Shown here: positions 1 through 64,000 of the stretch, one piece after another
Position numbering within the stretch: the first letter of the stretch is position 1
How the letters are laid out: the number at the start of each line of letters is the position of its first letter
Assembly (NCBI GenBank): GCA_036338695.1
Contig: JAYZBQ010000048.1
Coordinates: 64,001-128,000 of the forward strand
Origin: Myxococcota bacterium
GTDB taxonomy: Bacteria > Myxococcota > UBA4151
Length of the DNA stretch: 64,000 bases
Direction of reading: 5' to 3'
Program-made: the position numbers and the translations under genes
The notes under the pieces: generated by a model
Seen by the model: only the letters and a program-made list of their open reading frames with translations
Told to the model about the DNA's origin: nothing
Database searches by the model: none

Positions 1-2
1 GA

Positions 3-320
3 GACCCGATCCCCCCTCACTGGATCGGCGGCGCCGTCCAGCGCGGCTTGACCAGCTTTGAGACGGTCTGGGAGGAGCTCCTTGCGGTGGCTGAAGGGCG
101 TATGATCCCAAGCGCTGCGGCGATGCGCAGCCAGGTCGCCATGGAGCTCCCTCAGGTCAACCAGCAGCTCGAGGCACACGACACCGTCCTGAGCCTGCCC
201 GCAATCGACGCCAGCGAGGAGCTCAGCGTCGTGGTCAGCGGTGATCAACTCGACGCTGCCACCGCCCTCCTTGAGCCGTTGTTCGGCGACCCACTCCCCT
301 TTGCGCTCAAGCGCAGCTAA
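3..320 (+). CDS. Hypothetical protein, 5' end outside the window
   Basis: The frame is open from position 3 (DPIPPHWIGGAVQRG...) to TAA at 318-320. The stop is followed by an AAGGA RBS for the next gene. Confidence 0.6.
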   Translation, partial: DPIPPHWIGGAVQRGLTSFETVWEELLAVAEGRMIPSAAAMRSQVAMELPQVNQQLEAHDTVLSLPAIDASEELSVVVSGDQLDAATALLEPLFGDPLPFALKRS

Positions 321-329
321 AGGACCTCT

Positions 330-1646
330 ATGCGACTCTTTACGCTTATTGCGCTGACCAGCCTCTCGGCTCAGGCCAAGCCGCTCGACCTTAAAGTCCA
401 AGAAAGGACGCTATCAAACGGGCTGCAGGTGGTCTCAGTCGAGCGCTTCGCAGCGCCGACCGTGAGCGTCCAGCTGTGGGTCCGTACCGGCTCGCGTCAT
501 GAGCGCCCGGGCATCACCGGCATCGCCCACCTCTTCGAGCACATGATGTTCAAAGGCTCAAAGAATCTCGGCCCAGAAAAGCACGCTCAAGAGGTGATGA
601 AGATCGGCGGTCAGCTCAACGCTTATACCACCCACGACGCCACCGTCTATTACGAGGACGTCGCCGCCCAAAACTTCGACGCGATCCTCGCTCTCGAGGC
701 GGAGCGCTTTCAACATCTCGCGCTCTCCGAGTCGATGCTCGAGAGCGAGCGTGAGGTGGTCAAAGAAGAGCGCCGGATGCGGACCGACAACTCGCCCACA
801 GGGACCCTTATCGAGGCGTTCTTTGGGGCTGCCTACAAAGCGCACAACTACCGCTGGCCGGTGGTCGGCTGGATGAAGGACCTCGACGCGATCAACCTCA
901 AAGACTGCCAAGACTTCTTCAACATACACTACAACCCAAAGAACGTAACCGTGTTGATCGTCGGAGCGATCGACCATGAGACAGCGTTCAAGCGAGTCGA
1001 GCACCACTTTGGGGCGTGGCAAGCACAGCCTCGCTCGGAGCCGACGCCGCAGGTGGAGCCCGAGCTGACGAGCCGGCGCGAAGAGACGGTACGCTTCGCC
1101 ACCAACACGCCACTTCTGCTCGGCGGCTGGAAAGTTCCCGCAGCAAAGCATGAAGACATCGTTGCGCTCAAGCTGCTCGGTAAGATCCTCAGCGACGGCG
1201 CCTCGAGCCGCATGTATCGATCGCTGGTCTACGAACAAGAGCTCGCTCAATATGCGGCGGGCGATGTGCTGACTCAGGTGGACAACGGCCAGTTCTACCT
1301 CTGGTCAGCGGCGCGTCCGAGCGTGGACATCGACCAGGTCGAGGCGGCGATGCTCAAGGTCGTTGAGCAGGTCAAAAAGAACGGCGTGACCCCGAGTGAG
1401 CTCAAGCGCGCTCAGGCGCAAGCAGAGGCTGAGTCGGTGGCGAAGCTAAAGAAGGCACACGGCATCGCAAGCCTCTTGGGCTGGAGCTTGATGTACCACG
1501 GCGACTGGCGCCCTGCGCTCACTGAGCTTGACCGCCTCCGCGCCGTCCAACCGGAAGACGTGCAGCGCGTCGCCAAGACCTATCTGGCGCCCGATCGGAT
1601 GACGGTGGTCAAGCTGCTCCCCGAAGCGAAGGAGGTCACCCCATGA
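330..1646 (+). CDS. Secreted M16 family zinc peptidase, catalytic subunit
   Basis: Signal peptide, inverted zinc motif HLFEH, NAYT and EREVVKEERR motifs. Confidence 0.93.
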   Translation: MRLFTLIALTSLSAQAKPLDLKVQERTLSNGLQVVSVERFAAPTVSVQLWVRTGSRHERPGITGIAHLFEHMMFKGSKNLGPEKHAQEVMKIGGQLNAYTTHDATVYYEDVAAQNFDAILALEAERFQHLALSESMLESEREVVKEERRMRTDNSPTGTLIEAFFGAAYKAHNYRWPVVGWMKDLDAINLKDCQDFFNIHYNPKNVTVLIVGAIDHETAFKRVEHHFGAWQAQPRSEPTPQVEPELTSRREETVRFATNTPLLLGGWKVPAAKHEDIVALKLLGKILSDGASSRMYRSLVYEQELAQYAAGDVLTQVDNGQFYLWSAARPSVDIDQVEAAMLKVVEQVKKNGVTPSELKRAQAQAEAESVAKLKKAHGIASLLGWSLMYHGDWRPALTELDRLRAVQPEDVQRVAKTYLAPDRMTVVKLLPEAKEVTP

Positions 1647-3052
1647 GGTCGTTGATGCTGTTCTCGCTGGTCGCTGGTTGCGCCACCGCACCTCAGCGTG
1701 CCGCCACGCCGCAAGCCACGGCGAGCGAGTCGGCTCGGCAAACGCTTCGGTATCAGGTCGAGGGGGTCTCCGTGATCCAAGTGATCGATACGAGCCTGCC
1801 GACCATCCGCCTTACCTACCAGTTCCCTCAAGGCGCTGACGCTGAGCAGCCTTCAGAGCTCGGCGCCACTCGGCTGCTCGCCAGCCTCATGACCAAGGGC
1901 TCCAAAGGGCGCTCGGCGATGGAGGTAGCGCAAGCGGTGGATGCGCTCGGGGCGTCGATCTCGGGCTCGGCGAGTCGCGACGCCATGACCTTCTCGGCGG
2001 GCGGGTTGAGCCGAGACCTAGGAGCCTTGTCGACGCTCCTCGCCGACACCGTGCGCCACCCGAACCTCGACGCCCAAGAGTTCGAGCGCCTCAAGCGTCA
2101 AGCGCTTGCCGGCATGAAGAGCAGCCGAACACGCGGTCAGAGCCTCGCGCAACCGGCGCTGCTCAAGCTGATGTACAACGGCGACCGACTCGGCACGCCG
2201 ATCAGCGGGGACGAAGCGAGCGTTGGTGCGCTTGGGCTTGAGACGCTCAAGTCACTCTACAAACAAAGCGTCCACCCCGGCGGGCTGGTGATCGGTGTGT
2301 TCGGCGACGCAACGCAAGCCGAGGTCACAAAGCACCTGAAAACGCAGCTCGCTGGCTGGGTTGCGCAGGGCGAGCGCAAACGGCCACCGGAGGCTGCGTT
2401 CGCGCCGAAGGTGCGCATTCACCTGGTCGATAAACCCGACCTGACGCAGGTGAATGTCCATCTTGGGCATGCAGGGATCAAGCGCAACCGGGATGACTTC
2501 GAGGCGGTCACGCTCATGAACTATGCGCTCGGCGGCGGCGGCTTCTCGAGCCGTCTGATGAAGCTGATCCGGTCGGAGCGCGGGCTCACCTACGGCATCC
2601 GCTCCGGCTTCTCGTCGGGCGAACGCGCCGGTCCGTTTATGATCACCAGCTTTACCCGGGTCGACAAGGTCCGTGAGCTGATCGACCTGAGCATGCGCGT
2701 GCTCAGCGAGGTCAAAAACCAAGGGATCACGCAGGGCGAGCTCGACGACGCCAAGGGCTATTACCTTGGCTCGTACCCGCTCAGCCTCGAGACCGTCGAA
2801 GGCGAGGGCGGAAAGCTGCTGCAAGCAGCTCGTTACGGCTTAGGCGATGACTTCATCAGCGCCTACCCTAAGCGCCTTGAGGCGGTCACGCTCGAGGCGG
2901 TCAATGCGCTCGCTAAGAGCTTACTTGAGCCCGATAAGCTGGTGATCGTCTTGGTCGGCCCCAAGGATCAGCTCATCGAGTCGGTCAAGGACCTCGGGGC
3001 GATGCGCGCCACCTGGTGGGAAGATGACCGACCCGTCTCGGTGACCCCCTAA
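1643..3052 (+). CDS. M16 family peptidase, non-catalytic partner subunit (lipoprotein)
   Basis: Lipobox VAGC and LGGGGFSSRL..IRSERGLTYG motif. No HXXEH. ATGA-coupled to the previous gene. Confidence 0.9.
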   Translation: MRSLMLFSLVAGCATAPQRAATPQATASESARQTLRYQVEGVSVIQVIDTSLPTIRLTYQFPQGADAEQPSELGATRLLASLMTKGSKGRSAMEVAQAVDALGASISGSASRDAMTFSAGGLSRDLGALSTLLADTVRHPNLDAQEFERLKRQALAGMKSSRTRGQSLAQPALLKLMYNGDRLGTPISGDEASVGALGLETLKSLYKQSVHPGGLVIGVFGDATQAEVTKHLKTQLAGWVAQGERKRPPEAAFAPKVRIHLVDKPDLTQVNVHLGHAGIKRNRDDFEAVTLMNYALGGGGFSSRLMKLIRSERGLTYGIRSGFSSGERAGPFMITSFTRVDKVRELIDLSMRVLSEVKNQGITQGELDDAKGYYLGSYPLSLETVEGEGGKLLQAARYGLGDDFISAYPKRLEAVTLEAVNALAKSLLEPDKLVIVLVGPKDQLIESVKDLGAMRATWWEDDRPVSVTP

Positions 3053-3092
3053 ACTTCTTGCACTTCACGGACTTCCGAACCATCGGGTGGCT

Positions 3093-3803
3093 ATGAACAT
3101 CGACGTGACGGTAGTGATCCCGGTGTACAACGAGGAGCTGATCCTCGAAGAGGCACTTCTTGAGCTGCTCGAGAACCTGCGGGCGCACCAGTCGGCGTTT
3201 GAGGTGATCATCTCAGCCAACGGGTGCGTCGATCAGACCGAGGCGATCGCTGAGCGGCTTGCGGCCTCTCACCCAGAACTGATCCTCCACCGCTGCCCTG
3301 AGCCAGACTACGGTGAGGCGCTCAAGCAAGGCATCGAGCGGGCGCGCGGTCGGCTGGTGATTTGCGAAGAGATCGACCTGTGTGATGATCGATTTCATCG
3401 CACGGCGCTTGCGATGCTCGACGCAGACCCTGAGCTGGCGATGGTGGTGGGCTCCAAAGCCCTCCCCGGCGCACGCGACCGACGGCCTTACTTCCGCCGC
3501 TTCGCCACCCGCGTCCTCAACCGGATGCTGCGCACCGCAACGGGCTGGCGTGGCACCGACACGCACGGCTTAAAGGCGCTGCGGCGGGAGTTGATGCTGC
3601 CCGTCGTCGAGCGCTGTGAGCTACGCCGCGACCTCTTTGCGTCCGAGATGGTGATCCGCGCCTTTCATATGGACTGCCGAGTCGTCGAGTACCCGATCGA
3701 GCTTAGCGAGAAGCGACCGCCCAGCATCGGGTTGATGCGGCGAGTACCCAAGGTGCTGAGCGATATGGGCAAGCTGGCGGTGACGGTGCGCCGCAACAAA
3801 TAG
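3093..3803 (+). CDS. Glycosyltransferase family 2 (DPM1-like)
   Basis: VVIPVYNEE, G..RARG, D-T-H-G-L-K-A, and FASEM motifs. The DXD position reads EID. Confidence 0.88.
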   Translation: MNIDVTVVIPVYNEELILEEALLELLENLRAHQSAFEVIISANGCVDQTEAIAERLAASHPELILHRCPEPDYGEALKQGIERARGRLVICEEIDLCDDRFHRTALAMLDADPELAMVVGSKALPGARDRRPYFRRFATRVLNRMLRTATGWRGTDTHGLKALRRELMLPVVERCELRRDLFASEMVIRAFHMDCRVVEYPIELSEKRPPSIGLMRRVPKVLSDMGKLAVTVRRNK

Positions 3804-3805
3804 GT

Positions 3806-5155
3806 TCAGTCGCTGGCGAGCCAAGCGGCTGCTTTGCGGCCATGGATCAGGGCGTCCTCCATGGCGGAATACTCCCAGTTGCCGTAGCGCCCCGTGCTCA
3901 ACACGTCGTGCTCGAGCAGATAGTCGAGCAAGACCTGGCGGCTCCTTTGGTAGTTGGGGTCCTGCAGCACATAGGCATGCGAGACGTGCTCAACGTGCAC
4001 ATCAAGGACCGAGCCCACGCCGTCGATCAACCCAGCTTCATCGAGCCCTCGCAAGCAAGCCTCCACCTCGTCCTCGACTCTCCGGTCACCTCGGTGTGCG
4101 ATCTCGACATAGAAGTTTCGCGTATCCCCGTCGGTCATCTTTGGCTCCACCGCCGAGAAGGAGCCGACCCGATAAAACGGGAACTGGCGCTCGGGGAAGT
4201 AGACCCAATGAGGCTGCCCCTCGCCATCCCAGCGGCCCTCTCGGTCGTGGTTCGAGCCCTTCGCCAGCACATCGAGGTGGCTGACCGTCGTGCTGCGTAA
4301 CAAGCTGCGCGCCTCGAGCACCTCACTCGGCAGCTCCCCCCCTCGTCCGCAGGCGTCGATCACGCTCGCAAGCGGCATCGTGGAGACGAGCCTGTCGTAG
4401 CCGATCTGCTCGCCGTCACGCGTCGTTAACCGACGTTTGGCGAGCTCGATCCGTTCGACCTGACGCTCGTGCTCCACCTCGACGTTGAGGGTTCGCTGGA
4501 TGGCGCGCGCCAAGCCTTCGATCCCGCCGCCATCATCCGGATACAAGAAGTGGGTATTGTACCCCAGCGCCTCACGAGAGGCACCGACCGCCCCAGCGAT
4601 CACGTCTTCGACCTTTGGGATCGGGATGTAGCTCGATTCACACCAGGCAGCCGACAGTTCGCGCGGGTGCACGGTCCAGATTTTCTCATTGTACGGGAAC
4701 ATGAAATGCTCTGCGATGCCGCGCCCGAACTTCTGCTCGATCCAGTCAGCGAAGGTGACCGGCTCGGGACGTTGCGGCACATTAGGGCCTCGCTCCACGT
4801 CATAAAGGCGGGCGTCCACAAAGCCTTGAAGACACGCTTGAGCGACCGCCGGCGGCAGACCGTAGGTGTTCGCTTGAAACGGGTAGAGCGTGTAGACACC
4901 GGCGCTGTAGACCCGCGCTTTGCGGTCGTGCTTGGCGAGGTTGAGCCCCGGAAGACTGGCGACCCAGTCTTGGGTCTCGGAGTCGCGCAGGTGGAGCCAA
5001 TGCCCTGTAATGTCAAAGCGGGCGCCGGCTCGCCGGCGCGTGCGCGCCTTGCCGCCGATAAACGGAGTGGCTTCGAGCAGACGCAGCTCCGACGTCGCGT
5101 GCGCTGCCGCCGAGAGGCCCGTGAGCCCCGCACCGAGGACGACGTGCTGCGTCAT
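3806..5155 (-). CDS. FAD-dependent oxidoreductase (UDP-galactopyranose mutase / protoporphyrinogen oxidase-like)
   Basis: GAGLTGL Rossmann motif, FDITGH, PYNEKIW and GRYGNWEYSAME. Start placed at ATG 5155, which forms an ATGA overlap with the upstream stop. Confidence 0.82.
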   Translation of the reverse strand: MTQHVVLGAGLTGLSAAAHATSELRLLEATPFIGGKARTRRRAGARFDITGHWLHLRDSETQDWVASLPGLNLAKHDRKARVYSAGVYTLYPFQANTYGLPPAVAQACLQGFVDARLYDVERGPNVPQRPEPVTFADWIEQKFGRGIAEHFMFPYNEKIWTVHPRELSAAWCESSYIPIPKVEDVIAGAVGASREALGYNTHFLYPDDGGGIEGLARAIQRTLNVEVEHERQVERIELAKRRLTTRDGEQIGYDRLVSTMPLASVIDACGRGGELPSEVLEARSLLRSTTVSHLDVLAKGSNHDREGRWDGEGQPHWVYFPERQFPFYRVGSFSAVEPKMTDGDTRNFYVEIAHRGDRRVEDEVEACLRGLDEAGLIDGVGSVLDVHVEHVSHAYVLQDPNYQRSRQVLLDYLLEHDVLSTGRYGNWEYSAMEDALIHGRKAAAWLASD

Positions 5156-7107
5156 GACCTCAGCTTGACCCGGCGGCGACGTACCAACGCAGCGAAAAGG
5201 AGCCACTCAAGCCCGACGCCCGACGCCGAACCGCAGGCGCAACCCAGCCCGGTCTGCTGACCGCCACCAGCGCCTGGCTCGTATCGACACACGCCGGGCT
5301 CGCCCACCGAGCCATCACATAGATGATCCGCAGGGCACCAGCCGTCTCCACCGCACCATGTCGTGCAGCGCCCGTCCTGGCAGATGCCGTGCACGCACTC
5401 ACTGGCTTGAGCACACGACTCACCGACCTGGTTGGTGCCCGTGTCGCCGTCCTCGCGACACATGCCGTTGCCCATCTGATCCACGACGCAGCCTTGACCC
5501 TCGGGGCATTGATAGTGCCCGAGGCGCGGGTCGCATCCTCGACCGCAGCGTCCGATCCCATCAAAGTAGCCGCACGCGCCGCTCTGACAATGCGCATCGT
5601 CCGCACAGCGTCCTTCCGGCCCTTGGGGCTCTTGCGGCTCGAACGGCGAGCACTCATCGGATTCACAGATCTGGCCAGCCGGGCAGTCCAGATCGTCGAC
5701 GCAGCTTGCGCCCACGTAGGGAGCGCAGACGCCGCCGCCGTCGCGCGTCGGCTGACACTCGAGGCCGCCGCTGCAGTCGGCGCGCGTCTGACAGTTCTGG
5801 AAGCATCGGCGCGTGCCGTCGTAGTAGATGCAGCTGGTCCCTTCTTCACAGGGCTTGTCCTCACACGACTCACCGAGCCGGGCGAAGCGTCGGTCCAGGC
5901 ACACCCGGATCGTGTCGACACCCGGCCGCGTCACCTGCGCACACTCTTGGTCCGCACCGCAGTCCCCGTCGCGTGCGCAGGTTCGGGCACAGGTCCACCC
6001 TCGCCCGGTCGGCGCACATTCGAGACCCTCGGCGCAGGCGTAGTAGCTGTCGCACGCCTCGCCTTCTTGCGTGTCGCCGCCGTCAATGCACAGCGAGAAC
6101 CGCTGATTATTTTGACCGTCGAACGTTCGGCAGGTGGTCCCTTGTGGACAGGGCGCGTCGCCGCGCTCACAGGTCTGATAGCAGCGCGCATCGTTCTCAT
6201 CACCAAGGCACAGGAGGCCCTCCTGACACGGGCGGCCGACACAGGCCTCACCTCGGCCCGCTGCGTCGGCGAGGGCGTCGGCGCGCAGACAGACGTTCTG
6301 ACCACCGCTTTGCCGGCACTCGTAACCCGTCGGACAGTTGCCGCAGGTCTGGCTACAATACTGGCTGTTGCGATCCGTGATGCAGAGCCCTGAGTTGCAG
6401 TCGCTGTTGCGCGTACAGCCCCAGCCTAACCCGCCGCGCTGTCCCGGGTACACACCGCAGATGCCGTCGGTGTCGTCCTGCCTGAGATACCGAAACGGGT
6501 AGCCGACATAGCTGGGCGTCATCACCGCATCGACGGTGCAGTTCTCGCAAGGATGATCCAGCCCAAGGGCGTGGCCGATCTCGTGCACGGCGATGCTCTC
6601 GACGTCGATGTGTCGCCCGCGATCAGCGGTCCCCCAACGCCCTCGGTTGCTCGGATAGCTAACCTCGTTGAACTGGATATCCGCATCGACGATGTAGCAG
6701 CCATTGTAAGGGCGTCGACCGCCGCCACTGCAGGCGCCGCGCCGACCGATAAACGAGGTCGTCGTGATCCCGAGGGTCCCCGGTCCATAAGGCCAAGCCT
6801 GTGGGTTGCTCTGGAACCAGATGTTGTTGGTGTTGTCGTTGGTGGCGGTCGGCGCCCCACGTACATCGCCCAGGTCCTGACCAGCGATCGGCGAGCAGGT
6901 CACGTCCGTCCAGCTCTGCAGCCCCGAGCGAATCGCGCGCACGTCCGAGCCGTCGTTGATGCCCGAGCGGCTGCTCCCGGAGGTGTCGATGCGAAACCCG
7001 ATGGTGTTGGTCTGCGTGGTGTTCCACTTCCCGACCTGCCCTTGCCAGGCCTGCGCATCGACGGCGGCGAGCAGTAGGACGCTGGCGATGGTCAGCTTGA
7101 CGTTCAT
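5152..7107 (-). CDS. Matrixin (M10-like) zinc metalloprotease with Cys-rich repeats and MYXO-CTERM-like anchor
   Basis: Signal peptide, HEIGHALGLDH and Met-turn AVMTP, many C-x-C repeats, C-terminal GCAC..hydrophobic..RRRR. Confidence 0.9.
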   Translation of the reverse strand: MNVKLTIASVLLLAAVDAQAWQGQVGKWNTTQTNTIGFRIDTSGSSRSGINDGSDVRAIRSGLQSWTDVTCSPIAGQDLGDVRGAPTATNDNTNNIWFQSNPQAWPYGPGTLGITTTSFIGRRGACSGGGRRPYNGCYIVDADIQFNEVSYPSNRGRWGTADRGRHIDVESIAVHEIGHALGLDHPCENCTVDAVMTPSYVGYPFRYLRQDDTDGICGVYPGQRGGLGWGCTRNSDCNSGLCITDRNSQYCSQTCGNCPTGYECRQSGGQNVCLRADALADAAGRGEACVGRPCQEGLLCLGDENDARCYQTCERGDAPCPQGTTCRTFDGQNNQRFSLCIDGGDTQEGEACDSYYACAEGLECAPTGRGWTCARTCARDGDCGADQECAQVTRPGVDTIRVCLDRRFARLGESCEDKPCEEGTSCIYYDGTRRCFQNCQTRADCSGGLECQPTRDGGGVCAPYVGASCVDDLDCPAGQICESDECSPFEPQEPQGPEGRCADDAHCQSGACGYFDGIGRCGRGCDPRLGHYQCPEGQGCVVDQMGNGMCREDGDTGTNQVGESCAQASECVHGICQDGRCTTWCGGDGWCPADHLCDGSVGEPGVCRYEPGAGGGQQTGLGCACGSASGVGLEWLLFAALVRRRRVKLRS

Positions 7108-7658
7108 CAGCGTACCCCAGCGTAACGGCGGACTTCAGCAGCCAGCTGCCGAAGCGGCATCCGAGCCGGCTCTGGCGCGTCTCCTGGGCGGATCACGCCG
7201 TCTTTACCCGGCGCCGCAAAGGCGACGTCCGTCAGCTCCTCAACGACCACAGCGGTCTCGCCGCTGCGTTTGACCAGGAAGCGGCCGAGCCCGATCCCCA
7301 CCTGCACGAAGCGCTCCTGAAAAGCAGACAAGAACAGAACCACTTCTTCACCGCTTTGGAACCGGCTGGTGCCAGGGATCACCTGAACGAGATCTCCGAG
7401 GGTCCCGCCCATCTGCAGCAACGTGATGGCTGCGCCTCGCTCATGCTTTCCCTTGAACGACTCGACCACCTCGAGCTCGATCAGGGTCGCCAGCGCGCCC
7501 GGGCGCTGCTCCACCGTACGGATCGTGCCGACGCGCACGTGCACGACGGCGTCGCTCAGCTCGGTCATCTGCGCTCGATCGAGCTTCATTACGGTGGTTG
7601 CGTCGGCTGGTGCTGACCAGCACAAACCGGCGCCGAGTATGATCGCCATCATCCGCAT
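7107..7658 (-). CDS. Secreted hypothetical protein resembling a matrixin-associated N-terminal/pro-domain
   Basis: Signal peptide ending ADA-TT, then L..SDAVVHVRV and GG...VIPG..RF..GEEVVLFL. GAGAGGA RBS upstream of ATG 7658. Confidence 0.7.
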   Translation of the reverse strand: MRMMAIILGAGLCWSAPADATTVMKLDRAQMTELSDAVVHVRVGTIRTVEQRPGALATLIELEVVESFKGKHERGAAITLLQMGGTLGDLVQVIPGTSRFQSGEEVVLFLSAFQERFVQVGIGLGRFLVKRSGETAVVVEELTDVAFAAPGKDGVIRPGDAPEPARMPLRQLAAEVRRYAGVR

Positions 7659-8986
7659 CGTCGTCTTCCTCTCAAACCCCACATCGCCGCTACCATGATC
7701 CACCACCAGGCGCTGTGCAAAGAACCGCTTGTGCACCCGCACCCCGTCTCTGGATCTTGATCGCCGCAGCGTGTCAAATCAACCGTTTCGACCACACAAT
7801 AGCCGCCCCGGCACGAAGTGCCAGTCGGACAAACGTCCCCCTCGGAGCACCGCTGCGTACAGAGGTGGCGCTCGACCCCCCGGATGCTCGCAGGCTCGCA
7901 CAACCCGGTTGCGCAGAGTTCGGGCTGCGGCAAAAAATTGTCCGGGCGGTTACACTGCGCACCGATCGGGAGGTACTCGCCGTTGTCGGCGCCTCCCATC
8001 AGGCTCACACAGTAGCCGTCGCCCTCGATGGCGAGCCGGCAGCTCATCCCACCGGGGCATGGGTCGTCCATAGCGCATCGGCGGCTGCACTTCCCTTGAC
8101 GACACAGTCCCGACGAACACTCACAATTCTCAGCGCACCCCTCGCCGAGCCGCAAGCTCGCCTGCTCAACGTCGGCGCGCACGCCAGGGTAGAGCTCGCA
8201 GATGCCCGCCACATCGCTCGGACGCGGCCCGATCTCGGGATGCCCAGACCAAGCCGGCGCCATAATGGCGTCGCTGCCCGACGGCGTATGCCCCAAGCCG
8301 GTGAGGTGACCGAACTCATGCAGCATGACCGAGAAGACGTCGATCGCGTCGCCACCAGTCGTCGGCGTCGACCACCGGTGATGCACCCCGTTCATCAAGA
8401 TATCGGAGTCCGTGCTGCGGTCCCCGCTCATCGAGGTCACCGTGACCCCAAGCGTCGCCGGTCCTCCCGGAAAACCGGTCTCCATCCAGAAAAACTTGTT
8501 TCGGCCATCCGCCGCCTGATCCCAGGTCGCAAAGTCAGGATCCTGCTCTTCAGCCTCAAAGACGCTGCACGGCACCAGCCGCCAGCTCCTGATGGCGGCG
8601 CGCATGGCATCCGTTGAGACGCTCGGGTCGTCAAAGTCGGCGCTCCCCGCCGGGTCGATCGAGTAGATCAGGCGACCGACGCAGGTCTCCTCCCGGCAGT
8701 ATCCGTCCGTGCAGCGGCGACCGTCCAAGCAGTCGGCGTCGCCCTGGCAGGTGCCAAACCGGCCCGTTTGGCGACACGACTTCCCCGCCGGGCACCCACC
8801 CACGCAGGACTCGCCCAGCACCGACCAGCGCCAATTGGACCGCAAAAACATTGGCTGCGGACCGCAGCTCGCCTCCGGCCAGCAGCCGTGAGCGGGTCCA
8901 CAGAGCCCCTCGGTACACGGGTTCTCCGCTGCGAGCGATGGCGCAGCGAACAGACCGACGATGAGGACGAGGCTTACGCGAAGCAC
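7649..8986 (-). CDS. Second matrixin metalloprotease with Cys-rich repeats and MYXO-CTERM-like anchor
   Basis: HEFGHLTGLGH, AIMAP Met-turn and a GCGC..WWW..RGRRR tail. GTG start at 8986 follows a GGAGGGG RBS. Confidence 0.88.
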   Translation of the reverse strand: MLRVSLVLIVGLFAAPSLAAENPCTEGLCGPAHGCWPEASCGPQPMFLRSNWRWSVLGESCVGGCPAGKSCRQTGRFGTCQGDADCLDGRRCTDGYCREETCVGRLIYSIDPAGSADFDDPSVSTDAMRAAIRSWRLVPCSVFEAEEQDPDFATWDQAADGRNKFFWMETGFPGGPATLGVTVTSMSGDRSTDSDILMNGVHHRWSTPTTGGDAIDVFSVMLHEFGHLTGLGHTPSGSDAIMAPAWSGHPEIGPRPSDVAGICELYPGVRADVEQASLRLGEGCAENCECSSGLCRQGKCSRRCAMDDPCPGGMSCRLAIEGDGYCVSLMGGADNGEYLPIGAQCNRPDNFLPQPELCATGLCEPASIRGVERHLCTQRCSEGDVCPTGTSCRGGYCVVETVDLTRCGDQDPETGCGCTSGSLHSAWWWIMVAAMWGLRGRRRCG

Positions 8987-9105
8987 CGAAATTCCCCTCC
9001 TGGAGCGGTGTAGAAATAGGGCGCAATGAGCCGCTTCCGCAACCACCCCGACCGATTCGCGAGTTTGTGTGCACGCCGAGTCAAAAAGCGGATACACGAA
9101 AGCCC

Positions 9106-10293
9106 ATGAGCGAACGACCACTCCACGTACCAGGATTTCGCTTCGGTGGCTGGCGCTGCGGGATCAAACCCAGCGGTGGGATGGACCTTGGGCTGATCCT
9201 GGCGGACCGCCCGGTGCCCGCAGCTGCGGTGTTCACCCAGAACCAAATTTTTGCGGCGCCGGTCGCTGCGAGCCGTGCGGCGATCCAGGGCGGGCGCGCC
9301 CAAGCGGTCATCGTGAACTCTGGAAACGCCAACGCCTGCACCGGCGCAGCGGGCGTCGAGGCGACGCAACGGACGGTGGCACAGCTCGCAAGCGCCCTCG
9401 GGTGTGCTGAAGAACACATCCAAGTGGCCAGCACAGGCGTGATCGGCGTCCCGTTACCGGTCGAGAAGATCACCGATCAGCTCGACGAGGCGGTGCGCGC
9501 AGCCGCCGCCAGTCAAGCCTCGGCCGACGAGTTTGGCGACGCGATCTGCACGACGGACCGTTTCCCAAAGGGCGCGAGCCGGCGCGTCCAAGGGTACACG
9601 GTCTCGGTGTTCGCCAAAGGCGCGGGCATGATTGCGCCGAATATGGCGACGATGCTGGCCTACGCGGTCACCGACGCGCCCATCGACAGCGGCGCGCTCG
9701 CTGCGCTGTGGGGCCGCGTGATCGATCAAAGCTTTAACGCCGTTATGGTCGACGGCGACACCTCGACCAACGACACCGCCGTCATCATGGCCGGCGGACG
9801 CGGCGAGCCGCTCGCTGGGCAGGACCTCGCCCGCTTTGAGGTGGCGCTTTTGGCTGCCTGTCAGGAGGCGGCTGTTCAGCTGGTCGAAGATGGTGAGGGC
9901 GCCCGTTGCATCGTGGAGCTTCGGGTGCGTGGGGCCCGCTCTAACGCCGAGGCTCGCTCCATTGCGCAAACGATCGCGCTGTCCCCCTTGTGCAAGACGG
10001 CCTTCTTTGGCGCTGACCCCAACTGGGGGCGGATCATCGCCGCCGCCGGGCGCAGCGCTGCGAGCCTTGAGCCCGAGCGGCTCCACCTGACCTTGCGCGC
10101 CGGTGAGCACGCTGTGCCCTTGTTCGCGCACGGCGTACCGCTCGATTTCGATCATGCGCTGGCGGTTAAGCTCATGCGCTCGGCGCGCTTTGGCTTTGAT
10201 TTGGACGTAGGCGCCGGGGAGAGCACCCATCGCCTCTGGACCTGCGACTTAGGGCATAATTACGTGACCTTAAACGCTGAATACACGACGTAA
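9106..10293 (+). CDS. argJ: Bifunctional ornithine acetyltransferase / N-acetylglutamate synthase
   Basis: NSGNANACTG, STGVIG, KGAGMIAPNMATML, DGDTSTND, DPNWGR and C-terminal NAEYTT. Confidence 0.97.
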   Translation: MSERPLHVPGFRFGGWRCGIKPSGGMDLGLILADRPVPAAAVFTQNQIFAAPVAASRAAIQGGRAQAVIVNSGNANACTGAAGVEATQRTVAQLASALGCAEEHIQVASTGVIGVPLPVEKITDQLDEAVRAAAASQASADEFGDAICTTDRFPKGASRRVQGYTVSVFAKGAGMIAPNMATMLAYAVTDAPIDSGALAALWGRVIDQSFNAVMVDGDTSTNDTAVIMAGGRGEPLAGQDLARFEVALLAACQEAAVQLVEDGEGARCIVELRVRGARSNAEARSIAQTIALSPLCKTAFFGADPNWGRIIAAAGRSAASLEPERLHLTLRAGEHAVPLFAHGVPLDFDHALAVKLMRSARFGFDLDVGAGESTHRLWTCDLGHNYVTLNAEYTT

Positions 10294-10302
10294 GGGTATA
10301 CC

Positions 10303-11916
10303 GTGGTTGCAGCCATCCTCTTCTTCTTGTTGCTGTTTACGCCGCTCATCTTTTTGCATGAGCTCGGGCATTACGTGGCGGCGCGCCTGTGCCGCGTGCG
10401 CGTCGAGGCCTTCTCGGTCGGCTTTGGGCGCGTCCTATGGAAAACGCAGCGCTGGGGGACCGAGTGGCGGTTATCGGCGGTCCCCTTCGGCGGCTACGTC
10501 AAGATGGCCGGCGAGAATCACCACGACGACCGCACCCCCGAACCCGACGAACTCTGGGCGAAGTCGCCGTGGCAGCGCGCCTTCATCGCCTTCGCCGGTC
10601 CGGCGGTTAACCTCGCCTTACCCGTCCTCGTCTTCACCTGGTTTTTGATGAGCGGACACAACGTCATTGCGCCCATCATCGGTGGGATCAACGCCGGCTC
10701 TGCCGCTGCCAACGCCGGCATCCAAACGGGCGATCGGATCCTGCGCATCGACGATCAAAAGATCACGGGGTGGAGCGACCTGGCCGGGTTAATCGGGCCT
10801 GCCGCAGGGCGGTCGCTGAGCATGGTCGTCGAGCGCAACGGACAGCCCGTCACCTTGACCGTGACGCCAGACACGAAAACCGTCGAGGACCCCTTGGGTG
10901 GGCTCACGCAGCGCGGCATGCTCGGGATCAGCAGCGCTGCCCAAGCGCCGTTCATTGCGCCCCGTCCAGGCGACGACCAGCTCCAGGCCTTCGACCGGGT
11001 CACCCAAGTGGACGGCAAGCCCATCCGCACGCTTCACGAGCTCAAGCTGGCGCTCACCGACGCCGACGCAGCGGAGCTGACCATCGAGCGTGACCCTCAG
11101 CGTCAGCCCGGCAAACGCTTCGTGCAGGCTAAGGCGCAGGAGCAGCGGATCTCGTGGACCCGGCCTCAAGGGGTGACCGGCTTCCCCTTTGAACCAGTCG
11201 AGTTGCTGGTTGAGGGCGTCAAAGACAACAGCCCAGCGCAGGAGGCTGGGCTGGCAGCAGGTGACCGTATCCGCGCCGTGGACGGTGTCTCGATCGCCAC
11301 CTGGGGCGAGCTCGAGCAACACCTCTTGTCCGCACCGGAACAGCGTGGCGACGTGCGCGTCGAGCGGATGAGCGGTGACGGCGTTGTGGAGCTGCTGACG
11401 ATGACCTTGAGCCTGCGCGAAGCGGAGGTGGACGGCCCCTTACGCTCGAGCCGCAAGGTCATGGACCACGGGATCCTGCGCACCTACTGGCATGCGGCGC
11501 CGAAGGTTGAGACCATCGAGCTCGGATTGGTCGGCGCAACGGTGCTCGCCACCCAGCGCTGCGCTCAGATCATTGGGACCATGGTCGAAGGCTTGCGGCG
11601 TATCCTCGTCGGGCGCGTCTCGGTCAAGCAGATCGGCGGCCCCGTCATGCTCTATGACATCGCTGCGGAGGTCTCAAAGACCAAGGACACCTTCTGGCAT
11701 TGGTTTAGCCTCTTGAGTCTGAACCTCGGGATCATGAACCTGCTCCCGGTCCCGGTGCTCGACGGCGGCTTGATCCTGCTGAGCGGTATCGAGATCCTGC
11801 GGCGCCGGCCTTTGACAGTCGCGCTGCGCGAGAAGGCGAACTATATTGGGTTGTTCTTGGTGCTTGCGCTGATGCTCACGGCGGTCGTCAACGACGTCAT
11901 GAGAGTCTTCGGCTAA
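10303..11916 (+). CDS. rseP: RIP metalloprotease RseP (site-2 protease) with multiple PDZ domains
   Basis: HELGH, FSVGFG, GGYVKM, AGPAVN and NLLPVPVLDGG. Confidence 0.95.
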   Translation: MVAAILFFLLLFTPLIFLHELGHYVAARLCRVRVEAFSVGFGRVLWKTQRWGTEWRLSAVPFGGYVKMAGENHHDDRTPEPDELWAKSPWQRAFIAFAGPAVNLALPVLVFTWFLMSGHNVIAPIIGGINAGSAAANAGIQTGDRILRIDDQKITGWSDLAGLIGPAAGRSLSMVVERNGQPVTLTVTPDTKTVEDPLGGLTQRGMLGISSAAQAPFIAPRPGDDQLQAFDRVTQVDGKPIRTLHELKLALTDADAAELTIERDPQRQPGKRFVQAKAQEQRISWTRPQGVTGFPFEPVELLVEGVKDNSPAQEAGLAAGDRIRAVDGVSIATWGELEQHLLSAPEQRGDVRVERMSGDGVVELLTMTLSLREAEVDGPLRSSRKVMDHGILRTYWHAAPKVETIELGLVGATVLATQRCAQIIGTMVEGLRRILVGRVSVKQIGGPVMLYDIAAEVSKTKDTFWHWFSLLSLNLGIMNLLPVPVLDGGLILLSGIEILRRRPLTVALREKANYIGLFLVLALMLTAVVNDVMRVFG

Positions 11917-13403
11917 TGCTCCCAGACGGCGCTGACCCTTGCGTCGACCGCCATCGGGACCTCAGGAAAAAGATCGACGCCGGCGCCGAGCATCGCCTGA
12001 ACAAGCGCTGAGCGCGCAGCCTCAGCGTGGGCTGAGTCGACCTCAACCAGCAGTTCATCGTGGACCATGTTCACGAGCGCCGGGCGACCCGCAAGGTCGG
12101 CAGCCGCACGCACAAACCGGATCGCCGCCCACTTGATCAGGTCCGCGCCGGCCCCCTGCACCGGATAGTTGAGCGCAAGCGTTGAGGACACTTTGCCCTC
12201 GTCCAATTGGAGCTGGCGACCGCTGATGGTCGCCAGCCGCCGCGTCTGACGGGCGCGACGCTGCGCCTCCTCCCGCCACTGAGCCAACCGAGGAAAGCTC
12301 TCAAAATACTTATCAAGCAGCGCGCGCGCCTCGCTGACCGGGAGCTCAAGGCTCTCAGCCAAGCGCCGAGCGCCCATCCCATAGATCAGCCCAAAATTGA
12401 TCGCCTTGGCGGCGTGGCGCAGGTGCGGCTGCTCGGTCTTGCTCACCGGCTGACCGAACAAACGGGTGGCGACGGCGCTGTGGAAATCGCCGGACAACAG
12501 CGTCTCTCGAAACACCTGGTCGCCGGACAACGACGCGACGATGCGCAGCTCGCACCCGGAGTAGTCCGCGCTGATCAGCACCCGCCCTTCCGGTGCGCGC
12601 ACACAAGGTCTCAGGACGGCAGGGATGTTTTGCAGGTTAGGATCCCCGCAGCTCATCCGGCCGGTGTGCGCGCCGAGCGGCTCGAAGTGACCAAAAATTC
12701 GGCCGCGCACCTGACGCTCGGTGTAGCGCTCATAGGTGCTCGTCAGCTTGCTCGCCTCACGCCATGCGAGCAGCGCCTGAGCAGCCGGATGCTGGACACC
12801 GCTCAGGGTGCTCTTGCTCAGGTCCTTGAGATGGAACCCCTCACTGCGGAACCAAGCTAAGAGCTTGTTGCGCTCGCCGGGCTCGATGTTTGGGTTGCCG
12901 CCAAAGTCAGTGCCTACCCGGTCGGTGAGCTGACGCCGCGCCGCCTGCGCCCGCTCATGCGCCGCCGACAAGACCTCGTCCCAAGCCCACAGATCAACGG
13001 GCAAACCTGCGGCTTGAAGCCGTTCGCACACCGGCAAAAAGGTGCTCTCGAGCCGCGCAACGCGCGCCAACCCCGCGTCTTTCAGGCGCTGACCTACCTG
13101 CGCAGCGAGCTCTAAGATGGCTTGCGGCTGGGCCGGCTCAGGCAGCTCAAACCCCTGATAACCCGCCTGCTCGATCAGGCGCTTGTAGTCTTTGAGCGCG
13201 ACACAACGGGCGGGCTTCAGCCCGAGCCGCTGCGCCTGACGTAAGGGGCGACGATCGACGACGACGCAGACCGGAACGGAATCTCCGTGGACCGCAAGCG
13301 TTTGCTCGGTCAGCGGCTCGGTCTGGGTTCCATTTGAGATCAACACGCCGCCGCGCGGGTCATCGAGCAAGACGACCGCTGAACTCAAGAGAAGATTGGA
13401 CAA
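11913..13403 (-). CDS. Family A DNA polymerase, polymerase domain only (about 496 aa)
   Basis: TGRMSC..PNLQNIP, motif A ADYSGCELR, motif B R..AKAINFGLIYG, NYPVQG and motif C VHDEL. TTG start at 13403 after GGGAG is tentative. Confidence 0.88.
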   Translation of the reverse strand: MSNLLLSSAVVLLDDPRGGVLISNGTQTEPLTEQTLAVHGDSVPVCVVVDRRPLRQAQRLGLKPARCVALKDYKRLIEQAGYQGFELPEPAQPQAILELAAQVGQRLKDAGLARVARLESTFLPVCERLQAAGLPVDLWAWDEVLSAAHERAQAARRQLTDRVGTDFGGNPNIEPGERNKLLAWFRSEGFHLKDLSKSTLSGVQHPAAQALLAWREASKLTSTYERYTERQVRGRIFGHFEPLGAHTGRMSCGDPNLQNIPAVLRPCVRAPEGRVLISADYSGCELRIVASLSGDQVFRETLLSGDFHSAVATRLFGQPVSKTEQPHLRHAAKAINFGLIYGMGARRLAESLELPVSEARALLDKYFESFPRLAQWREEAQRRARQTRRLATISGRQLQLDEGKVSSTLALNYPVQGAGADLIKWAAIRFVRAAADLAGRPALVNMVHDELLVEVDSAHAEAARSALVQAMLGAGVDLFPEVPMAVDARVSAVWEH

Positions 13404-13457
13404 GCTGAGACTCCCATGGCCAGAGTGCACCGCATCGCAGCGCATGGCGAGGATTTG

Positions 13458-14780
13458 ATGAGCGATCGTATCGCATTAGTGGAAGATGACCCGGGCGGAC
13501 GCAAGGTCGCTTCGGCGATGCTTAGCCGTGCCGGGATGGAGGTCATCGCCTTCGCCAGCGCAGAAGACTTCTTGCGCGTGCGGCCAGCGGTCTCCGTCGT
13601 CCTGACCGACCTGATGATGCCGGGCATCGATGGCCTGGAGCTGATGCGCCAGCTCAAATCAAACCAAGGTGATGACGTCGAGGTCGTCCTGATCACGGCC
13701 TTCGCGACGGCGGACGTCGCCGCCCAAGCCATGGCGCAAGGCGCCTTTCACTTCCTGACCAAGCCGCTCGACCCACAGCTCTTGGTCGAGACCGCGCGCC
13801 GTGCGGCCGAACGCGTCCGCCTGAGAAGCCGCGTGGCGCGCCTTGAGGATCGGCTAGCGACCTATGAGAGCCAGGAGATCATCGGCGCCTCGAAAGCGAT
13901 CGGAGACCTTCGAGAGCAGCTCGCGCGGCTGGCTCAAGCAGAGCTCCCGGTGCTGATCACAGGCGCATCGGGGTCGGGCAAAGAGCTCGCTGCGCGCGCC
14001 CTTCACCTCGGCAGCGCGCGGCGGGACGAACCCTTCGTCGCAGTCAACTGCGCAGCGCTCCCCGCCAACCTTCTCGAGTCGGAGCTCTTCGGTCACCTGC
14101 GCGGCGCCTTCACCGGCGCCGACGCGCGCCGAAAGGGTCGCTTCCTCGAGGCGCATGGCGGTACCTTGTTCTTGGATGAGATCGGCGAGATGCCGATGGC
14201 GCTGCAAGCCAAACTGCTGCGGGTGCTTGAGCGCGGCGAGGTCACCCCACTCGGCGCCGACAAACCGACCCAAGTCGACGTCCGACTCGTCGCCGCAACC
14301 AACCAAGAGCAGCTCAGCTCGGTGTTGCGTGACGACCTGTATTACCGACTAGCAGGCGCACGCGTCGACGTACCCAGCCTGGCGCAGCGGCGCGACGACG
14401 TCCCGATTCTTGCGGCGCACTTTCTGGCTCGGCATGGGCTCAGAGCACCTAAGCTGGGCTCCAAGGCGCTGGAGGCGCTGCAAAACTACGACTGGCCCGG
14501 TAACGTGCGCGAGCTGGCGCACACCTGCGACCGCCTCGCAGCGCTGTACCCAGGCGCCGACCTCGAGACGCTCCCCGAATCGCTCGATGCCCAAACGAGC
14601 CCGGCTCAGGCTGGGCTGATCATCGACCCGAACTGGACACTCGAAGCGATCGAAGCGCGCGTCATCGACTGGACCCTCGAGCGCTTTGACGGCAACCGAC
14701 AAGCGACCGCCAAACACCTCGGGATCGGGGTGCGCACCCTCTATCGCCGCCTCAAGGACGATCCACCGACAGCGCGCTAA
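13458..14780 (+). CDS. Sigma-54-dependent response regulator (NtrC family)
   Basis: Receiver domain (EDD, TDLMMP), Walker A GASGSGKE, GAFTGA, WPGNVREL and Fis-type HTH. Confidence 0.95.
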   Translation: MSDRIALVEDDPGGRKVASAMLSRAGMEVIAFASAEDFLRVRPAVSVVLTDLMMPGIDGLELMRQLKSNQGDDVEVVLITAFATADVAAQAMAQGAFHFLTKPLDPQLLVETARRAAERVRLRSRVARLEDRLATYESQEIIGASKAIGDLREQLARLAQAELPVLITGASGSGKELAARALHLGSARRDEPFVAVNCAALPANLLESELFGHLRGAFTGADARRKGRFLEAHGGTLFLDEIGEMPMALQAKLLRVLERGEVTPLGADKPTQVDVRLVAATNQEQLSSVLRDDLYYRLAGARVDVPSLAQRRDDVPILAAHFLARHGLRAPKLGSKALEALQNYDWPGNVRELAHTCDRLAALYPGADLETLPESLDAQTSPAQAGLIIDPNWTLEAIEARVIDWTLERFDGNRQATAKHLGIGVRTLYRRLKDDPPTAR

Positions 14781-17601
14781 ACGTCCTGAGGGCCGAGGCG
14801 CGCTGCCGCCCCATCGTGTTGTAGAGGTCGCTGCCCCAGCACCAGACGCTGCCGTCGCTGCGCCGAGCGCAGCTGTGGGTCGCGCCAACCGTGACCTCGA
14901 CGACCTCATCGAGCGCTGAGACAGAAACAGGGCTCAAGCGGTTGTTGGCGCCTCCGTCGCCGCAGTTCCCCAGATCATTGCGCCCCCAACACCTCACCTC
15001 GCCGCCCTCAAGGACAGCGCAGCTGTTGAACTCACCCACGGCGATCGAGGTCGCCGACTCGACCGACTCCACGGGGACGGGTCGACGGCGTGACGAGTTG
15101 GTGCCATCGCCGAGCTGTCCGTAGCCGTTATGCCCCCAACAAAAGACCCGGCCATCATCGCCGAGCGCGCAGTGGTGATAACGGCCTGAGCCGATCGCGA
15201 CCATGCCCGACAGATCTGCGACGGGACCCGCCTGCCAGCGCGAGCGAACCTGACCGTCGCCTAGCTCACCGAGGCTGTTGTTCCCCCAACAGCTGACGCT
15301 CCCGTCGTCGTGCAACGCACAGCTCGAGCGCTGCCCACCGTCAATTGCGACCACATCTGTGAGTGCGCGCACTGGCGTCGGCGTCTGACGCCGCGTGTTC
15401 GTGCCATCGCCGAGCTGTCCCCAGACGTTGTAACCCCAGCAAACAGCGGTGGCCGAGTCGGTCAGTGCGCAGCTGTAATCACGACCAAAACCCATGGCAC
15501 GCAGCGGGGTCAAGGCCGGGACGCTCACGGCTCGGTCGCGGCTCGTAAGGGTCCCGTCACCGAATTGACTGTTGTTGTTCAGCCCCCAACAGGACACGCC
15601 GCCTGCCTCATCTTTGGCGCAGGTGTGATACCCACCCGCCGCCAAGCGCGTGACGCGGCGCTCCAAGCCCACCACAGAGCGGGGCTCACCCACGCCCAGA
15701 CTCAGGGCGCCGAGCGTCCCGTAGTAGTTCCTCCCCCAGCAGCTGACCGCGCCCTGCGCGTCTAAGCTGCAGGTGTGAATCAACGACGCCACCACCTGGA
15801 CTGCGTCGCGCACACCCGCGACCGGTTCGGCGGTCTGCCCGATGCCAGCACGCCCATCGCCCGCCGCCTCACCATAGACGTCAAGCCCCCAACACAACCT
15901 CGACCCGCTCTCCGTCTCAACGCAGCTGTGGTCATAGGCGACATCGAGCGCAGCGACCCCGGCGATACCGTGACTCAAGACCGGGACTAAGCGGCTTGCG
16001 CGCGACCCGTCACCGAGCTGCGCAAAATGATTGAGCCCCCAGCAGTAGACAGCGCCCTCTCGGCTCCGTGCGCAGGTGTGATGATTCCCGGCGGAGACCT
16101 CCTCCATCTCCGGTAATCCAGCGACCCGAACAGGGCTCCTGCGGTTCCCCGTGGTGCCATGCCCGAGCTTACCGTGCAGGCCAGCGCCCCAGCACCAGAC
16201 GGCGCCCTCTTCGGTCACGGCGCAGGTGTGCTGCGCCCCCGCCGTGAGGCTGACGACCCCGTTCAGACCGACCACGTCCACGGCGGCGCGGGCGCTCCGA
16301 CCTCGGTTATCACCCAGCTGCCCCTCGTTGCCCCGCCCCCAGCAGCGGACCGTTCGGTCTTGCTGGAGCACGCAGCTGTGTTCGCCGCCCAGCGCCAGCT
16401 CGTCGACCTGATCGATCCCGTGCACCGGCACCGGCCAGACCATGTAGGCGTTGCCCGAGGCGGGGTCGCCGAGCTGACCAAAGTTGTTGTGCCCCCAGCA
16501 CAAGGCGTTCCCATTCGCCATGGTCGCGCAGGTGTGCTGTGCGCCACAAAACAGCCCCTGCGCGCCCTCCGGCAGCAGGACCTGTTGCGGCTGAGGCTGC
16601 TCGTCGTTTCGACCCATCCCAAGTTGTCCGACGTGGTTCCGTCCAAAGCAAAACACCTCGCCATCGGACTCGAGCGCGCAGGTGTGGGTCATCCCGGCGC
16701 AAAACTGCGTCACCGCCCCCAAGCGCTCGACCTCTTGCGGCGCCGCTGCGCGCGCCATCGGCCCCACACCGAGCTGGCCGTAACCGCCCGAACCCCAACA
16801 GGCTAAACGCCCCTCAGCGTCCAATCGGCAGGCATGGTGTAACCCCGCATCGACGCGACCAGGGGCCGCCTCGACCTGGCAGCTGGCCCCGCAACCATCT
16901 CCAGGCAGCGTGTTGCCGTCATCGCACGCCTCTTCTCCGTCCTGGACAAACCCGTCGCCGCACGCCGCGAGGGTACAATCGATCAAGCAACCATCGAGCT
17001 GTGACGTGTTGCCGTCATCACAAGCCTCCGCGCCTTCTTGAACGACACCATCGCCGCAACGAGCGAGCGCACAAGCGTTGGTGCAGGCGTCGCCGTCGGC
17101 GCCGTTGCCGTCATCACAGGCTTCAACGCCGTCCTGAACATAACCGTCACCGCAAGACGCGATTAGACAACCACCGACGCAAGCGTCTGCGTTGCTGTCG
17201 TTGCCGTCGTCGCAGGCTTCGACGCCCTCTTGCACCACACCGTCACCGCAGCGAGCCGGCGCACAGGCGTTGGTGCAAGCGTCGGTGTCGACCCGGTTGC
17301 CGTCATCGCAGGCTTCGCTGAGCTGCAACGAGCCGTCCCCGCAGGAGGCCAGGGCGCACGTGCTCAGGCACGCGTCGGTCTCGACGGCGTTGCCGTCGTC
17401 GCAAGCCTCGCCTGCTTGGACCACACCGTCACCGCAGGCGGGCAGCTGACAGGCGTTGCTGCAGCCGTCATCTGCGACCAAGTTGCCGTCATCGCACGCC
17501 TCGCCTGAGTCGACGACGCCGTTGCCACAAAGCAGCGCTGCGCTGGGCTCTGCGCAGCTCATCACGCCAGCAACAACCCACAAAAAACCAACCTGACGCA
17601 T
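14752..17601 (-). CDS. Lipoprotein with 7 myxobacterial Cys-rich (DUF4215-like) repeats and 14 RCC1 repeats
   Basis: Lipobox VMSC. I counted 7 CG(D/N)G...EACDDGN repeats and 14 C.....G.V.CWG repeats in the translation. Confidence 0.88.
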
Positions 17602-17667
17602 CGACAACCTCACCTTCGAACTCAAGCAATTGACATCAAGGCGATCCAGCGATCAAGGCGCGCCCGC

Positions 17668-19272
17668 TCAGCCCCCGAGCAGCGGCGCGAAGAAGTCGTT
17701 CCCCTTGTCGTCAACGATGATAAAGGCCGGGAAGTCCTTGACCGTGATCCGGTGGACGGCCTCCATACCGAGCTCGGGCATGTCGATCACCTCGATCTTC
17801 GTAATGCAGTCCGCGCCAAGGCGCGCGGCCGGTCCACCGATCGAGCCCAGATAGAACCCGCCGTGCTCTTGGCAGCTCTGCGTCACCTGCTCGCTGCGGT
17901 TGCCTTTCGCCAAGGTCACCAGCGAGCCGCCCAGAGGCTGAAACAGCGGGACATAAGGATCCATCCGCTGCGCCGTCGTCGGACCAAAACTGCCCGAGGG
18001 CAGCCCCTCAGGGGTCTTAGCCGGACCGGCGTAGTAGATCACGGAATCCGCGAAGTAATCCGGCATGGGCTCGCCGGCTTGGAGGCGCTCACGGATGCGC
18101 GCATGAGCGATGTCGCGCGCCACCGTGATCTGACCGCTGAGCAACAGCCCCGTCCCTACTGGGTGCTGCGTGAGGGCGGCGCGCACGGCGCTGAGCCCCT
18201 GGTCGAGGTCGATCGGGACCATCGACTCGGAGACCTCGCCCTCAGCCCAGAGCCGCTCAGGGTGCCGCTCAAGCTCTTCGAGAAACACCCCGTGGCGGTT
18301 GATCTTGGCTTTGATCTGACGATCTGCCGAGCAGCTCACGCCCAGGCCAACCGGGCACGACGCCCCGTGTCGAGGCAGACGGATGACGCGCGCTTGATGC
18401 GCAAAATACTTGCCGCCGAACTGAGCGCCGATCCCTGTCTTTTGCGCCAACTCGAGGACGCGCGCCTCCCACTCGAGATCACGAAAGGCGCGCCCGCTCT
18501 CGTCGCCGCTCGTCGGCAGCTCATCGAGGTAACGCGTCGACGCCAGCTTGACCATCTTGAGGTTCTGTTCGGCGCTGGTGCCACCGATGACGAGGCTGAG
18601 GTAGTAGGGCGGGCAAGCCGCCGTCCCGAGCCCTTTGATCTTCTCCTCGATAAACGCGGTCAGGTCGGCCTCGTTGAGCAGGCTCTTCGTCTTTTGGTAG
18701 AGGTAGGTTTTGTTCGCCGAGCCGCCCCCTTTCGCCATGAACAAAAAGCGGTACTCGTCGCCCTCCGTGGCGGCGAGGTCGATCTGCGCCGGCAGGTTGG
18801 TGCCCGTATTTTTCTCACGAAACATCGACAAGGGCGCGAGCTGAGAATAGCGCAGGTTGTGCTCGGCGTAAGTGCGCTCAACCCCCGCCGAAAGGGCCGC
18901 CTCGTCGCCGCCGCCTGTCCACACGCGATCGCCCTTTTTACCCATCACGATGGCGGTCCCGGTGTCTTGACAGCTCGGCAGGACGCCGCGCGCCGCGATG
19001 GTTGCGTTCTTGAGCAGCTCACGCGCCACGAAGCGGTCGTTGTCGCTCGCCTCGGGGTCCTTGAGGATATCGGCGAGGCTGCGAAGGTGCGCCGGCCGAA
19101 GCAGATGCGAGACGTCCTTCATCGCCTCTTGAGCGAGCAGCGTCAGCGCCGCCGGGTCGACCTTGAGGATGGTCTGCCCATCAAAGGAGTCCTCCTCAAC
19201 GAAGTCACCGTCGAGGCGGCGGTACGGGGTGTCGTCAGCCCCTAATCGAATCATCGGTTGATAACTGCTCAT
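17668..19272 (-). CDS. fumA: Class I (Fe-S) fumarate hydratase
   Basis: [31 protein letters not shown] and GPTTAQRMD. Confidence 0.95.
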
Positions 19273-19273
19273 C

Positions 19274-19813
19274 TCACTCCCACAAGCCACGCCGGTTTTG
19301 GCGCGCTGTATCTTCAGCGTTCAAATAGTCACCGAGCCGGTCGAAGAGCTCATTGTTAAAGCGATAGACCCGCGCCAAGCCCTCCTCGAGGAGCTCTTCA
19401 CCGAGATCGCCGCCATCGGTGAGCCGGATGTAACCGAGCATTCGGCAGTAGCGATCATAGCACGCTTGCCCATCGACGCCTTGCGTGCACGTACCGAACG
19501 GGTCGGTGCACAGCGAGTCCCACTCCAGCCCGACCTGCAGCCCGGCGCGCCGGACCGCGTAGTCGACCGCCTCTTGGGCGAAGGGCTCGGGCGCTTGCGC
19601 CAAGTCGAAATTCATCTCCGGCGTGTTGATCCCCTTGAGGCGGACCCGAAAAATCTGCCCTTGGCGACGCACTTGCAGGGTGTCGCCGTCGATCACTTGC
19701 TCCACCGTCACCGGCTCTGAAAGCACCACACGCGCCCCCGCATCCGTGGCGGGATCCGGCTCAGGCAGCGGGCCGCATCCAAGCAGCAATGTGATGATCC
19801 CGACACAACGCAT
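19274..19813 (-). CDS. Thermonuclease (SNase-like) lipoprotein
   Basis: Lipobox [32 protein letters not shown] and AR..RRGLW. Confidence 0.88.
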
Positions 19814-19966
19814 GATCGATCCCCTTGTGCTCCTAGAAAGCGCCTGCACCGATGCGCTCAAGCTGTAAAGTACCCCCGTCAAAACGCTGACCAAGCGGGC
19901 CTTGCACCGGCGTCACTTCGCTCCTAAACAGCCGCCACCGTTTCGTGGGAAATCGGGAGTCTAGCC

Positions 19967-20908
19967 GTGTTGCGTCTCATCCTTGTGCTCAGCGTCCACT
20001 CTATAGCGTATCAGGCGCTTGCAAGCGAACCGCGCACGAAAGTCGTGGTCAACGGGTTGATGTCGCCCGTTTACTTCAACGACGGCGACACGTTCCGAGT
20101 CCTGTCCGGTCAGCTCAGCGGCACCAAGGCGCGCCTCGAGGGCTTTAACACCTTGGAGTCGTTCGGTCCGGTGCACCAATGGGGCGACTGGAGCTTTCGT
20201 GAGCTCTACGTCAACGCCAAGGCGGCGACTCTCCATGCGCGCCGCGGGATCTGGCGCTGCTCCTGGGATCAACGCGTCGACGGCTACGGGCGAGGGCTCT
20301 TCAAATGCCCCGAGCTCGCCATCCACATGATCCGGGCGGGCATGGCGCACGCCATGACCGTCACCGCCGAGCCGTCGCCCGAGGCGTACCTTGAGGTCCA
20401 GCGAGACGCGATGAAAAACCGGCGCGGCATGTGGGCAGGCGGCGTCCCCAAATACGTCCTCACCTCACTCCACTCGGTGGATGAAAAACCGAACCAAAAC
20501 TGGGCTTACAACCGCCTGGTCTCCACCCACGATGGGCACTCTGAGCGCTGGATTCATGGCGAGACCTATGGGGAATGCGATAAGGTCTGCGTCCAAGAAG
20601 TCGAGCTCGACAGCCAGGTCCTGCGAGAGGCGAAGCAACGGCTCGACTCGGTCGACGAGCTCACGACCTGGCGCACCTTACCGGCGCGCAAGCAGGTCGA
20701 AGTGCTCGAGATCTGGCTGATGATCGAGACGGTCTCGGCGCATATCCCCAAAGCGGAGCGTGACCTGATGCGCCAATCGTTGACCCAACTGGTGGACACC
20801 GGCTTGCTCGTCGCCACAAAATCGGCTCAGGGTGGCTGCATGATCTACACCGATTACCGACGGCGGTTCGGCGGCGGCAAGGCGAGCTGCTTGAAGCTGG
20901 CGCGATGA
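19967..20908 (+). CDS. Secreted thermonuclease-family protein with C-terminal extension
   Basis: Signal peptide, NDGDTF, RLEGFNTLE, DGYGR and A..NRRGMW. Confidence 0.82.
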   Translation: MLRLILVLSVHSIAYQALASEPRTKVVVNGLMSPVYFNDGDTFRVLSGQLSGTKARLEGFNTLESFGPVHQWGDWSFRELYVNAKAATLHARRGIWRCSWDQRVDGYGRGLFKCPELAIHMIRAGMAHAMTVTAEPSPEAYLEVQRDAMKNRRGMWAGGVPKYVLTSLHSVDEKPNQNWAYNRLVSTHDGHSERWIHGETYGECDKVCVQEVELDSQVLREAKQRLDSVDELTTWRTLPARKQVEVLEIWLMIETVSAHIPKAERDLMRQSLTQLVDTGLLVATKSAQGGCMIYTDYRRRFGGGKASCLKLAR

Positions 20909-22305
20909 AGACCTCACACGCGCTGATCGCAGCGACGTTGATCGGGTGTTTGAGCTGCCAGTATGAGCTACCCTCGCGCCCTGTGCTCGGGTATGAGTTT
21001 GATGACGCCGCCTGCTCGGATGGCGTCGACAACGACCAAGACCAGCTGACCGACTGCGAAGACCCTGATTGCTTGGTTGGCTCCACCCACTGCGGCGAGC
21101 AGGTGCCGGTCATCCCGGACGGCAGGCCGGAGCGCGGCTTGCTCTGCCGAGATCAGATCGACAACGATGAGAACGGGCAATTCGACTGCGGGGACCCAGC
21201 GTGCCGAGAGCAGCTCGAGAACTGCTGCGTGCTCGAATTCTCGGATGAAACCTGCTCGGACGGGATCGACAACGACCAGAACGGTTTTGCCGACTGCGAA
21301 GACTTCTCCTGCCGCCAGGGGATCTTTGTGACGGTGTGCTTCGAAGGGGATCGTACGACCTGCAGCGACGGGCGCGACAACGACGGCGACGGCGACATCG
21401 ACTGCGCGGACTCATCGTGCAGCCGAGAGCCGACCTGCTCGGACTCCTGCGAGGGGCTCGAAGAGGGCGCCGAGGACACCTTGGCGCGCTGCACGGACGG
21501 CTGCGACAACGACGGCAACGGCTACACCGACTGCGACGACCGCAGCTGTGCGCTCAGCCAGGACCCCGCCGTGGTCCAAGCCTGCACGCCAGACCGTGGC
21601 CCTGAGAACACCCTGGCGCGCTGCACCGACGGCGCCGACAACGACGACAACGGCTTTGTTGACTGCAATGACTTTGGCTGCACTCGGAGCCAGGACCAAG
21701 CGATCTTGGACTACTGCGCTGAGCGCATGGAGAACACCCTCGAGCGCTGCGGCGACGGCGTTGACAATGACGACAACGGCTACGTCGACTGCAACGATTT
21801 TAGCTGCTCACGCAGCGACGACCCCGCCATTTTGGCGCTCTGCGCTGCCAGCGCCGAAGACACGGTCGAGCGCTGCTCGGATGGCGAAGACAACGACGGC
21901 AATGGGTTCATCGACTGCAATGACTTCAGCTGTTCGCAGTCGGACAACCCGGACGTGCTGGCGCTGTGTGGGACACCAGAGGGTGGCGGAGTCGACCCCG
22001 AAGCGGCCAGAGCCTCTTGCTCGGATGGGATTGACAACGACGGCAACGGCTACGTCGACTGCGCCGACTACAACTGCCGCAACGCCGAGGATGCGTTCGT
22101 ACGACAAGCCTGCCAAGAGTCGGTCTACCGCCCTGAGTTTGGTGGGATCGTGGCAGGCGCCCAAGAAGCGGCTAAGGCGAACGGCTTTTGCGAAGATGGA
22201 TTAGACAATGATGGAGATGGGTACACCGACTGCGCCGACTGGGACTGCAGCTGGAACCCGCTCGTGACGGTCTGTGACGGACCGAAAATCTGCGAGGAAC
22301 GCTGA
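20905..22305 (+). CDS. Lipoprotein with 10 Asp/Cys-rich putative Ca-binding repeats
   Basis: Lipobox-like CLSC and 10 copies of CxDGxDNDxxGxxDCxDxxC. ATGA-coupled to the nuclease gene. Confidence 0.85.
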   Translation: MKTSHALIAATLIGCLSCQYELPSRPVLGYEFDDAACSDGVDNDQDQLTDCEDPDCLVGSTHCGEQVPVIPDGRPERGLLCRDQIDNDENGQFDCGDPACREQLENCCVLEFSDETCSDGIDNDQNGFADCEDFSCRQGIFVTVCFEGDRTTCSDGRDNDGDGDIDCADSSCSREPTCSDSCEGLEEGAEDTLARCTDGCDNDGNGYTDCDDRSCALSQDPAVVQACTPDRGPENTLARCTDGADNDDNGFVDCNDFGCTRSQDQAILDYCAERMENTLERCGDGVDNDDNGYVDCNDFSCSRSDDPAILALCAASAEDTVERCSDGEDNDGNGFIDCNDFSCSQSDNPDVLALCGTPEGGGVDPEAARASCSDGIDNDGNGYVDCADYNCRNAEDAFVRQACQESVYRPEFGGIVAGAQEAAKANGFCEDGLDNDGDGYTDCADWDCSWNPLVTVCDGPKICEER

Positions 22306-23819
22306 TGAAACTTTGGATGCTGCTGTTCGCCCTCATCGCGAGCCCAGCGTGGGCGGCGGAGACCGTCTGCGACGACGGTCAAGACAACGACGCCGACTCG
22401 ATGATGGACTGCGCCGACAAAGACTGTGCGCAGGCGCCAAACTGCCAGCCTAGCGGCGTCGCCGAGAACTCCGACGCGCTCTGTTCAGACTGGGTCGACA
22501 ACGACGGCAACGGGCAAATGGACTGCGACGACGTCGCCTGCTTTGGCGCAGGGATCAGCGCCTGCCAAGGCAGCTTCGAGCGCAAAGCGGGGGTCCCCGT
22601 CCGGGTCGCTACACCCGCCCCGGCGACGACTCAAGCGCCCGCGCAGCAGCAGCCCAGCAGCGCACCGAGCGAGGCCGATCTACGCGCCAACGACAACGAC
22701 GGTGAGCGCAACGACCTGCTCTGCTCAGATGGGATCGATAATGACGGCGACGGCGCCGTGGACTGTGCGGACTACGGCTGCCGCTTTGACCCTACCGTGA
22801 CCATCTGTCAGGGGGCGCCGAGTATGCGCTTCTCGATCGTGGGGAACTTGGCGCAAAGCTACGACTTTGAGGAGAGCCAGGTCGACACCCGCTTCACCAA
22901 GCTGCAGCTGCGAAGCTTTGGTCCCATCCCGCTCATCCAAAACAGCTTCTACCTGGTCTCGATGCGCGCCGAGAAGACGCCGCGGCTGACCTTTGCGCTC
23001 TTTCAGGTTCCCTTGGGCGGTGGTCACTACCTTAACTTGAACTCCGGCGGCGGCGGGCTCTCCAACGCGCTCGTGGTCTCGACCGCCAAGCAGCTGCTCG
23101 GCGACCCAGCGTATTATCTCTACTCGGCCTTTGAACAAGGCAACGGCGCGGCCGCAGAGCTGGGCGGGCCGGTCCCCTTTCTCCCAGCAGGCCGCTTCAA
23201 CTATCGCCTGTTTGCGGCGGGGGGCTCGGGTCGCTTCTCCGGCAACATCGGCGGCCGCTACTTCACCTATGAGAACACCAACTACACCTACTCGGTGGGC
23301 GGCCAAATCGGCGCCAATCTGATCGGCTTTACCAGCCGCTGGGACTCCCCGTTCTTGCTCTCGCCGACGCCCACCGCCGTGGCGGTCCGGCTCGGCGCCA
23401 AATACGACCAACGGGCGCAGGAGCGCTACCCTGCGATCAACGCAGGGCTCACCGCACGCCATGGCCGCTTTGTGTTCTCATTCGAGGACTACTACAAACG
23501 CGAGCTCAACTTCGGCTCCATCCAGAACGCTTACAACGTCACCCTCGGCGCGCTCGTCATCAAAAAGAAGCTCATGGTGGCGGCTGACTTCGGTCAATTC
23601 CTAGCCTCGGACTTCACCAACCCACCCGAGCAGCTCCAGACGGATCTGAAGAAGATCCGTGACGAGACGCAGTGGCGCGCGGCGCTTCATTACTACTTCC
23701 GTGGGAATATTGGTCTGCTCAGCTTGATCTACTCTGATCATTACCTCGCAGCCAACGAGGCGGGTAAAGACAACGAGCGCAAACACAGCATCAAGCTCGT
23801 CGCTCAATACCGCTTCTAG
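22305..23819 (+). CDS. Predicted outer-membrane beta-barrel protein with 3 N-terminal Asp/Cys repeats
   Basis: Signal peptide AWA-AE, 3 CxDxxDND repeats, aromatic alternating strands and a C-terminal beta-signal LVAQYRF. Confidence 0.72.
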   Translation: MKLWMLLFALIASPAWAAETVCDDGQDNDADSMMDCADKDCAQAPNCQPSGVAENSDALCSDWVDNDGNGQMDCDDVACFGAGISACQGSFERKAGVPVRVATPAPATTQAPAQQQPSSAPSEADLRANDNDGERNDLLCSDGIDNDGDGAVDCADYGCRFDPTVTICQGAPSMRFSIVGNLAQSYDFEESQVDTRFTKLQLRSFGPIPLIQNSFYLVSMRAEKTPRLTFALFQVPLGGGHYLNLNSGGGGLSNALVVSTAKQLLGDPAYYLYSAFEQGNGAAAELGGPVPFLPAGRFNYRLFAAGGSGRFSGNIGGRYFTYENTNYTYSVGGQIGANLIGFTSRWDSPFLLSPTPTAVAVRLGAKYDQRAQERYPAINAGLTARHGRFVFSFEDYYKRELNFGSIQNAYNVTLGALVIKKKLMVAADFGQFLASDFTNPPEQLQTDLKKIRDETQWRAALHYYFRGNIGLLSLIYSDHYLAANEAGKDNERKHSIKLVAQYRF

Positions 23820-23846
23820 CGCCTTCACTTAGGACCGACCGCTACG

Positions 23847-27441
<3,595 letters not shown>

Positions 27442-27449
<8 letters not shown>

Positions 27450-28227
27450 AGGCTGCGTCCCAGCTCATGCGCTCGACCGCATGAATGGGCTGCGTGAAGA
27501 TGCGCTCAACGATGGGCATCGACAGCTCAGGTGAATCACTAAACGCAAGGCGGCAGTGACCTGCTCGCTCGGGCACCGTCTCTGGCGGGATCATCGCCGC
27601 AACGGCATCGCTCGAGTCGATCACGGTCACCGTCTGGCCGACATGGCGCTGCAAGAGGTCGTGAATCAAGGGATAGTGAGTGCAACCAAGGATCAACCGA
27701 TCATAGTCAAACCCGTCCAGCTCAGCGAGGTAGGTCTCGACGGCGGCGTGGATAGCCGGGTGGTCGTACCAGCCCTCCTCGATCATCGGCGCGAGTAAGG
27801 GGCACGCAACCTGACGCACAGAGGTCTCCGGCGCCACCGCATGAAGCGCGCGATGATACGCCGCCGAGGCCACGGTCCCGCGCGTGGCGAGCACAGCGAC
27901 GCCCGAGGTGCCGCCGCCGCGCTGCGCGGCCTGAGCGCCTGCTCGCACTACCCCGTAGACTGGGCGCCCCTTCGCCAGCTCAACGACCGCCTCCGACCCA
28001 TAGGCAGACGCCGTATTGCAGGCGATCACGAGCTGCTCACAGCCACGGTCTAAAAGCCAGCGAGCGCAATCGGTTGCGTAACGCGCAACCGTCTCTGCGC
28101 TGCGGCTGCCGTAGGGGACGCGCGCGGTGTCGCCTAGATACAACAAGTCGGCCCTTGGGAAAGCTTTGCGCAGCGCCGACAAGACCGTCAGCCCACCGAC
28201 GCCCGAATCAAAAACTCCGATCGTCAT
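27442..28227 (-). CDS. murI: Glutamate racemase
   Basis: [26 protein letters not shown] and LGCTHYP. ATGA-coupled start at 28227. Confidence 0.96.
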
Positions 28228-29141
28228 CGCTGCTCCAACACCAACGGCGGCATCACCCGAGTGGGCACATAACGCAGCGTATAGGCTCCGCTGTAAAGGA
28301 TCTGATCGCCCTGCAGCCCTTCGACCACGAGATCCACCGTGCCGGCAGAGGCGATCACCCGACGCCACTCAGGCAGCTCCTCATCGCAGGCCCGCCGGAA
28401 CTCGACCTGACGCGTCAGCCCGTGCTGGCGCGCCCGGAGCGACACCTCCGATAACCCCACCTCAGCGCAGCTGACCGCGCTGCCATCGAGCCGCCGAAAG
28501 AGGACCTCAACTCGCCCCTGTGGGCTCTGGGCGGACACGAGATCAAGCCGGGAGGGCTCATCGCCGACGGGAAGTCGAGCCCCAGGCTCGACGGCGCGCA
28601 CCGACTTTTGCCGGCCCAGCACAATGCCCTCAACACTGCGCGCCTCAACCTGTATCTGCCACGTGCCTGGCCAAAGATGCTCGAGCAGCAGATCACCCGA
28701 CTGGCGGCATGGGATCTGACGTGTCTCTTCATCGCCCCAAGGGCGTGTCAGCGTCACGTAGTAGCGGTCGATACCCACCGCCTCACAGCCCGCAACACCC
28801 CCTAAGTGCGGCCAAAGCCAGAGCGCGCCGCGCGCCCCGGGCTCGGCCTGCATCACCACCACGGCTCCCACCGGCGCCGTACCTGTGGCGACCGCGCGCT
28901 CGGCGCGATCAAACAAGGTGGCGCGCACGGTCCGCTCACCCGCTGGCAGCTCCAGCCGGATCAGCTCGGTTTGTTCGCACGGCCCGTGGACGAGCTCACC
29001 CAGACCGCCGGCCTCCACCACGACGCGCGCGCCGCCGAGCTCCTGGCAGCTGCTGCGCGCAAGGCGCCAGCGAAGAGTGGTCTCCACCGTCTCAGGGGCT
29101 GCGCCGCACGCCGTCAGTGCGCCAAGCAGGAGCGCCCTCAA
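28224..29141 (-). CDS. Hypothetical lipoprotein with three internal Cys-pair domains
   Basis: Lipobox LTAC. Overlaps ugd and murI by 4 bp each. Confidence 0.72.
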   Translation of the reverse strand: MRALLLGALTACGAAPETVETTLRWRLARSSCQELGGARVVVEAGGLGELVHGPCEQTELIRLELPAGERTVRATLFDRAERAVATGTAPVGAVVVMQAEPGARGALWLWPHLGGVAGCEAVGIDRYYVTLTRPWGDEETRQIPCRQSGDLLLEHLWPGTWQIQVEARSVEGIVLGRQKSVRAVEPGARLPVGDEPSRLDLVSAQSPQGRVEVLFRRLDGSAVSCAEVGLSEVSLRARQHGLTRQVEFRRACDEELPEWRRVIASAGTVDLVVEGLQGDQILYSGAYTLRYVPTRVMPPLVLEQR

Positions 29142-30442
29142 CGCCCGCGACCGATGCCGCAGTACCGCAAACCAGCGTCGCGAACTTCTTGCGGCGCCAG
29201 CAGGTTCCGACCGTCAAAAATCCAGTCGCCCGCGAGCGCCTGCCGCACCCGTTTTAATGAGGGGCTCCGATAGTCGTTCCAGTCCGTGCAGATCAGCAGC
29301 GCATCGCAGCCCTCAAGGGCTTCATACATCCCGTCCGCAAAGGTGACACCGTCGAGACCCAGCGCCTCAGCTGCCGGGCGCGCAACCGGGTCATGCGCCA
29401 CGACCGTGGCGCCGGCGTGGGTCAGCTCCGCGATCGTGTACAAGGAAGGCGCCTCGCGCAGGTCATCGGTATTGGCTTTAAAGGCGAGCCCCCACAGCGC
29501 GAACCGCTTTCCGCTGAGGTCTCCTTCAAAAACCTGCGCGGCGCGGCGCACGAGTACGGTGCGCTGATGGGCGTTGACGCGCTCGACCGCCTCGACCACC
29601 TCAAGGGGCGCGCCGACCGAGCGCGCCGTGCTCGCCAAGGCTTTGACATCTTTGGGAAAACACGAACCACCGTAGCCACACCCTGGGAACAAGAAGTGGG
29701 GACCAATCCGGCGGTCCGATCCCATACCGTAGCGTACATCGCTGATGTCTGCGCCGAGCTCATCGCATAGGTTTGCGAGCTCATTCATAAAGCTGATCCG
29801 GGTCGCTAACATAGCGTTTGAGGCATACTTGGTCAGCTCGGCGCTGCGCACGCTCATGCTCAGGACGCGCCGCTCGCGCCGGTTGAAGGGCGCGTAGAGC
29901 CGCTCAAGCTGCGCCTGACTCGTCGCATCGTCGCAGCCGATAATGATCCGGTCTGGCTTTTGAAAATCGGCGATCGCTGCCCCCTCTTTTAAGAACTCAG
30001 GGTTCGACGCCACGCGGTGCGCCAGCGCCGAGTGCTCCTTGAGCACCGCGCGGATCTGGTCGGCTGTGCCGACGGGGACCGTTGATTTGGTGACGATTAG
30101 CTTCTCGCTGCTCGCCTGCTCAGCGATCGAGCGAGCGACCGCGAGCACGTGGCTTAGGTCCGCTGAGCCGTCCTCATCCTCCGGGGTCCCGACGGCGATA
30201 AAAACCACCTCACTCGAACTTAAAGCGGCGGATAAATCCGTGGTAAAAGAAAGGCGACCTTTGCGTCGGTTGCGCTCGATCAGCGCCTCCAACCCCGGCT
30301 CATAGATGGGCACGCCGCCTGCGTTGAGCAGGTCGATTTTCGCCTGGCTGACGTCCACGCAGACCACTTGGTTTCCGGCGTCTGACAGGCAAGCGCCTGC
30401 GACCAAGCCTACGTAGCCGCTCCCGATGACCGCAAGTTCCAT
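29138..30442 (-). CDS. ugd: UDP-glucose 6-dehydrogenase
   Basis: GSGYVG, PIYEPGL, NPEFLKEG, GYGGSCFPKD and GLAFKANTDD. Confidence 0.96.
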   Translation of the reverse strand: MELAVIGSGYVGLVAGACLSDAGNQVVCVDVSQAKIDLLNAGGVPIYEPGLEALIERNRRKGRLSFTTDLSAALSSSEVVFIAVGTPEDEDGSADLSHVLAVARSIAEQASSEKLIVTKSTVPVGTADQIRAVLKEHSALAHRVASNPEFLKEGAAIADFQKPDRIIIGCDDATSQAQLERLYAPFNRRERRVLSMSVRSAELTKYASNAMLATRISFMNELANLCDELGADISDVRYGMGSDRRIGPHFLFPGCGYGGSCFPKDVKALASTARSVGAPLEVVEAVERVNAHQRTVLVRRAAQVFEGDLSGKRFALWGLAFKANTDDLREAPSLYTIAELTHAGATVVAHDPVARPAAEALGLDGVTFADGMYEALEGCDALLICTDWNDYRSPSLKRVRQALAGDWIFDGRNLLAPQEVRDAGLRYCGIGRGR

Positions 30443-30494
30443 AAGGGTGTGCTCCGTCCCTCGTTGCGGATAGAGGCCGCAGTGATTTGGCGCA

Positions 30495-30509
30495 AGGCAT
30501 ATGGGTTGC
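30495..30509 (+). promoter_or_regulatory. Candidate sigma-54 -24/-12 promoter for the epimerase gene
   Basis: AGGCATATGGGTTGC gives GG-N10-GC with TTGC, about 60 bp upstream of ATG 30571. Confidence 0.35.
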
Positions 30510-30570
30510 GCCTGAGCCTAATTTAGCACACCACCATGTCGTACCCTCATGGGTGCGCTCGGGGAAACTT

Positions 30571-31542
30571 ATGCGTGTGCTTGTCACCGGCGGCGCCGGA
30601 TTTATCGGATCTCACGTGGTGGAAGCGTTGCTTCGGCGCGGTGATGAGGTGACCGTCGTCGATAACTTCAACAGCTTCTACGACCCAGCGCTCAAGCGGC
30701 GCAACGTCGACGAGATGAAAACCGTCGGACCGGTTCGGCTCCTCGAGGGCGACCTGATGGACGCCGATCTGCGTGCGCGCGCCCTCGACGGCTGCGACGC
30801 GGTGATTCACCTAGCAGCGTGGGCAGGCGTTCGACCATCGATCGAGATGCCGGTGCGCTATGTCGAACAGAACGTGCTGATGCCGACGCTCTTGGTCGAG
30901 AGCATGCGCGCAGCGCAGATCAACCGCTTAGTGTGGGCGAGCTCGTCGAGCGTCTATGGGGAGAACGCACACCCGCCCTTCGCCGAGGACGCCAACATTC
31001 TCGCCCCGGTCAGCCCATACGCTGCGACGAAAGTCAGCGGCGAGGCGCTCGCCGCCTCGTTTGCGCACCTGTACGGGCTCCACATCACGTCGCTTCGGTT
31101 CTTTACCGTCTACGGACCACGACAGCGCCCTGAAATGGCGATCCACAAGTTCGCCCGCCTGCTCAAACAGGGGCGAGCGATACCCCGCTTTGGTGACGGC
31201 TCGACCAGCCGGGACTACACCTACATCGACGACATCGTCGGGGGCGTCCTCGGTGCGCTGGATCACCTCGAGGGCTATCAGGTCTATAACCTGGGCGAGT
31301 CGGACCGTGTCAGCCTGAGCCGCCTGATCGAGCTCTTAGCGCAGACCCTAGAGTGTCCCGCTCAAATCGACGAGCTGCCACGACAGGCGGGTGACGTCAG
31401 CCACACCAACGCAGACATCAACCGGGCGCAGCGCCAGATCGGCTACCGCCCTACCGTCCCGATCGACGAGGGCATCAGGCGCTTTTGTGACTGGTTCGTG
31501 GCGCGCCCTTATCTTTGGCGCGAGGACGGCACCGAGCGCTAG
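30571..31542 (+). CDS. NAD-dependent epimerase (UDP-glucuronate 4-epimerase-like)
   Basis: [28 protein letters not shown] and [15 protein letters not shown]. Confidence 0.92.
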
Positions 31543-33041
31543 TCCTCGTCTTCGAGCACGCCCTCCTGACGGACCGCTGCTTTGCTCGAATCTTTCCGCG
31601 CCGCCTCGAGGTCGTCGAGATAGGTCTCGCTGACATCGCCGGTAATATAGCGCCCTGAGAACACCGAGTCTTCGTAGGTCGTCACGTCCGGGTTCCCCTC
31701 GGTCGCTGCGGCTCGTAGGTCATCGAGGTCTTGGTAGATCAACCAGTCAGCGCCGATGATCTCTTGCACCTGCTCGGTGGTTCGACCGTGGGCGATCAAC
31801 TCGCGTGCCGCCGGCATGTCGATCCCGTAGACATTTGGGTAGCGCACGGCCGGTGACGCCGACGCAAAATTGACGCTTTTGGCGCCCGCCTCGCGCGCCA
31901 TGCGGATGATCTCGCTGCACGTCGTGCCGCGTACGATGGAGTCATCGACGAGGAGGACGTTTTTATCACGGAACTCGAGCGAGATCGGGTTGAGCTTCTG
32001 ACGAACCGACTTTTTGCGCACCGCCTGACCGGGCATAATAAAGGTCCTACCAATATATCGGTTCTTGATGAAGCCCTCGCGAAATTTAGCGCCGATGTGA
32101 TAAGCCACCTGGATCGCAGCGGTCCGGCTCGTGTCCGGTACGGGGATCACGACGTCGATTTGGTGGTCGGGTCGCTCGCGCAGGATCTTAGCCGCCAGAT
32201 GATCTCCCATACGCAGGCGACTCTTGTACACCGAGATACCGTCTATGATCGAGTCTGGGCGCGCCAGGTAGACGAACTCGAACAGACAGGGAGCGTGCGC
32301 CCTCGGCGCGCCGAGCTTGCGCCGGTGGAGGCGCTGAGCTCCCACCTCATACACCAGCGCCTCGCCAGGCTGGAGGTCGGACTCAAAGGTAAAGCCGGAG
32401 GCTTCGATCGCAACGGACTCCGAGGCGATCATCAGCTCACGACCACCTTCACCCTCACGAAACCCGTAACAAAGCGGGCGAATCCCGTGCTCATCGCGAA
32501 ACGCGATCAAGCCAAAGCCCGGGATCATCGCCACCGTTGCGTAGGCGCCGCGGCAGCGACGATGAACCCCTTCAACGGCCTGGAAAATATGCTCGGGCGA
32601 CAACTCGTCGATGTCGAGCTTACTCAGCTCGTGCGCCAAGACGTTGAGCAATACCTCGGAGTCCGAGCGCGTGTTCAGGTGCCTGCGGTCCACGGCGAAG
32701 AGTTCGCTTTTGAGCTCCTCGGCGTTTGTCAGGTTGCCGTTGTGCCCGAGGACGATCCCGTAGGGCGAGTTGACATAGAGCGGCTGCGCCTCACTCGTGC
32801 TCGAGGTCCCGGCCGTCGGGTAGCGGACGTGACCGATCCCTAGGTGACCGACCAACTCACGCATGTGGCGGGTCCGAAACACGTCCTTAACCAGACCGTT
32901 ACCCTTGCGCAGGAAAATCCGACTGCCCGCTGTCGTCGCGATGCCCGCGGCGTCTTGTCCGCGGTGCTGAAGGACCGTCAGCGTGTCATAGATCCGAGTG
33001 TTGACAGGCTCTGTGCCGGCGATTCCAACGATTCCGCACAT
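31539..33041 (-). CDS. purF: Amidophosphoribosyltransferase
   Basis: N-terminal [22 protein letters not shown] and [10 protein letters not shown]. Confidence 0.97.
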
Positions 33042-33116
33042 ACGACGCTCCTTCGCGACAGCGCCCCGGCGCTACCGTGAGTCGCCTGGATGGACAAGAC
33101 CGGTTCGCGCACCTCG

Positions 33117-34085
33117 CTAGCGCCGCACAGGCGGTAGCCCCTGAGGGCTGTAGCCTGGCCCCCTCGGACCGCCCTGCGCCGGCGGCGGCATGGAACCTGA
33201 GCCGGCCCCGGGCATGGCGCGATCATCCTTCGGCTGCTCTCGAATGACCCTCGGTCCGCCCCGACCGGGCGGAGGCGGAGGGGGCGGTCGAAGCGCCATC
33301 AGCTCACGAAGCTTCATCGAGAAGTCCATGCTCAACATGCTGCCTTGAACCCGGTATGAGAGCGCCTGACCGAGCTTCATCGAGGAGGGATGGTTTGAGT
33401 TCATCAACCCAAGGCTGACCATCAACTTGATCCCGTTCGCAGCGTCTGGGTGACGCGTCCGCAGACGCATCTTCAGCTTGAGGACCTCGCCTTCGAGCCA
33501 CCCCTTGACCTGCATCTCATGAATCTCCGCCAGCGGAGACCCCTGCTTTTGTTGCATGATGGCACGCCGAGCCTGAGAGGTTGATCGGACCCGTAGCCAC
33601 GCCTTGGCGCCCCGTAGAAACGGCGGGAGTTTCCTCAGCGGGTCAAGCTGACCTTTCAGCGCTTTCTCGACGGTGGAGCGATAGCCGGCGTGGATGACGC
33701 CCGGCGATTCGATCGCAAACATCGGGCTGTTGGCGCCGCCCACATACGCTGTTTTCCCCGCTATCTTGGTCCGCTTGATCGCCGTCGAGTCTTTATTTTT
33801 TGCCCACGAGCTGTGGATGCGCTTGGGCTTAAACCGCCCTTTGAGCGTGACCAAGGGCTCAGGTGGCACGTCGAGATTGACAGGCTGCGTCATCCGAAAC
33901 CGGACCTGATCCAAGTCCTTGAGCGGGCGAAACCCGGTCTCACTCAGGAAGTTTTTGAGCTCTTTCGGCGCCGTCTCGAGAAACTGGACGACCGCCTTCT
34001 TGACCGCTCTTTGCGCCCGAAACTGATCCGCCTTGATCTCACCGTCGACAATAAAAACGGCGGTTGCGAGCATCAGAGAGTTCAT
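33117..34085 (-). CDS. Hypothetical basic protein with Pro/Gly-rich C-terminal tail
   Basis: ATGA-coupled to the upstream mutase gene. Lys-rich body and PPPPPPP tail. Confidence 0.65.
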   Translation of the reverse strand: MNSLMLATAVFIVDGEIKADQFRAQRAVKKAVVQFLETAPKELKNFLSETGFRPLKDLDQVRFRMTQPVNLDVPPEPLVTLKGRFKPKRIHSSWAKNKDSTAIKRTKIAGKTAYVGGANSPMFAIESPGVIHAGYRSTVEKALKGQLDPLRKLPPFLRGAKAWLRVRSTSQARRAIMQQKQGSPLAEIHEMQVKGWLEGEVLKLKMRLRTRHPDAANGIKLMVSLGLMNSNHPSSMKLGQALSYRVQGSMLSMDFSMKLRELMALRPPPPPPPGRGGPRVIREQPKDDRAMPGAGSGSMPPPAQGGPRGPGYSPQGLPPVRR

Positions 34086-35770
34086 GCGTCCTCCATCGCT
34101 TGGCGCCACGTTGCCTTAGCAGAAGTCAGCGCCTCCTGAGCAGCTTTAACGCCCTGCGCGCTGCGATATTCGAAATAGGTCTTCACCTTGGGCTCCGTCC
34201 CGGACGGGCGAATCAAGATCCTCAACTCGTCCTCATCTAAGCCATAATGGAGCGCGATCAGATTCGCCGACAGCGCCTCGTCCCAAGGCGCACCGTCTTG
34301 AAAATCGTGCCGGTGCAGCAGCGCCAGCGCGCCAAGTTGCGGTGGAGCATGGCGCCGCGCGCGCTCGACCGCAGCCGCCATCTGCTGCCCTGCGGCGACG
34401 CCCTCAAAGCGCTGCACCCACTGCGAGGACACGAACGCCCCGATCTCAGCGTAAAGCATCTCGAGCTGCTCGAGCAGCGTCAGACCTTCCGCCTTGAGCT
34501 GCCGCGTGCGGTGGGCGAAGGCGAGCGCAGCGCTGACGCCGTCCTTATCGGCGACGGCTTCGCCGACGCAGTAGCCCAAGGCCTCCTCGTAACCGAATAA
34601 GAACGCCTGGTCGGGGCGACGTCGCCGCTCGGCCATGATCCATTTAAACCCGGTGAGCGCACTGACGAAGTGATGACCGCAGCGGGCAGCGAGCGCTGCT
34701 AAGGCTTGCGACGACACGATCGAGGCAGCCACCAAGGCGGGCTCATCGCCGTGGGCGCGCAGGCAGTGATCACCGAGTAAAAGCCCGATCTCGTTGCCGT
34801 TGAGCAGGCGCCATCCCCCAGCGTCAGGGACCGCGACCGCCAGCCGATCCGCGTCGGGGTCGTTGGCGAGCAAGAGGTCTGCGCTGACCCGTTCAGCCAG
34901 CGCCAGCGCGAGGTCGAGCGCGCCGTCCTCCTCTGGGTTCGGGAAATCAACCGTCGGAAACCGACCATCGGGTTGATGCTGCTCCTCGACAATATGGACC
35001 TCAAAACCAGCGGCTTGGAGCACGCGACAAACCGACTCCCCGCCGACGCCATGCATCGCAGTGTAGACGACACGCACCGGTGTCTGGGTTGGGCTTGTGG
35101 CAGGCGTCCCTTCCGTGACCTGCTGCAGATACACGGCAAGTTCAGCCTCGCCCAACATCGCTAGCTCGGGTCCCTCGTGCCCTTCAGGCAGCGCAGCGAG
35201 CTCACAGGCAGGACCGCTCGCATGTCGAGCGATCGCCGCAGCGATCCGATCATCGATGGGCGGGATGATCTGGGCCGCGTGGTCCCAGTAGACTTTAAAG
35301 CCGTTATCTTGAGGGGGATTGTGCGAGGCCGTCACCTGAATGCCGGCGAGCGCACCCAGGCGACGGACCCAAAATGACGTGGCCGGTGTCGGCCCCGGGC
35401 TGTCCCACAGGAACACCTTGAACCCACGCGCCCGAAGCACCGCAGCCGACTCCAGCGCAAAGGCGCTCGATCGATGACGCGCGTCGAAACCGATGACGAC
35501 CCCGCGCGCCGGGTCAGCGCCTCCTGCGCTCAAAACGTCGGCCAGACCGTGACAGGTCTGACGGATCACGGCGGTGTTCATCGCGTGAGGACCAGCGCCG
35601 ATCGGGCCGCGCAGCCCGGCGGTGCCAAAGCTGAGGCGCCCGGCAAAACGCTGGGCCAAGAGGGGTTCATCACCCCGCTCAAGGGCTCGCTCAAGCTCTG
35701 CTCGATCAACCGGATCCGGGTCTCCATCGATCCAAGCCTGCACCCGTCGCCGTAACGCCTCATTCACCAC
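34082..35770 (-). CDS. Phosphomannomutase/phosphoglucomutase (alpha-D-phosphohexomutase)
   Basis: FGTAGLRG, TASHNP, DPDADR, GYEEA and RPSGTEPK. Confidence 0.94.
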   Translation of the reverse strand: MVNEALRRRVQAWIDGDPDPVDRAELERALERGDEPLLAQRFAGRLSFGTAGLRGPIGAGPHAMNTAVIRQTCHGLADVLSAGGADPARGVVIGFDARHRSSAFALESAAVLRARGFKVFLWDSPGPTPATSFWVRRLGALAGIQVTASHNPPQDNGFKVYWDHAAQIIPPIDDRIAAAIARHASGPACELAALPEGHEGPELAMLGEAELAVYLQQVTEGTPATSPTQTPVRVVYTAMHGVGGESVCRVLQAAGFEVHIVEEQHQPDGRFPTVDFPNPEEDGALDLALALAERVSADLLLANDPDADRLAVAVPDAGGWRLLNGNEIGLLLGDHCLRAHGDEPALVAASIVSSQALAALAARCGHHFVSALTGFKWIMAERRRRPDQAFLFGYEEALGYCVGEAVADKDGVSAALAFAHRTRQLKAEGLTLLEQLEMLYAEIGAFVSSQWVQRFEGVAAGQQMAAAVERARRHAPPQLGALALLHRHDFQDGAPWDEALSANLIALHYGLDEDELRILIRPSGTEPKVKTYFEYRSAQGVKAAQEALTSAKATWRQAMEDA

Positions 35771-35848
35771 AGCGGCCTCCTTCTGCCCCTACGCTTTTCA
35801 AACCGTCAAAGGTCGCGCAAGGTTGCTCCGGATTTGGGAGACCCAAAC

Positions 35849-36613
35849 GTGTTGCGATTATTGTCCCTGCTCGGCGCCGTCGTTCTTTTGACCCACTGCG
35901 CTGGAGCGCCAAAATCCCTCGACGTCGACTCCGATGAGCCGCTCAACGGCGCCGTCCGAAAACCGGTCAAAAAGGAGCCAGGCAAGAGCGAGATCCTCCT
36001 CGATGGCCGGATCTACAAGGTGCGCTGGGGCGATGGCGACACCTTCCGGCTCAAGACGCTGACCGGCAAGAAGAAGAGCGCACGACTCGCAGGGTTCAAC
36101 ACCCTCGAATCCTACGGCCCCGTTCACCGCTGGGGCGAATGGACAGCCGATGAACTCTATCAGCTAGCGAACGCAGCGGGCGTCGTCGCAGCAGCGCAGG
36201 GGTGGACCTGCTCCAAGCAGCCTGGCGGCGGCGGCTATGGGCGGTTGCTGGTGGCGTGCCCCGAGCTCGAGCGCGTGCTCTTGGAGAAAGGCTTAGCGCA
36301 TATCTTTTCTATCGATGGACCCGGCGATCCGGAGCTCTTGGCGCTGCAACGCAAAGCGCAGGAAGAGCGCGTCGGCATGTGGGAAAAGGGCGTACCGCAA
36401 GGGGTCGTGACCAGCCTTCACAGCGCCAACGAACGCTCGGACCGCAAGCAAGCGTACGACCGCGTCGTGAGCGCATCCACCGGCGAGGCGCCGACGATCA
36501 AGCACACCGAGAACTACGAGGTCTGTCAGGAGGTCTGCCACCAAGGCAGCTGCATGCTCTACGTCCCCTACCGACTTCGATACGGCGCTAAAAAGGCGAG
36601 CTGCCTGCGCTAA
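35849..36613 (+). CDS. Thermonuclease-family lipoprotein, paralog of 19967-20908
   Basis: Lipobox LTHC, GDGDTF, RLAGFNTLE, GYGR and A...RVGMW. Confidence 0.85.
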   Translation: MLRLLSLLGAVVLLTHCAGAPKSLDVDSDEPLNGAVRKPVKKEPGKSEILLDGRIYKVRWGDGDTFRLKTLTGKKKSARLAGFNTLESYGPVHRWGEWTADELYQLANAAGVVAAAQGWTCSKQPGGGGYGRLLVACPELERVLLEKGLAHIFSIDGPGDPELLALQRKAQEERVGMWEKGVPQGVVTSLHSANERSDRKQAYDRVVSASTGEAPTIKHTENYEVCQEVCHQGSCMLYVPYRLRYGAKKASCLR

Positions 36614-36619
36614 GAGGGA

Positions 36620-37696
36620 GTGATCATGTACGGCTTGATCCGGCCGCTGCTGTTCCTCTTTTCCGCCGAGACAGCGCATCATATCGGCTTGTTCCTCGCT
36701 CGCTGCGTTGCGCCGATCAGCGGCCTGCTGCGGCGCCTCGTGATGCCGAACTGCGTACGTCTTGAGCAGGAGCTTCTCGGGGGTAAGTGGGCGCACCCGA
36801 TCGGGCTCGCCGCCGGGCTCGATAAAGACGGCCGCGCAGCCGCAGGCTTCGCCGCTTTTGGCTTCGCTGCGGTTGAGATCGGCACGATCACTGCGCATGC
36901 CCAGCCAGGCAACCCTCGCCCGCGCCTCTTTCGCCTCAAGGCGGACCGCGCCATCATCAACCGCTTCGGCTTCAATAACCCCGGCTGTGAGCACGCCAAA
37001 ACAACACTCGCCAGGCATCGCCTGCCCTGCCCGCTCGGTGGAAACATCGGCAAATCGAAGATCACCGCCAACGAGGACGCGTTGTCGGATTACTGTCTGA
37101 GCGTGGCGGCGATTGGTCCCCACGTTGACTACCTCGTGATCAACGTCTCGAGTCCGAACACGCCCGGCCTAAGAGATCTGCAGCAACTCGACGCGCTCAA
37201 GCCATTGATCGAAGGGGTCCAAGCGGCGATTGGCGCGCTCGAGCGGCGCGTCCCGCTCGCGCTCAAGGTCGCACCTGACTGCGCCGACGAGGACCTCGAG
37301 GCGATCGCCGAGCTCGCCGTTGCGACCGAGCTCGACGCGCTGATCGCGACCAACACCACGATCGGGCGCGATGGGTTGACCGCGTCACCTCAAGCCGTCG
37401 CAGCGATCGGCGCGGGAGGTTTGAGCGGCGCGCCGCTCCAAGACCGTGCCCGGGCGGTCACGGCGCTGCTCGCGCGCGCCTTGCAAGGGCGAGTGCCGCT
37501 GATCTCAGTCGGCGGCATCGACAGCGGCGAGGAGGTCTACCGACGCATCCGCCTCGGCGCCTCGGCGGTCCAAATCTACAGCGCCGTGATCTACGAGGGA
37601 CCGCTGCTCGCCGCGCGCATGGCGCGCGAGTTGGACCGCTCTTTGCAACGAGACGGATTCAGCCACGTCCAGCAGGCGATAGGGGTGGATCTTTGA
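36620..37696 (+). CDS. pyrD: Quinone-dependent dihydroorotate dehydrogenase (class 2)
   Basis: GLAAGLDK, QPGNPRPRLFRL, INVSSPNTPGLR, TNTT and GGLSG. Confidence 0.96.
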   Translation: MIMYGLIRPLLFLFSAETAHHIGLFLARCVAPISGLLRRLVMPNCVRLEQELLGGKWAHPIGLAAGLDKDGRAAAGFAAFGFAAVEIGTITAHAQPGNPRPRLFRLKADRAIINRFGFNNPGCEHAKTTLARHRLPCPLGGNIGKSKITANEDALSDYCLSVAAIGPHVDYLVINVSSPNTPGLRDLQQLDALKPLIEGVQAAIGALERRVPLALKVAPDCADEDLEAIAELAVATELDALIATNTTIGRDGLTASPQAVAAIGAGGLSGAPLQDRARAVTALLARALQGRVPLISVGGIDSGEEVYRRIRLGASAVQIYSAVIYEGPLLAARMARELDRSLQRDGFSHVQQAIGVDL

Positions 37697-38304
37697 CGGT
37701 TTGTGATGTCCTCGAGCTCGGTGACCCCCGCTTGCGTGTGCGCAGCGCCGCGGTCCCTGACCAGGCGCTCGAAGGTCAGGCGCTGCAAGATCTCGTGAAG
37801 GACCTGATCGAGACGATGCGGGCACGCAACGGGGCAGGGATCGCTGCGCCGCAAATCGGGGTGGCGCAGCGGGTCTGCGTGATCGAGGTCAACGACAACC
37901 CACGCTATCCCTACAAGCCGACCATCCCGCTCACCGTCTTGATCAACCCGACGCTTGAGCGAATCGGCGAAGAGACGATCTCAGTGATCGAGGGCTGCCT
38001 CTCGGTGCCGAACCTGCGCGGACGGGTTGAGCGCGCTGCGCGCGTGCGCGTCCGCGCGCTCGACGAGCGAGGGCGCCGCGTCGAGCTCCACGCGGAGGGG
38101 CTCACGGCAGGGACTTTTCAGCACGAGCTCGACCACCTCGACGGGCTTTTGTTCGTCGATCACGTCACCGACCCAACGACGCTCACCACGATCGCCAACT
38201 ACCAGGAATTCACAGCGTCCGACTTTGCGCTCGAAGCTGCCGCCATTAATCAAGCCTATCCTCAACCCCTCAGAGTCGAGGTGGGTTCGTCCCCTTCCCT
38301 CTGA
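37693..38304 (+). CDS. def: Peptide deformylase
   Basis: GIAAPQIG, EGCLSV and QHELDHLDG. Confidence 0.96.
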   Translation: MTVCDVLELGDPRLRVRSAAVPDQALEGQALQDLVKDLIETMRARNGAGIAAPQIGVAQRVCVIEVNDNPRYPYKPTIPLTVLINPTLERIGEETISVIEGCLSVPNLRGRVERAARVRVRALDERGRRVELHAEGLTAGTFQHELDHLDGLLFVDHVTDPTTLTTIANYQEFTASDFALEAAAINQAYPQPLRVEVGSSPSL

Positions 38305-38334
38305 TTTGAACACCAACGTATCCTTGGAGCCGTC

Positions 38335-38973
38335 ATGAAATTCTTTATCGACACCGCCGACGCCGGAGAGATTCGCCAAGCCGCTGATCTCGGCTTGCTC
38401 GATGGCGTCACGACCAACCCGACCCTGATCAAACGAGCGGGCCTGCCGCGTGAAGAGGCGATCTCGACCATCTGCGATCTGGTTCCTGGGCCGGTCAGCG
38501 CCGAGGCGCTAGGCCCTGACGCCGAGACCTTCATCAAGGAGGGGCTTGAGCTCGCCAAAATAGCGGACAACGTCGTCGTCAAACTCCCCACGAACGAAGC
38601 CGGTCTCAAGGCCTGTAAGACGCTCTCTGACCAAGGCATCGACGTCAACATGACGCTGATCTTTCAACCGGTTCAGGCGCTGCTCTGCGCCCGCGCAGGT
38701 GCTCGCTTCGTGAGCCCGTTCTTAGGGCGGCTCGACGACATCTGCTCGTCCGGGATGAGCCTGATCGAAGAGCTGCGCATCATCTTTGACAACTACGGGT
38801 TCGAGACGGAGATCCTCGCGGCGTCGATCCGCAGCCCAGAGCACGTCAAACAAGCCGCCCTGCTCGGAGCCGATGTGTGCACGATCCCGTACGGGGTGAT
38901 CACCAAGCTCCTCAATCATCCGCTGACCGAGAGCGGCATCGCAGCCTTCGAGCGAGACGCAGGAGTTCGTTAG
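38335..38973 (+). CDS. tal: Transaldolase / fructose-6-phosphate aldolase family (short type)
   Basis: MKFFIDTA, GVTTNP, VVKLP, VSPFLGRLDD and AASIR. Confidence 0.9.
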   Translation: MKFFIDTADAGEIRQAADLGLLDGVTTNPTLIKRAGLPREEAISTICDLVPGPVSAEALGPDAETFIKEGLELAKIADNVVVKLPTNEAGLKACKTLSDQGIDVNMTLIFQPVQALLCARAGARFVSPFLGRLDDICSSGMSLIEELRIIFDNYGFETEILAASIRSPEHVKQAALLGADVCTIPYGVITKLLNHPLTESGIAAFERDAGVR

Positions 38974-38974
38974 G

Positions 38975-41422
38975 TTGTTTCGCCTGATCGGGTTGGGTCT
39001 ACGCGCGCTGCTTGCGCTGGTGCCGGCGCTTAGCGTCGCCATCGGCGTTTTTGCGCTCGGGCTCTACCAGACCTACCGGGACGGGCTACCTGTCGTCGAT
39101 GACGCCAGCCAGTACGACCCCCCAGCGATCACGCGCTTTGTCGCAGCGGACGGCTCCATCATCGGCGAATTCGCCGAGCAGCGCCGCATCGTCGTCCCCT
39201 ATCGCCGGATCCCCAGACAGCTCATCCAAGCCTTCCTCGCGGCCGAAGACACCGCCTTCTTCGAGCACGACGGCATCGACCCCAAGGGCGTCGTGCGTGC
39301 GGCGCTCATCAACCTGCGGGCAGGTCGCGTCCGCCAGGGCGCCTCGACGATCACCCAGCAGCTCGCCAAGCAGATGCTGGTCCGAAAGATCGGCTACGCC
39401 AAAGGCACGGAGCGCGGCCTCGGTCGCAAGATTCGGGAAGCTATTTTGGCGCGCCGGCTCGAATATACGCTGAGCAAAGAGGACATCCTCTACCTCTATC
39501 TCAACGAGATCTACCTAGGCGCAGGGGTCTACGGTGTCCAAGCTGCAGCTGAGAGTTACTTTGCAAAAAATGTCGAGGACCTGACGCTCGGAGAGATGAG
39601 TCTGCTCGCTGGCTTACCCCCAGCGCCGTCACGCTATTCGCCGATCAAAAACCCAAAGGCAGCGCGCACCAAACAGGCCTACGTCCTGCGCCGTATGGTG
39701 GAAGAGGGCTATATCTCGGTCGACGAGATGAAAGCCGCCAAGGCCGAACGAGCCGAACAGAACGTCCAGAGCAAAGAGAACCTCTTTGCGGACGTGGCGC
39801 CCTACTTCACCGAGCACGTCCGGCGCGACCTCGTCGAAGAATTCGGCGAGGAGGTCGTGCTCAAAAAGGGCGGGTGGCTGATCGAGACGACCATCGACGT
39901 CTCGAGGCAGCGGGCTGCTCGGGGCGCTCTAAAGGGAGGGCTCGATCGGCTGGATCGGCGCATGGGGTACTGGGGGCCGATCGACCGCGTGGCGCCGGGG
40001 CAGATCAGCGCCGCAGCGAAAGCCTACCAAGAGCTCAAGCTTGGCTCAGACTCGCCCAAGGTCAACGGCGAGTACATCGCCGTGGTCGAGAGCGTCTCGA
40101 GGCGCTTTGCGACGGTCCTCATCGGCTCGAAGCGCTACCCTGTCTTGCTCAAAGAGCACCGGTGGATGCGCACCGCCCGCCGGAATGCGCTGAGTAAATC
40201 CGACTACCCAGCCGATATGAGCAAAGTGCTGAACCCCGGTGACATGCTGCGCGTGGTAGTGCGTGAAGAGAAGGGGAAAACGGTCGCTCGGATCATCCAG
40301 GACCCCATGGTCGAGGGCGCGCTCGTGAGCCAAGACATCGAGACGGACTATGTGGTCGCCATGGTCGGCGGCTACGACTTTGACCGGAGCCAGTTTAATC
40401 GCGCCTTTCAGGCCTGCCGACAGCCCGGCTCGTCCTTCAAGCCGATCATCTTCTCAGCTGGGCTTGAGCACGGCGGAAAAATTCGCCGCAACGCGCCGCA
40501 TGAGGTGATCACCCCCTCGACGCTGCTGAGCGATACCCCCATCGTCCGCCACGACTGGGACACGGGCGTACGCTGGAAGCCCAACAATTACGACTCGAGC
40601 TACAGCATGGACGTCCCGCTTCGAACGGCCTTGATGCGCTCGATGAACCTACCGACCATCGATCTCTTCGAGCGTGTGGGCGCGCAGAAGGTGGTCGAAT
40701 GGGCAGGGACGCTCGGGATCAAACAAAAGCTGCACGTCGACGCATCGATCGCGCTGGGGAGTCACTGCGTGATCCCGTGGGAACTGATCCAGGTCTACAG
40801 CCTGTTCGCGCGTCAAGGTCGCACGCCTCGGTCACGCTTCATCACGCGCATCACCGATGCAGACGGGACGGTCCTGCGCGATCAAGCCGACTACCGCGAC
40901 GTCTGGGCGAGCCGCGCCGACCGCGTGGACCGGCTGGTACGCGAGGTGGACGGTCTAACCGAACCCACCATCTCGCCTGCGCTGTCCTACGTCATGACCT
41001 ATCTTCTGCAGCAGGTGGTCGAGCGGGGAACCGCCACGCGTGCGCGGATCGACGGGGTCCCGGTGGCCGGGAAGACCGGGACCACAAACGACAGCTACGA
41101 CGCCTGGTTTGTGGGCTACACCCCCCGCTTGGTCAGCGGCGTTTGGGTGGGCTTTGACCACAACGAGCGACCGCTCGGTCGATCCGAGACAGGGGGGCGA
41201 ACCGCTGCGCCGATCTGGCGTGACTACACCAAGCGCGCCATCGCCGATCTTGAGCGTGCGCGGTTTAGGGTTCCTGCCGGCGTCGAGTTCGCCGACATCG
41301 ACCCCAAAACAGGGGATGTAGGCAAAGGAGTGCGCGTCCCGTTTATCCAAGGGACCGTCCCCAAGGCGCGCCAGCGTGCACCGCAGCAGAGCGAATCGGT
41401 CGGTCTTAGCGACGAGCTTTAG
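38975..41422 (+). CDS. mrcA: Penicillin-binding protein 1A
   Basis: Transglycosylase AAED..FF.H.G and GASTITQQ; transpeptidase SSFK, SMN and KTG. Confidence 0.93.
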   Translation: MFRLIGLGLRALLALVPALSVAIGVFALGLYQTYRDGLPVVDDASQYDPPAITRFVAADGSIIGEFAEQRRIVVPYRRIPRQLIQAFLAAEDTAFFEHDGIDPKGVVRAALINLRAGRVRQGASTITQQLAKQMLVRKIGYAKGTERGLGRKIREAILARRLEYTLSKEDILYLYLNEIYLGAGVYGVQAAAESYFAKNVEDLTLGEMSLLAGLPPAPSRYSPIKNPKAARTKQAYVLRRMVEEGYISVDEMKAAKAERAEQNVQSKENLFADVAPYFTEHVRRDLVEEFGEEVVLKKGGWLIETTIDVSRQRAARGALKGGLDRLDRRMGYWGPIDRVAPGQISAAAKAYQELKLGSDSPKVNGEYIAVVESVSRRFATVLIGSKRYPVLLKEHRWMRTARRNALSKSDYPADMSKVLNPGDMLRVVVREEKGKTVARIIQDPMVEGALVSQDIETDYVVAMVGGYDFDRSQFNRAFQACRQPGSSFKPIIFSAGLEHGGKIRRNAPHEVITPSTLLSDTPIVRHDWDTGVRWKPNNYDSSYSMDVPLRTALMRSMNLPTIDLFERVGAQKVVEWAGTLGIKQKLHVDASIALGSHCVIPWELIQVYSLFARQGRTPRSRFITRITDADGTVLRDQADYRDVWASRADRVDRLVREVDGLTEPTISPALSYVMTYLLQQVVERGTATRARIDGVPVAGKTGTTNDSYDAWFVGYTPRLVSGVWVGFDHNERPLGRSETGGRTAAPIWRDYTKRAIADLERARFRVPAGVEFADIDPKTGDVGKGVRVPFIQGTVPKARQRAPQQSESVGLSDEL

Positions 41423-42386
41423 CGTCGGCGTTGCGCGCCCAGGCGTCGACGAGGTGCTTACAACCTGGTCGGGCGAAACGCCTCGTCCACACGTTGCGCA
41501 GAGGCCACAAACGGAGCTGGAGTTCGTAGCCGACATCGACAAAGCCAGCGGCTCGGTTTTTCGTGCGCGACGCAGTGTTGTGCGCTTGCAACGCCGCAAC
41601 CAGCGTCATCTCGGACGCTCGGAAATCGATTACCCAATCAGCGAGCGCGCGAGACAACCCCTGACGCCGATGCGACGGGACCACGTAGCTGTCGTGCAGG
41701 TTGGCGTAGCCAGGTTCCCACTGGCTGGTCCAGGCGCAGGCGACGGCGCGCACCTCATCATAAACGATCACGCCATACGTCGTCTCATCAGTATACCGGG
41801 GCAGCGGTAAGCCGGTGACGGCGAGCTCCTCTCGCCACGGCTCAAAGAACCCATGCTGCACTCGATACGAAGGCGCCCACTCCACGAGACGAGGCTCAGC
41901 CGGTGTCGAGATGATGATCCGTACAGAAGGAGCAAACGGTCTGAGCAAGGTGCGATAGGTGAGATAAACAGCGTTTCCTACCAGGGACCAACTCTTCGCG
42001 TCGTCGATCCGCCGACGCCATCGTCTGCGCCATGCGCCGAGCGTCTTTGGCTGAAACCACCGGTTGTAGAGCGCGCTGCGCCACCCACGCTCCACCCGCA
42101 CCACGACGCCAGCGACCTGATCCGGCTCAAGCCATGGGTCCATGTGCTCCAGGCCGTCACCGCGTGTTCGAAGTCGGCCCTCGTCTTTTTGGAGGAGTCG
42201 ATGCACCGTCAGCGAGGGCTTACCGACGTCAAACGCGAGCAGGTCACCCACTTGATATTCGTCACGAGGCGCAATCACGACGCGATCACCCTCGATCAAC
42301 GTCGGCCACATCGAGCGGCCTTGAACGCGCAAAGTGGCTCGCTCGCCGCGCCCGAGCAGATCGAGCGTCAGATCAGCGGGCCGCAT
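41406..42386 (-). CDS. S24/S26-family peptidase fused to a GNAT-like acyltransferase domain
   Basis: GRSMWPTL..GD, VHRL and TRGD in the N-terminal part. C-terminal V.PSHRRQGL and N.AS....AGF GNAT motifs. Start placed at ATG 42386. Confidence 0.8.
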   Translation of the reverse strand: MRPADLTLDLLGRGERATLRVQGRSMWPTLIEGDRVVIAPRDEYQVGDLLAFDVGKPSLTVHRLLQKDEGRLRTRGDGLEHMDPWLEPDQVAGVVVRVERGWRSALYNRWFQPKTLGAWRRRWRRRIDDAKSWSLVGNAVYLTYRTLLRPFAPSVRIIISTPAEPRLVEWAPSYRVQHGFFEPWREELAVTGLPLPRYTDETTYGVIVYDEVRAVACAWTSQWEPGYANLHDSYVVPSHRRQGLSRALADWVIDFRASEMTLVAALQAHNTASRTKNRAAGFVDVGYELQLRLWPLRNVWTRRFARPGCKHLVDAWARNADAKARR

Positions 42387-43149
42387 CAAGCACTCGCTGA
42401 ATGGCATCCACTGGAGAGTGATCAAGCGACCAACCGACACGCAAGACCGGAGTCTGGCGTAGCGCATCATACGCCCAGTCGAGGTCGTCAAAAAGATCAT
42501 CGCCGCGCAGCCGAATGAGCGCATTCGCCAGCGCAACGTGGGCGTCGTACCCGTCGACCCGCTCGATCGATGTGACCTGTTCATGAGCTGGCAGCAACAA
42601 CGCGGCGACCGGGACGCGATCCCAAAATGTCGGCAACCGCTCGCCCGGAACTAAGCACGCCTGAGCGTGGAGCGAGCGGTCAGCGGATGACAGCGCAAGG
42701 GCCTCATCGCCGAGCTCATCCCCGCCGAGCGCAGCGGTCAGTGTTGACTTCCCCGCGCCCGACAGTCCGATCGCAACCAGCGCGCCGTAGCCGGGTAGAT
42801 AGCGCCCCGCAGCGTGCGCCAGACGATCTCCACGCCGACGCAAAAAATGGGCGGATAAGCCCATGATACCATGTAAAATGGTGCGCGGTGCGCCGTGCCG
42901 AAGCGGCTGTCCGGGGAGCTCGGGATAGACCAAGGTGCCCTGATCAGTCACCGGGCCGAGCGCCAGCGTCTTGCCGCCACGGTGAGAGGACGCGCCGGGC
43001 CCAGCGACCAAGCGCGCATGCCACCAGTCTTGGTCTGTTCGGACTGGAAACCCCTCACAGAACGCTTGCGCAAGCGCTTGAGTCGTGTGGGCGTATCCCT
43101 CGAGCTCTAGGTCTAGATTAGCTGGACCCACACAGAAGGAACACGCCAC
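42373..43149 (-). CDS. HPr-kinase-like P-loop protein
   Basis: HAA, GLSGAGKST and GDE motif order typical of HPrK-like kinases found in RiPP clusters. Confidence 0.72.
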   Translation of the reverse strand: MACSFCVGPANLDLELEGYAHTTQALAQAFCEGFPVRTDQDWWHARLVAGPGASSHRGGKTLALGPVTDQGTLVYPELPGQPLRHGAPRTILHGIMGLSAHFLRRRGDRLAHAAGRYLPGYGALVAIGLSGAGKSTLTAALGGDELGDEALALSSADRSLHAQACLVPGERLPTFWDRVPVAALLLPAHEQVTSIERVDGYDAHVALANALIRLRGDDLFDDLDWAYDALRQTPVLRVGWSLDHSPVDAIQRVLDAAR

Positions 43150-43161
43150 AGCGTTGACCCT

Positions 43162-43281
43162 CTAGAAGCCGCTCGCCAAAGCGTCTTGAACCAAAGGCTT
43201 CTCGTCCCGCACACGCGGCGGGTGATAGGCCTTTCGCTCTTCGTTACGCTTCGATTGGCTGTTCTTGTTCTTCTCGTTCAT
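43162..43281 (-). CDS. Putative RiPP precursor peptide, 39 aa: MNEKNKNSQSKRNEERKAYHPPRVRDEKPLVQDALASGF
   Basis: Translated by hand; below the ORF-track cutoff. ATG 43281 has an AAGGGGG RBS and the TAG is at 43162-43164. It fills the intergenic gap and carries a YxxPxV RRE-binding motif. Confidence 0.8.
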   Translation of the reverse strand: MNEKNKNSQSKRNEERKAYHPPRVRDEKPLVQDALASGF

Positions 43282-43291
43282 CGCTACCCCC

Positions 43292-46200
43292 TTAGTAACG
43301 CAGCCGCCAGGAACCACCGGACACGGTGCGTACAATCGCTAGATCCACGGCGCTGTCGCCGTTGGCGTCTGCACAGACACCAAGGCCCCAGCCCGACCCG
43401 ATATCGTATTCACGGTCCGAGCTCAGGTTGAAGTCGGCGCCGTTTTGGTGACCAAAGTAGACAAAGGCCCGTGTCTCTGCACCCAAGATCAAATCCTCGT
43501 AACCGTCACCGTTAAGATCGCATGAGCTCTGCTGGTTCGCATATTTAAAGCGCGGCGTCGTACCGGGAATCGGTAGGGTGACCGTCGCTTGAGCGTTGAG
43601 CGCATTGGCGCCCTCATAGATATACCACCAGTACGTCCCCTGGGTGGTGCCGTGGTTGACGATGAGGTCTTTCTTAGAGGTTCCCACGACGTTGCCGACG
43701 GTAATTCTAAAGCCCATCTGTCCAGTCGTCTGCTGCGCTCCAGCGATCGTCACGACATTCGGTGACGACGTCGTGTACGCCCCGCTCAGCCCGCCACCTT
43801 CGTTGCCGGTGATAACAAAGACACCGCCCGCTCGCGAGTTCAAGAAGGGCGCACCCAGCGCGACGTCTCCTGCGTTGTCGCCGACAAAGTCGTGGCCCGA
43901 GATGACCACGAGCCCTGCCCGTGACCCTGCGACCCCTACGAAGGTGGCGTCTGCGTCAGCCTGCACCACCGTGCCGCCAGCGGCGATGTCATCACCGTCA
44001 AAGAAGTAGGTGGTACCCGTCGACCCATTCAAGAGCGGCGCGGTCACCGCTAAGTCGACGGTCGCGTCGCCGAGCACCGAACCTTGCGCCGAGACCGAGT
44101 AACCGAAATAGCCCGTCCCTGTGCCTTGGATGGTCGTCGTAGGCGTCGCCGAGACCCCTTGTGCGCTGCCGTTGAAGACATACGCCTTACCACCGTCGGT
44201 GTTGCTGACTGTCGAAACGATCAACTCATCAAACCCGTCCTCGTTGAAGTCGGCGGTCGTACAGAAGTTCCCAAAGCGTCCCCCGGAGACCGTTCCTGGG
44301 AGAATCACAGGCGTGAGGTTCGCCGCGTTAGCAGCACCATAGTAGATGAACACGGCGCCCACGCTGACGCCATTGTTGACGTAATCTCGGTCGGTCACGA
44401 CCACGTCGTCGCGGCTGTCACCGTTAAAGTCGCCCTGGCAGATGTCCCAACCCCATTTGGCGCTCGTACCTGCGGGCTGGAACTCAGCCTGCGTGAGCTC
44501 GGTGTCCACCGAGATGATCGAGCTGTTCTCGATCGCGCCGAGGTTCCCGACATCATCGACGGCACGCGCCGCAATCGAGACGCTCGGGTCATCAAACGCA
44601 ACCCCTGCGATATCCACCTGAAAAGCGGCGCCCGCGGCCTGAGGCACCATCGCCTCGCTCGCCTGGGTTGCGCTGTTGAAGTTCCCTTCGGTGATCGCGT
44701 TGCCGCTGTGACGCACTTGGTAACCGGTCACCGTCCCGGTGTCCACGTCGTCGCCCGGTTCATTCCAGGTCAGGCGCACGGTGCCGGTGCGCTTGTCCTG
44801 TACGACGCCGTTGATCGTCATCGCGTCGGGTGCGACGACGTCGACGGTGGCGCTCAGGGACGTCTGCGCGGTGTTCCCCGCCGCATCCGTCGCCGTGAAC
44901 GTGATGGCGTGAATCAACCCACTGTTCAGGGTTGCGCCGGTGATCGTCACCGGTCCATCGGCGTTCACCGCGACCGTGCCGATCGTTGCGGTTTGATCGC
45001 TCACACCGCCAAGCGTTCCGCCGATGGCGCCGGTGACGGTGAAGGTGAACGAGGTGTTCAGCGGCGCCCCGCCTTGTTGGTCGTCAGCCAGCGTGTAGGT
45101 CGCCGGGCTAGCAGCGGGCGTCGTCATCTCGATCGTCGGCGCAGTGATGTCGACCACCACCGTCAGATCGGCGTTGGTCGTGTTGCCATCTTGCGTCACT
45201 GCGGCGCGCAAGCTGTGCGACCCTTCCGTCAGGGTGATCGGTCCGATGGTCACCGCACCGTTCGCGACGATACCGGTCCCTAACGGGTTACCATTTTCGC
45301 TCAAGGTGACGGTCTGTCCAGCCGCGTCTGAGCTCAGCGCAAACGTGTACTGGAGACCGTTGGCGCCGTTGTCTAGGTCATCGCTGGCGTTGAGGTTCGC
45401 TGGGTTCGAGTCAGGCGTCGTAAAGAGCAAGGTGGGCGCCACCAAGCTGAGTGAGATCGGGACCCCAGCGCTTGTCGACTCGTTACCGCTCGTGTCCGAG
45501 ACGACGGCGGTCAGGGTCTGATCGCCCTCGAGCAAGGTGCAGCGAATGACGAGGTCCTGTCCGGTCGTCTGCGACGTACAGCGCTCGCCCCCGACGGTGC
45601 TGCGAACGCTGACGGTCTGACCGTTCTCAACCTGGCTTGCGCTCACGGTCACGTCCGTCTGAAACCCAGCCGCCTGATCGTCGGCGTCGTTATCATCGCC
45701 AAAGCTCGCGTTCGCTGCAGGGCTCGTGACAGCGACGACCGGCGCGATCGAATCCACGGTCACCACCACCGCCTCACTCGTCGTGGCGTTCCCGGCTTCA
45801 TCGGTGGCGACCGCGGTCAACGTGACGGCGCCCTCGGGCAAGGTCACCGCGGCGCTCGCAGCGCCGTTGGCGACGTTCGCCGTGGCGAGCTCGGCGTCAC
45901 CATTTCGGATGCTCACGCTGGTGCCGTCTTCGGCGTCGGTGCTCACCGTGATGGTGGTTTGCAGTCCGTCAGTCTGAGGGTCGGTGTCGGCGCTGGCGAG
46001 CAGCGTGGCGCCGTTCGCAGGCGACGTGATCGCCGAGGTCGGTGCGGTCACATCCACACGGACCACCATACCCGCTCCAGGATCGTTGATGTTCCCTGCA
46101 GCGTCTGCGACGCGCAAGGTGACGGTGTGATCTCCGTCGCCCAAGCTGCCGGCGACCGTGGCCGTCCCGTCGACGATACCGCCCGTGCCTGCCGGCGTGT

Positions 46201-49200
46201 TCGGCGCAGGGTTGTTCGTCAGCATGGTCACCGTGGCGTTCTCAGCCTGCCCGGCAACGGTGGCAGCGCAACTACCCTGCCAACCTGCGGTGTTCGGGTC
46301 CGCGTCTTCAGCCTTGTTGAACACGAGGAATCCAGCTTGTTGCGCGCCGTCATCGCCCGCCCAAGTGCAGTCACTGATGGTCGGGCGTGTCAGGTCGACC
46401 GTGATCGAGACCGTATCCGTCGCCGAGTTGATCCCGTCGTCCACGCGCGCCGTCAGGGTCTGAGTCCCCTCAACCACCGTCACGTTCGGAATCTCAATGG
46501 TCGCCGCAGCGAGCTGGCCCGAGCCGATCACCTGGTCATTGCTGTCGAGCACTTGGACCGTCGTGCCCAGCTGGACACCTTGAACACCCATCCGCAGAAC
46601 GATCTGAAAGCCAGCGAGTTGACCGTTGGTGTCTTCGTTGATGCCAAAGAGGGCATCTGCGCCCGGACTAAAGATATCGATGGTCGGCGCCGTACCGTCG
46701 ACCTCGACGTTGACCACATCGCTCGTCTCAGTGTTGCCAACGGCGTCTGTTGCGCGGGCGCTGATCTGCCGCTGACCATCAGCGAGCGTCACACCGACAA
46801 AGGTTGCGCTCAACGCGGCGCCGGTCGTCCCGGCCACTTGATCATCGACAAGGAGCGCGATCTGTGAGCCCTCGGCGGCGCCCGTCGTCGCGACGTCGAC
46901 GTCGTACTGAAGCCCCTCAACAAAATTATTGGCGTCATCTTCGGCGCCGAGCTGCGCGTTGTTCTGCGGATCCGTGACCGACACCGTCGGACCGACTCGG
47001 TCAACGACGACCGCCACGTTGGCGCCTCCTGCGTTTCCAGCGAGATCCGTCGCGGCGACGGTCAAGGTGACCTCACTGTTCGGGTCGTTCACCTCGTCCG
47101 CCAGCGCCACAGCGCTGAACGTAAAAGAGCAGTTATCACCCGGCGCAAAACTCGTTCGCACGATGCCATCCGCGCTCACACCGCCGCCCGCAACGGACAA
47201 CGTCGCTGTGGGGTTGGCGCCCTCAACCGTACACGCTCCATCAGCCGCAGCTGAGACCACGATGTTCCGACGATAACGGTTCCCTTGGGTCGAGTCCGGC
47301 GCGTCCGACGCCGTGTACACGTTCGCGCCGTTGACTTGCGGTATACCAGTAAAGGTGAGCACAGGAGCCGTCTGGTCGACCGTGACCGTCGAAGCCGCCG
47401 AGACCACCGGATCGCGCCCTTGGAACGGACACGTCGCCACCAACGACCAGGCGCCCTCAGCGCCTAGGTTCAAGGTCCCAAAATCAATCGTCCCGTTCGC
47501 CGCAGCGCTTGCGTTTGCGGTCACGTCTTGCTGACCTTGCAAGCTCGCCACCACCGAACACGATGCGCCCTCAGCGGCGTTACTCGAGGCGGTCACATCG
47601 ACCGGGTTGGCGTTGGTCCGTGCGCCGTCGTTGGGTGTCAAAATGCGCACGAAAGGCTGCCCGGTCGTCACCGTCACGATGGCGTCCGCCGTCGCCGTGT
47701 TACCGGCTCGGTCGATCACGGTCGCCGACACCCGGTTCTCACCCTCAAGCAAGGTAAAGCCAACGTCGTTGTTGGTGAAATTGGCGACCGTTGCGCCGTT
47801 TGCGTCGACGGTTGCGCCATTGATCACCGCGCCGTTGAGGCGCATCGTCACCGCTTGACCGACCGGCTCGTTGGTCACGACCACTCGGAAACCATACTGA
47901 AACCCGTTGCTGACGTCAGCGCCCCAATCGAGGTTGAGATTCTGCGTTGCGTTGAGGGTGCCGTCTGCCACCACATCACGCACGCTGCCGCCCGCGCTGC
48001 CATCCAGACCGAGGAGCGCCACGCCCGGCGCCGTGGCGTCCAAGGTCACGCTGACGCTCGCCTGAGGCGCAGGATTCCCTGCGCGATCCGACACATCCGC
48101 TGTGATCGTGTAGACACCGTCTTGGGCGCCCCAGGAGACGTTCTCGACCAGCGCGCGACCGTTTTCATCCACCGTCGGCGCAGGATCGATCGCAGCGCCA
48201 CCGTTAACGGAGATCGTGACCGGCTGACCGACCTCTGCATCCGTGATCGCCAGCTCAATGCTGGAGCTCCCGGACGCCACAACGGCGCCATCCACGGGCG
48301 ACGCAAAGGTGATCGTCGGCGCAGTGCCATCGACGTTCAGGTTGAGCGCCTCAGAGGGAAGGGCGCGGTTACCGTCACCGCCACGCGTCACCGCTCCGGC
48401 TCGGATACCCCACAAGCCGTCGGGCAAGGTCAACCGCACACCGCCGACGCCTGTGTCGTTATCACTCGCCGCAGGTTCAGCCAGCGCGCTGGCGACCCAC
48501 GGACCGGTGGCGTTGCCTTGATCATCGAGCGTCTGCAGCTCGCAGTACACCCTTGGGTCCAGCGAGGAGATCGTGGAAAAGTTGGCGATCGACACCGCGC
48601 AGTCGAGCTGAAACCCTTCAAGCTGCGGGTCGGCGTCTGCAGCGGCGAGTACGGCGCCGGACTGAGCTGGCTGCACCAGGGTCACGACGGGCACCGTGAT
48701 GTCCACCTCGACCTCACGGGTGGCGGTCGCAGGGTTCCCTGCGGCGTCCGAGGTCGAGACGGTAAGCGTCTGATTTCCGGCGGGCAGCCGAACGTCAAGG
48801 CTGGCGACGCCAAGCTCACTCGGAGCGGCCGAGACCGCGCCCGCCTCATCGTCCCCGACACGCGCCGTGACCAACGACACATCCGCATAGTTCGTCAGGC
48901 GCACTTGCAGGCGATAGGTGAGCTCGTCGAGCGGGTTCCCATCTTGGTCGTCTGACGCGGTCAGCACCGTGCGGCTGTCCGCCGAGAGCCCGACAACCTC
49001 TATGCCAGGGGCGAGGGTGTCGACCAGATGAACCTGTCGCAGCGAGGAGCCCTGGTTGCGCGAACCCGATTGGTCCGTCACGACTGCGGTAAAGCTCTGC
49101 AGGTCTTGGTTGTTGGCGCTCTGGGCGAGGACGATCCGGAGCGTGGCGCTGCCGTCGTCGCCGATCGCGCCCGTGACCGGCTCGGCGCCGACCGGGATCG

Positions 49201-50095
49201 TTACGGTCGAGCCTGCACCGCAACGAGTCGAGCTGACGACCACGTCCACGTCGGCGACCTCAGGCGTGCTCGGGTCGGCGTCATTCGCTGCGAGCACCGG
49301 CGTTCCGTTGACCGGAGCGGTCACCGCCACGTCACAGCGCCCGGTGTCCACCTCAAGCTCGAGCGTCGCCGTACCAGCCTGGTCTTGATCGAGCAGAACG
49401 TAGGTGGTCAGGCGTGCGGCACCCTCTGGAAGGCTGACGTTGTTGAACGTGGCGCTGCCGCCTTGCAACGTCTCCGAGAGCGCGCTGGCTGCGCCGTCCA
49501 CGTTGAGCCCGACGGTCAAGCCATCGACTACGCCATCGCCCGCACAGCTCACGCCGATATGGGTCTGAAATCCAGCGTTGATGACGTCGAGGTCATCGCT
49601 AAGCGTAGCGCCCGCCACCAGCTCGGGACCTCCCGTAGCCTGCGTGAAGCGGCACTTTGGACCACCCGGCGCCACGACAGAAAAGTTGGCCGTCGTGACC
49701 ACATCCGCGCCGAAGTTATGCGTCAACGTCGCCTCGAGCTCGTTGGTTCCGCTGACGAGCGTGACTCCCTCGATGGTCCCGCTCCTGCTGGTGCTGTCGC
49801 CTCCTAGGCTGACCTCTTGCGCCGACCCGTCGACGTCACTTTTGTTCACCAAACGAACCGTGACCGAGTCATCGCTGGCGTTGAGCCCGACGGCGCGCAA
49901 CCGGACAGCGATCTGGACGCCCGGCGTGCTCGGGTCCACATCATCAGCAGCCTGAATACGAGCGCCTGGATTCGGAGAGACAAACGCTAAGCCGACGATG
50001 TTGGTCGGCGCCTCTTCACAGGCGCAACCGCCAAAACTCATTGTACTGAGCAAGGCAGCGCCCGCTAGCAATCGAACAGGAGCAAGCCGAAGCAT
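43292..50095 (-). CDS. Giant (2267 aa) surface lipoprotein: tandem Ig-like repeats, an FN3-like domain and a C-terminal FG-GAP beta-propeller
   Basis: AGGAGG RBS and lipobox FGGC. Repeated D.TAP...I.SP, D.AGN and DxD...G.Q motifs, then LTW.EPGDD, and GDFNGD/DFNEDG/DLNGDG FG-GAP repeats. Confidence 0.9.
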   Translation of the reverse strand: MLRLAPVRLLAGAALLSTMSFGGCACEEAPTNIVGLAFVSPNPGARIQAADDVDPSTPGVQIAVRLRAVGLNASDDSVTVRLVNKSDVDGSAQEVSLGGDSTSRSGTIEGVTLVSGTNELEATLTHNFGADVVTTANFSVVAPGGPKCRFTQATGGPELVAGATLSDDLDVINAGFQTHIGVSCAGDGVVDGLTVGLNVDGAASALSETLQGGSATFNNVSLPEGAARLTTYVLLDQDQAGTATLELEVDTGRCDVAVTAPVNGTPVLAANDADPSTPEVADVDVVVSSTRCGAGSTVTIPVGAEPVTGAIGDDGSATLRIVLAQSANNQDLQSFTAVVTDQSGSRNQGSSLRQVHLVDTLAPGIEVVGLSADSRTVLTASDDQDGNPLDELTYRLQVRLTNYADVSLVTARVGDDEAGAVSAAPSELGVASLDVRLPAGNQTLTVSTSDAAGNPATATREVEVDITVPVVTLVQPAQSGAVLAAADADPQLEGFQLDCAVSIANFSTISSLDPRVYCELQTLDDQGNATGPWVASALAEPAASDNDTGVGGVRLTLPDGLWGIRAGAVTRGGDGNRALPSEALNLNVDGTAPTITFASPVDGAVVASGSSSIELAITDAEVGQPVTISVNGGAAIDPAPTVDENGRALVENVSWGAQDGVYTITADVSDRAGNPAPQASVSVTLDATAPGVALLGLDGSAGGSVRDVVADGTLNATQNLNLDWGADVSNGFQYGFRVVVTNEPVGQAVTMRLNGAVINGATVDANGATVANFTNNDVGFTLLEGENRVSATVIDRAGNTATADAIVTVTTGQPFVRILTPNDGARTNANPVDVTASSNAAEGASCSVVASLQGQQDVTANASAAANGTIDFGTLNLGAEGAWSLVATCPFQGRDPVVSAASTVTVDQTAPVLTFTGIPQVNGANVYTASDAPDSTQGNRYRRNIVVSAAADGACTVEGANPTATLSVAGGGVSADGIVRTSFAPGDNCSFTFSAVALADEVNDPNSEVTLTVAATDLAGNAGGANVAVVVDRVGPTVSVTDPQNNAQLGAEDDANNFVEGLQYDVDVATTGAAEGSQIALLVDDQVAGTTGAALSATFVGVTLADGQRQISARATDAVGNTETSDVVNVEVDGTAPTIDIFSPGADALFGINEDTNGQLAGFQIVLRMGVQGVQLGTTVQVLDSNDQVIGSGQLAAATIEIPNVTVVEGTQTLTARVDDGINSATDTVSITVDLTRPTISDCTWAGDDGAQQAGFLVFNKAEDADPNTAGWQGSCAATVAGQAENATVTMLTNNPAPNTPAGTGGIVDGTATVAGSLGDGDHTVTLRVADAAGNINDPGAGMVVRVDVTAPTSAITSPANGATLLASADTDPQTDGLQTTITVSTDAEDGTSVSIRNGDAELATANVANGAASAAVTLPEGAVTLTAVATDEAGNATTSEAVVVTVDSIAPVVAVTSPAANASFGDDNDADDQAAGFQTDVTVSASQVENGQTVSVRSTVGGERCTSQTTGQDLVIRCTLLEGDQTLTAVVSDTSGNESTSAGVPISLSLVAPTLLFTTPDSNPANLNASDDLDNGANGLQYTFALSSDAAGQTVTLSENGNPLGTGIVANGAVTIGPITLTEGSHSLRAAVTQDGNTTNADLTVVVDITAPTIEMTTPAASPATYTLADDQQGGAPLNTSFTFTVTGAIGGTLGGVSDQTATIGTVAVNADGPVTITGATLNSGLIHAITFTATDAAGNTAQTSLSATVDVVAPDAMTINGVVQDKRTGTVRLTWNEPGDDVDTGTVTGYQVRHSGNAITEGNFNSATQASEAMVPQAAGAAFQVDIAGVAFDDPSVSIAARAVDDVGNLGAIENSSIISVDTELTQAEFQPAGTSAKWGWDICQGDFNGDSRDDVVVTDRDYVNNGVSVGAVFIYYGAANAANLTPVILPGTVSGGRFGNFCTTADFNEDGFDELIVSTVSNTDGGKAYVFNGSAQGVSATPTTTIQGTGTGYFGYSVSAQGSVLGDATVDLAVTAPLLNGSTGTTYFFDGDDIAAGGTVVQADADATFVGVAGSRAGLVVISGHDFVGDNAGDVALGAPFLNSRAGGVFVITGNEGGGLSGAYTTSSPNVVTIAGAQQTTGQMGFRITVGNVVGTSKKDLIVNHGTTQGTYWWYIYEGANALNAQATVTLPIPGTTPRFKYANQQSSCDLNGDGYEDLILGAETRAFVYFGHQNGADFNLSSDREYDIGSGWGLGVCADANGDSAVDLAIVRTVSGGSWRLRY

Positions 50096-50106
50096 GCAGA
50101 CCTCCT

Positions 50107-50394
50107 TTATTCCGCCCATGTGATCAGACCTCGCCGGTGCAAATCATCTACAAACACCTTCAAGTCCTTCAAAGCGGTCTCTTCTGAAACGTTGAACTCT
50201 TCCGTGATCGCCGCTGCGACCCCCCGAAGTGTAGCGCAGCCGTCGAATCGCTGAAATGCAAAACTGCCGACCTCACTCAATCTCCGTATGCAAGCGTCGG
50301 AACTCGTCACCACCAGGACCTCTCCATCATACGCCCGCCAGCTGACCCGGCTTGGGATGACCGGGACGCGCTGGTCGCTTTGCGATGGGTCCAT
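50107..50394 (-). CDS. PqqD-family protein (RiPP recognition element)
   Basis: DGEVLVV..L.EVG..F..FDG..T...I.EEF.V...A..DL..FV..L...GLI matches the PqqD/RRE pattern. Confidence 0.88.
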   Translation of the reverse strand: MDPSQSDQRVPVIPSRVSWRAYDGEVLVVTSSDACIRRLSEVGSFAFQRFDGCATLRGVAAAITEEFNVSEETALKDLKVFVDDLHRRGLITWAE

Positions 50395-50421
50395 GGCTCA
50401 GCCCCTTGCTACGCAAGGCGA

Positions 50422-50450
50422 ACGTTGCCGCAGCGACTCGCCGGTGTCAA
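50422..50450 (-). promoter_or_regulatory. Candidate sigma-70 promoter for the PqqD operon
   Basis: Minus strand TTGACA-N17-CAACGT, followed by an AAGGGG RBS before ATG 50394. Confidence 0.45.
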
Positions 50451-50452
50451 AA

Positions 50453-51541
50453 TCACAATGAGGACCCGAGCGCCGAACGAACCGCGCGCTCGACGCCCTG
50501 CAGATCGGGCGTCCCGGACCACAATCGAACCACGCGCCCCTGGGGGCCGATCAGCGCCAAGGTCGGATACACAGTGATCCCGACGGCGTCCGCCCACGCG
50601 CCGCGGTCCACCAAAACCCGAAGCTCGGGCGCCCTATCCGATTGGTATTTCTTTATATTTTTTAGCAGCTCAGGGTGCGGTTGACCGCGCCCCTCAACGT
50701 TGACCAGCAGCAACTCAAAGCGCGGATCTTGGACCGACCGCTTGAGCTGGCTCAGACCGGGCAGCAAGCGCTTACAAGCGCCGCACCAAGTCGTCCAAAA
50801 CTCCACTAAGGTTACCCGGCCACGCAGGCCTGCCGGATGCCAGTCTCCGCCCCCAATTTCAGGCGTTACGACCAAGCGGTCGATGAGCTGGTCACCCGCT
50901 ACCGCAGGGGTCCAACTGGCGTACGCGCGCCAGGCAGCAGGCGCCGAGACGATCAGCGCGATCGCAAGGCTGATGCGCACAGCCAGCAGCAAACGTCGCG
51001 TCCCGCCGCCAAAGCGGCGACTAACCAACCAGCCAAGCAACCCGCTCAGGACGACAAAGGCGACCGCAACCGTCCACTGCTCCGGGCGCCAGCGACCCAA
51101 CTCGGTCACCCCGCGGTACGCAGGCAAGTACCCCAACACCCCCTCGGCAAAATCAAAATAACTCCGAGTTGAGGGCAAATGAGACAAAACGAAGACAATA
51201 CGAATCCAAATGAGCGCAAAAGCATAACCCAACCAAACCGAGGAACCCGCTGCAGCCAGGCGGTCCATGCGGGTCCCATCTGAGCGCTCATTGAGCTGCG
51301 TGAGACGCTGAAGCAAGGCACCCAACACCAGCAACGCAACCCAATCGGTAACCACCGGGTAGGCTAATCGGCTGACCATGCCATGGACCGGCGCAAACCA
51401 GTCGCGCCGAAACAAGGCGGCTAGGTAGCCTAAGGAGGTGGCTTGCATCAGGATATTGACCGCGAGCAGATCACCGAAGCCTAACGGTAGCGGGGCGGCG
51501 CCTTTTGGCTTATCCAACACACCCAAGATGGATCGACTCAT
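50453..51541 (-). CDS. Membrane protein with C-terminal TlpA-like thioredoxin domain (start uncertain)
   Basis: Several hydrophobic segments followed by [11 protein letters not shown] and YPT. Confidence 0.8.
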
Positions 51542-52661
51542 GAACGCCTCCGTGTCCCTTGAAACGAAGCAACCGATCGTTGTCCAGAAATATGGTGGGT
51601 CGTCTCTTGCGAGCCCGCAAGCGATCCAGCGTGTCGCCGACGCCGTCGTGGCGCGCGTGCGCGAAGGAAACCAGTTAGTCGTGGTGGTCTCGGCGATGGG
51701 TGGCTCGACCGACGCACTCATCGAGCTGGCAGGAGACGTCTCGGCTCGCCCCCGGCGTCGTGAGCTCGATATGCTGCTCTCCACGGGCGAGCGTGTGACC
51801 ATGTCGCTGCTGAGTATGGCGATCGCCGACCGCGGCATCGAGGCGATCAGCTTTACAGGGTCGCAGTGTGGGATCATCACCAACGACACGCACACCGATG
51901 CCCGCATCATCGACGTGCGTCCCGTGCGGGTCGAAGACGAGCTCCGGCGCGGGCGCGTCGTGATCGCAGCCGGGTTTCAAGGGATGAGTTATACCCGCGA
52001 GATCACAACGCTCGGACGAGGTGGCTCAGACACGACCGCGCTGGCGCTGGCTGCGGCGCTCGGGGCAGACTTCTGCGAAATTTATTCGGACGTAGAGGGT
52101 GTGTTTAGCGCCGACCCACGATGCATCAACGACGCACAGCTCATCGATCAGATCAGCTTCGGCACGCTCGAGACGCTGGCGCGCGGCGGCGCGCGCGTCC
52201 TGCACCCTGACGCCGTCGCATGGGCGCGACGAGCGGGGATCGCTTTTCGGACACGCCGAACCGGCGGCTCAGGATTCGGCACCCATGTCGGCGCCTCGGC
52301 GGGTGACGGCGTCATGGCAGTCACGAGCAGCGCTCAGCGTCGCTTCGTGCGACACCACCAGGTGACCTCTGACCTGACGGGGTGTATCATCCATGCGGAC
52401 GCTGAGGGCTACCTCATCGACAGCGAAAACCTGCATAACGAACACCCGGGCGAACCATGCCAGACGCTCACGATCGCCGGAGAGGCCCTCCTGAGGGACA
52501 CGTCGATCGCCTCACGGTTCATCGACCTGCTCCCGCCGGGGTCGACCTGGTGGGGTGACCGCTACGGCCTGCACGCACGCCTCGACCCCGACACGGACCT
52601 GTCAGCGCTTACGCAAGCTGCTCACGACGCCTTCGTCGCGCCAGAGACCACCCCAAAATAA
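51540..52661 (+). CDS. lysC: Aspartate kinase (start uncertain)
   Basis: [31 protein letters not shown] and [10 protein letters not shown]. Confidence 0.93.
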
Positions 52662-53940
52662 GGCAACACGCCCCCCCAAAAATCCAATCTCCGAGCCACC
52701 CGCGCAGCGCCCACCGGGGCGCAGGCAGCGACTCGAGCCGGAGCACGCCCGGGCTGTAGGGCTCGAGCTGGTTCACGATCTGCCCGCGCGGCGAGACGAG
52801 GTACGTCAGCCCATCCTGCCCAGCTCGCACCAAACTCCTTCCCGTCTCAAGCGCCCGCAAGCGGCTTTCTCGCTCAAAGGCTCGCCGAGGCGCGCTCCTC
52901 CCCACACCGGCGTCGTTTGACAGGACCAAAAGCCAGCCGGCGCTCGGGTCGCTGTAGCGCGGGTAAACGGACTCAATGCAGAGCTGAACCCTGCCACCAA
53001 AGGGCAGCTCGGCGTCAGCGGACCGCAACGCCTCAAATTCTCGCTCGACCACCGGCACCACGGCGCGCTTGGTCTGAAACACGGGCTCAGGGCGGTCAGA
53101 CCGCCAGACCATGGCGCTGTTCCTCAAGGCACCGTCGAGGTGGTAATTGACGCCGGCGACCAAGTCATCGCCACGCCCATGCAGCGCACGGTAGGCGCGC
53201 GTCATCGGCCCCGATCCCCAGGTCTCACGAACCGCCGTCTCAGGAAGAATCAGCAACCGCCCGGGTCGCTCACGAGCCGCCACCTCGAGATAACGAGCGT
53301 TGATCAACTGCGCAGCGTCTGGATCCACGCTGGCTTGTCGGTAGACCCAATTGGGCAGCCCCCCTTGAATCACGCTCGCCTTCAGCGGGATCGGCTCACC
53401 CTGGACCGGGCGCAACAGCTCGTGCGCCCCCGTTATCACGATCAACACCAGCAGCAAGACAGCGCCTCGGCGACGAAAAGCTGGCTCGACCAGCGCATAC
53501 GAGACACCGCCACAGATCGCCGTGAGCAACGCCCCGCCGCCCCAAGCAGCTGGTAGCCCAAGCCACCACCACGCGGCGAGGTCATGCCCGCACGACAGCG
53601 GCAGGGTCAGCACCGAGGTCGTCCTCAACCCCTGACCGACCACCAGCACAGACAAGGGCAACACAGGTCCGGATCGTAACGACACCGCCCAGGCGAGCGC
53701 GCCGCGCGCAAGCCCGCCTTGCAGGGCAAGCGTCATGGGAATCATCACCGTGTAGCCCGAAGCCCCCCACATGGTGAGCGAGACCTCAAAGAAGCCGCAA
53801 AGAAATCCAAACGTGAAGGCTCGCTCCCGGCGCAGGGACAGCGCCATCATCGGCGCAAGCGCCACGAGCCCAAGCGGACCGCCGAGGTCGTGACTCAGCG
53901 CCAGCGGCAGCGCACAAAGCAGCGCCCAGACCACGATCAT
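52609..53940 (-). CDS. lnt: Apolipoprotein N-acyltransferase-like protein
   Basis: N-terminal TM helices and a nitrilase-type triad (LPET, K..VP..E, LCIES), plus SNDA and RALE.GR..VR. Confidence 0.82.
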
Positions 53941-54392
53941 CGCAGCGGACCCCACCACGCCGAACCATACAGTGAGCGAAACCGAGCGCGCGGCCAGACG
54001 CCGGCGCCCTGCCCCTCCAGCACCACCTCAAGCCGATCGCTGCGCTCACCCCACAGAATGATCCACTGACCGTCATGCCGAACCAGCGCCGGCGCATCGG
54101 GGCGTTCGCCAACACCGCGCTGAGCGCCCGTCTGCCCCAGCCGGCGCAACCACGCGCCCGGGTCCGACTCGCCGGGCCAAGCCGGCACGCCGGCGCACGC
54201 ACCGCGGCACAAAAAAGAGGCGCCCGTCGTACGGCGCATTGCGTCGCGCTGGAGCAACCCGTCGACCTGCATGGGCGCTTCGAGCTGACCGGGCACGGGG
54301 TGCCGCTTGGCGGCGCCGACGTTACGGACCCCAAAGACGACACCGCACAAGAGGCAGAGCGCCACCAACAGTCGTTCATCCACGCGCTTCAC
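53937..54392 (-). CDS. Hypothetical membrane-anchored protein
   Basis: N-terminal hydrophobic helix. Its stop forms an ATGA overlap with the lnt start. Confidence 0.55.
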   Translation of the reverse strand: MKRVDERLLVALCLLCGVVFGVRNVGAAKRHPVPGQLEAPMQVDGLLQRDAMRRTTGASFLCRGACAGVPAWPGESDPGAWLRRLGQTGAQRGVGERPDAPALVRHDGQWIILWGERSDRLEVVLEGQGAGVWPRARFRSLYGSAWWGPLR

Positions 54393-54452
54393 CGATTGAC
54401 ATCCAGAGCCAAGATGGGTTGCTACCTCCCCGGTACGCAAAGGAGTTCCAGC

Positions 54453-55157
54453 GTGGTTGTACCGTTCTTCGCCGCTCCCGCAAAAGCCTCGATGGACTGG
54501 GGCGCTATGATCGCCCACAGCGGCCCCGTGGGTATCTTCGTAATGCTCAGCCTAGTCGCCATGTCGATCGCTTGCTGGGGGATCATCATCCTCAAGTTCA
54601 ATCAACTGCGCGTCGCCGAGCGCCAAACTCAAGCCTTCTTGGACTGTTTCTGGAACGCGAGCGACCTCGAGGTCGTGTACCAGAAAAGCCAGACGCTCGA
54701 GCGCTCTCCGGTGGCGCAGCAGTTTGTGGCCGGCTACCGAGAGCTTGGGCGAGCCGGGGCAGAGAGCGGCGGCAGCTTTGCGGTTGAGCTCGGCAGCTTT
54801 GAGAACATCGAGAGAGCCCTCCAGCGAGCAGGTCTCGACGAGCGCCTCGAGCTCGAGCGGCTGACCAGCTTTTTGGCCACAACGGCCTCTGCGGCGCCTT
54901 TTATCGGTCTGTTCGGGACCGTCGTCGGGATCATCCGCGCCTTCCAAGACATCGGTCTACAGGGCTCAGCGAACCTCGCCACGGTGGCGCCAGGTATCAG
55001 CGAGGCGCTGGTCGTGACTGCCGCCGGCCTCGCCGCAGCGATCCCAGCTGTGATCGCCTACAACTACTTCCTGAGCCGCATCCGCGTGCTGCGATCCGAG
55101 ATGGAAAGTTTCACGCGCGACTTTCTCAATATCGTCAAAAGGCACTTCTTCAGCTAG
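54453..55157 (+). CDS. tolQ: TolQ/ExbB/MotA proton-channel protein
   Basis: LAT.ASAAPFIGLFGTVVGI, VAPGISEAL..TA.GL.AAIPAV.AYN. GTG start after AAGGAG. Confidence 0.9.
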   Translation: MVVPFFAAPAKASMDWGAMIAHSGPVGIFVMLSLVAMSIACWGIIILKFNQLRVAERQTQAFLDCFWNASDLEVVYQKSQTLERSPVAQQFVAGYRELGRAGAESGGSFAVELGSFENIERALQRAGLDERLELERLTSFLATTASAAPFIGLFGTVVGIIRAFQDIGLQGSANLATVAPGISEALVVTAAGLAAAIPAVIAYNYFLSRIRVLRSEMESFTRDFLNIVKRHFFS

Positions 55158-55196
55158 GGTGCTCCCTGTTCGCTGTTTGAGAACCGGGGGGAAGCG

Positions 55197-55502
55197 ATGA
55201 ACAAATCCGACTTAATCCGTTACGTGACGCAGGAGCTCGACGGGCGCATTAGCCAGCGCCTCGCAGGCGATGTGGTCGACGCCGTCTTTAAGGGGCTCTC
55301 GGCGGGGATGATCGAGGGCGGAGACGGAAGCACCGTCCGAATCAACGGGTTTGGCACCTTCCAAGTCCGCACGCAAAAGCCGCGGATCAGCTACGGGTTT
55401 AACCTGACCAAAGGGGGCGGCAAACCGGTCCACATCGAGGCGCGCAAGACGGTACACTTCAAAGCGAGTGACCTGCTGCGAGCAGAGCTCCGCAACCACT
55501 AA
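55197..55502 (+). CDS. HU/IHF-family DNA-binding protein (divergent)
   Basis: MNKSDLI, V.I.GFGTF.V and I.ARK.V.FKAS..L. Confidence 0.88.
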   Translation: MNKSDLIRYVTQELDGRISQRLAGDVVDAVFKGLSAGMIEGGDGSTVRINGFGTFQVRTQKPRISYGFNLTKGGGKPVHIEARKTVHFKASDLLRAELRNH

Positions 55503-56380
55503 TTTAGATGCCGAGCGCCCTGCCGCAGCTGACCGCTGTCCGCGCGCAGGAGCTGAATCTCCTCTACCAACTCGGATACAAGCCGGGTCACCAGACGGCT
55601 GTCCGTCTGCAACTGAATCTGCGCTTTAGCGTACAAGGGCTCGCGTCGAACCAGCAGCAGCCGCAGCTGCGCCAGCGCCGCCTCTTGGCCCGACATCGGC
55701 CGGCGATCCCCTTGCTCGACAACTCGAGACCAGAGCGTCTCAGCGGTGGCGCTCACATAGACCGACAGCGCGCAGCGCAGCAGCAGCTCGTGGCTCTGCA
55801 GGTGCTCCACGACGCCGCCCCCGGTCGCCAGCACCAGCGCCTGGTCCTGCATCAAAAGGTCCGCCAAACACCGGTGCTCGATCTGACGATAATAGCGCTC
55901 GCCATAAAGCGAGATCAGCTCGGCGATGGGTAACCCTGAGGCGGCCTGGACGCGGTCATCGAGCTCGACAAACGGGAGCCCGAGGCGCTGCGCAAGCTGG
56001 GCTCCGAGCGTCGACTTGCCGGCGCCACGCACCCCGAGCAGCGCGATCACGCGACGCTGACGCTGCTCGTAACGTAGCTCAAGCTCACGAGCGATCGCGC
56101 TCAGCTCGTCGTAAGTGCGCCCCTCAAGGACACGCTCGATGCGTGCGCGCGGACCGTCCAGCCTAGGTCGAACCAGGAGATCGACGACGGCTAGACCGAG
56201 CGCACCAGCCAGCTGCTCCAAGGCTTTCAAGCTCGGGTTGGCGCGCCCGCCTTCAACCTCGGTGATGTAGCGCGGCGAGAGCGATGCGCCGCTCGCCAGC
56301 GCCAACACCGACCAACCTCGCTCCAGACGCAGCTGGCGCACGCGTCGCCCAAGGGCGTGTTGAGACGGCTTACTGGGCAT
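55499..56380 (-). CDS. boxR: BoxR/BzdR-family regulator (XRE HTH + shikimate-kinase-like domain)
   Basis: N-terminal HTH (LS.RYI..VE.GRANPS), GVRGAGKST, LATGGG and QGD.RPM. Divergent from boxC. Confidence 0.88.
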   Translation of the reverse strand: MPSKPSQHALGRRVRQLRLERGWSVLALASGASLSPRYITEVEGGRANPSLKALEQLAGALGLAVVDLLVRPRLDGPRARIERVLEGRTYDELSAIARELELRYEQRQRRVIALLGVRGAGKSTLGAQLAQRLGLPFVELDDRVQAASGLPIAELISLYGERYYRQIEHRCLADLLMQDQALVLATGGGVVEHLQSHELLLRCALSVYVSATAETLWSRVVEQGDRRPMSGQEAALAQLRLLLVRREPLYAKAQIQLQTDSRLVTRLVSELVEEIQLLRADSGQLRQGARHLN

Positions 56381-56422
56381 TATACTGCTCGCAAATAGGA
56401 CCTCCGATGCGCTTCATAGTGC
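56377..56422. promoter_or_regulatory. Two candidate BoxR operator boxes
   Basis: Imperfect palindromes GCATTATACTGC (56377-56388) and GCTTCATAGTGC (56411-56422) lie between the divergent boxR and boxC genes. Confidence 0.45.
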
Positions 56423-56479
56423 TTGGTAAACCGAGCGCTGTCGAGGCATACAAGGACTCGGATTGTTTGCGGAGTCCTC

Positions 56480-58123
56480 ATGACCATCACGTTCCAACGC
56501 CACCCTTCAACCTATCATCACTGGTCACTCGATGTAGAGGGAGCCATCGCGACGGTCACCATGGGGGTCAACCCAGACCAGCCGCTCAATCCCGGCTACG
56601 AGCTCAAGCTGAACTCGTATGACCTCGGCGTCGACATCGAGCTCGCCGACCTGCTGATGCGGCTCCGCTTTGAGCACCCCGGCGTCAAGGTGGTGGTCCT
56701 GCGTGCGAACGATGACAAGGTCTGGTGCGCCGGCGCGAACATCCTCATGTTGCGGTCGTCGTCGCACCACTTCAAGGTCAACTTCTGTAAGTTCACGAAC
56801 GAGACGCGCTTCGCCATCGAAGACGCACAAAAGCATTCCGGACAACATTGGATCGCAGCGGTCCGAGGCGTCTGCGCAGGAGGCGGCTATGAGCTCGCCG
56901 TCTGCGCCAACGAGATCTTGCTCGCCGACGACGGCCGCTCCGCTGTGAGCCTCCCCGAGGTGCCGCTGCTCGGTGTTCTCCCCGGGACCGGCGGTCTGAC
57001 GCGCGTGGTCGACAAGCGTAAAGTGCGTCGAGACCACGCCGACGTTTTCTCGACGCTCTCCGACGGCGTGCGGGGTAAGCGCGCCAAGAGCTGGCGCCTG
57101 GTCGATGAGGCGATCCCGCTGTCACGCTTCGAAGACCGCATCGGCGAACGCGCTCAGGAGGTGGCGGCAACCGCTCCGGCGCCGCAACCAGGGATTGAGT
57201 TGACGGAGCTCACCTTCGAGCACAGCGATTCCGGCTATCAGTTTGAGTACGTCGACTTGTCGATCGAAGCGGATCAGCGCCTCGCAACGTTGACGATGCG
57301 CGCACCGCATCAAAGCGCCGCCGAGATCGCAGCGCTCAGCGCCGAGGCGATCCGAGCGCAAGGCGAGAACTTCTGGGCATTCAAGGCGTACCGGGAGCTC
57401 AACGAAGCGTTGCTGCACCTGCGCTTCAACCACATCGAAGTCGGCACAGTGCTTATAAAAACATCGGGCGATGCGGACGCCGCTTTGGCCATGGACGCCA
57501 AACTCAGCGAGCTGCAGGCATCGGACTGGTTCGTGCGTGAGGTCGTCCTGTACATGGGCTTTGTGCTGCGCCGGCTCGACCTCACGGCGCGTTCCTTTTA
57601 CGCGCTCATGGAAGAGGGCAGCTGCTTCGCTGGCAGCCTGCTCGAGCTCGGGTTGGCGGCGGATCGGAGCTACCTGCTCGAGGATGAAGCGGGTGAGAAC
57701 GGGGTCGCGATCGGAGCTCTTTCGGGCGGCGATCTGCCGATGTCGAACGGGCTGTCACGGATCGACTGTCGCTTCTTGCATGACCCAGAAGCCGGAAAAG
57801 CGCTCGCTGAAGGCCAAGGCCGCTACTACGGCGTCGAGGCGGAGGATGCAGGCCTGGTGACCTTCGCCCTCGACGACATCGACTACCCGGACGAAGTCCG
57901 CCCAGCGATCGAAGAGCGCGCCAGCCTCTCGCCCGATGCGCTCACCGGGATGGAGGCGAACTTGCGTTTCGCCGGCGCCGAGACCGTGGAAACAAAAGTG
58001 TTCGGTCGCCTGTCTGCATGGCAGAACTGGATCTTTCAACGCCCCAACGCCGTCGGGGAATCGGGGGCTCTGCAGAGCTTCGGGGAGCCGACGACACCCA
58101 AGTTTGACTGGAGGAGAACCTAA
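56480..58123 (+). CDS. boxC: 2,3-epoxybenzoyl-CoA dihydrolase
   Basis: YELKLNSYDLGVDIEL, KVNFCKFTNETR, LPEVPLLGVLPGTGG and LSAWQNWIF.RPNA. Confidence 0.96.
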   Translation: MTITFQRHPSTYHHWSLDVEGAIATVTMGVNPDQPLNPGYELKLNSYDLGVDIELADLLMRLRFEHPGVKVVVLRANDDKVWCAGANILMLRSSSHHFKVNFCKFTNETRFAIEDAQKHSGQHWIAAVRGVCAGGGYELAVCANEILLADDGRSAVSLPEVPLLGVLPGTGGLTRVVDKRKVRRDHADVFSTLSDGVRGKRAKSWRLVDEAIPLSRFEDRIGERAQEVAATAPAPQPGIELTELTFEHSDSGYQFEYVDLSIEADQRLATLTMRAPHQSAAEIAALSAEAIRAQGENFWAFKAYRELNEALLHLRFNHIEVGTVLIKTSGDADAALAMDAKLSELQASDWFVREVVLYMGFVLRRLDLTARSFYALMEEGSCFAGSLLELGLAADRSYLLEDEAGENGVAIGALSGGDLPMSNGLSRIDCRFLHDPEAGKALAEGQGRYYGVEAEDAGLVTFALDDIDYPDEVRPAIEERASLSPDALTGMEANLRFAGAETVETKVFGRLSAWQNWIFQRPNAVGESGALQSFGEPTTPKFDWRRT

Positions 58124-59562
58124 TGGTCGCAACATCGGTAGACTACGAAGCCCGGATCCCGAACAACGTCGGGCTGTCCTCGGATCGTCGCCTTCAGCGA
58201 GCGCTCGAGCGCTGGCTCCCAAACTACATCGACTGGTGGCGCACGATGGGCCCTGAGGGCTTTCAAGACGACAACATCTACCTGCGCACCGCGGTCAGCG
58301 TCGAGAAGTCAGGGTGGGCGCAGTTTGATTATGTCAAAATGCCGGACTACCGCTGGGGTATCTTCCTCAACCCAACCGAAGAGGATCGCAAGATCGGGTT
58401 TGGTGACCACTACGGAAAAGACGCTTGGGATCAGGTCCCCGGAGAATACCGCAACGCGCTGCGCCGCATCGTCGTGACGCAGGCGGACACCGAGCCAGCG
58501 TCTGTGGAGCAGCAGCGCCTGCTCGGGCAGTGCTGCCCCTCGCTCTACGACCTGCGCAACCTCTTCCAGATCAACGTTGAAGAGGGGCGCCACCTGTGGG
58601 CGATGGTTTACCTGCTGCACTCCTACTTTGGGCGCGACGGGCGAGAGGAAGCCGAAGAGTTGCTCGAGCGGCAGTCAGGAAACCCGGACAAACCGCGTAT
58701 TTTGAACGTCTTTAATGAGCCGATCGAAGACTGGCTCAGCTTCTTCTGCTTTGCGACCTTTACGGACCGAGACGGCAAGTATCAGCTCGGCGCGCTCGCC
58801 GAGAGCGCCTTTACGCCGCTGGCTGCCAGCACCCGCTTCATGCTGACCGAAGAGGCGCACCACCTCTTCGTCGGGCAGACCGGCGTTGAGCGCATCATCA
58901 AACGGACGTGCGAGCTCATGAAGGGCGATGCAGACCACGACGTCACGAAGGACGGCGGCATCCCGCTGCAGATCATCCAGCGCTACATCAACCGCTGGTA
59001 CAGCCTGAGCCTCGACCTGTTCGGATCCGAGGTCTCAAGCAACGGCGCTACCTTCTTCGCCAACAGCCTTAAGGGGCGGTTCCAAGAGCAGCGACGCTGG
59101 GACGACCACATCGGACTCGAAGGCTGCAAGGTGATGGACGTCGTCAAGGACGGCGCCGTCGCGCACGAGGAGGTGCCGCTGCGCAATGCGATGAACGAAG
59201 TGCTGCGCGATGAGTACATCAAAGACTGCCAGACGGTGATGACCTCATGGAATCGAGTCTGCAAAAAGGCGGGCATCGACTTTCAGTTTACGCTGCCGGA
59301 CCGAAAGTTTCACCGCCACCAAGGCGAGTACGCAGGGCACTTCTTCAACCCGCAGGGTGAGCTGATCGACCAGGAGCAGTTCGAGGCAAACCAAGACACT
59401 TGGATCGCCTCAGATGAGGACCGTGCGTACGTTAAATCACTGATGGTTCAGGTCACCAAGCCCGGCGAGTTCGCTCACTGGATCGCACCGCCCAAACGCG
59501 GCATCAACGGGAACCCGATCGAATTCGAATACGTCAAGTTTACCCAGCACGTCCGGGACTAG
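58123..59562 (+). CDS. boxB: Benzoyl-CoA 2,3-epoxidase subunit B (diiron)
   Basis: IPNNV, YLRTA, DTEPASVEQQ, EEGRH and EEAHH diiron motifs. Confidence 0.96.
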   Translation: MVATSVDYEARIPNNVGLSSDRRLQRALERWLPNYIDWWRTMGPEGFQDDNIYLRTAVSVEKSGWAQFDYVKMPDYRWGIFLNPTEEDRKIGFGDHYGKDAWDQVPGEYRNALRRIVVTQADTEPASVEQQRLLGQCCPSLYDLRNLFQINVEEGRHLWAMVYLLHSYFGRDGREEAEELLERQSGNPDKPRILNVFNEPIEDWLSFFCFATFTDRDGKYQLGALAESAFTPLAASTRFMLTEEAHHLFVGQTGVERIIKRTCELMKGDADHDVTKDGGIPLQIIQRYINRWYSLSLDLFGSEVSSNGATFFANSLKGRFQEQRRWDDHIGLEGCKVMDVVKDGAVAHEEVPLRNAMNEVLRDEYIKDCQTVMTSWNRVCKKAGIDFQFTLPDRKFHRHQGEYAGHFFNPQGELIDQEQFEANQDTWIASDEDRAYVKSLMVQVTKPGEFAHWIAPPKRGINGNPIEFEYVKFTQHVRD

Positions 59563-59566
59563 TCGA

Positions 59567-61357
59567 CTACGGAGCAGGTTGGGCGCAGCGAAAGCCGATG
59601 CGGTCGCTCGCTCGCCTGCCGTTGGCGCGCACATAGGCAGGGCCGAAGTCACCGCGCAGGGTGCCCGCCATGCCCTCTTCAAAGGGCACCACCGGATCTC
59701 TGAGCGGCAAGCCCTGCTCGACCTGAGAGCCGTAGACGCGGAAGCGGTAGCCATCCAATGTCCACTCGCGGACGTTGCCAATGAGATCACAGACGCCTTG
59801 CGGATTGTTGCCGTCTGTTGCGGAGCATGGTGGTTTCCACTGTCCGCCGCGTGCGCAGAGGTCCGCGTCTCGATCACTGTTGACCAGCTGCCGCACCGCG
59901 TAGCCACAGCTCGGCGTCGGCGCTGCACCCCAAGGGTAGGGGTGGGCCTCCGGTCCACGCGCCGCAAACTCCCACTGCGCCTCGGTCGGAAGCGTCTTAC
60001 CGAGCCAGTTGCAGTAGGCGAGCGCGTCCGCACGCGTCACCTGCGTCACCGGTTTGAGCTCATCACCCTGAAAGCGCTGAGCGTCCTCGATGGTCTCACG
60101 CCAGCCGTCAGGCCGTTGATGCTCCGGGTGAATCTCAAGAAACTGCCGATACCGGCCGACCGTGACCTCCTTGCGGTCCAGCAAGAAGGTGCTCAAACAC
60201 GTCTCATGCGCAGGGCCGTAATCGGCTGAGCCGTCTAAGCCGCGTGCGAAGCAGCCTGCAGGGATCTCAACAGGTAACAGGTCCTCTCGACAGTCGGCGG
60301 CGCAGTCGTCGAGGTCGAGGGTGTTGCCGTCATCGCAGCGCTCTGCGGGAAAGACCACCACCCCGTCGCCGCATTGCGAAGTGATCTGCTGGCAATCCGC
60401 CGAGCAGTAATCGCCATCCTCGGTGTTGCCGTCATCGCAGGCCTCATAGCCCTCCTCGCCCGGGGCGAGCCCCTCGCGCAAGAAACCGTCACCGCAACGA
60501 TTAAAGACGCACCCTTCAACGCAGGCGTCGTTGTTACTCTCTTCGCCGTCGTCACAGAATTCATAGGCGCTGTTGGCACAGCGTCCCGCGACGCACCGCT
60601 CACCCTCAGCGCAGTCATTACCACCCGGTCGGCACACCGACTCGCTGCCGATCTCGACGTCTGTTCGCAAGACCCCATCACCGCAACGGGCGCTCAAGCA
60701 GTCGGCGCCGCAGGCGTCAGCGGGCTCCTCGTTGCCGTCATCACAAGCCTCGTAGAGCGGGTCGAGGCAGCGCCCGTCACGGCACACCTCTTGCCCCTCG
60801 CAGGTGCTGCTGTCGGCGCAGGGCGTCTCGCTACCGGGCGCACGATCCTGGCGTACGATGGCGTCACCACAGCGGTGGCGGTCGCAAGCGGTCGTGCAGC
60901 CATCTTCCTGGTTATCGTTCTGGTCATCACAGCTCTCATACCCAGGCTCGCCCGGCTGTTTATCGAGCCGTGTGATGCCATCACCGCATGCCGCATTCTC
61001 ACAGGTGCTCCGGCAAGCATCGGCGTCGTTGTCGTTGGCGTCATCACACTCTTCGTCCGGATCCTTAACGCCATCACCGCAGCGATCGAACGAGCAGCGC
61101 AGGCTGCAGTCGCTGTCGAGCGTCGGCTCGCAGGCTTCGTAGTCAGGCGCGCCAGGATCGAGATCAATGCGCACGACACCGTCGCCACAACGCGCCAGAC
61201 GACACAGGTTGGTGCACTCGTCGGCTGGGTCCGGGTTACCGTCGTCACACTCCTCGCTCGGGTCGACGACACCGTCGAGGTTGCAGACCGGGAGGTCTGG
61301 GATCGGGGTACACTGAACAAACACGAGCCACACAGGGACCCAGCGCAGCCACCTCAT
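59567..61357 (-). CDS. Lipoprotein with Cys-rich DUF4215-like repeats and C-terminal FGE-sulfatase (SUMF1) domain
   Basis: FVQC lipobox-like signal, CGDG..E.CDDGN repeats, EVT, LPTEAQWEFAARG, YPWG, DLIGNVREW and GFRC. Confidence 0.88.
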   Translation of the reverse strand: MRWLRWVPVWLVFVQCTPIPDLPVCNLDGVVDPSEECDDGNPDPADECTNLCRLARCGDGVVRIDLDPGAPDYEACEPTLDSDCSLRCSFDRCGDGVKDPDEECDDANDNDADACRSTCENAACGDGITRLDKQPGEPGYESCDDQNDNQEDGCTTACDRHRCGDAIVRQDRAPGSETPCADSSTCEGQEVCRDGRCLDPLYEACDDGNEEPADACGADCLSARCGDGVLRTDVEIGSESVCRPGGNDCAEGERCVAGRCANSAYEFCDDGEESNNDACVEGCVFNRCGDGFLREGLAPGEEGYEACDDGNTEDGDYCSADCQQITSQCGDGVVVFPAERCDDGNTLDLDDCAADCREDLLPVEIPAGCFARGLDGSADYGPAHETCLSTFLLDRKEVTVGRYRQFLEIHPEHQRPDGWRETIEDAQRFQGDELKPVTQVTRADALAYCNWLGKTLPTEAQWEFAARGPEAHPYPWGAAPTPSCGYAVRQLVNSDRDADLCARGGQWKPPCSATDGNNPQGVCDLIGNVREWTLDGYRFRVYGSQVEQGLPLRDPVVPFEEGMAGTLRGDFGPAYVRANGRRASDRIGFRCAQPAP

Positions 61358-63837
61358 AAATCACTCCACGGGAAGCGCAGCGTAAACCACGACAGCGCCG
61401 AGACACCCACACCAACCAGCGCGTACCCGCCGCCCTCCAACCACTGACCCTGCTGAGCCTGTGTGCGCCCCTCCTCCATCTGCCCGAGGGCTCCGGCGAT
61501 GCTGCGCTGACGGTTGGCGAGCTCATACGTGGCCACCGAATCGGCGGTGATCGAAGCCCCCGAATAGCGCGCCGCAGCGCCCACCCCGAGCGCTGCCAGC
61601 CCACCAAAGAAGAGGTAACGGCCGGCTTGTACACGATCATAAAACGCCGCGTTGACCATGCTCATCGGGACCAAGCGCCGAAAGTTCACGCTCGCCTCAC
61701 GCCCGTTTTGAACCTCAACCTCCAAGATGCGCGGCGCAAAGCCATCTCGTTGCGCCTGCATCTCATAGAGCCCCTGCGGTAGATCATCGATCACGACCGG
61801 CGTGACGCCCATCGGGACACCGCCGACCACGATCGTAGCCCCAGGAACGACCGTCGCGACCTTGAGCTGACCGCGCCGGGTCAGCTTGGCGTTACGGACG
61901 CGCTCAAGCTCATCCATGGCGATGACGACGCGACGACCATAAGGGTTGTACCCTTTCTTGCGCACCTCCATCGAGTAGATCCCAACCGGCAGGTCTTTAC
62001 GCAGAAGCGGGGTCTCACCGATCGATCGACCATCGATCAGGACCGTTGCGCCGACGGGGGTCGAGACGACCTCTAACCCACCCACCATCGCCGAATACGC
62101 CGGGTTGATGCGCGCAACACCTTTGTTCGCCACGGTGATCGACTGCTTAAAGGGCTGATAGGCTTGACTGTCGGGCTCGACGACGACCTCGTGATCACCC
62201 GGCTCGATCGCCACCTCAGCGGGCACTCGAGCGACCGCCTTGCCGTCGATCAACAGCCGCCCAGGCTGCCCTCCATCAGTGACGATCAAGCGCGCCGAGA
62301 CGGCCTCGAGCTCACACTTGATCGTCACCTGGCGCCCGCGCCGCACACGCACGAACTGGCGCGTCGTACGGTGAAACGCGGCCTGGCAGGTAACCTTCGC
62401 TTTGCCGGGCGGGATCTTCAGGACCGTGCGCCCATCTTTCACCCGAACCTTTCGCCCTTTGGCGGACGCGGTCAGCCCCTCGGTCGCCCCCACGACCAAC
62501 ACCTCACCAAAGCGCTTACGAACCGGCAGGTTGAAGCTGAGTTTTTGGTGCTCGACCATCTTGAACTTGACCGGCTTGGACTGCCACGTATCGTCAAGAA
62601 TCTGCAGGGTATGCTTTCCACTCGTGACCTCATCGATCAGCATCGGCGTGCGACCCACCGGGTCACCATCGAGCAGGATGCCGGCGCCCTTAACGGCGCT
62701 GGTGACCATCACCTTCCCGTAGCGAGGCAGCATCTCAGCGGCGATTTTCACCGTCCCACCGGGGACGCAGTTGATCTGTCGCCAGAGCCGGTAATAGAGC
62801 GGGTGACGAATCACCACCTTATGCGGCCCAGCCGGGCATCGATTGAAGGTCAGCGGGTTCTCCCCGATCCAGCGACCATCCAGGTACACATCGGCGCCGG
62901 ATTTGACCTTCATGTTGACGCTCAGGCTACCAAACCGAGGCGTCCGCTCAGCGCCGACCTCAGCCGCCTCCGATTTAATCGCCTCAGAGCGCTTCGGCTG
63001 CAGCGACAGCATCGCCGCCTGCCCAGACGCCAGCTCAACCCGTTGCTGCGCCGGCTGATGACCGGGGAGCGTGACCTCGACCTGATAGCTTGCACCTCCG
63101 TTGCGCTCCAACCTCAAGACGTCGAGCTCGAGCACCTCACCCGCTGCCTCTCCGTCGATTGTGACCGCGGCGCCGGTCGGCGCCATGAGCGTGATCGCAG
63201 CGTCAAAGGCTGGCGCCGTCCCGTTGACCATGGGTGCGGGCGGCAGCGCGTAAACAGCCAGCCGAACTTGCCTGCGAAGGCTGCGCAAAAGGACCTCGCC
63301 AACGGCGCCGATCTGTGGGTCAGCACGCACCACAAAGTCAGCGGGTCGATAGCTCCTTTGTTGATCGACTTGATGCGCGGTTATCTGCACCCGCAACCCC
63401 TCGTTCGGCGCCGCTGAGATGCGCGTCCTGATGAACTGTCCGATCGCTGTCTGGTTCAGCGCTTTGTACAAGCATGCGTCATCGTTGCAGCCTCTCGCCT
63501 CGTTGAACAACTGCTCATCGTCGAGCTCGAGATCGCCCATCGTTCGCACCCGAAACGAACCCTCTTGCTTGAGCGCATTCTTGATGACGAGCTGCACCTC
63601 CACGCGCAGGTCCTCGGGGAGTTTCAGGTCGTCGGCATAAGTCGGCGCAAGGAAGAGGAGCCGAGGTGCGTAGCGACGGAAAATTTCTTCGGCGCTGAGC
63701 TCTTCGTCTGCGGGCTCAGAAGACGCCGCCGCATCTGCCTCGACCGGAGCTTCTGATTTGTCGCTCGCGGCCGGCTCCTGAGCCGCTGTCGGCATACTCA
63801 GCAGCAACCCGACCGCGAGCAAAGGCTCAGCGCGCAA
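61354..63837 (-). CDS. PEGA-domain repeat protein
   Basis: Signal peptide, repeated S.P.GA.V.IDG..G.TP motifs and C-terminal hydrophobic helices. Confidence 0.85.
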   Translation of the reverse strand: MRAEPLLAVGLLLSMPTAAQEPAASDKSEAPVEADAAASSEPADEELSAEEIFRRYAPRLLFLAPTYADDLKLPEDLRVEVQLVIKNALKQEGSFRVRTMGDLELDDEQLFNEARGCNDDACLYKALNQTAIGQFIRTRISAAPNEGLRVQITAHQVDQQRSYRPADFVVRADPQIGAVGEVLLRSLRRQVRLAVYALPPAPMVNGTAPAFDAAITLMAPTGAAVTIDGEAAGEVLELDVLRLERNGGASYQVEVTLPGHQPAQQRVELASGQAAMLSLQPKRSEAIKSEAAEVGAERTPRFGSLSVNMKVKSGADVYLDGRWIGENPLTFNRCPAGPHKVVIRHPLYYRLWRQINCVPGGTVKIAAEMLPRYGKVMVTSAVKGAGILLDGDPVGRTPMLIDEVTSGKHTLQILDDTWQSKPVKFKMVEHQKLSFNLPVRKRFGEVLVVGATEGLTASAKGRKVRVKDGRTVLKIPPGKAKVTCQAAFHRTTRQFVRVRRGRQVTIKCELEAVSARLIVTDGGQPGRLLIDGKAVARVPAEVAIEPGDHEVVVEPDSQAYQPFKQSITVANKGVARINPAYSAMVGGLEVVSTPVGATVLIDGRSIGETPLLRKDLPVGIYSMEVRKKGYNPYGRRVVIAMDELERVRNAKLTRRGQLKVATVVPGATIVVGGVPMGVTPVVIDDLPQGLYEMQAQRDGFAPRILEVEVQNGREASVNFRRLVPMSMVNAAFYDRVQAGRYLFFGGLAALGVGAAARYSGASITADSVATYELANRQRSIAGALGQMEEGRTQAQQGQWLEGGGYALVGVGVSALSWFTLRFPWSDL

Positions 63838-64000
63838 AGATCACCACTTCACTCTCTGGCGGCGCCTCGGGCAGGTGAAAGCGGAAGCTGCTCACATAGT
63901 GCCCGGCCTCGTGACGAGCCGTCTGATTGGAGAACCCGTAGCTCCCCTCGTAGGGCTGTACTTGACCCGCGAGCACCTGCCCTTGACCGAAGGCGTCGTC
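63827..64000 (-). CDS. 3' end of a hypothetical protein starting outside the window
   Basis: Open frame DDAFGQGQVLAG...PESEVVIFAR* whose stop overlaps the start of the PEGA gene. Confidence 0.6.
   Translation of the reverse strand, partial: DDAFGQGQVLAGQVQPYEGSYGFSNQTARHEAGHYVSSFRFHLPEAPPESEVVIFAR

Follow-up and report, generated by a model that had tools for sequence, protein, structure and literature searches.

A Myxococcota operon related to linear polyphosphorylated peptide pathways encloses a giant lipoprotein whose propeller tip may be the partner of a predicted tiny phosphopeptide

Introduction

According to the parts of the report available to us (Popov 2026, PMC13381572), the Linear Polyphosphorylated Peptides (LPPs) are produced by LppA/K/B/S/D/N in Paenibacillus alginolyticus, a member of the Bacillota. 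An RRE, an HprK kinase and a SpI-like peptidase (LppS, which cuts the peptide leader) together yield a linear peptide which is phosphorylated on Ser+3 and cut 16 residues after a Tyr, the leader having the consensus YxxPxVLxHQxIxFETxxS. The Bacilli LPP clusters function without a giant protein, and what LPPs do, or phosphorylated lasso peptides, is described there as unknown. The main text of PMC13381572, as far as it was available, does not mention Myxococcota, acetyltransferases or radical SAM enzymes, and four Myxococcota peptidase rows in its supplement 2 lie outside the LPP cluster and have no precursor assigned.

Here we describe an operon from a Myxococcota bacterium, found in a window of 64,000 nucleotides (the whole stretch of DNA analysed). 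When compared by reading with the LPP sequences in the available parts of PMC13381572, it shares with them a discrete RRE, a kinase of HprK-like type, a SpI/SipW-like Ser-His-Asp leader peptidase, the absence of a cyclase, a YxxPxV leader and Ser+3. It differs from LPP in belonging to Myxococcota and not Bacillota, in having a giant lipoprotein inside the operon, a GNAT fusion and a core of 5 residues as opposed to 45, and in having neither a linked NTP transferase nor an MsbA-like exporter.

Results

Gene reading of the window placed all five genes (RRE, giant lipoprotein, peptide, kinase and S24/S26-GNAT) on the minus strand, with the following features:

41406..42386, minus strand: S24/S26 (SipW/LppS-like) peptidase fused to a GNAT, 326 aa (PF00717 E 2e-7, PF00583 E 4e-7)
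42373..43149, minus strand: PEPCK/HPrK-fold kinase-like protein, 258 aa, with His112, Walker A 128-136 and Asp148 (model fold)
43162..43281, minus strand: 39-aa precursor peptide with a YHPPRV motif (sequence)
43292..50095, minus strand: giant lipoprotein, 2,267 aa (Pfam: Big_13 E 4e-29, FG-GAP E 6e-11)
43292..44521, minus strand: integrin-alpha-like FG-GAP beta-propeller tip, last 409 aa of the giant lipoprotein, where the variable allele block begins (model, Foldseek, identity drop)
50107..50394, minus strand: discrete RRE of the PqqD family, LppB-like, 95 aa (PF05402 E 5e-12)
50404..50418, minus strand: short inverted repeat, CCTTGC-N3-GCAAGG, lying across the ribosome-binding region of the RRE gene (conservation)
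50445..50450, minus strand: TTGACA, a -35-like hexamer without a good -10 partner (sequence)

A sequence-only reading of this DNA had proposed five co-directional, tightly spaced or overlapping genes at 41406..50450. This was confirmed, with gaps of 11 bp between RRE and giant gene, 10 bp between giant gene and peptide and 12 bp between peptide and kinase, and an overlap of 14 bp between kinase and S26-GNAT; gene order was identical in 5/5 family relatives, which is more than chance. The proposed TTGACA-type promoter fared less well. The hexamer is present, and all family genomes (6/6) have TTTGACA upstream of the RRE (overlapping the Leu and stop codons of the upstream gene in five of them), but the -10 hexamer paired with it is poor. 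The promoter scan made one call elsewhere vs 1.4 expected and none for this site, and a sigma-70 promoter was rejected. The inverted repeat was found in 4/4 same-genus genomes and was absent from both sister-genus genomes (n = 2). The RRE-giant region is covered by RNA-library contigs from two studies, one contig spanning the RRE and the start of the giant gene, although these runs (X1 and X2) contain just 0.11 and 0.07 of words and DNA carry-over is possible. Neither run covers 41,085-44,580 (tip end, peptide, kinase and S26), which may be due to shallow sequencing or a different allele and allows no conclusion.

The source genome is 93.6% complete, and profile searches of it found one PqqD protein, no B2 protease and no SPASM protein. 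It contains 14 radical SAM matches and two full-length asparagine synthetases, all outside the operon; the earlier statement that the operon has no cyclase, B2 or radical SAM enzyme stands. There is no exporter or nucleotidyltransferase in the operon, the only NTP_transf_5 gene of the genome lying on another contig among unrelated genes. An ABC ATPase motif was found in 0/52 locus windows (the same pattern matches 10 ORFs genome-wide), and therefore no export route was seen for a phosphopeptide made in the cytoplasm.

The PF05402 match verified the RRE, for which LppB (9x8z) was the only significant PDB sequence match (E 1.2e-5). D77 and F81 of the RRE align with LppB D70 and F74 and are invariant in 26/26 aligned RREs. 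The position of LppB N33, which fixes the leader Pro, is Ser in the source genome (G000) and in G001-G003, Asn in G004, G005 and others, and N or S in 26/26. For the kinase, searches against PDB sequences gave only generic P-loop matches and HPrK-like profile support was weak (TIGR04355 E 0.012), but comparison of the model (pLDDT 89.9) settled its identity by fold, with Z scores of 13.6 to PEPCK and 10.0-10.3 to HPrK; the label of HPrK-like kinase is thus upheld by structure and little helped by HMMs. H112, S130, G131, G133, K134 and D148 are invariant in 42/42 kinases and the P-loop is intact. At least four kinase homologues (L124-L127) occur without any cassette.

The fusion of an S24/S26 Ser-His peptidase to a GNAT was likewise recovered. 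The S26 domain also matches TIGR02228 (E 6e-6), and its residues Ser25, His62 and Asp83 match S29, H68 and D93 of LppS when compared motif by motif by eye; the His was found in 46/46 loci and the Ser in 41/46. The GNAT carries the acetyl-CoA motif RRQGLS at 240-245 and is missing from 4/6 family loci. Hydropathy showed no transmembrane helix in the fusion protein.

The giant protein comprises a signal peptide, a lipobox Cys24, an Ig-like stalk of ~1,850 aa with nine Asp-rich ...G[FLV]Q loops by motif count, and a C-terminal propeller. Its length is 2,267 aa when counted from the ATG that has the better RBS, and 2,275 aa from the ATG at 50119. The tip was modelled at pLDDT 90.4, and the top Foldseek matches of this model were integrin alpha heads (E 2e-13, TM 0.69-0.75), while the ESM Atlas gave FG-GAP clusters only. 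A lipobox was found in 36/41 giant ORFs of ≥ 900 aa. The protein has no transmembrane or cytoplasmic part and therefore cannot signal like ComP. The "huge surface adhesin" of the sequence-only reading is thus present between RRE and peptide as a giant Ig/FG-GAP lipoprotein, but "adhesin" is a label taken from its architecture. The idea that read-through joins the peptide to the giant protein was rejected, as the frame offset varies among loci.

The 39-residue precursor has a basic N-terminus and a putative RRE motif, Y19-x-x-P22-x-V24. Y-16, P-13, V-11, an acid at -2 and Ser+3 share the LPP register and a hydrophobic residue is present at -5; the L-10, H, Q, F-3 and T-1 of LPP are not kept. 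L-10 and F-3, which are needed for efficient LppS cleavage (available parts of PMC13381572), are Arg and Gln here. By analogy with LPP the precursor is rather likely to be cut after Ala34; cleavage after Ala36 by the A-x-A rule, which would give pSer-Gly-Phe, seems doubtful. Ser37 lies exactly at LPP's phosphorylated Ser+3, and a five-residue core LASGF, i.e. LA(pS)GF, with Ser37 as phospho-acceptor, is therefore predicted. A tiny phosphorylated linear product, as had been proposed, is the best reading. A core of five residues gives little specificity.

From Tyr to stop the precursor differs from that of G001 by 8 synonymous and 2 non-synonymous changes, and the peptide is under purifying selection. 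S/T was found at +3 in 6/6 family peptides. Of 48 distinct peptides (many of which come from one family), 42 have S/T at +3 or +4, vs 11% S/T further along the core; the remaining 6/48 have no S/T at +3/+4. In a metagenome relative (L139) the core is LASF and Ser+3 is still kept. Of 41 Cys-bearing peptides, 36 have an even number of Cys in the core and 5 an odd number, even counts being expected of disulfide-bonded exported peptides. The core is just 4-6 residues long in 5/7 family loci. A PDB sequence search with the 39-aa peptide gave no match, and NCBIfam had no model for any of five peptides tried.

The giant lipoprotein is in the operon in 6/6 family genomes, and its tip was found in 46/81 rank-chosen kinase loci elsewhere in the phylum. 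The variant with the giant gene occurs in 13 families in all, including the cultured Hyalangium versicolor H56D21, and the linkage is phylum-wide: the peptide directly follows the giant gene in 51/52 loci, so that both are retained in homologous loci. Three named records duplicating stretches already included were left out of these counts. It should be noted that family-level kinase counts (197/401 at E 1e-6 and 184/401 at E 1e-32) mix several cassette types and are not operon counts. A radical SAM/SPASM gene was present in G003 and in 5/46 loci outside the family, the other 41 being intact without one. In sister cassettes the peptide lies beside another large exported protein, either a BamB/PQQ-type propeller (3/3 scanned) or a C25 peptidase (5 proteins).

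In three lineages tip, peptide and kinase have been exchanged together: they form a single divergent block (27-43% identity), whereas identity is 65-91% for the start of the stalk and the RRE. Between G000 and G003, which belong to the same genus, identity is 91% for flanking genes, 74% for the stalk and 65% for the RRE, and 38% for the tip, 28% for the kinase and 36% for S26; between G000 and G001 the tip end is 92% identical and the core identical. In the L054/L069 pair (stalk 64-87%, tip 31-39%, kinase 36%, S26 74%) the block lies between conserved stalk and conserved S26, and L101/L103 diverge from ~residue 500, so block length varies. Over 37 loci (15/52 with partial or unparsed domains were left out), kinase identity follows the tip (partial r 0.74) more than the stalk (0.27), and the tip is tracked by the kinase at r 0.94 vs by the core at r 0.71. 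With kinase and S26 held constant, the partial r of core similarity vs tip is -0.08. A swap was seen in only 4/53 close-stalk pairs, from three lineages, and these pairs are not independent; tree conflicts differ modestly (kinase-tip 3/3, kinase-stalk 4/8). Enzyme, peptide and candidate recognition domain thus vary as one block vs conserved flanks, a feature of pherotype loci, although linkage by itself would lead one to expect neighbouring genes to be exchanged together.

Discussion

We tentatively propose an LPP-like pathway in which the RRE would bind the 39-residue peptide by its YxxP leader, the kinase would phosphorylate Ser37, the S26 domain would cut the leader after Ala34 and the fused GNAT might acetylate the new N-terminus. 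The resulting tiny phosphopeptide would serve the propeller tip of the giant lipoprotein encoded with it as a cognate ligand or tag. By analogy with LPP biochemistry, RRE binding, Ser phosphorylation and RRE-dependent cleavage are quite probable. N-acetylation of the core by the GNAT is plausible but far from assured, and export by a non-dedicated route with binding to the tip is a shade more doubtful. Tagging or regulation of the giant protein by the peptide, as had been suggested, we infer from gene order and co-exchange, and the exchange of tip, peptide and kinase between relatives suggests a candidate lock-and-key pair.

The giant lipoprotein may instead be a co-regulated passenger of LPP-like chemistry, sharing one lifestyle (attachment, biofilm or predation) with no contact, its tip changing with the enzymes as neighbours in a recombination-prone 3' block. 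The Bacilli clusters that work without it (PMC13381572), the unrelated large proteins filling its slot in sister cassettes, the loss of the core-tip correlation once kinase and S26 are given and the varying block length all fit such a passenger. We nevertheless consider this unlikely, since in 13 families the giant gene is internal, lying between RRE and peptide, the L054/L069 block has conserved sequence at both ends (stalk and S26), and the slot is repeatedly taken by proteins whose last domain is a propeller or peptidase.

It is less likely again that the enzymes act intracellularly on the giant protein or its expression, with the RRE-bound peptide as adaptor or switch, with kinase, S26 or GNAT modifying or chaperoning the protein before export, and with the released core as a by-product. 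SipW-type peptidases process dedicated surface proteins in Bacillus, which counts for such a role, as do the missing exporter, the 4-6 residue cores and the closer tracking of the tip by the kinase than by the core. However, the signal of the giant protein is that of an ordinary lipoprotein, and nothing resembling a leader motif was seen in its sequence. The S/T at +3/+4 and the pairing of Cys in cores suggest that the core is the product, and LppS cuts a peptide leader (PMC13381572).

The radical SAM/SPASM genes of G003 and five other loci, the truncated, Cys-free core and the strong divergence of kinase and S26 within the genus could point to a decaying remnant of a radical-SAM RiPP cluster, with the radical SAM gene and Cys core lost and the rest drifting; this is very improbable given 41/46 intact loci without that gene, the mostly synonymous peptide changes, the retention of all catalytic residues and the RNA-library cover of the 5' part. 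That a lasso cyclase or radical SAM enzyme from another part of the genome completes the peptide in trans, making it a member of a known RiPP class, is barely credible: the incomplete genome does hold two asparagine synthetases, 14 radical SAM matches and an unlinked NTP_transf_5 gene, but neither B2 nor SPASM was found, the synthetases start, at the N-terminus, as glutamine amidotransferases do and have unrelated genes as neighbours, and LASGF contains neither Asp nor Glu nor Cys and has too few residues for a lasso ring.

Under the proposed pairing of phosphopeptide and tip, this would be modified-peptide recognition on a bacterial integrin-like head, and a phosphorylated core of 4-5 residues would rank among the smallest RiPP products. 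A broader idea, which we regard as improbable, is a myxobacterial RiPP-based surface identity system, in which each lineage would have its own phosphopeptide key and a matching integrin-like propeller lock at the end of its long lipoprotein stalk, the two being exchanged with the kinase as a single allele. On a wider view, cassettes of RRE, kinase and S26 would generally supply large exported proteins of the propeller or C25-peptidase type with small partners made from modified peptides, be they ligands, plugs or subunits. As the variant has no exporter or nucleotidyltransferase and has a single candidate partner mid-operon, it offers a direct test of phosphopeptide function. It is common in Myxococcota and present in a cultured strain, and its natural alleles are ready cognate and non-cognate controls.

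Comparison with known systems

Several NCBIfam/TIGRFAM cassettes (SynChlorMet, GeoRSP, HprK-related kinase A/B) share a PqqD-like protein and an HprK-related kinase, often with a radical SAM enzyme, but our proteins score far under the cut-offs of the RRE-kinase cassette models (RRE 25 vs 100 bits, kinase 15 vs 200). Radical SAM/SPASM RiPPs (sacti- and ranthipeptides, GeoRSP, SynChlorMet) have a radical SAM/SPASM maturase and a Cys-bearing core; no SPASM protein was found in the source genome, and the core here has no Cys. Paeninodin-type phosphorylated lasso peptides share the discrete RRE, [YW]xxP leader and HprK-like Ser kinase (available parts of PMC13381572); the operon is unlike them in having no macrolactam cyclase in the locus, no B2 cysteine protease in the genome and no ring-forming Asp/Glu at 7-9.

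In the qhp operon of quinohemoprotein amine dehydrogenase, as described in the available parts of PMC7876137, a leader-bearing peptide likewise undergoes modification and is trimmed by a serine protease before it works together with larger exported proteins that the operon also encodes. That operon has a radical SAM enzyme, a flavoprotein and a dedicated ABC exporter, and its peptide is a catalytic subunit; it may be a precedent, by analogy, for how the present operon works. ComQXP of Bacillus subtilis (available parts of PMC4408185) resembles it in having modifying enzyme, peptide and candidate recognition domain adjacent and far more polymorphic than the flanks, but there is no homology and the candidate receptor here is a lipoprotein tip without a signalling domain. 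As regards pherotype loci, the same arrangement is found in the agr locus of staphylococci, which is a pherotype locus like ComQXP.

Our literature search found no report of an exporter-less, nucleotidyltransferase-less variant with a giant lipoprotein instead; the available part of PMC12710340 does not cover the system, and an apparent "S24" match in PMC12257519 is a figure number. The operon had been called an undescribed RRE-dependent pathway. It is conserved, cyclase-less and RRE-dependent, but its core of RRE, HprK kinase and S26 was shown biochemically in Bacillota in 2026 (available parts of PMC13381572), and the undescribed part is the Myxococcota variant, with its missing exporter, GNAT fusion and giant lipoprotein.

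Operon layout and gene identity

The five co-directional minus-strand genes described in the sequence-only reading were borne out by the sequence of the window, the first three junctions measuring 11, 10 and 12 bp and the fourth being a 14-bp overlap, and the 3' end of the S26-GNAT gene meets a PBP1A gene head-on. Pfam searches backed the PqqD, Big_13, FG-GAP, Peptidase_S24 and GNAT assignments.

Genes of the operon, with window coordinates, strand and basis of assignment
50107-50394, minus: RRE (Pfam PqqD)
43292-50095, minus: giant lipoprotein (Pfam Big_13, FG-GAP)
43162-43281, minus: precursor peptide (sequence)
42373-43149, minus: kinase (weak HMM matches, fold of model)
41406-42386, minus: S26-GNAT fusion (Pfam Peptidase_S24, GNAT)

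The TTGACA hexamer of the promoter candidate is real but its -10 partner is poor. The HPrK-like kinase was matched weakly by HMMs, but its predicted fold (pLDDT 89.9) matches PEPCK (Z 13.6, 236 aligned, rmsd 4.2) and, in a fold search, HPr kinases (Z 10.0-10.3). The C-terminal tip of the giant lipoprotein (409 residues, 43292-44521) was modelled as an integrin-alpha-like propeller (pLDDT 90.4, Foldseek E 2e-13). In nearly all giant proteins, here (43292-43320, minus) and in relatives, the C-terminus is a short hydrophobic strand whose final residue is Tyr, His, Arg or Phe; propeller closure and a sorting signal are candidate readings. Directly upstream of the operon (50453-51541, minus) lies a gene for a membrane protein with a C-terminal TlpA-like thioredoxin domain (WCGAC), co-directional in 6/6 family genomes and present as two ORFs in G003, a relative of the same genus; it could be co-transcribed with the operon and act on the giant protein, which has 20 Cys.

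Contigs from two RNA libraries (two studies) cover parts of 44,858-50,402, one of them (606 bp, ~96% identical) spanning the RRE and the start of the giant gene, and for the flanking genes these libraries gave only short unrelated scraps. Such contigs prove neither transcription nor a single transcript.

Distribution across Myxococcota

Synteny in relatives, proposed earlier as a check, was found in all five family relatives, which carry RRE, giant, peptide, kinase and S26 genes in identical order at the same chromosomal place; the GNAT is fused in 2/6 family loci, and the G003 locus additionally has an rSAM/SPASM gene. In a non-random sample of 81 kinase-centred regions outside the family, rank-chosen from phylum searches, 46 had an FG-GAP giant, accompanied by an RRE (n = 43, the other 3 ending at a contig edge), S26 (n = 43) and radical SAM (rSAM) enzymes (n = 5). 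The giant-bearing operon spans 13 families, including the home family, and the 74-77%-identity relatives of one such kinase include Hyalangium records, one being the cultured H. versicolor H56D21. Of 52 loci, 51 have a YxxP-type peptide immediately 3' of the giant gene (50 found by a script and one more by eye), and the remaining locus is unclear.

Some loci vary in content. Two S26 genes occur in each of L061 (10268-12046) and L104 (2323-3087 and 8825-9805), the second of L061 also being GNAT-fused. The gene after S26 in G002 (L011:3062-3772) has no Pfam match and a His-rich motif, which we take to be cupin-like, and is a candidate for further variable tailoring. G005, of the sister genus, has a second RRE in a different gene context (L022, G005:C18), and four loci of one genus (L124-L127) hold lone kinase homologues, lacking a neighbouring RRE, S26 or peptide to a distance of 10 kb.

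The operon layout recurs with unrelated partner proteins. Eight of the 81 regions (L116-L123, e.g. L120:4968-10335) encode S26, RRE, a small lipoprotein-like ORF, a ~1,030-aa secreted protein (C-terminal BamB/PQQ-type propeller in 3/3 scanned), peptide and kinase; the peptides have A-x-A followed by Ser+3 (5/5 read) and two Cys. This cassette occurs in two genera whose genomes are large and have often been completed, and is probably the most tractable form. RRE/kinase/S26 cassettes that include an rSAM gene (L073, L081, L083, L115, L132, L133) adjoin large secreted proteins of 1,000-1,430 aa, with a C-terminal C25 (gingipain-like) peptidase domain in 5 cases; the peptide may have this domain as its transpeptidase or inhibitor target.

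Variation of tip, peptide and kinase

Within the genus, identity is 89-93% for the neighbouring PBP1A and transaldolase and 63-78% for the stalk. Among G000 (the home genome), G002 and G003 it is only 38-40% for the tip, 27-33% for the kinase and 30-36% for S26, values that do not exceed those against the sister genus. The core is the same in G000 and G001, whose tip ends are 92% alike; G004 and G005 have near-identical cores, with tips 98%, kinases 97% and stalks 86% alike. In another family, L054 and L069 have stalks 64-87% alike, last 500 residues 31-39% and kinases 36%, with S26 back to 74%; L101/L102 vs L103 is a third case, with a longer block. Across 37 loci, the partial r of kinase identity was 0.74 with the tip vs 0.27 with the stalk. 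This pattern suggests that tip, peptide and kinase are exchanged together as a single allele.

Linkage alone is an alternative explanation of the block. The pattern also has limits: the core-tip partial r was -0.08, swaps were seen in only 4 of 53 close pairs, the pairs are non-independent, and tree differences (stalk vs tip against kinase) were modest. A rival reading, rather unlikely, is that the giant protein is a passenger with its tip hitchhiking.

Proposed mechanism

We propose, as the most likely mechanism, that the RRE would bind the leader of the 39-aa peptide, the kinase would phosphorylate Ser37 and S26 would cut the leader; from the fusion, the GNAT may cap the new N-terminus, as RiPP GNATs carry out N-terminal acylation, and the product is predicted to pair with the propeller tip. 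Chemistry like that of the Linear Polyphosphorylated Peptide (LPP) pathway of Bacillota is by itself likely, the whole chain from RRE binding to pairing with the tip has slightly less than an even chance, and the boldest reading, a phosphopeptide lock-and-key identity system, is rather unlikely.

Export is the weakest step, because no transporter is linked to the operon; an ABC ATPase motif was found in none of the 52 locus windows, and the same pattern matched 10 ORFs in the G000 genome. Cys counts are even in 36 of the 41 Cys-bearing cores, suggesting disulfides and hence export; the G000 core is without Cys. That the enzymes act intracellularly on the giant protein is doubtful. Decay of an rSAM cluster is improbable, and processing of the peptide in trans is scarcely credible. 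In the G000 genome (93.6% complete) one RRE, one such kinase and one such peptide were found, but no B2 protease and no SPASM.

Comparison with known systems

The operon had been read as an undescribed RRE-dependent pathway, a claim that falls for its core, whose predicted chemistry resembles that of LPP, already in print (Popov 2026, PMC13381572). Y19, P22 and V24 of the peptide fit the LPP register of that paper, as do D33 (-2) and Ser37 (+3). The sole significant PDB sequence match of the RRE is the LPP RRE, LppB (E 1.2e-5), the LppB-equivalent D70 and F74 are invariant in 26/26 RREs, and the S26 catalytic triad is intact. Of 48 distinct peptides, many from one family, 42 carry Ser or Thr at +3 or +4, vs 11% Ser/Thr further along cores. 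Comparison with G001 (8 synonymous, 2 non-synonymous changes) shows purifying selection on the peptide, and in a relative from a metagenome the core is four residues long, LASF. Prediction of the cut site leaves two candidates: after Ala34, by the LPP register, which would give the core LASGF, and after Ala36, by the A-x-A rule of signal peptidases, which would give SGF. A metagenome cassette (L146/L147; S26-kinase-RRE-peptide-rSAM, with a propeller protein on either side) has a leader FET motif two places earlier than in LPP, which bears on this prediction. An unlinked NTP_transf_5 gene lies amid unrelated genes in G000 (L136, G000:C21:23220-24146) and could, speculatively, act in trans like LppN, the LPP nucleotidyltransferase.

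By analogy the operon appears to work like the LPP pathway, yet we do not class it as an LPP cluster because, compared with the available text of PMC13381572, no exporter or NTP transferase is linked, L-10, F-3 and T-1 of the leader are not conserved and LppB N33 is replaced by Ser. The main text of that paper is without Myxococcota, acetyltransferases or radical SAM, and its supplement has four Myxococcota peptidase rows, outside the LPP cluster. A literature search, with most subscription journals outside its reach, did not find a link of the giant protein to an RRE/kinase/S26 peptide pathway. New here are the giant lipoprotein in mid-operon position across the phylum, the repetition of the layout with unrelated large partners, the even-Cys pattern of Cys-bearing cores and the suggested single allele of tip, peptide and kinase, whose block variation resembles the comQXP polymorphism in the available text of PMC4408185.

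Follow-up and report, generated by a model that had tools for sequence, protein, structure and literature searches.

A conserved 39-residue peptide with a predicted five-residue core in an LPP-like maturation cassette of Myxococcota

We analyzed a 64,000-nt stretch of DNA from a Myxococcota genome (here the window) and identified within it a short peptide gene that is, on balance, probably a conserved precursor in a maturation cassette resembling that of the linear polyphosphorylated peptides (LPP), with the acetylated five-residue phosphopeptide Ac-Leu-Ala-pSer-Gly-Phe as its likely product. LPP were described in 2026 from the lppA-K-B-S-D-N cluster of Paenibacillus alginolyticus, at which time their final product and role were not known (Popov et al. 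2026; PMC13381572).

The peptide is encoded by a 39-aa ORF at positions 43162..43281 on the minus strand, with an ATG start and a TAG stop; by its sequence and its orthologs, it comprises an LPP-like leader and a minimal core. Its translation is identical to that quoted in an earlier note, which had been made on this DNA from the letters alone. As that note had said, KAYHPPRV matches a YxxPxL/V motif; by alignment, the predicted RRE-binding motif YxxPxV (Tyr19 to Val24, YHPPRV) occupies 43210..43227, and YxxP is kept in relatives. The peptide has 15 residues after Val24 and contains neither Thr nor Cys, again as described, with Ser at positions 8, 10, and 37. An AAGGGGG ribosome-binding tract (43287..43293, minus strand) is also present, 5 nt before the ATG, but it does not follow the stop codon of the upstream adhesin (giant) gene as the note had it; rather, it overlaps that TAA.

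Two analyses bear on whether the ORF could be a chance one. Among 404 ATG-initiated ORFs of 30 to 60 aa in this genome that are preceded by an RBS-like word, Y..P.[VIL] occurs in 4, and only the ORF described here combines it with S/T at Y+18. A family peptide profile, built with the window's own peptide included, was then compared with the genome's 66,093 short segments and returned this peptide at an E value of 3e-12 and the next segment at 1.2. Given this unique combination and the gap in E values, we conclude that the ORF is not a chance occurrence. We rejected an assembly or sequencing error as the source of the stop codon, because contigs from three public runs (X2, X6, and X10) cover the ORF and have the identical stop; these runs are labeled marine metagenomes, and any of them may be the source of this assembly. 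The X10 contig has two differences within the ORF, both synonymous when the codons are read by hand. A recoded TAG was rejected as well, since TAG is an ordinary stop that ends 424 of 1252 long segments of the genome. Metatranscriptome contigs from two runs, which show neither level nor strand, cover the RRE and parts of the giant gene and not the peptide (17/30 bins in X19 and 5/30 in X20). Among PDB sequences, the peptide profile found no LppA leader and had a sole match at chance level, and the ESM Atlas matches of the peptide were all below 0.9 and fell in unnamed clusters of 39 to 48 aa.

The peptide gene is part of an operon whose genes all lie on the minus strand, overlapping or a short gap apart, in the order TlpA-like membrane thioredoxin, PqqD/RRE, giant protein, peptide, HprK-like kinase, and peptidase-GNAT. 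A convergent PBP1A-like gene, recognized from its sequence by inspection, ends the locus. The membrane TlpA/thioredoxin-like gene (50453..51541, start approximate) is syntenic within the family, and its membership in the system is uncertain. The stand-alone PqqD/RRE (50107..50394) scores above the PF05402 cutoff and is the sole PF05402/PqqD match found in the genome. Its best PDB match is 9x8z_B, which is LppB (E value, 1.2e-5). Its Asp77 corresponds to the Tyr-binding Asp70 of LppB and is invariant in 33/33 homologs; by our own offset, 6 of the 13 LppB pocket residues named in PMC13381572 are identical, including Asp70 and Phe74. The earlier note's choice of the PqqD protein as the peptide's partner is in keeping with these features, which predict binding.

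The kinase gene (42373..43149, minus strand) starts with GTG and encodes 258 aa, with His112, a Walker A motif at 128-135, and Asp148-Glu149; the His, Walker A, and Asp-Glu motifs are invariant in 7/7 sequences. Scores against known kinase families are far below cutoff, with an E value of 0.012 for the window kinase against TIGR04355 and of about 1e-6 for a homolog (L054) against HprK-related kinases A/B; no HPr kinase is among the 60 of 130 PDB matches listed for the kinase. The kinase starts with a non-ATG codon, and the reading frame of the peptide's stop codon is that of the kinase in G000 (the window's genome), G001, G002, G004, G005, L145, and L183. We therefore considered whether ribosomes might read through the stop, so that the kinase would carry the peptide as an integral leader. 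We find this scarcely credible and reject it because the frame is not conserved: it is lost in G003, L147, and L185, even though L185 is very close to G004. The stop codon also differs among relatives (TAG, TAA, or TGA), and RBS-like words precede the kinase starts.

Downstream of the kinase lies a soluble S24/S26 peptidase fused to a GNAT domain (PF00717 and PF00583; 41406..42386, minus strand; 326 aa from the likely Met). The peptidase is of the Sec11/archaeal type, with Ser25, His62, and an Asp (Asp77/Asp83), and the best PDB match of the family profile is SEC11A at an E value of 2e-10 (SEC11A/C best). The highest 19-residue hydropathy is 0.99, so the protein appears to be without a membrane helix. 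In 4/33 homologs (L064, L078, L080, and L102), a Cys takes the place of the catalytic Ser in the S24/S26 domain, with the His retained. The remaining neighbor is the giant protein of 2267 aa (43292..50095, minus strand; Pfam Big_13, Big_3_3, and FG-GAP), which has a lipoprotein-type signal, read from its sequence, followed by an Ig-like stalk and a C-terminal propeller. The C-terminal 430 residues were modeled by AlphaFold2 with a pLDDT of 88.7 and a pTM of 0.89. The top Foldseek matches of the propeller are integrin alpha heads (E value, 5e-13; TM score, 0.69), and these predictions together with identity blocks delimit an integrin-alpha-like FG-GAP beta-propeller tip at 43295..44497. No ABC exporter was recognized by inspection among the ORFs of the 30- to 58-kb interval.

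The studied LPP system offers a guide to how these proteins may act. The LppA leader has Tyr at -16, and LppS cuts after -1 and requires the RRE to do so; Ser3 of the core is the sole phospho-site and is multiply phosphorylated, substitutions at core positions A1 to N5 leave cutting unimpaired, and mutation of leader Phe-3/Thr-1 lowers cleavage (PMC13381572). When positions are counted from Tyr19, LPP Ser3 falls on Ser37 (Tyr+18), and the cut falls after Ala34 (Tyr+15). The window peptide further agrees with LPP at +5 (Val), +11 (hydrophobic), +14 (acidic), and +15 (small). In our preferred reading, the stand-alone RRE would bind Tyr19, Pro22, and Val24, and the HprK-like kinase would add one or more phosphates to Ser37 (codon at 43171-43173, minus strand). 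The RRE would then present the peptide to the soluble Ser-His S26 peptidase for a cut after Ala34, as in LppA, and the predicted core would be Leu35 to Phe39 (LASGF; 43165..43179, minus strand). The fused GNAT may acetylate the new alpha-amine of Leu35, as the fusion and the lack of Lys in the core suggest. This register is borrowed from LPP rather than demonstrated, since Gln32 and Ala34 occupy the Phe-3 and Thr-1 positions. Much of this had been anticipated by the earlier note: its estimate of a core of about 3 to 5 residues agrees with the five residues that the best register would give, and its likely kinase target, Ser37, coincides with the LPP phospho-site at Tyr+18 (PMC13381572), although the chemistry is carried over by analogy.

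One point that we count against this register is that Ala34-Leu35-Ala36 also suits an A-x-A signal peptidase site. The same pathway could thus include a cut after Ala36, or after Leu35 with lasso-like spacing, and yield Ac-pSer-Gly-Phe or Ac-Ala-pSer-Gly-Phe, respectively. We regard this as possible but unlikely. Positions +15/+17 are A-x-A or V-x-A in 4/6 family peptides and also in L147 and L183, and the peptidase resembles SEC11 and has Ile at the position of LppS Phe42 (by our own count from the catalytic Ser). However, +17 is Leu or Val in G004 and G005, and Gln-Asp at +13/+14 is invariant in 6/6 family peptides, as would be expected for P3/P2. In addition, the closest characterized system cuts two residues earlier, so that Ser is residue 3 (PMC13381572). 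The cut after Ala34 remains our preferred assignment.

The earlier note had proposed a search of orthologous loci for the ORF and its YxxP motif, and both are conserved. The kinase is present in 5/5 family genomes, and in each the peptide is found at the same place, between the giant gene and the kinase. Tyr19 and Pro22 are invariant in 26/26 aligned peptides, partly by construction given that the peptides were found with the motif, and S/T is present at Y+18 in 6/6 family peptides. Beyond the family, a kinase-based search for related loci returned 0/600 stretches, and a generic P-loop pattern returned 1 locus. When a kinase profile was run on 301 genomes of the phylum, 253 matched, many of them probably through generic P-loop hits; we fetched 59 regions around high-ranking hits, hand-chosen for family spread, plus an extension of one earlier locus. 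A homolog of the giant gene was found in 36 of the 69 loci examined, and in 34 of these 36 a YxxP peptide lies directly behind it. The giant protein belongs to the peptide system, and the cassette is spread phylum-wide across Myxococcota.

These 34 peptides and that of G001, whose contig stops within the giant gene, make up a set of 35. Cores are 5 to 6 aa long in 4 of them, all from this family, and 14 to 36 aa long in the other 31. Cys is present in 29/35, and most of the long cores have two or more. S/T is found at Y+18 or Y+19 in 31/35, versus 13% at other positions, a count over related sequences that describes a pattern and not a P value; 4/35 are without S/T at these positions, and in family f10 it lies mostly at +19. 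Of the 35 loci, 8 contain a radical SAM gene, which the window locus does not, and the peptidase-GNAT fusion occurs in at least 12. Motif scans of 70 loci revealed a kinase match nearby in 10, which included 4 new alleles (L145, L147, L183, and L185). Another 2 were short peptides with no accompanying enzymes, and the remainder were chance matches within long ORFs. These loci were left out of the Ser conservation count because the search pattern demanded S/T at +18.

Several variations on the cassette were also seen. Cassette gene order is not fixed: in L016 (G039), L049, L050, L053, and L079, the kinase points the opposite way to the giant gene or peptide, as does the radical SAM gene where there is one. 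An EamA-family transporter gene, possibly a small-product exporter, follows the cassette on the same strand in L057, L062, L076, L084, L096, and L101 and was not seen at the window locus. Methyltransferase domains lie within the cassettes of L068 and L102, in the latter with one in frame with the radical SAM domain. In G002, an extra unannotated gene after the peptidase (L014:3062-3773) encodes more than 237 aa, is cut by the contig end, and contains an HDH motif, with no match in Pfam or NCBIfam. A second subtype (L083, L086, L092, and L106) has an RRE, radical SAM, and kinase, with a peptidase in 3/4, and adjoins proteins of 1000 to 1200 aa that carry a terminal LxGDP motif reminiscent of C25 proteases. 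Outside the phylum, records from Ruminococcus (L129) and Clostridiaceae (L135) have short peptides in the YxxP...QDVLxS register directly after long ORFs; nothing within 2.5 kb of them matches a kinase, RRE, or peptidase.

The diversity of cores raises the question as to whether a core is released at all. The peptide could instead be mostly leader and remain unreleased, acting inside the cell as a (phosphorylated) RRE-bound adaptor or switch while the enzymes work on something else, for instance the giant protein prior to its export. Consistent with this idea, the stretch after the Ser is free to vary between 1 and more than 30 residues in length, there is no linked exporter, the giant gene parts the RRE from the peptide across the phylum, and the two Clostridial peptides in the same register follow large genes with neither kinase nor peptidase match within 2.5 kb. 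We nonetheless consider it rather improbable. Members of an allele group have conserved cores, and the majority of long cores contain at least two Cys and look like products; furthermore, the same three proteins release a phosphorylated core in LPP (PMC13381572). Release of a short phosphopeptide remains the reading that we favor.

Cores of 4 to 6 aa occur in two separate clades of this family. The kinase tree places the GNAT-associated LAS(G)[F/I] cores in one clade (support, 98/97) and the L[LV]SE[SA]K cores in another (100/99), which the long-core G002, G003, and L145 join only at 87/82. This arrangement makes two independent shortenings of the core likely, though unproven. Two metagenome relatives with the cores LASI and LASF also have the peptidase-GNAT fusion, and the four GNAT-linked short cores (LASGF twice, LASF, and LASI) are all without Lys. 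Lys is present in 3/3 of the SE[SA]K cores, and the two of these with a complete peptidase gene are without GNAT. Because the GNAT-linked short cores have no Lys, the GNAT target is likely the freed alpha-amine. This pattern, with GNAT fused to the peptidase, favors the earlier note's proposal of the freed N terminus, with the chemistry again a prediction. In two of three copies of the SE[SA]K-allele kinase (L012:9735-9780, L013:10012-10045, and L185), no ATG, GTG, or TTG lies near the 5' end; a conserved ATT 9 to 10 nt after an AAGG tract may be a rare start codon, and other kinase alleles appear to start with GTG or TTG.

A short core might also be a sign of decay, in which a nonsense change shortened the peptide of a cassette that is being lost. 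The 14- to 36-aa cores of 31/35 relatives and the radical SAM gene missing here would fit such a history, which we judge very improbable in view of the following. In comparison with G001, the last 24 codons comprise 13 identical, 9 synonymous, and 2 nonsynonymous, a synonymous excess. All catalytic motifs are intact, the short cores persist in two well-supported kinase clades, and in L183 one Gly codon has been cleanly deleted with the Ser and Phe kept. The same codon comparison between G004 and G005 gives 18 identical, 2 synonymous, and 4 nonsynonymous, and this nonsynonymous excess, the weak kinase family scores, and the 4/35 peptides without S/T are points that we count against our preferred reading.

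Within the family, the propeller tip, peptide, and kinase vary together. Judged by PBP1A identity (89% for G001 and 91% for G003), these two genomes lie at the same distance from the window. G001 has the same core; identity is 92% for the final 121 residues of its giant protein and 63% for its kinase. G003 has another core; its stalk is 73 to 83% identical over the initial 900 residues, but identity is 29% for the tip and 28% for the kinase. Similarly, L145 and G005 are 100% identical over 272 aa of PBP1A and 95% identical in the peptidase, yet they differ in core, with 30% identity in the tip and 40% in the kinase, whereas G004 and G005 share only 90% in PBP1A and 97% and 93% in tip and kinase. 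Across nine tips, identity is 63 to 100% within a core type and 27 to 36% between types, following core type and not genome background. Because identities track core type rather than PBP1A background, we conclude that the tip, peptide, and kinase vary and move as one exchangeable block within this family.

Linkage alone could explain this exchange, because the three genes are adjacent, and in the 12 loci of family f10, core similarity correlates with that of the tip no better than with that of the RRE (Spearman coefficients, 0.46 versus 0.42), which indicates no tip-core signal beyond relatedness. In the weakest step of the proposed pathway, the product would most likely be the allele-matched partner, as ligand or tag, of the integrin-like tip of the giant lipoprotein; the lack of a linked exporter that would bring the phosphopeptide to a surface protein counts against it. 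We tentatively suggest, with low confidence, a polymorphic ligand-receptor module in which each allele would combine a phosphopeptide, Ac-LA-pS-GF in this case, with the kinase cognate to it and a propeller to match, all swapped as a block between genomes, for allele-specific recognition or control of adhesion. Such a block presumably resembles the agr-type or TraA-type polymorphic recognition loci.

Very small RiPP cores have precedent in PQQ, mycofactocin, and the biarylitides. A natural variant with four or five residues suggests that the working part may be the conserved x-x-pSer start rather than the variable tail, and a peptide of this size is small enough for synthesis. The fused GNAT is a candidate for a final step that is absent from the studied LPP cluster, and the neighboring propeller, whose variation follows that of the core, is a tangible candidate for a partner. 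If the ligand-receptor module is real, LPP would acquire a function as a class, along with x-x-pSer as a minimal pharmacophore. The core chemistry itself has been known since 2026 (LPP; PMC13381572), and the present loci extend the RRE-kinase-signal-peptidase logic across Myxococcota. In the literature consulted, which included few subscription papers, we came across no account of this cassette in Myxococcota, of a signal peptidase for RiPPs fused to GNAT, of LPP-like cores of 4 to 6 aa, or of tip-core exchange. The main text of PMC13381572 contains none of the terms "Myxococc," "GNAT," and "surface"; its supplement has a few Myxococcota SpI homologs (4 occurrences), with no precursor assigned in the 3 rows listed.

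The earlier note had taken the leader for a lasso-type one, and this assignment did not hold. The window shares YxxPx[LV], a discrete RRE, and an HprK-like tailoring kinase with lasso peptides, including those phosphorylated in the manner of paeninodin. We rejected a lasso precursor, however, because a B2 peptidase was not found, the locus has no linked cyclase, and NF033521 misses the window peptide while matching a true lasso precursor (L017; E value, 1.2e-6). Specifically, PF13471, the B2 transglutaminase-like leader peptidase, was not found in G000 (93.6% complete), and the genome's five Asn_synthase-domain matches all lie outside the window. The peptide likewise has no Thr (or Ile/Val) at -2 of the lasso spacing, and a core of 3 to 5 aa has no Asp/Glu at positions 7 to 9 to serve as ring acceptor, in agreement with the note's own view that it cannot form a lasso. 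The control locus L017 (G052) is a conventional lasso-type cluster with an HprK-like kinase. In Bradymonas sediminis, BsfK from the Bsf lasso cluster phosphorylates core Ser3 with the assistance of the RRE (Duan et al. 2023; PMC10368454). An RRE-assisted HPr-like kinase acting on Ser3, as predicted for the window, and a YxxPxL-type leader are common to both, and an FG-GAP repeat gene borders the Bsf cluster, which its authors judged uninvolved. Bsf differs in its B2 peptidase, cyclase, ABC transporter, nucleotidyltransferase, and Gly1-Asp8 ring, none of which is linked in the window. Similarity to the SynChlorMet system (TIGRFAM) extends to the RRE, which matches ScmD at an E value of 1e-5, and to a kinase homolog that matches ScmC and HprK_rel_A/B; these SynChlorMet and HprK-related A/B matches are far below cutoff, and the window locus is without a radical SAM gene.

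The closest parallel is LPP, although we do not file the window peptide in that class, because the conserved Phe/Thr are missing from its leader and the locus has no linked nucleotidyltransferase or ABC exporter. The leader has no His-Gln and has Q-D-A in place of the LPP F-E-T; the scanning motif used for LPP is Px9Fx[T/A] (PMC13381572). The core LPP cluster includes a nucleotidyltransferase and an MsbA-like exporter. We found neither in 47 downstream frames from 29 related loci; the frames were picked by length, and some may be wrong frames. A PF14907 (NTP_transf_5) gene is present once per genome in 6/6 family genomes, always on another contig, at a conserved site with unrelated neighbors (G000:C21:23313-23918 and L109-L113, near apaG-like and DNA-methylase-like genes by inspection), and it could act in trans. 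The two systems differ further in host (Myxococcota versus Bacillota), in the GNAT fused to the window peptidase, and in setting, with a giant FG-GAP lipoprotein between RRE and precursor here and capsular polysaccharide genes in LPP. The core is 5 aa in the window versus 45 aa in LppA and at least 18 aa in 14 precursors of the available part of the LPP supplement, in which shorter ones may exist. What they have in common is a discrete, stand-alone RRE; an HprK-like kinase in the cluster, with weak family hits here; and a soluble archaeal-type signal peptidase whose Ser-His-Asp motifs predict activity. They also share a YxxPxV leader, a Ser at Tyr+18 that would be core position 3, a locus that lacks a macrolactam cyclase, and a variable C terminus. 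By analogy, the window peptide would work like an LPP.
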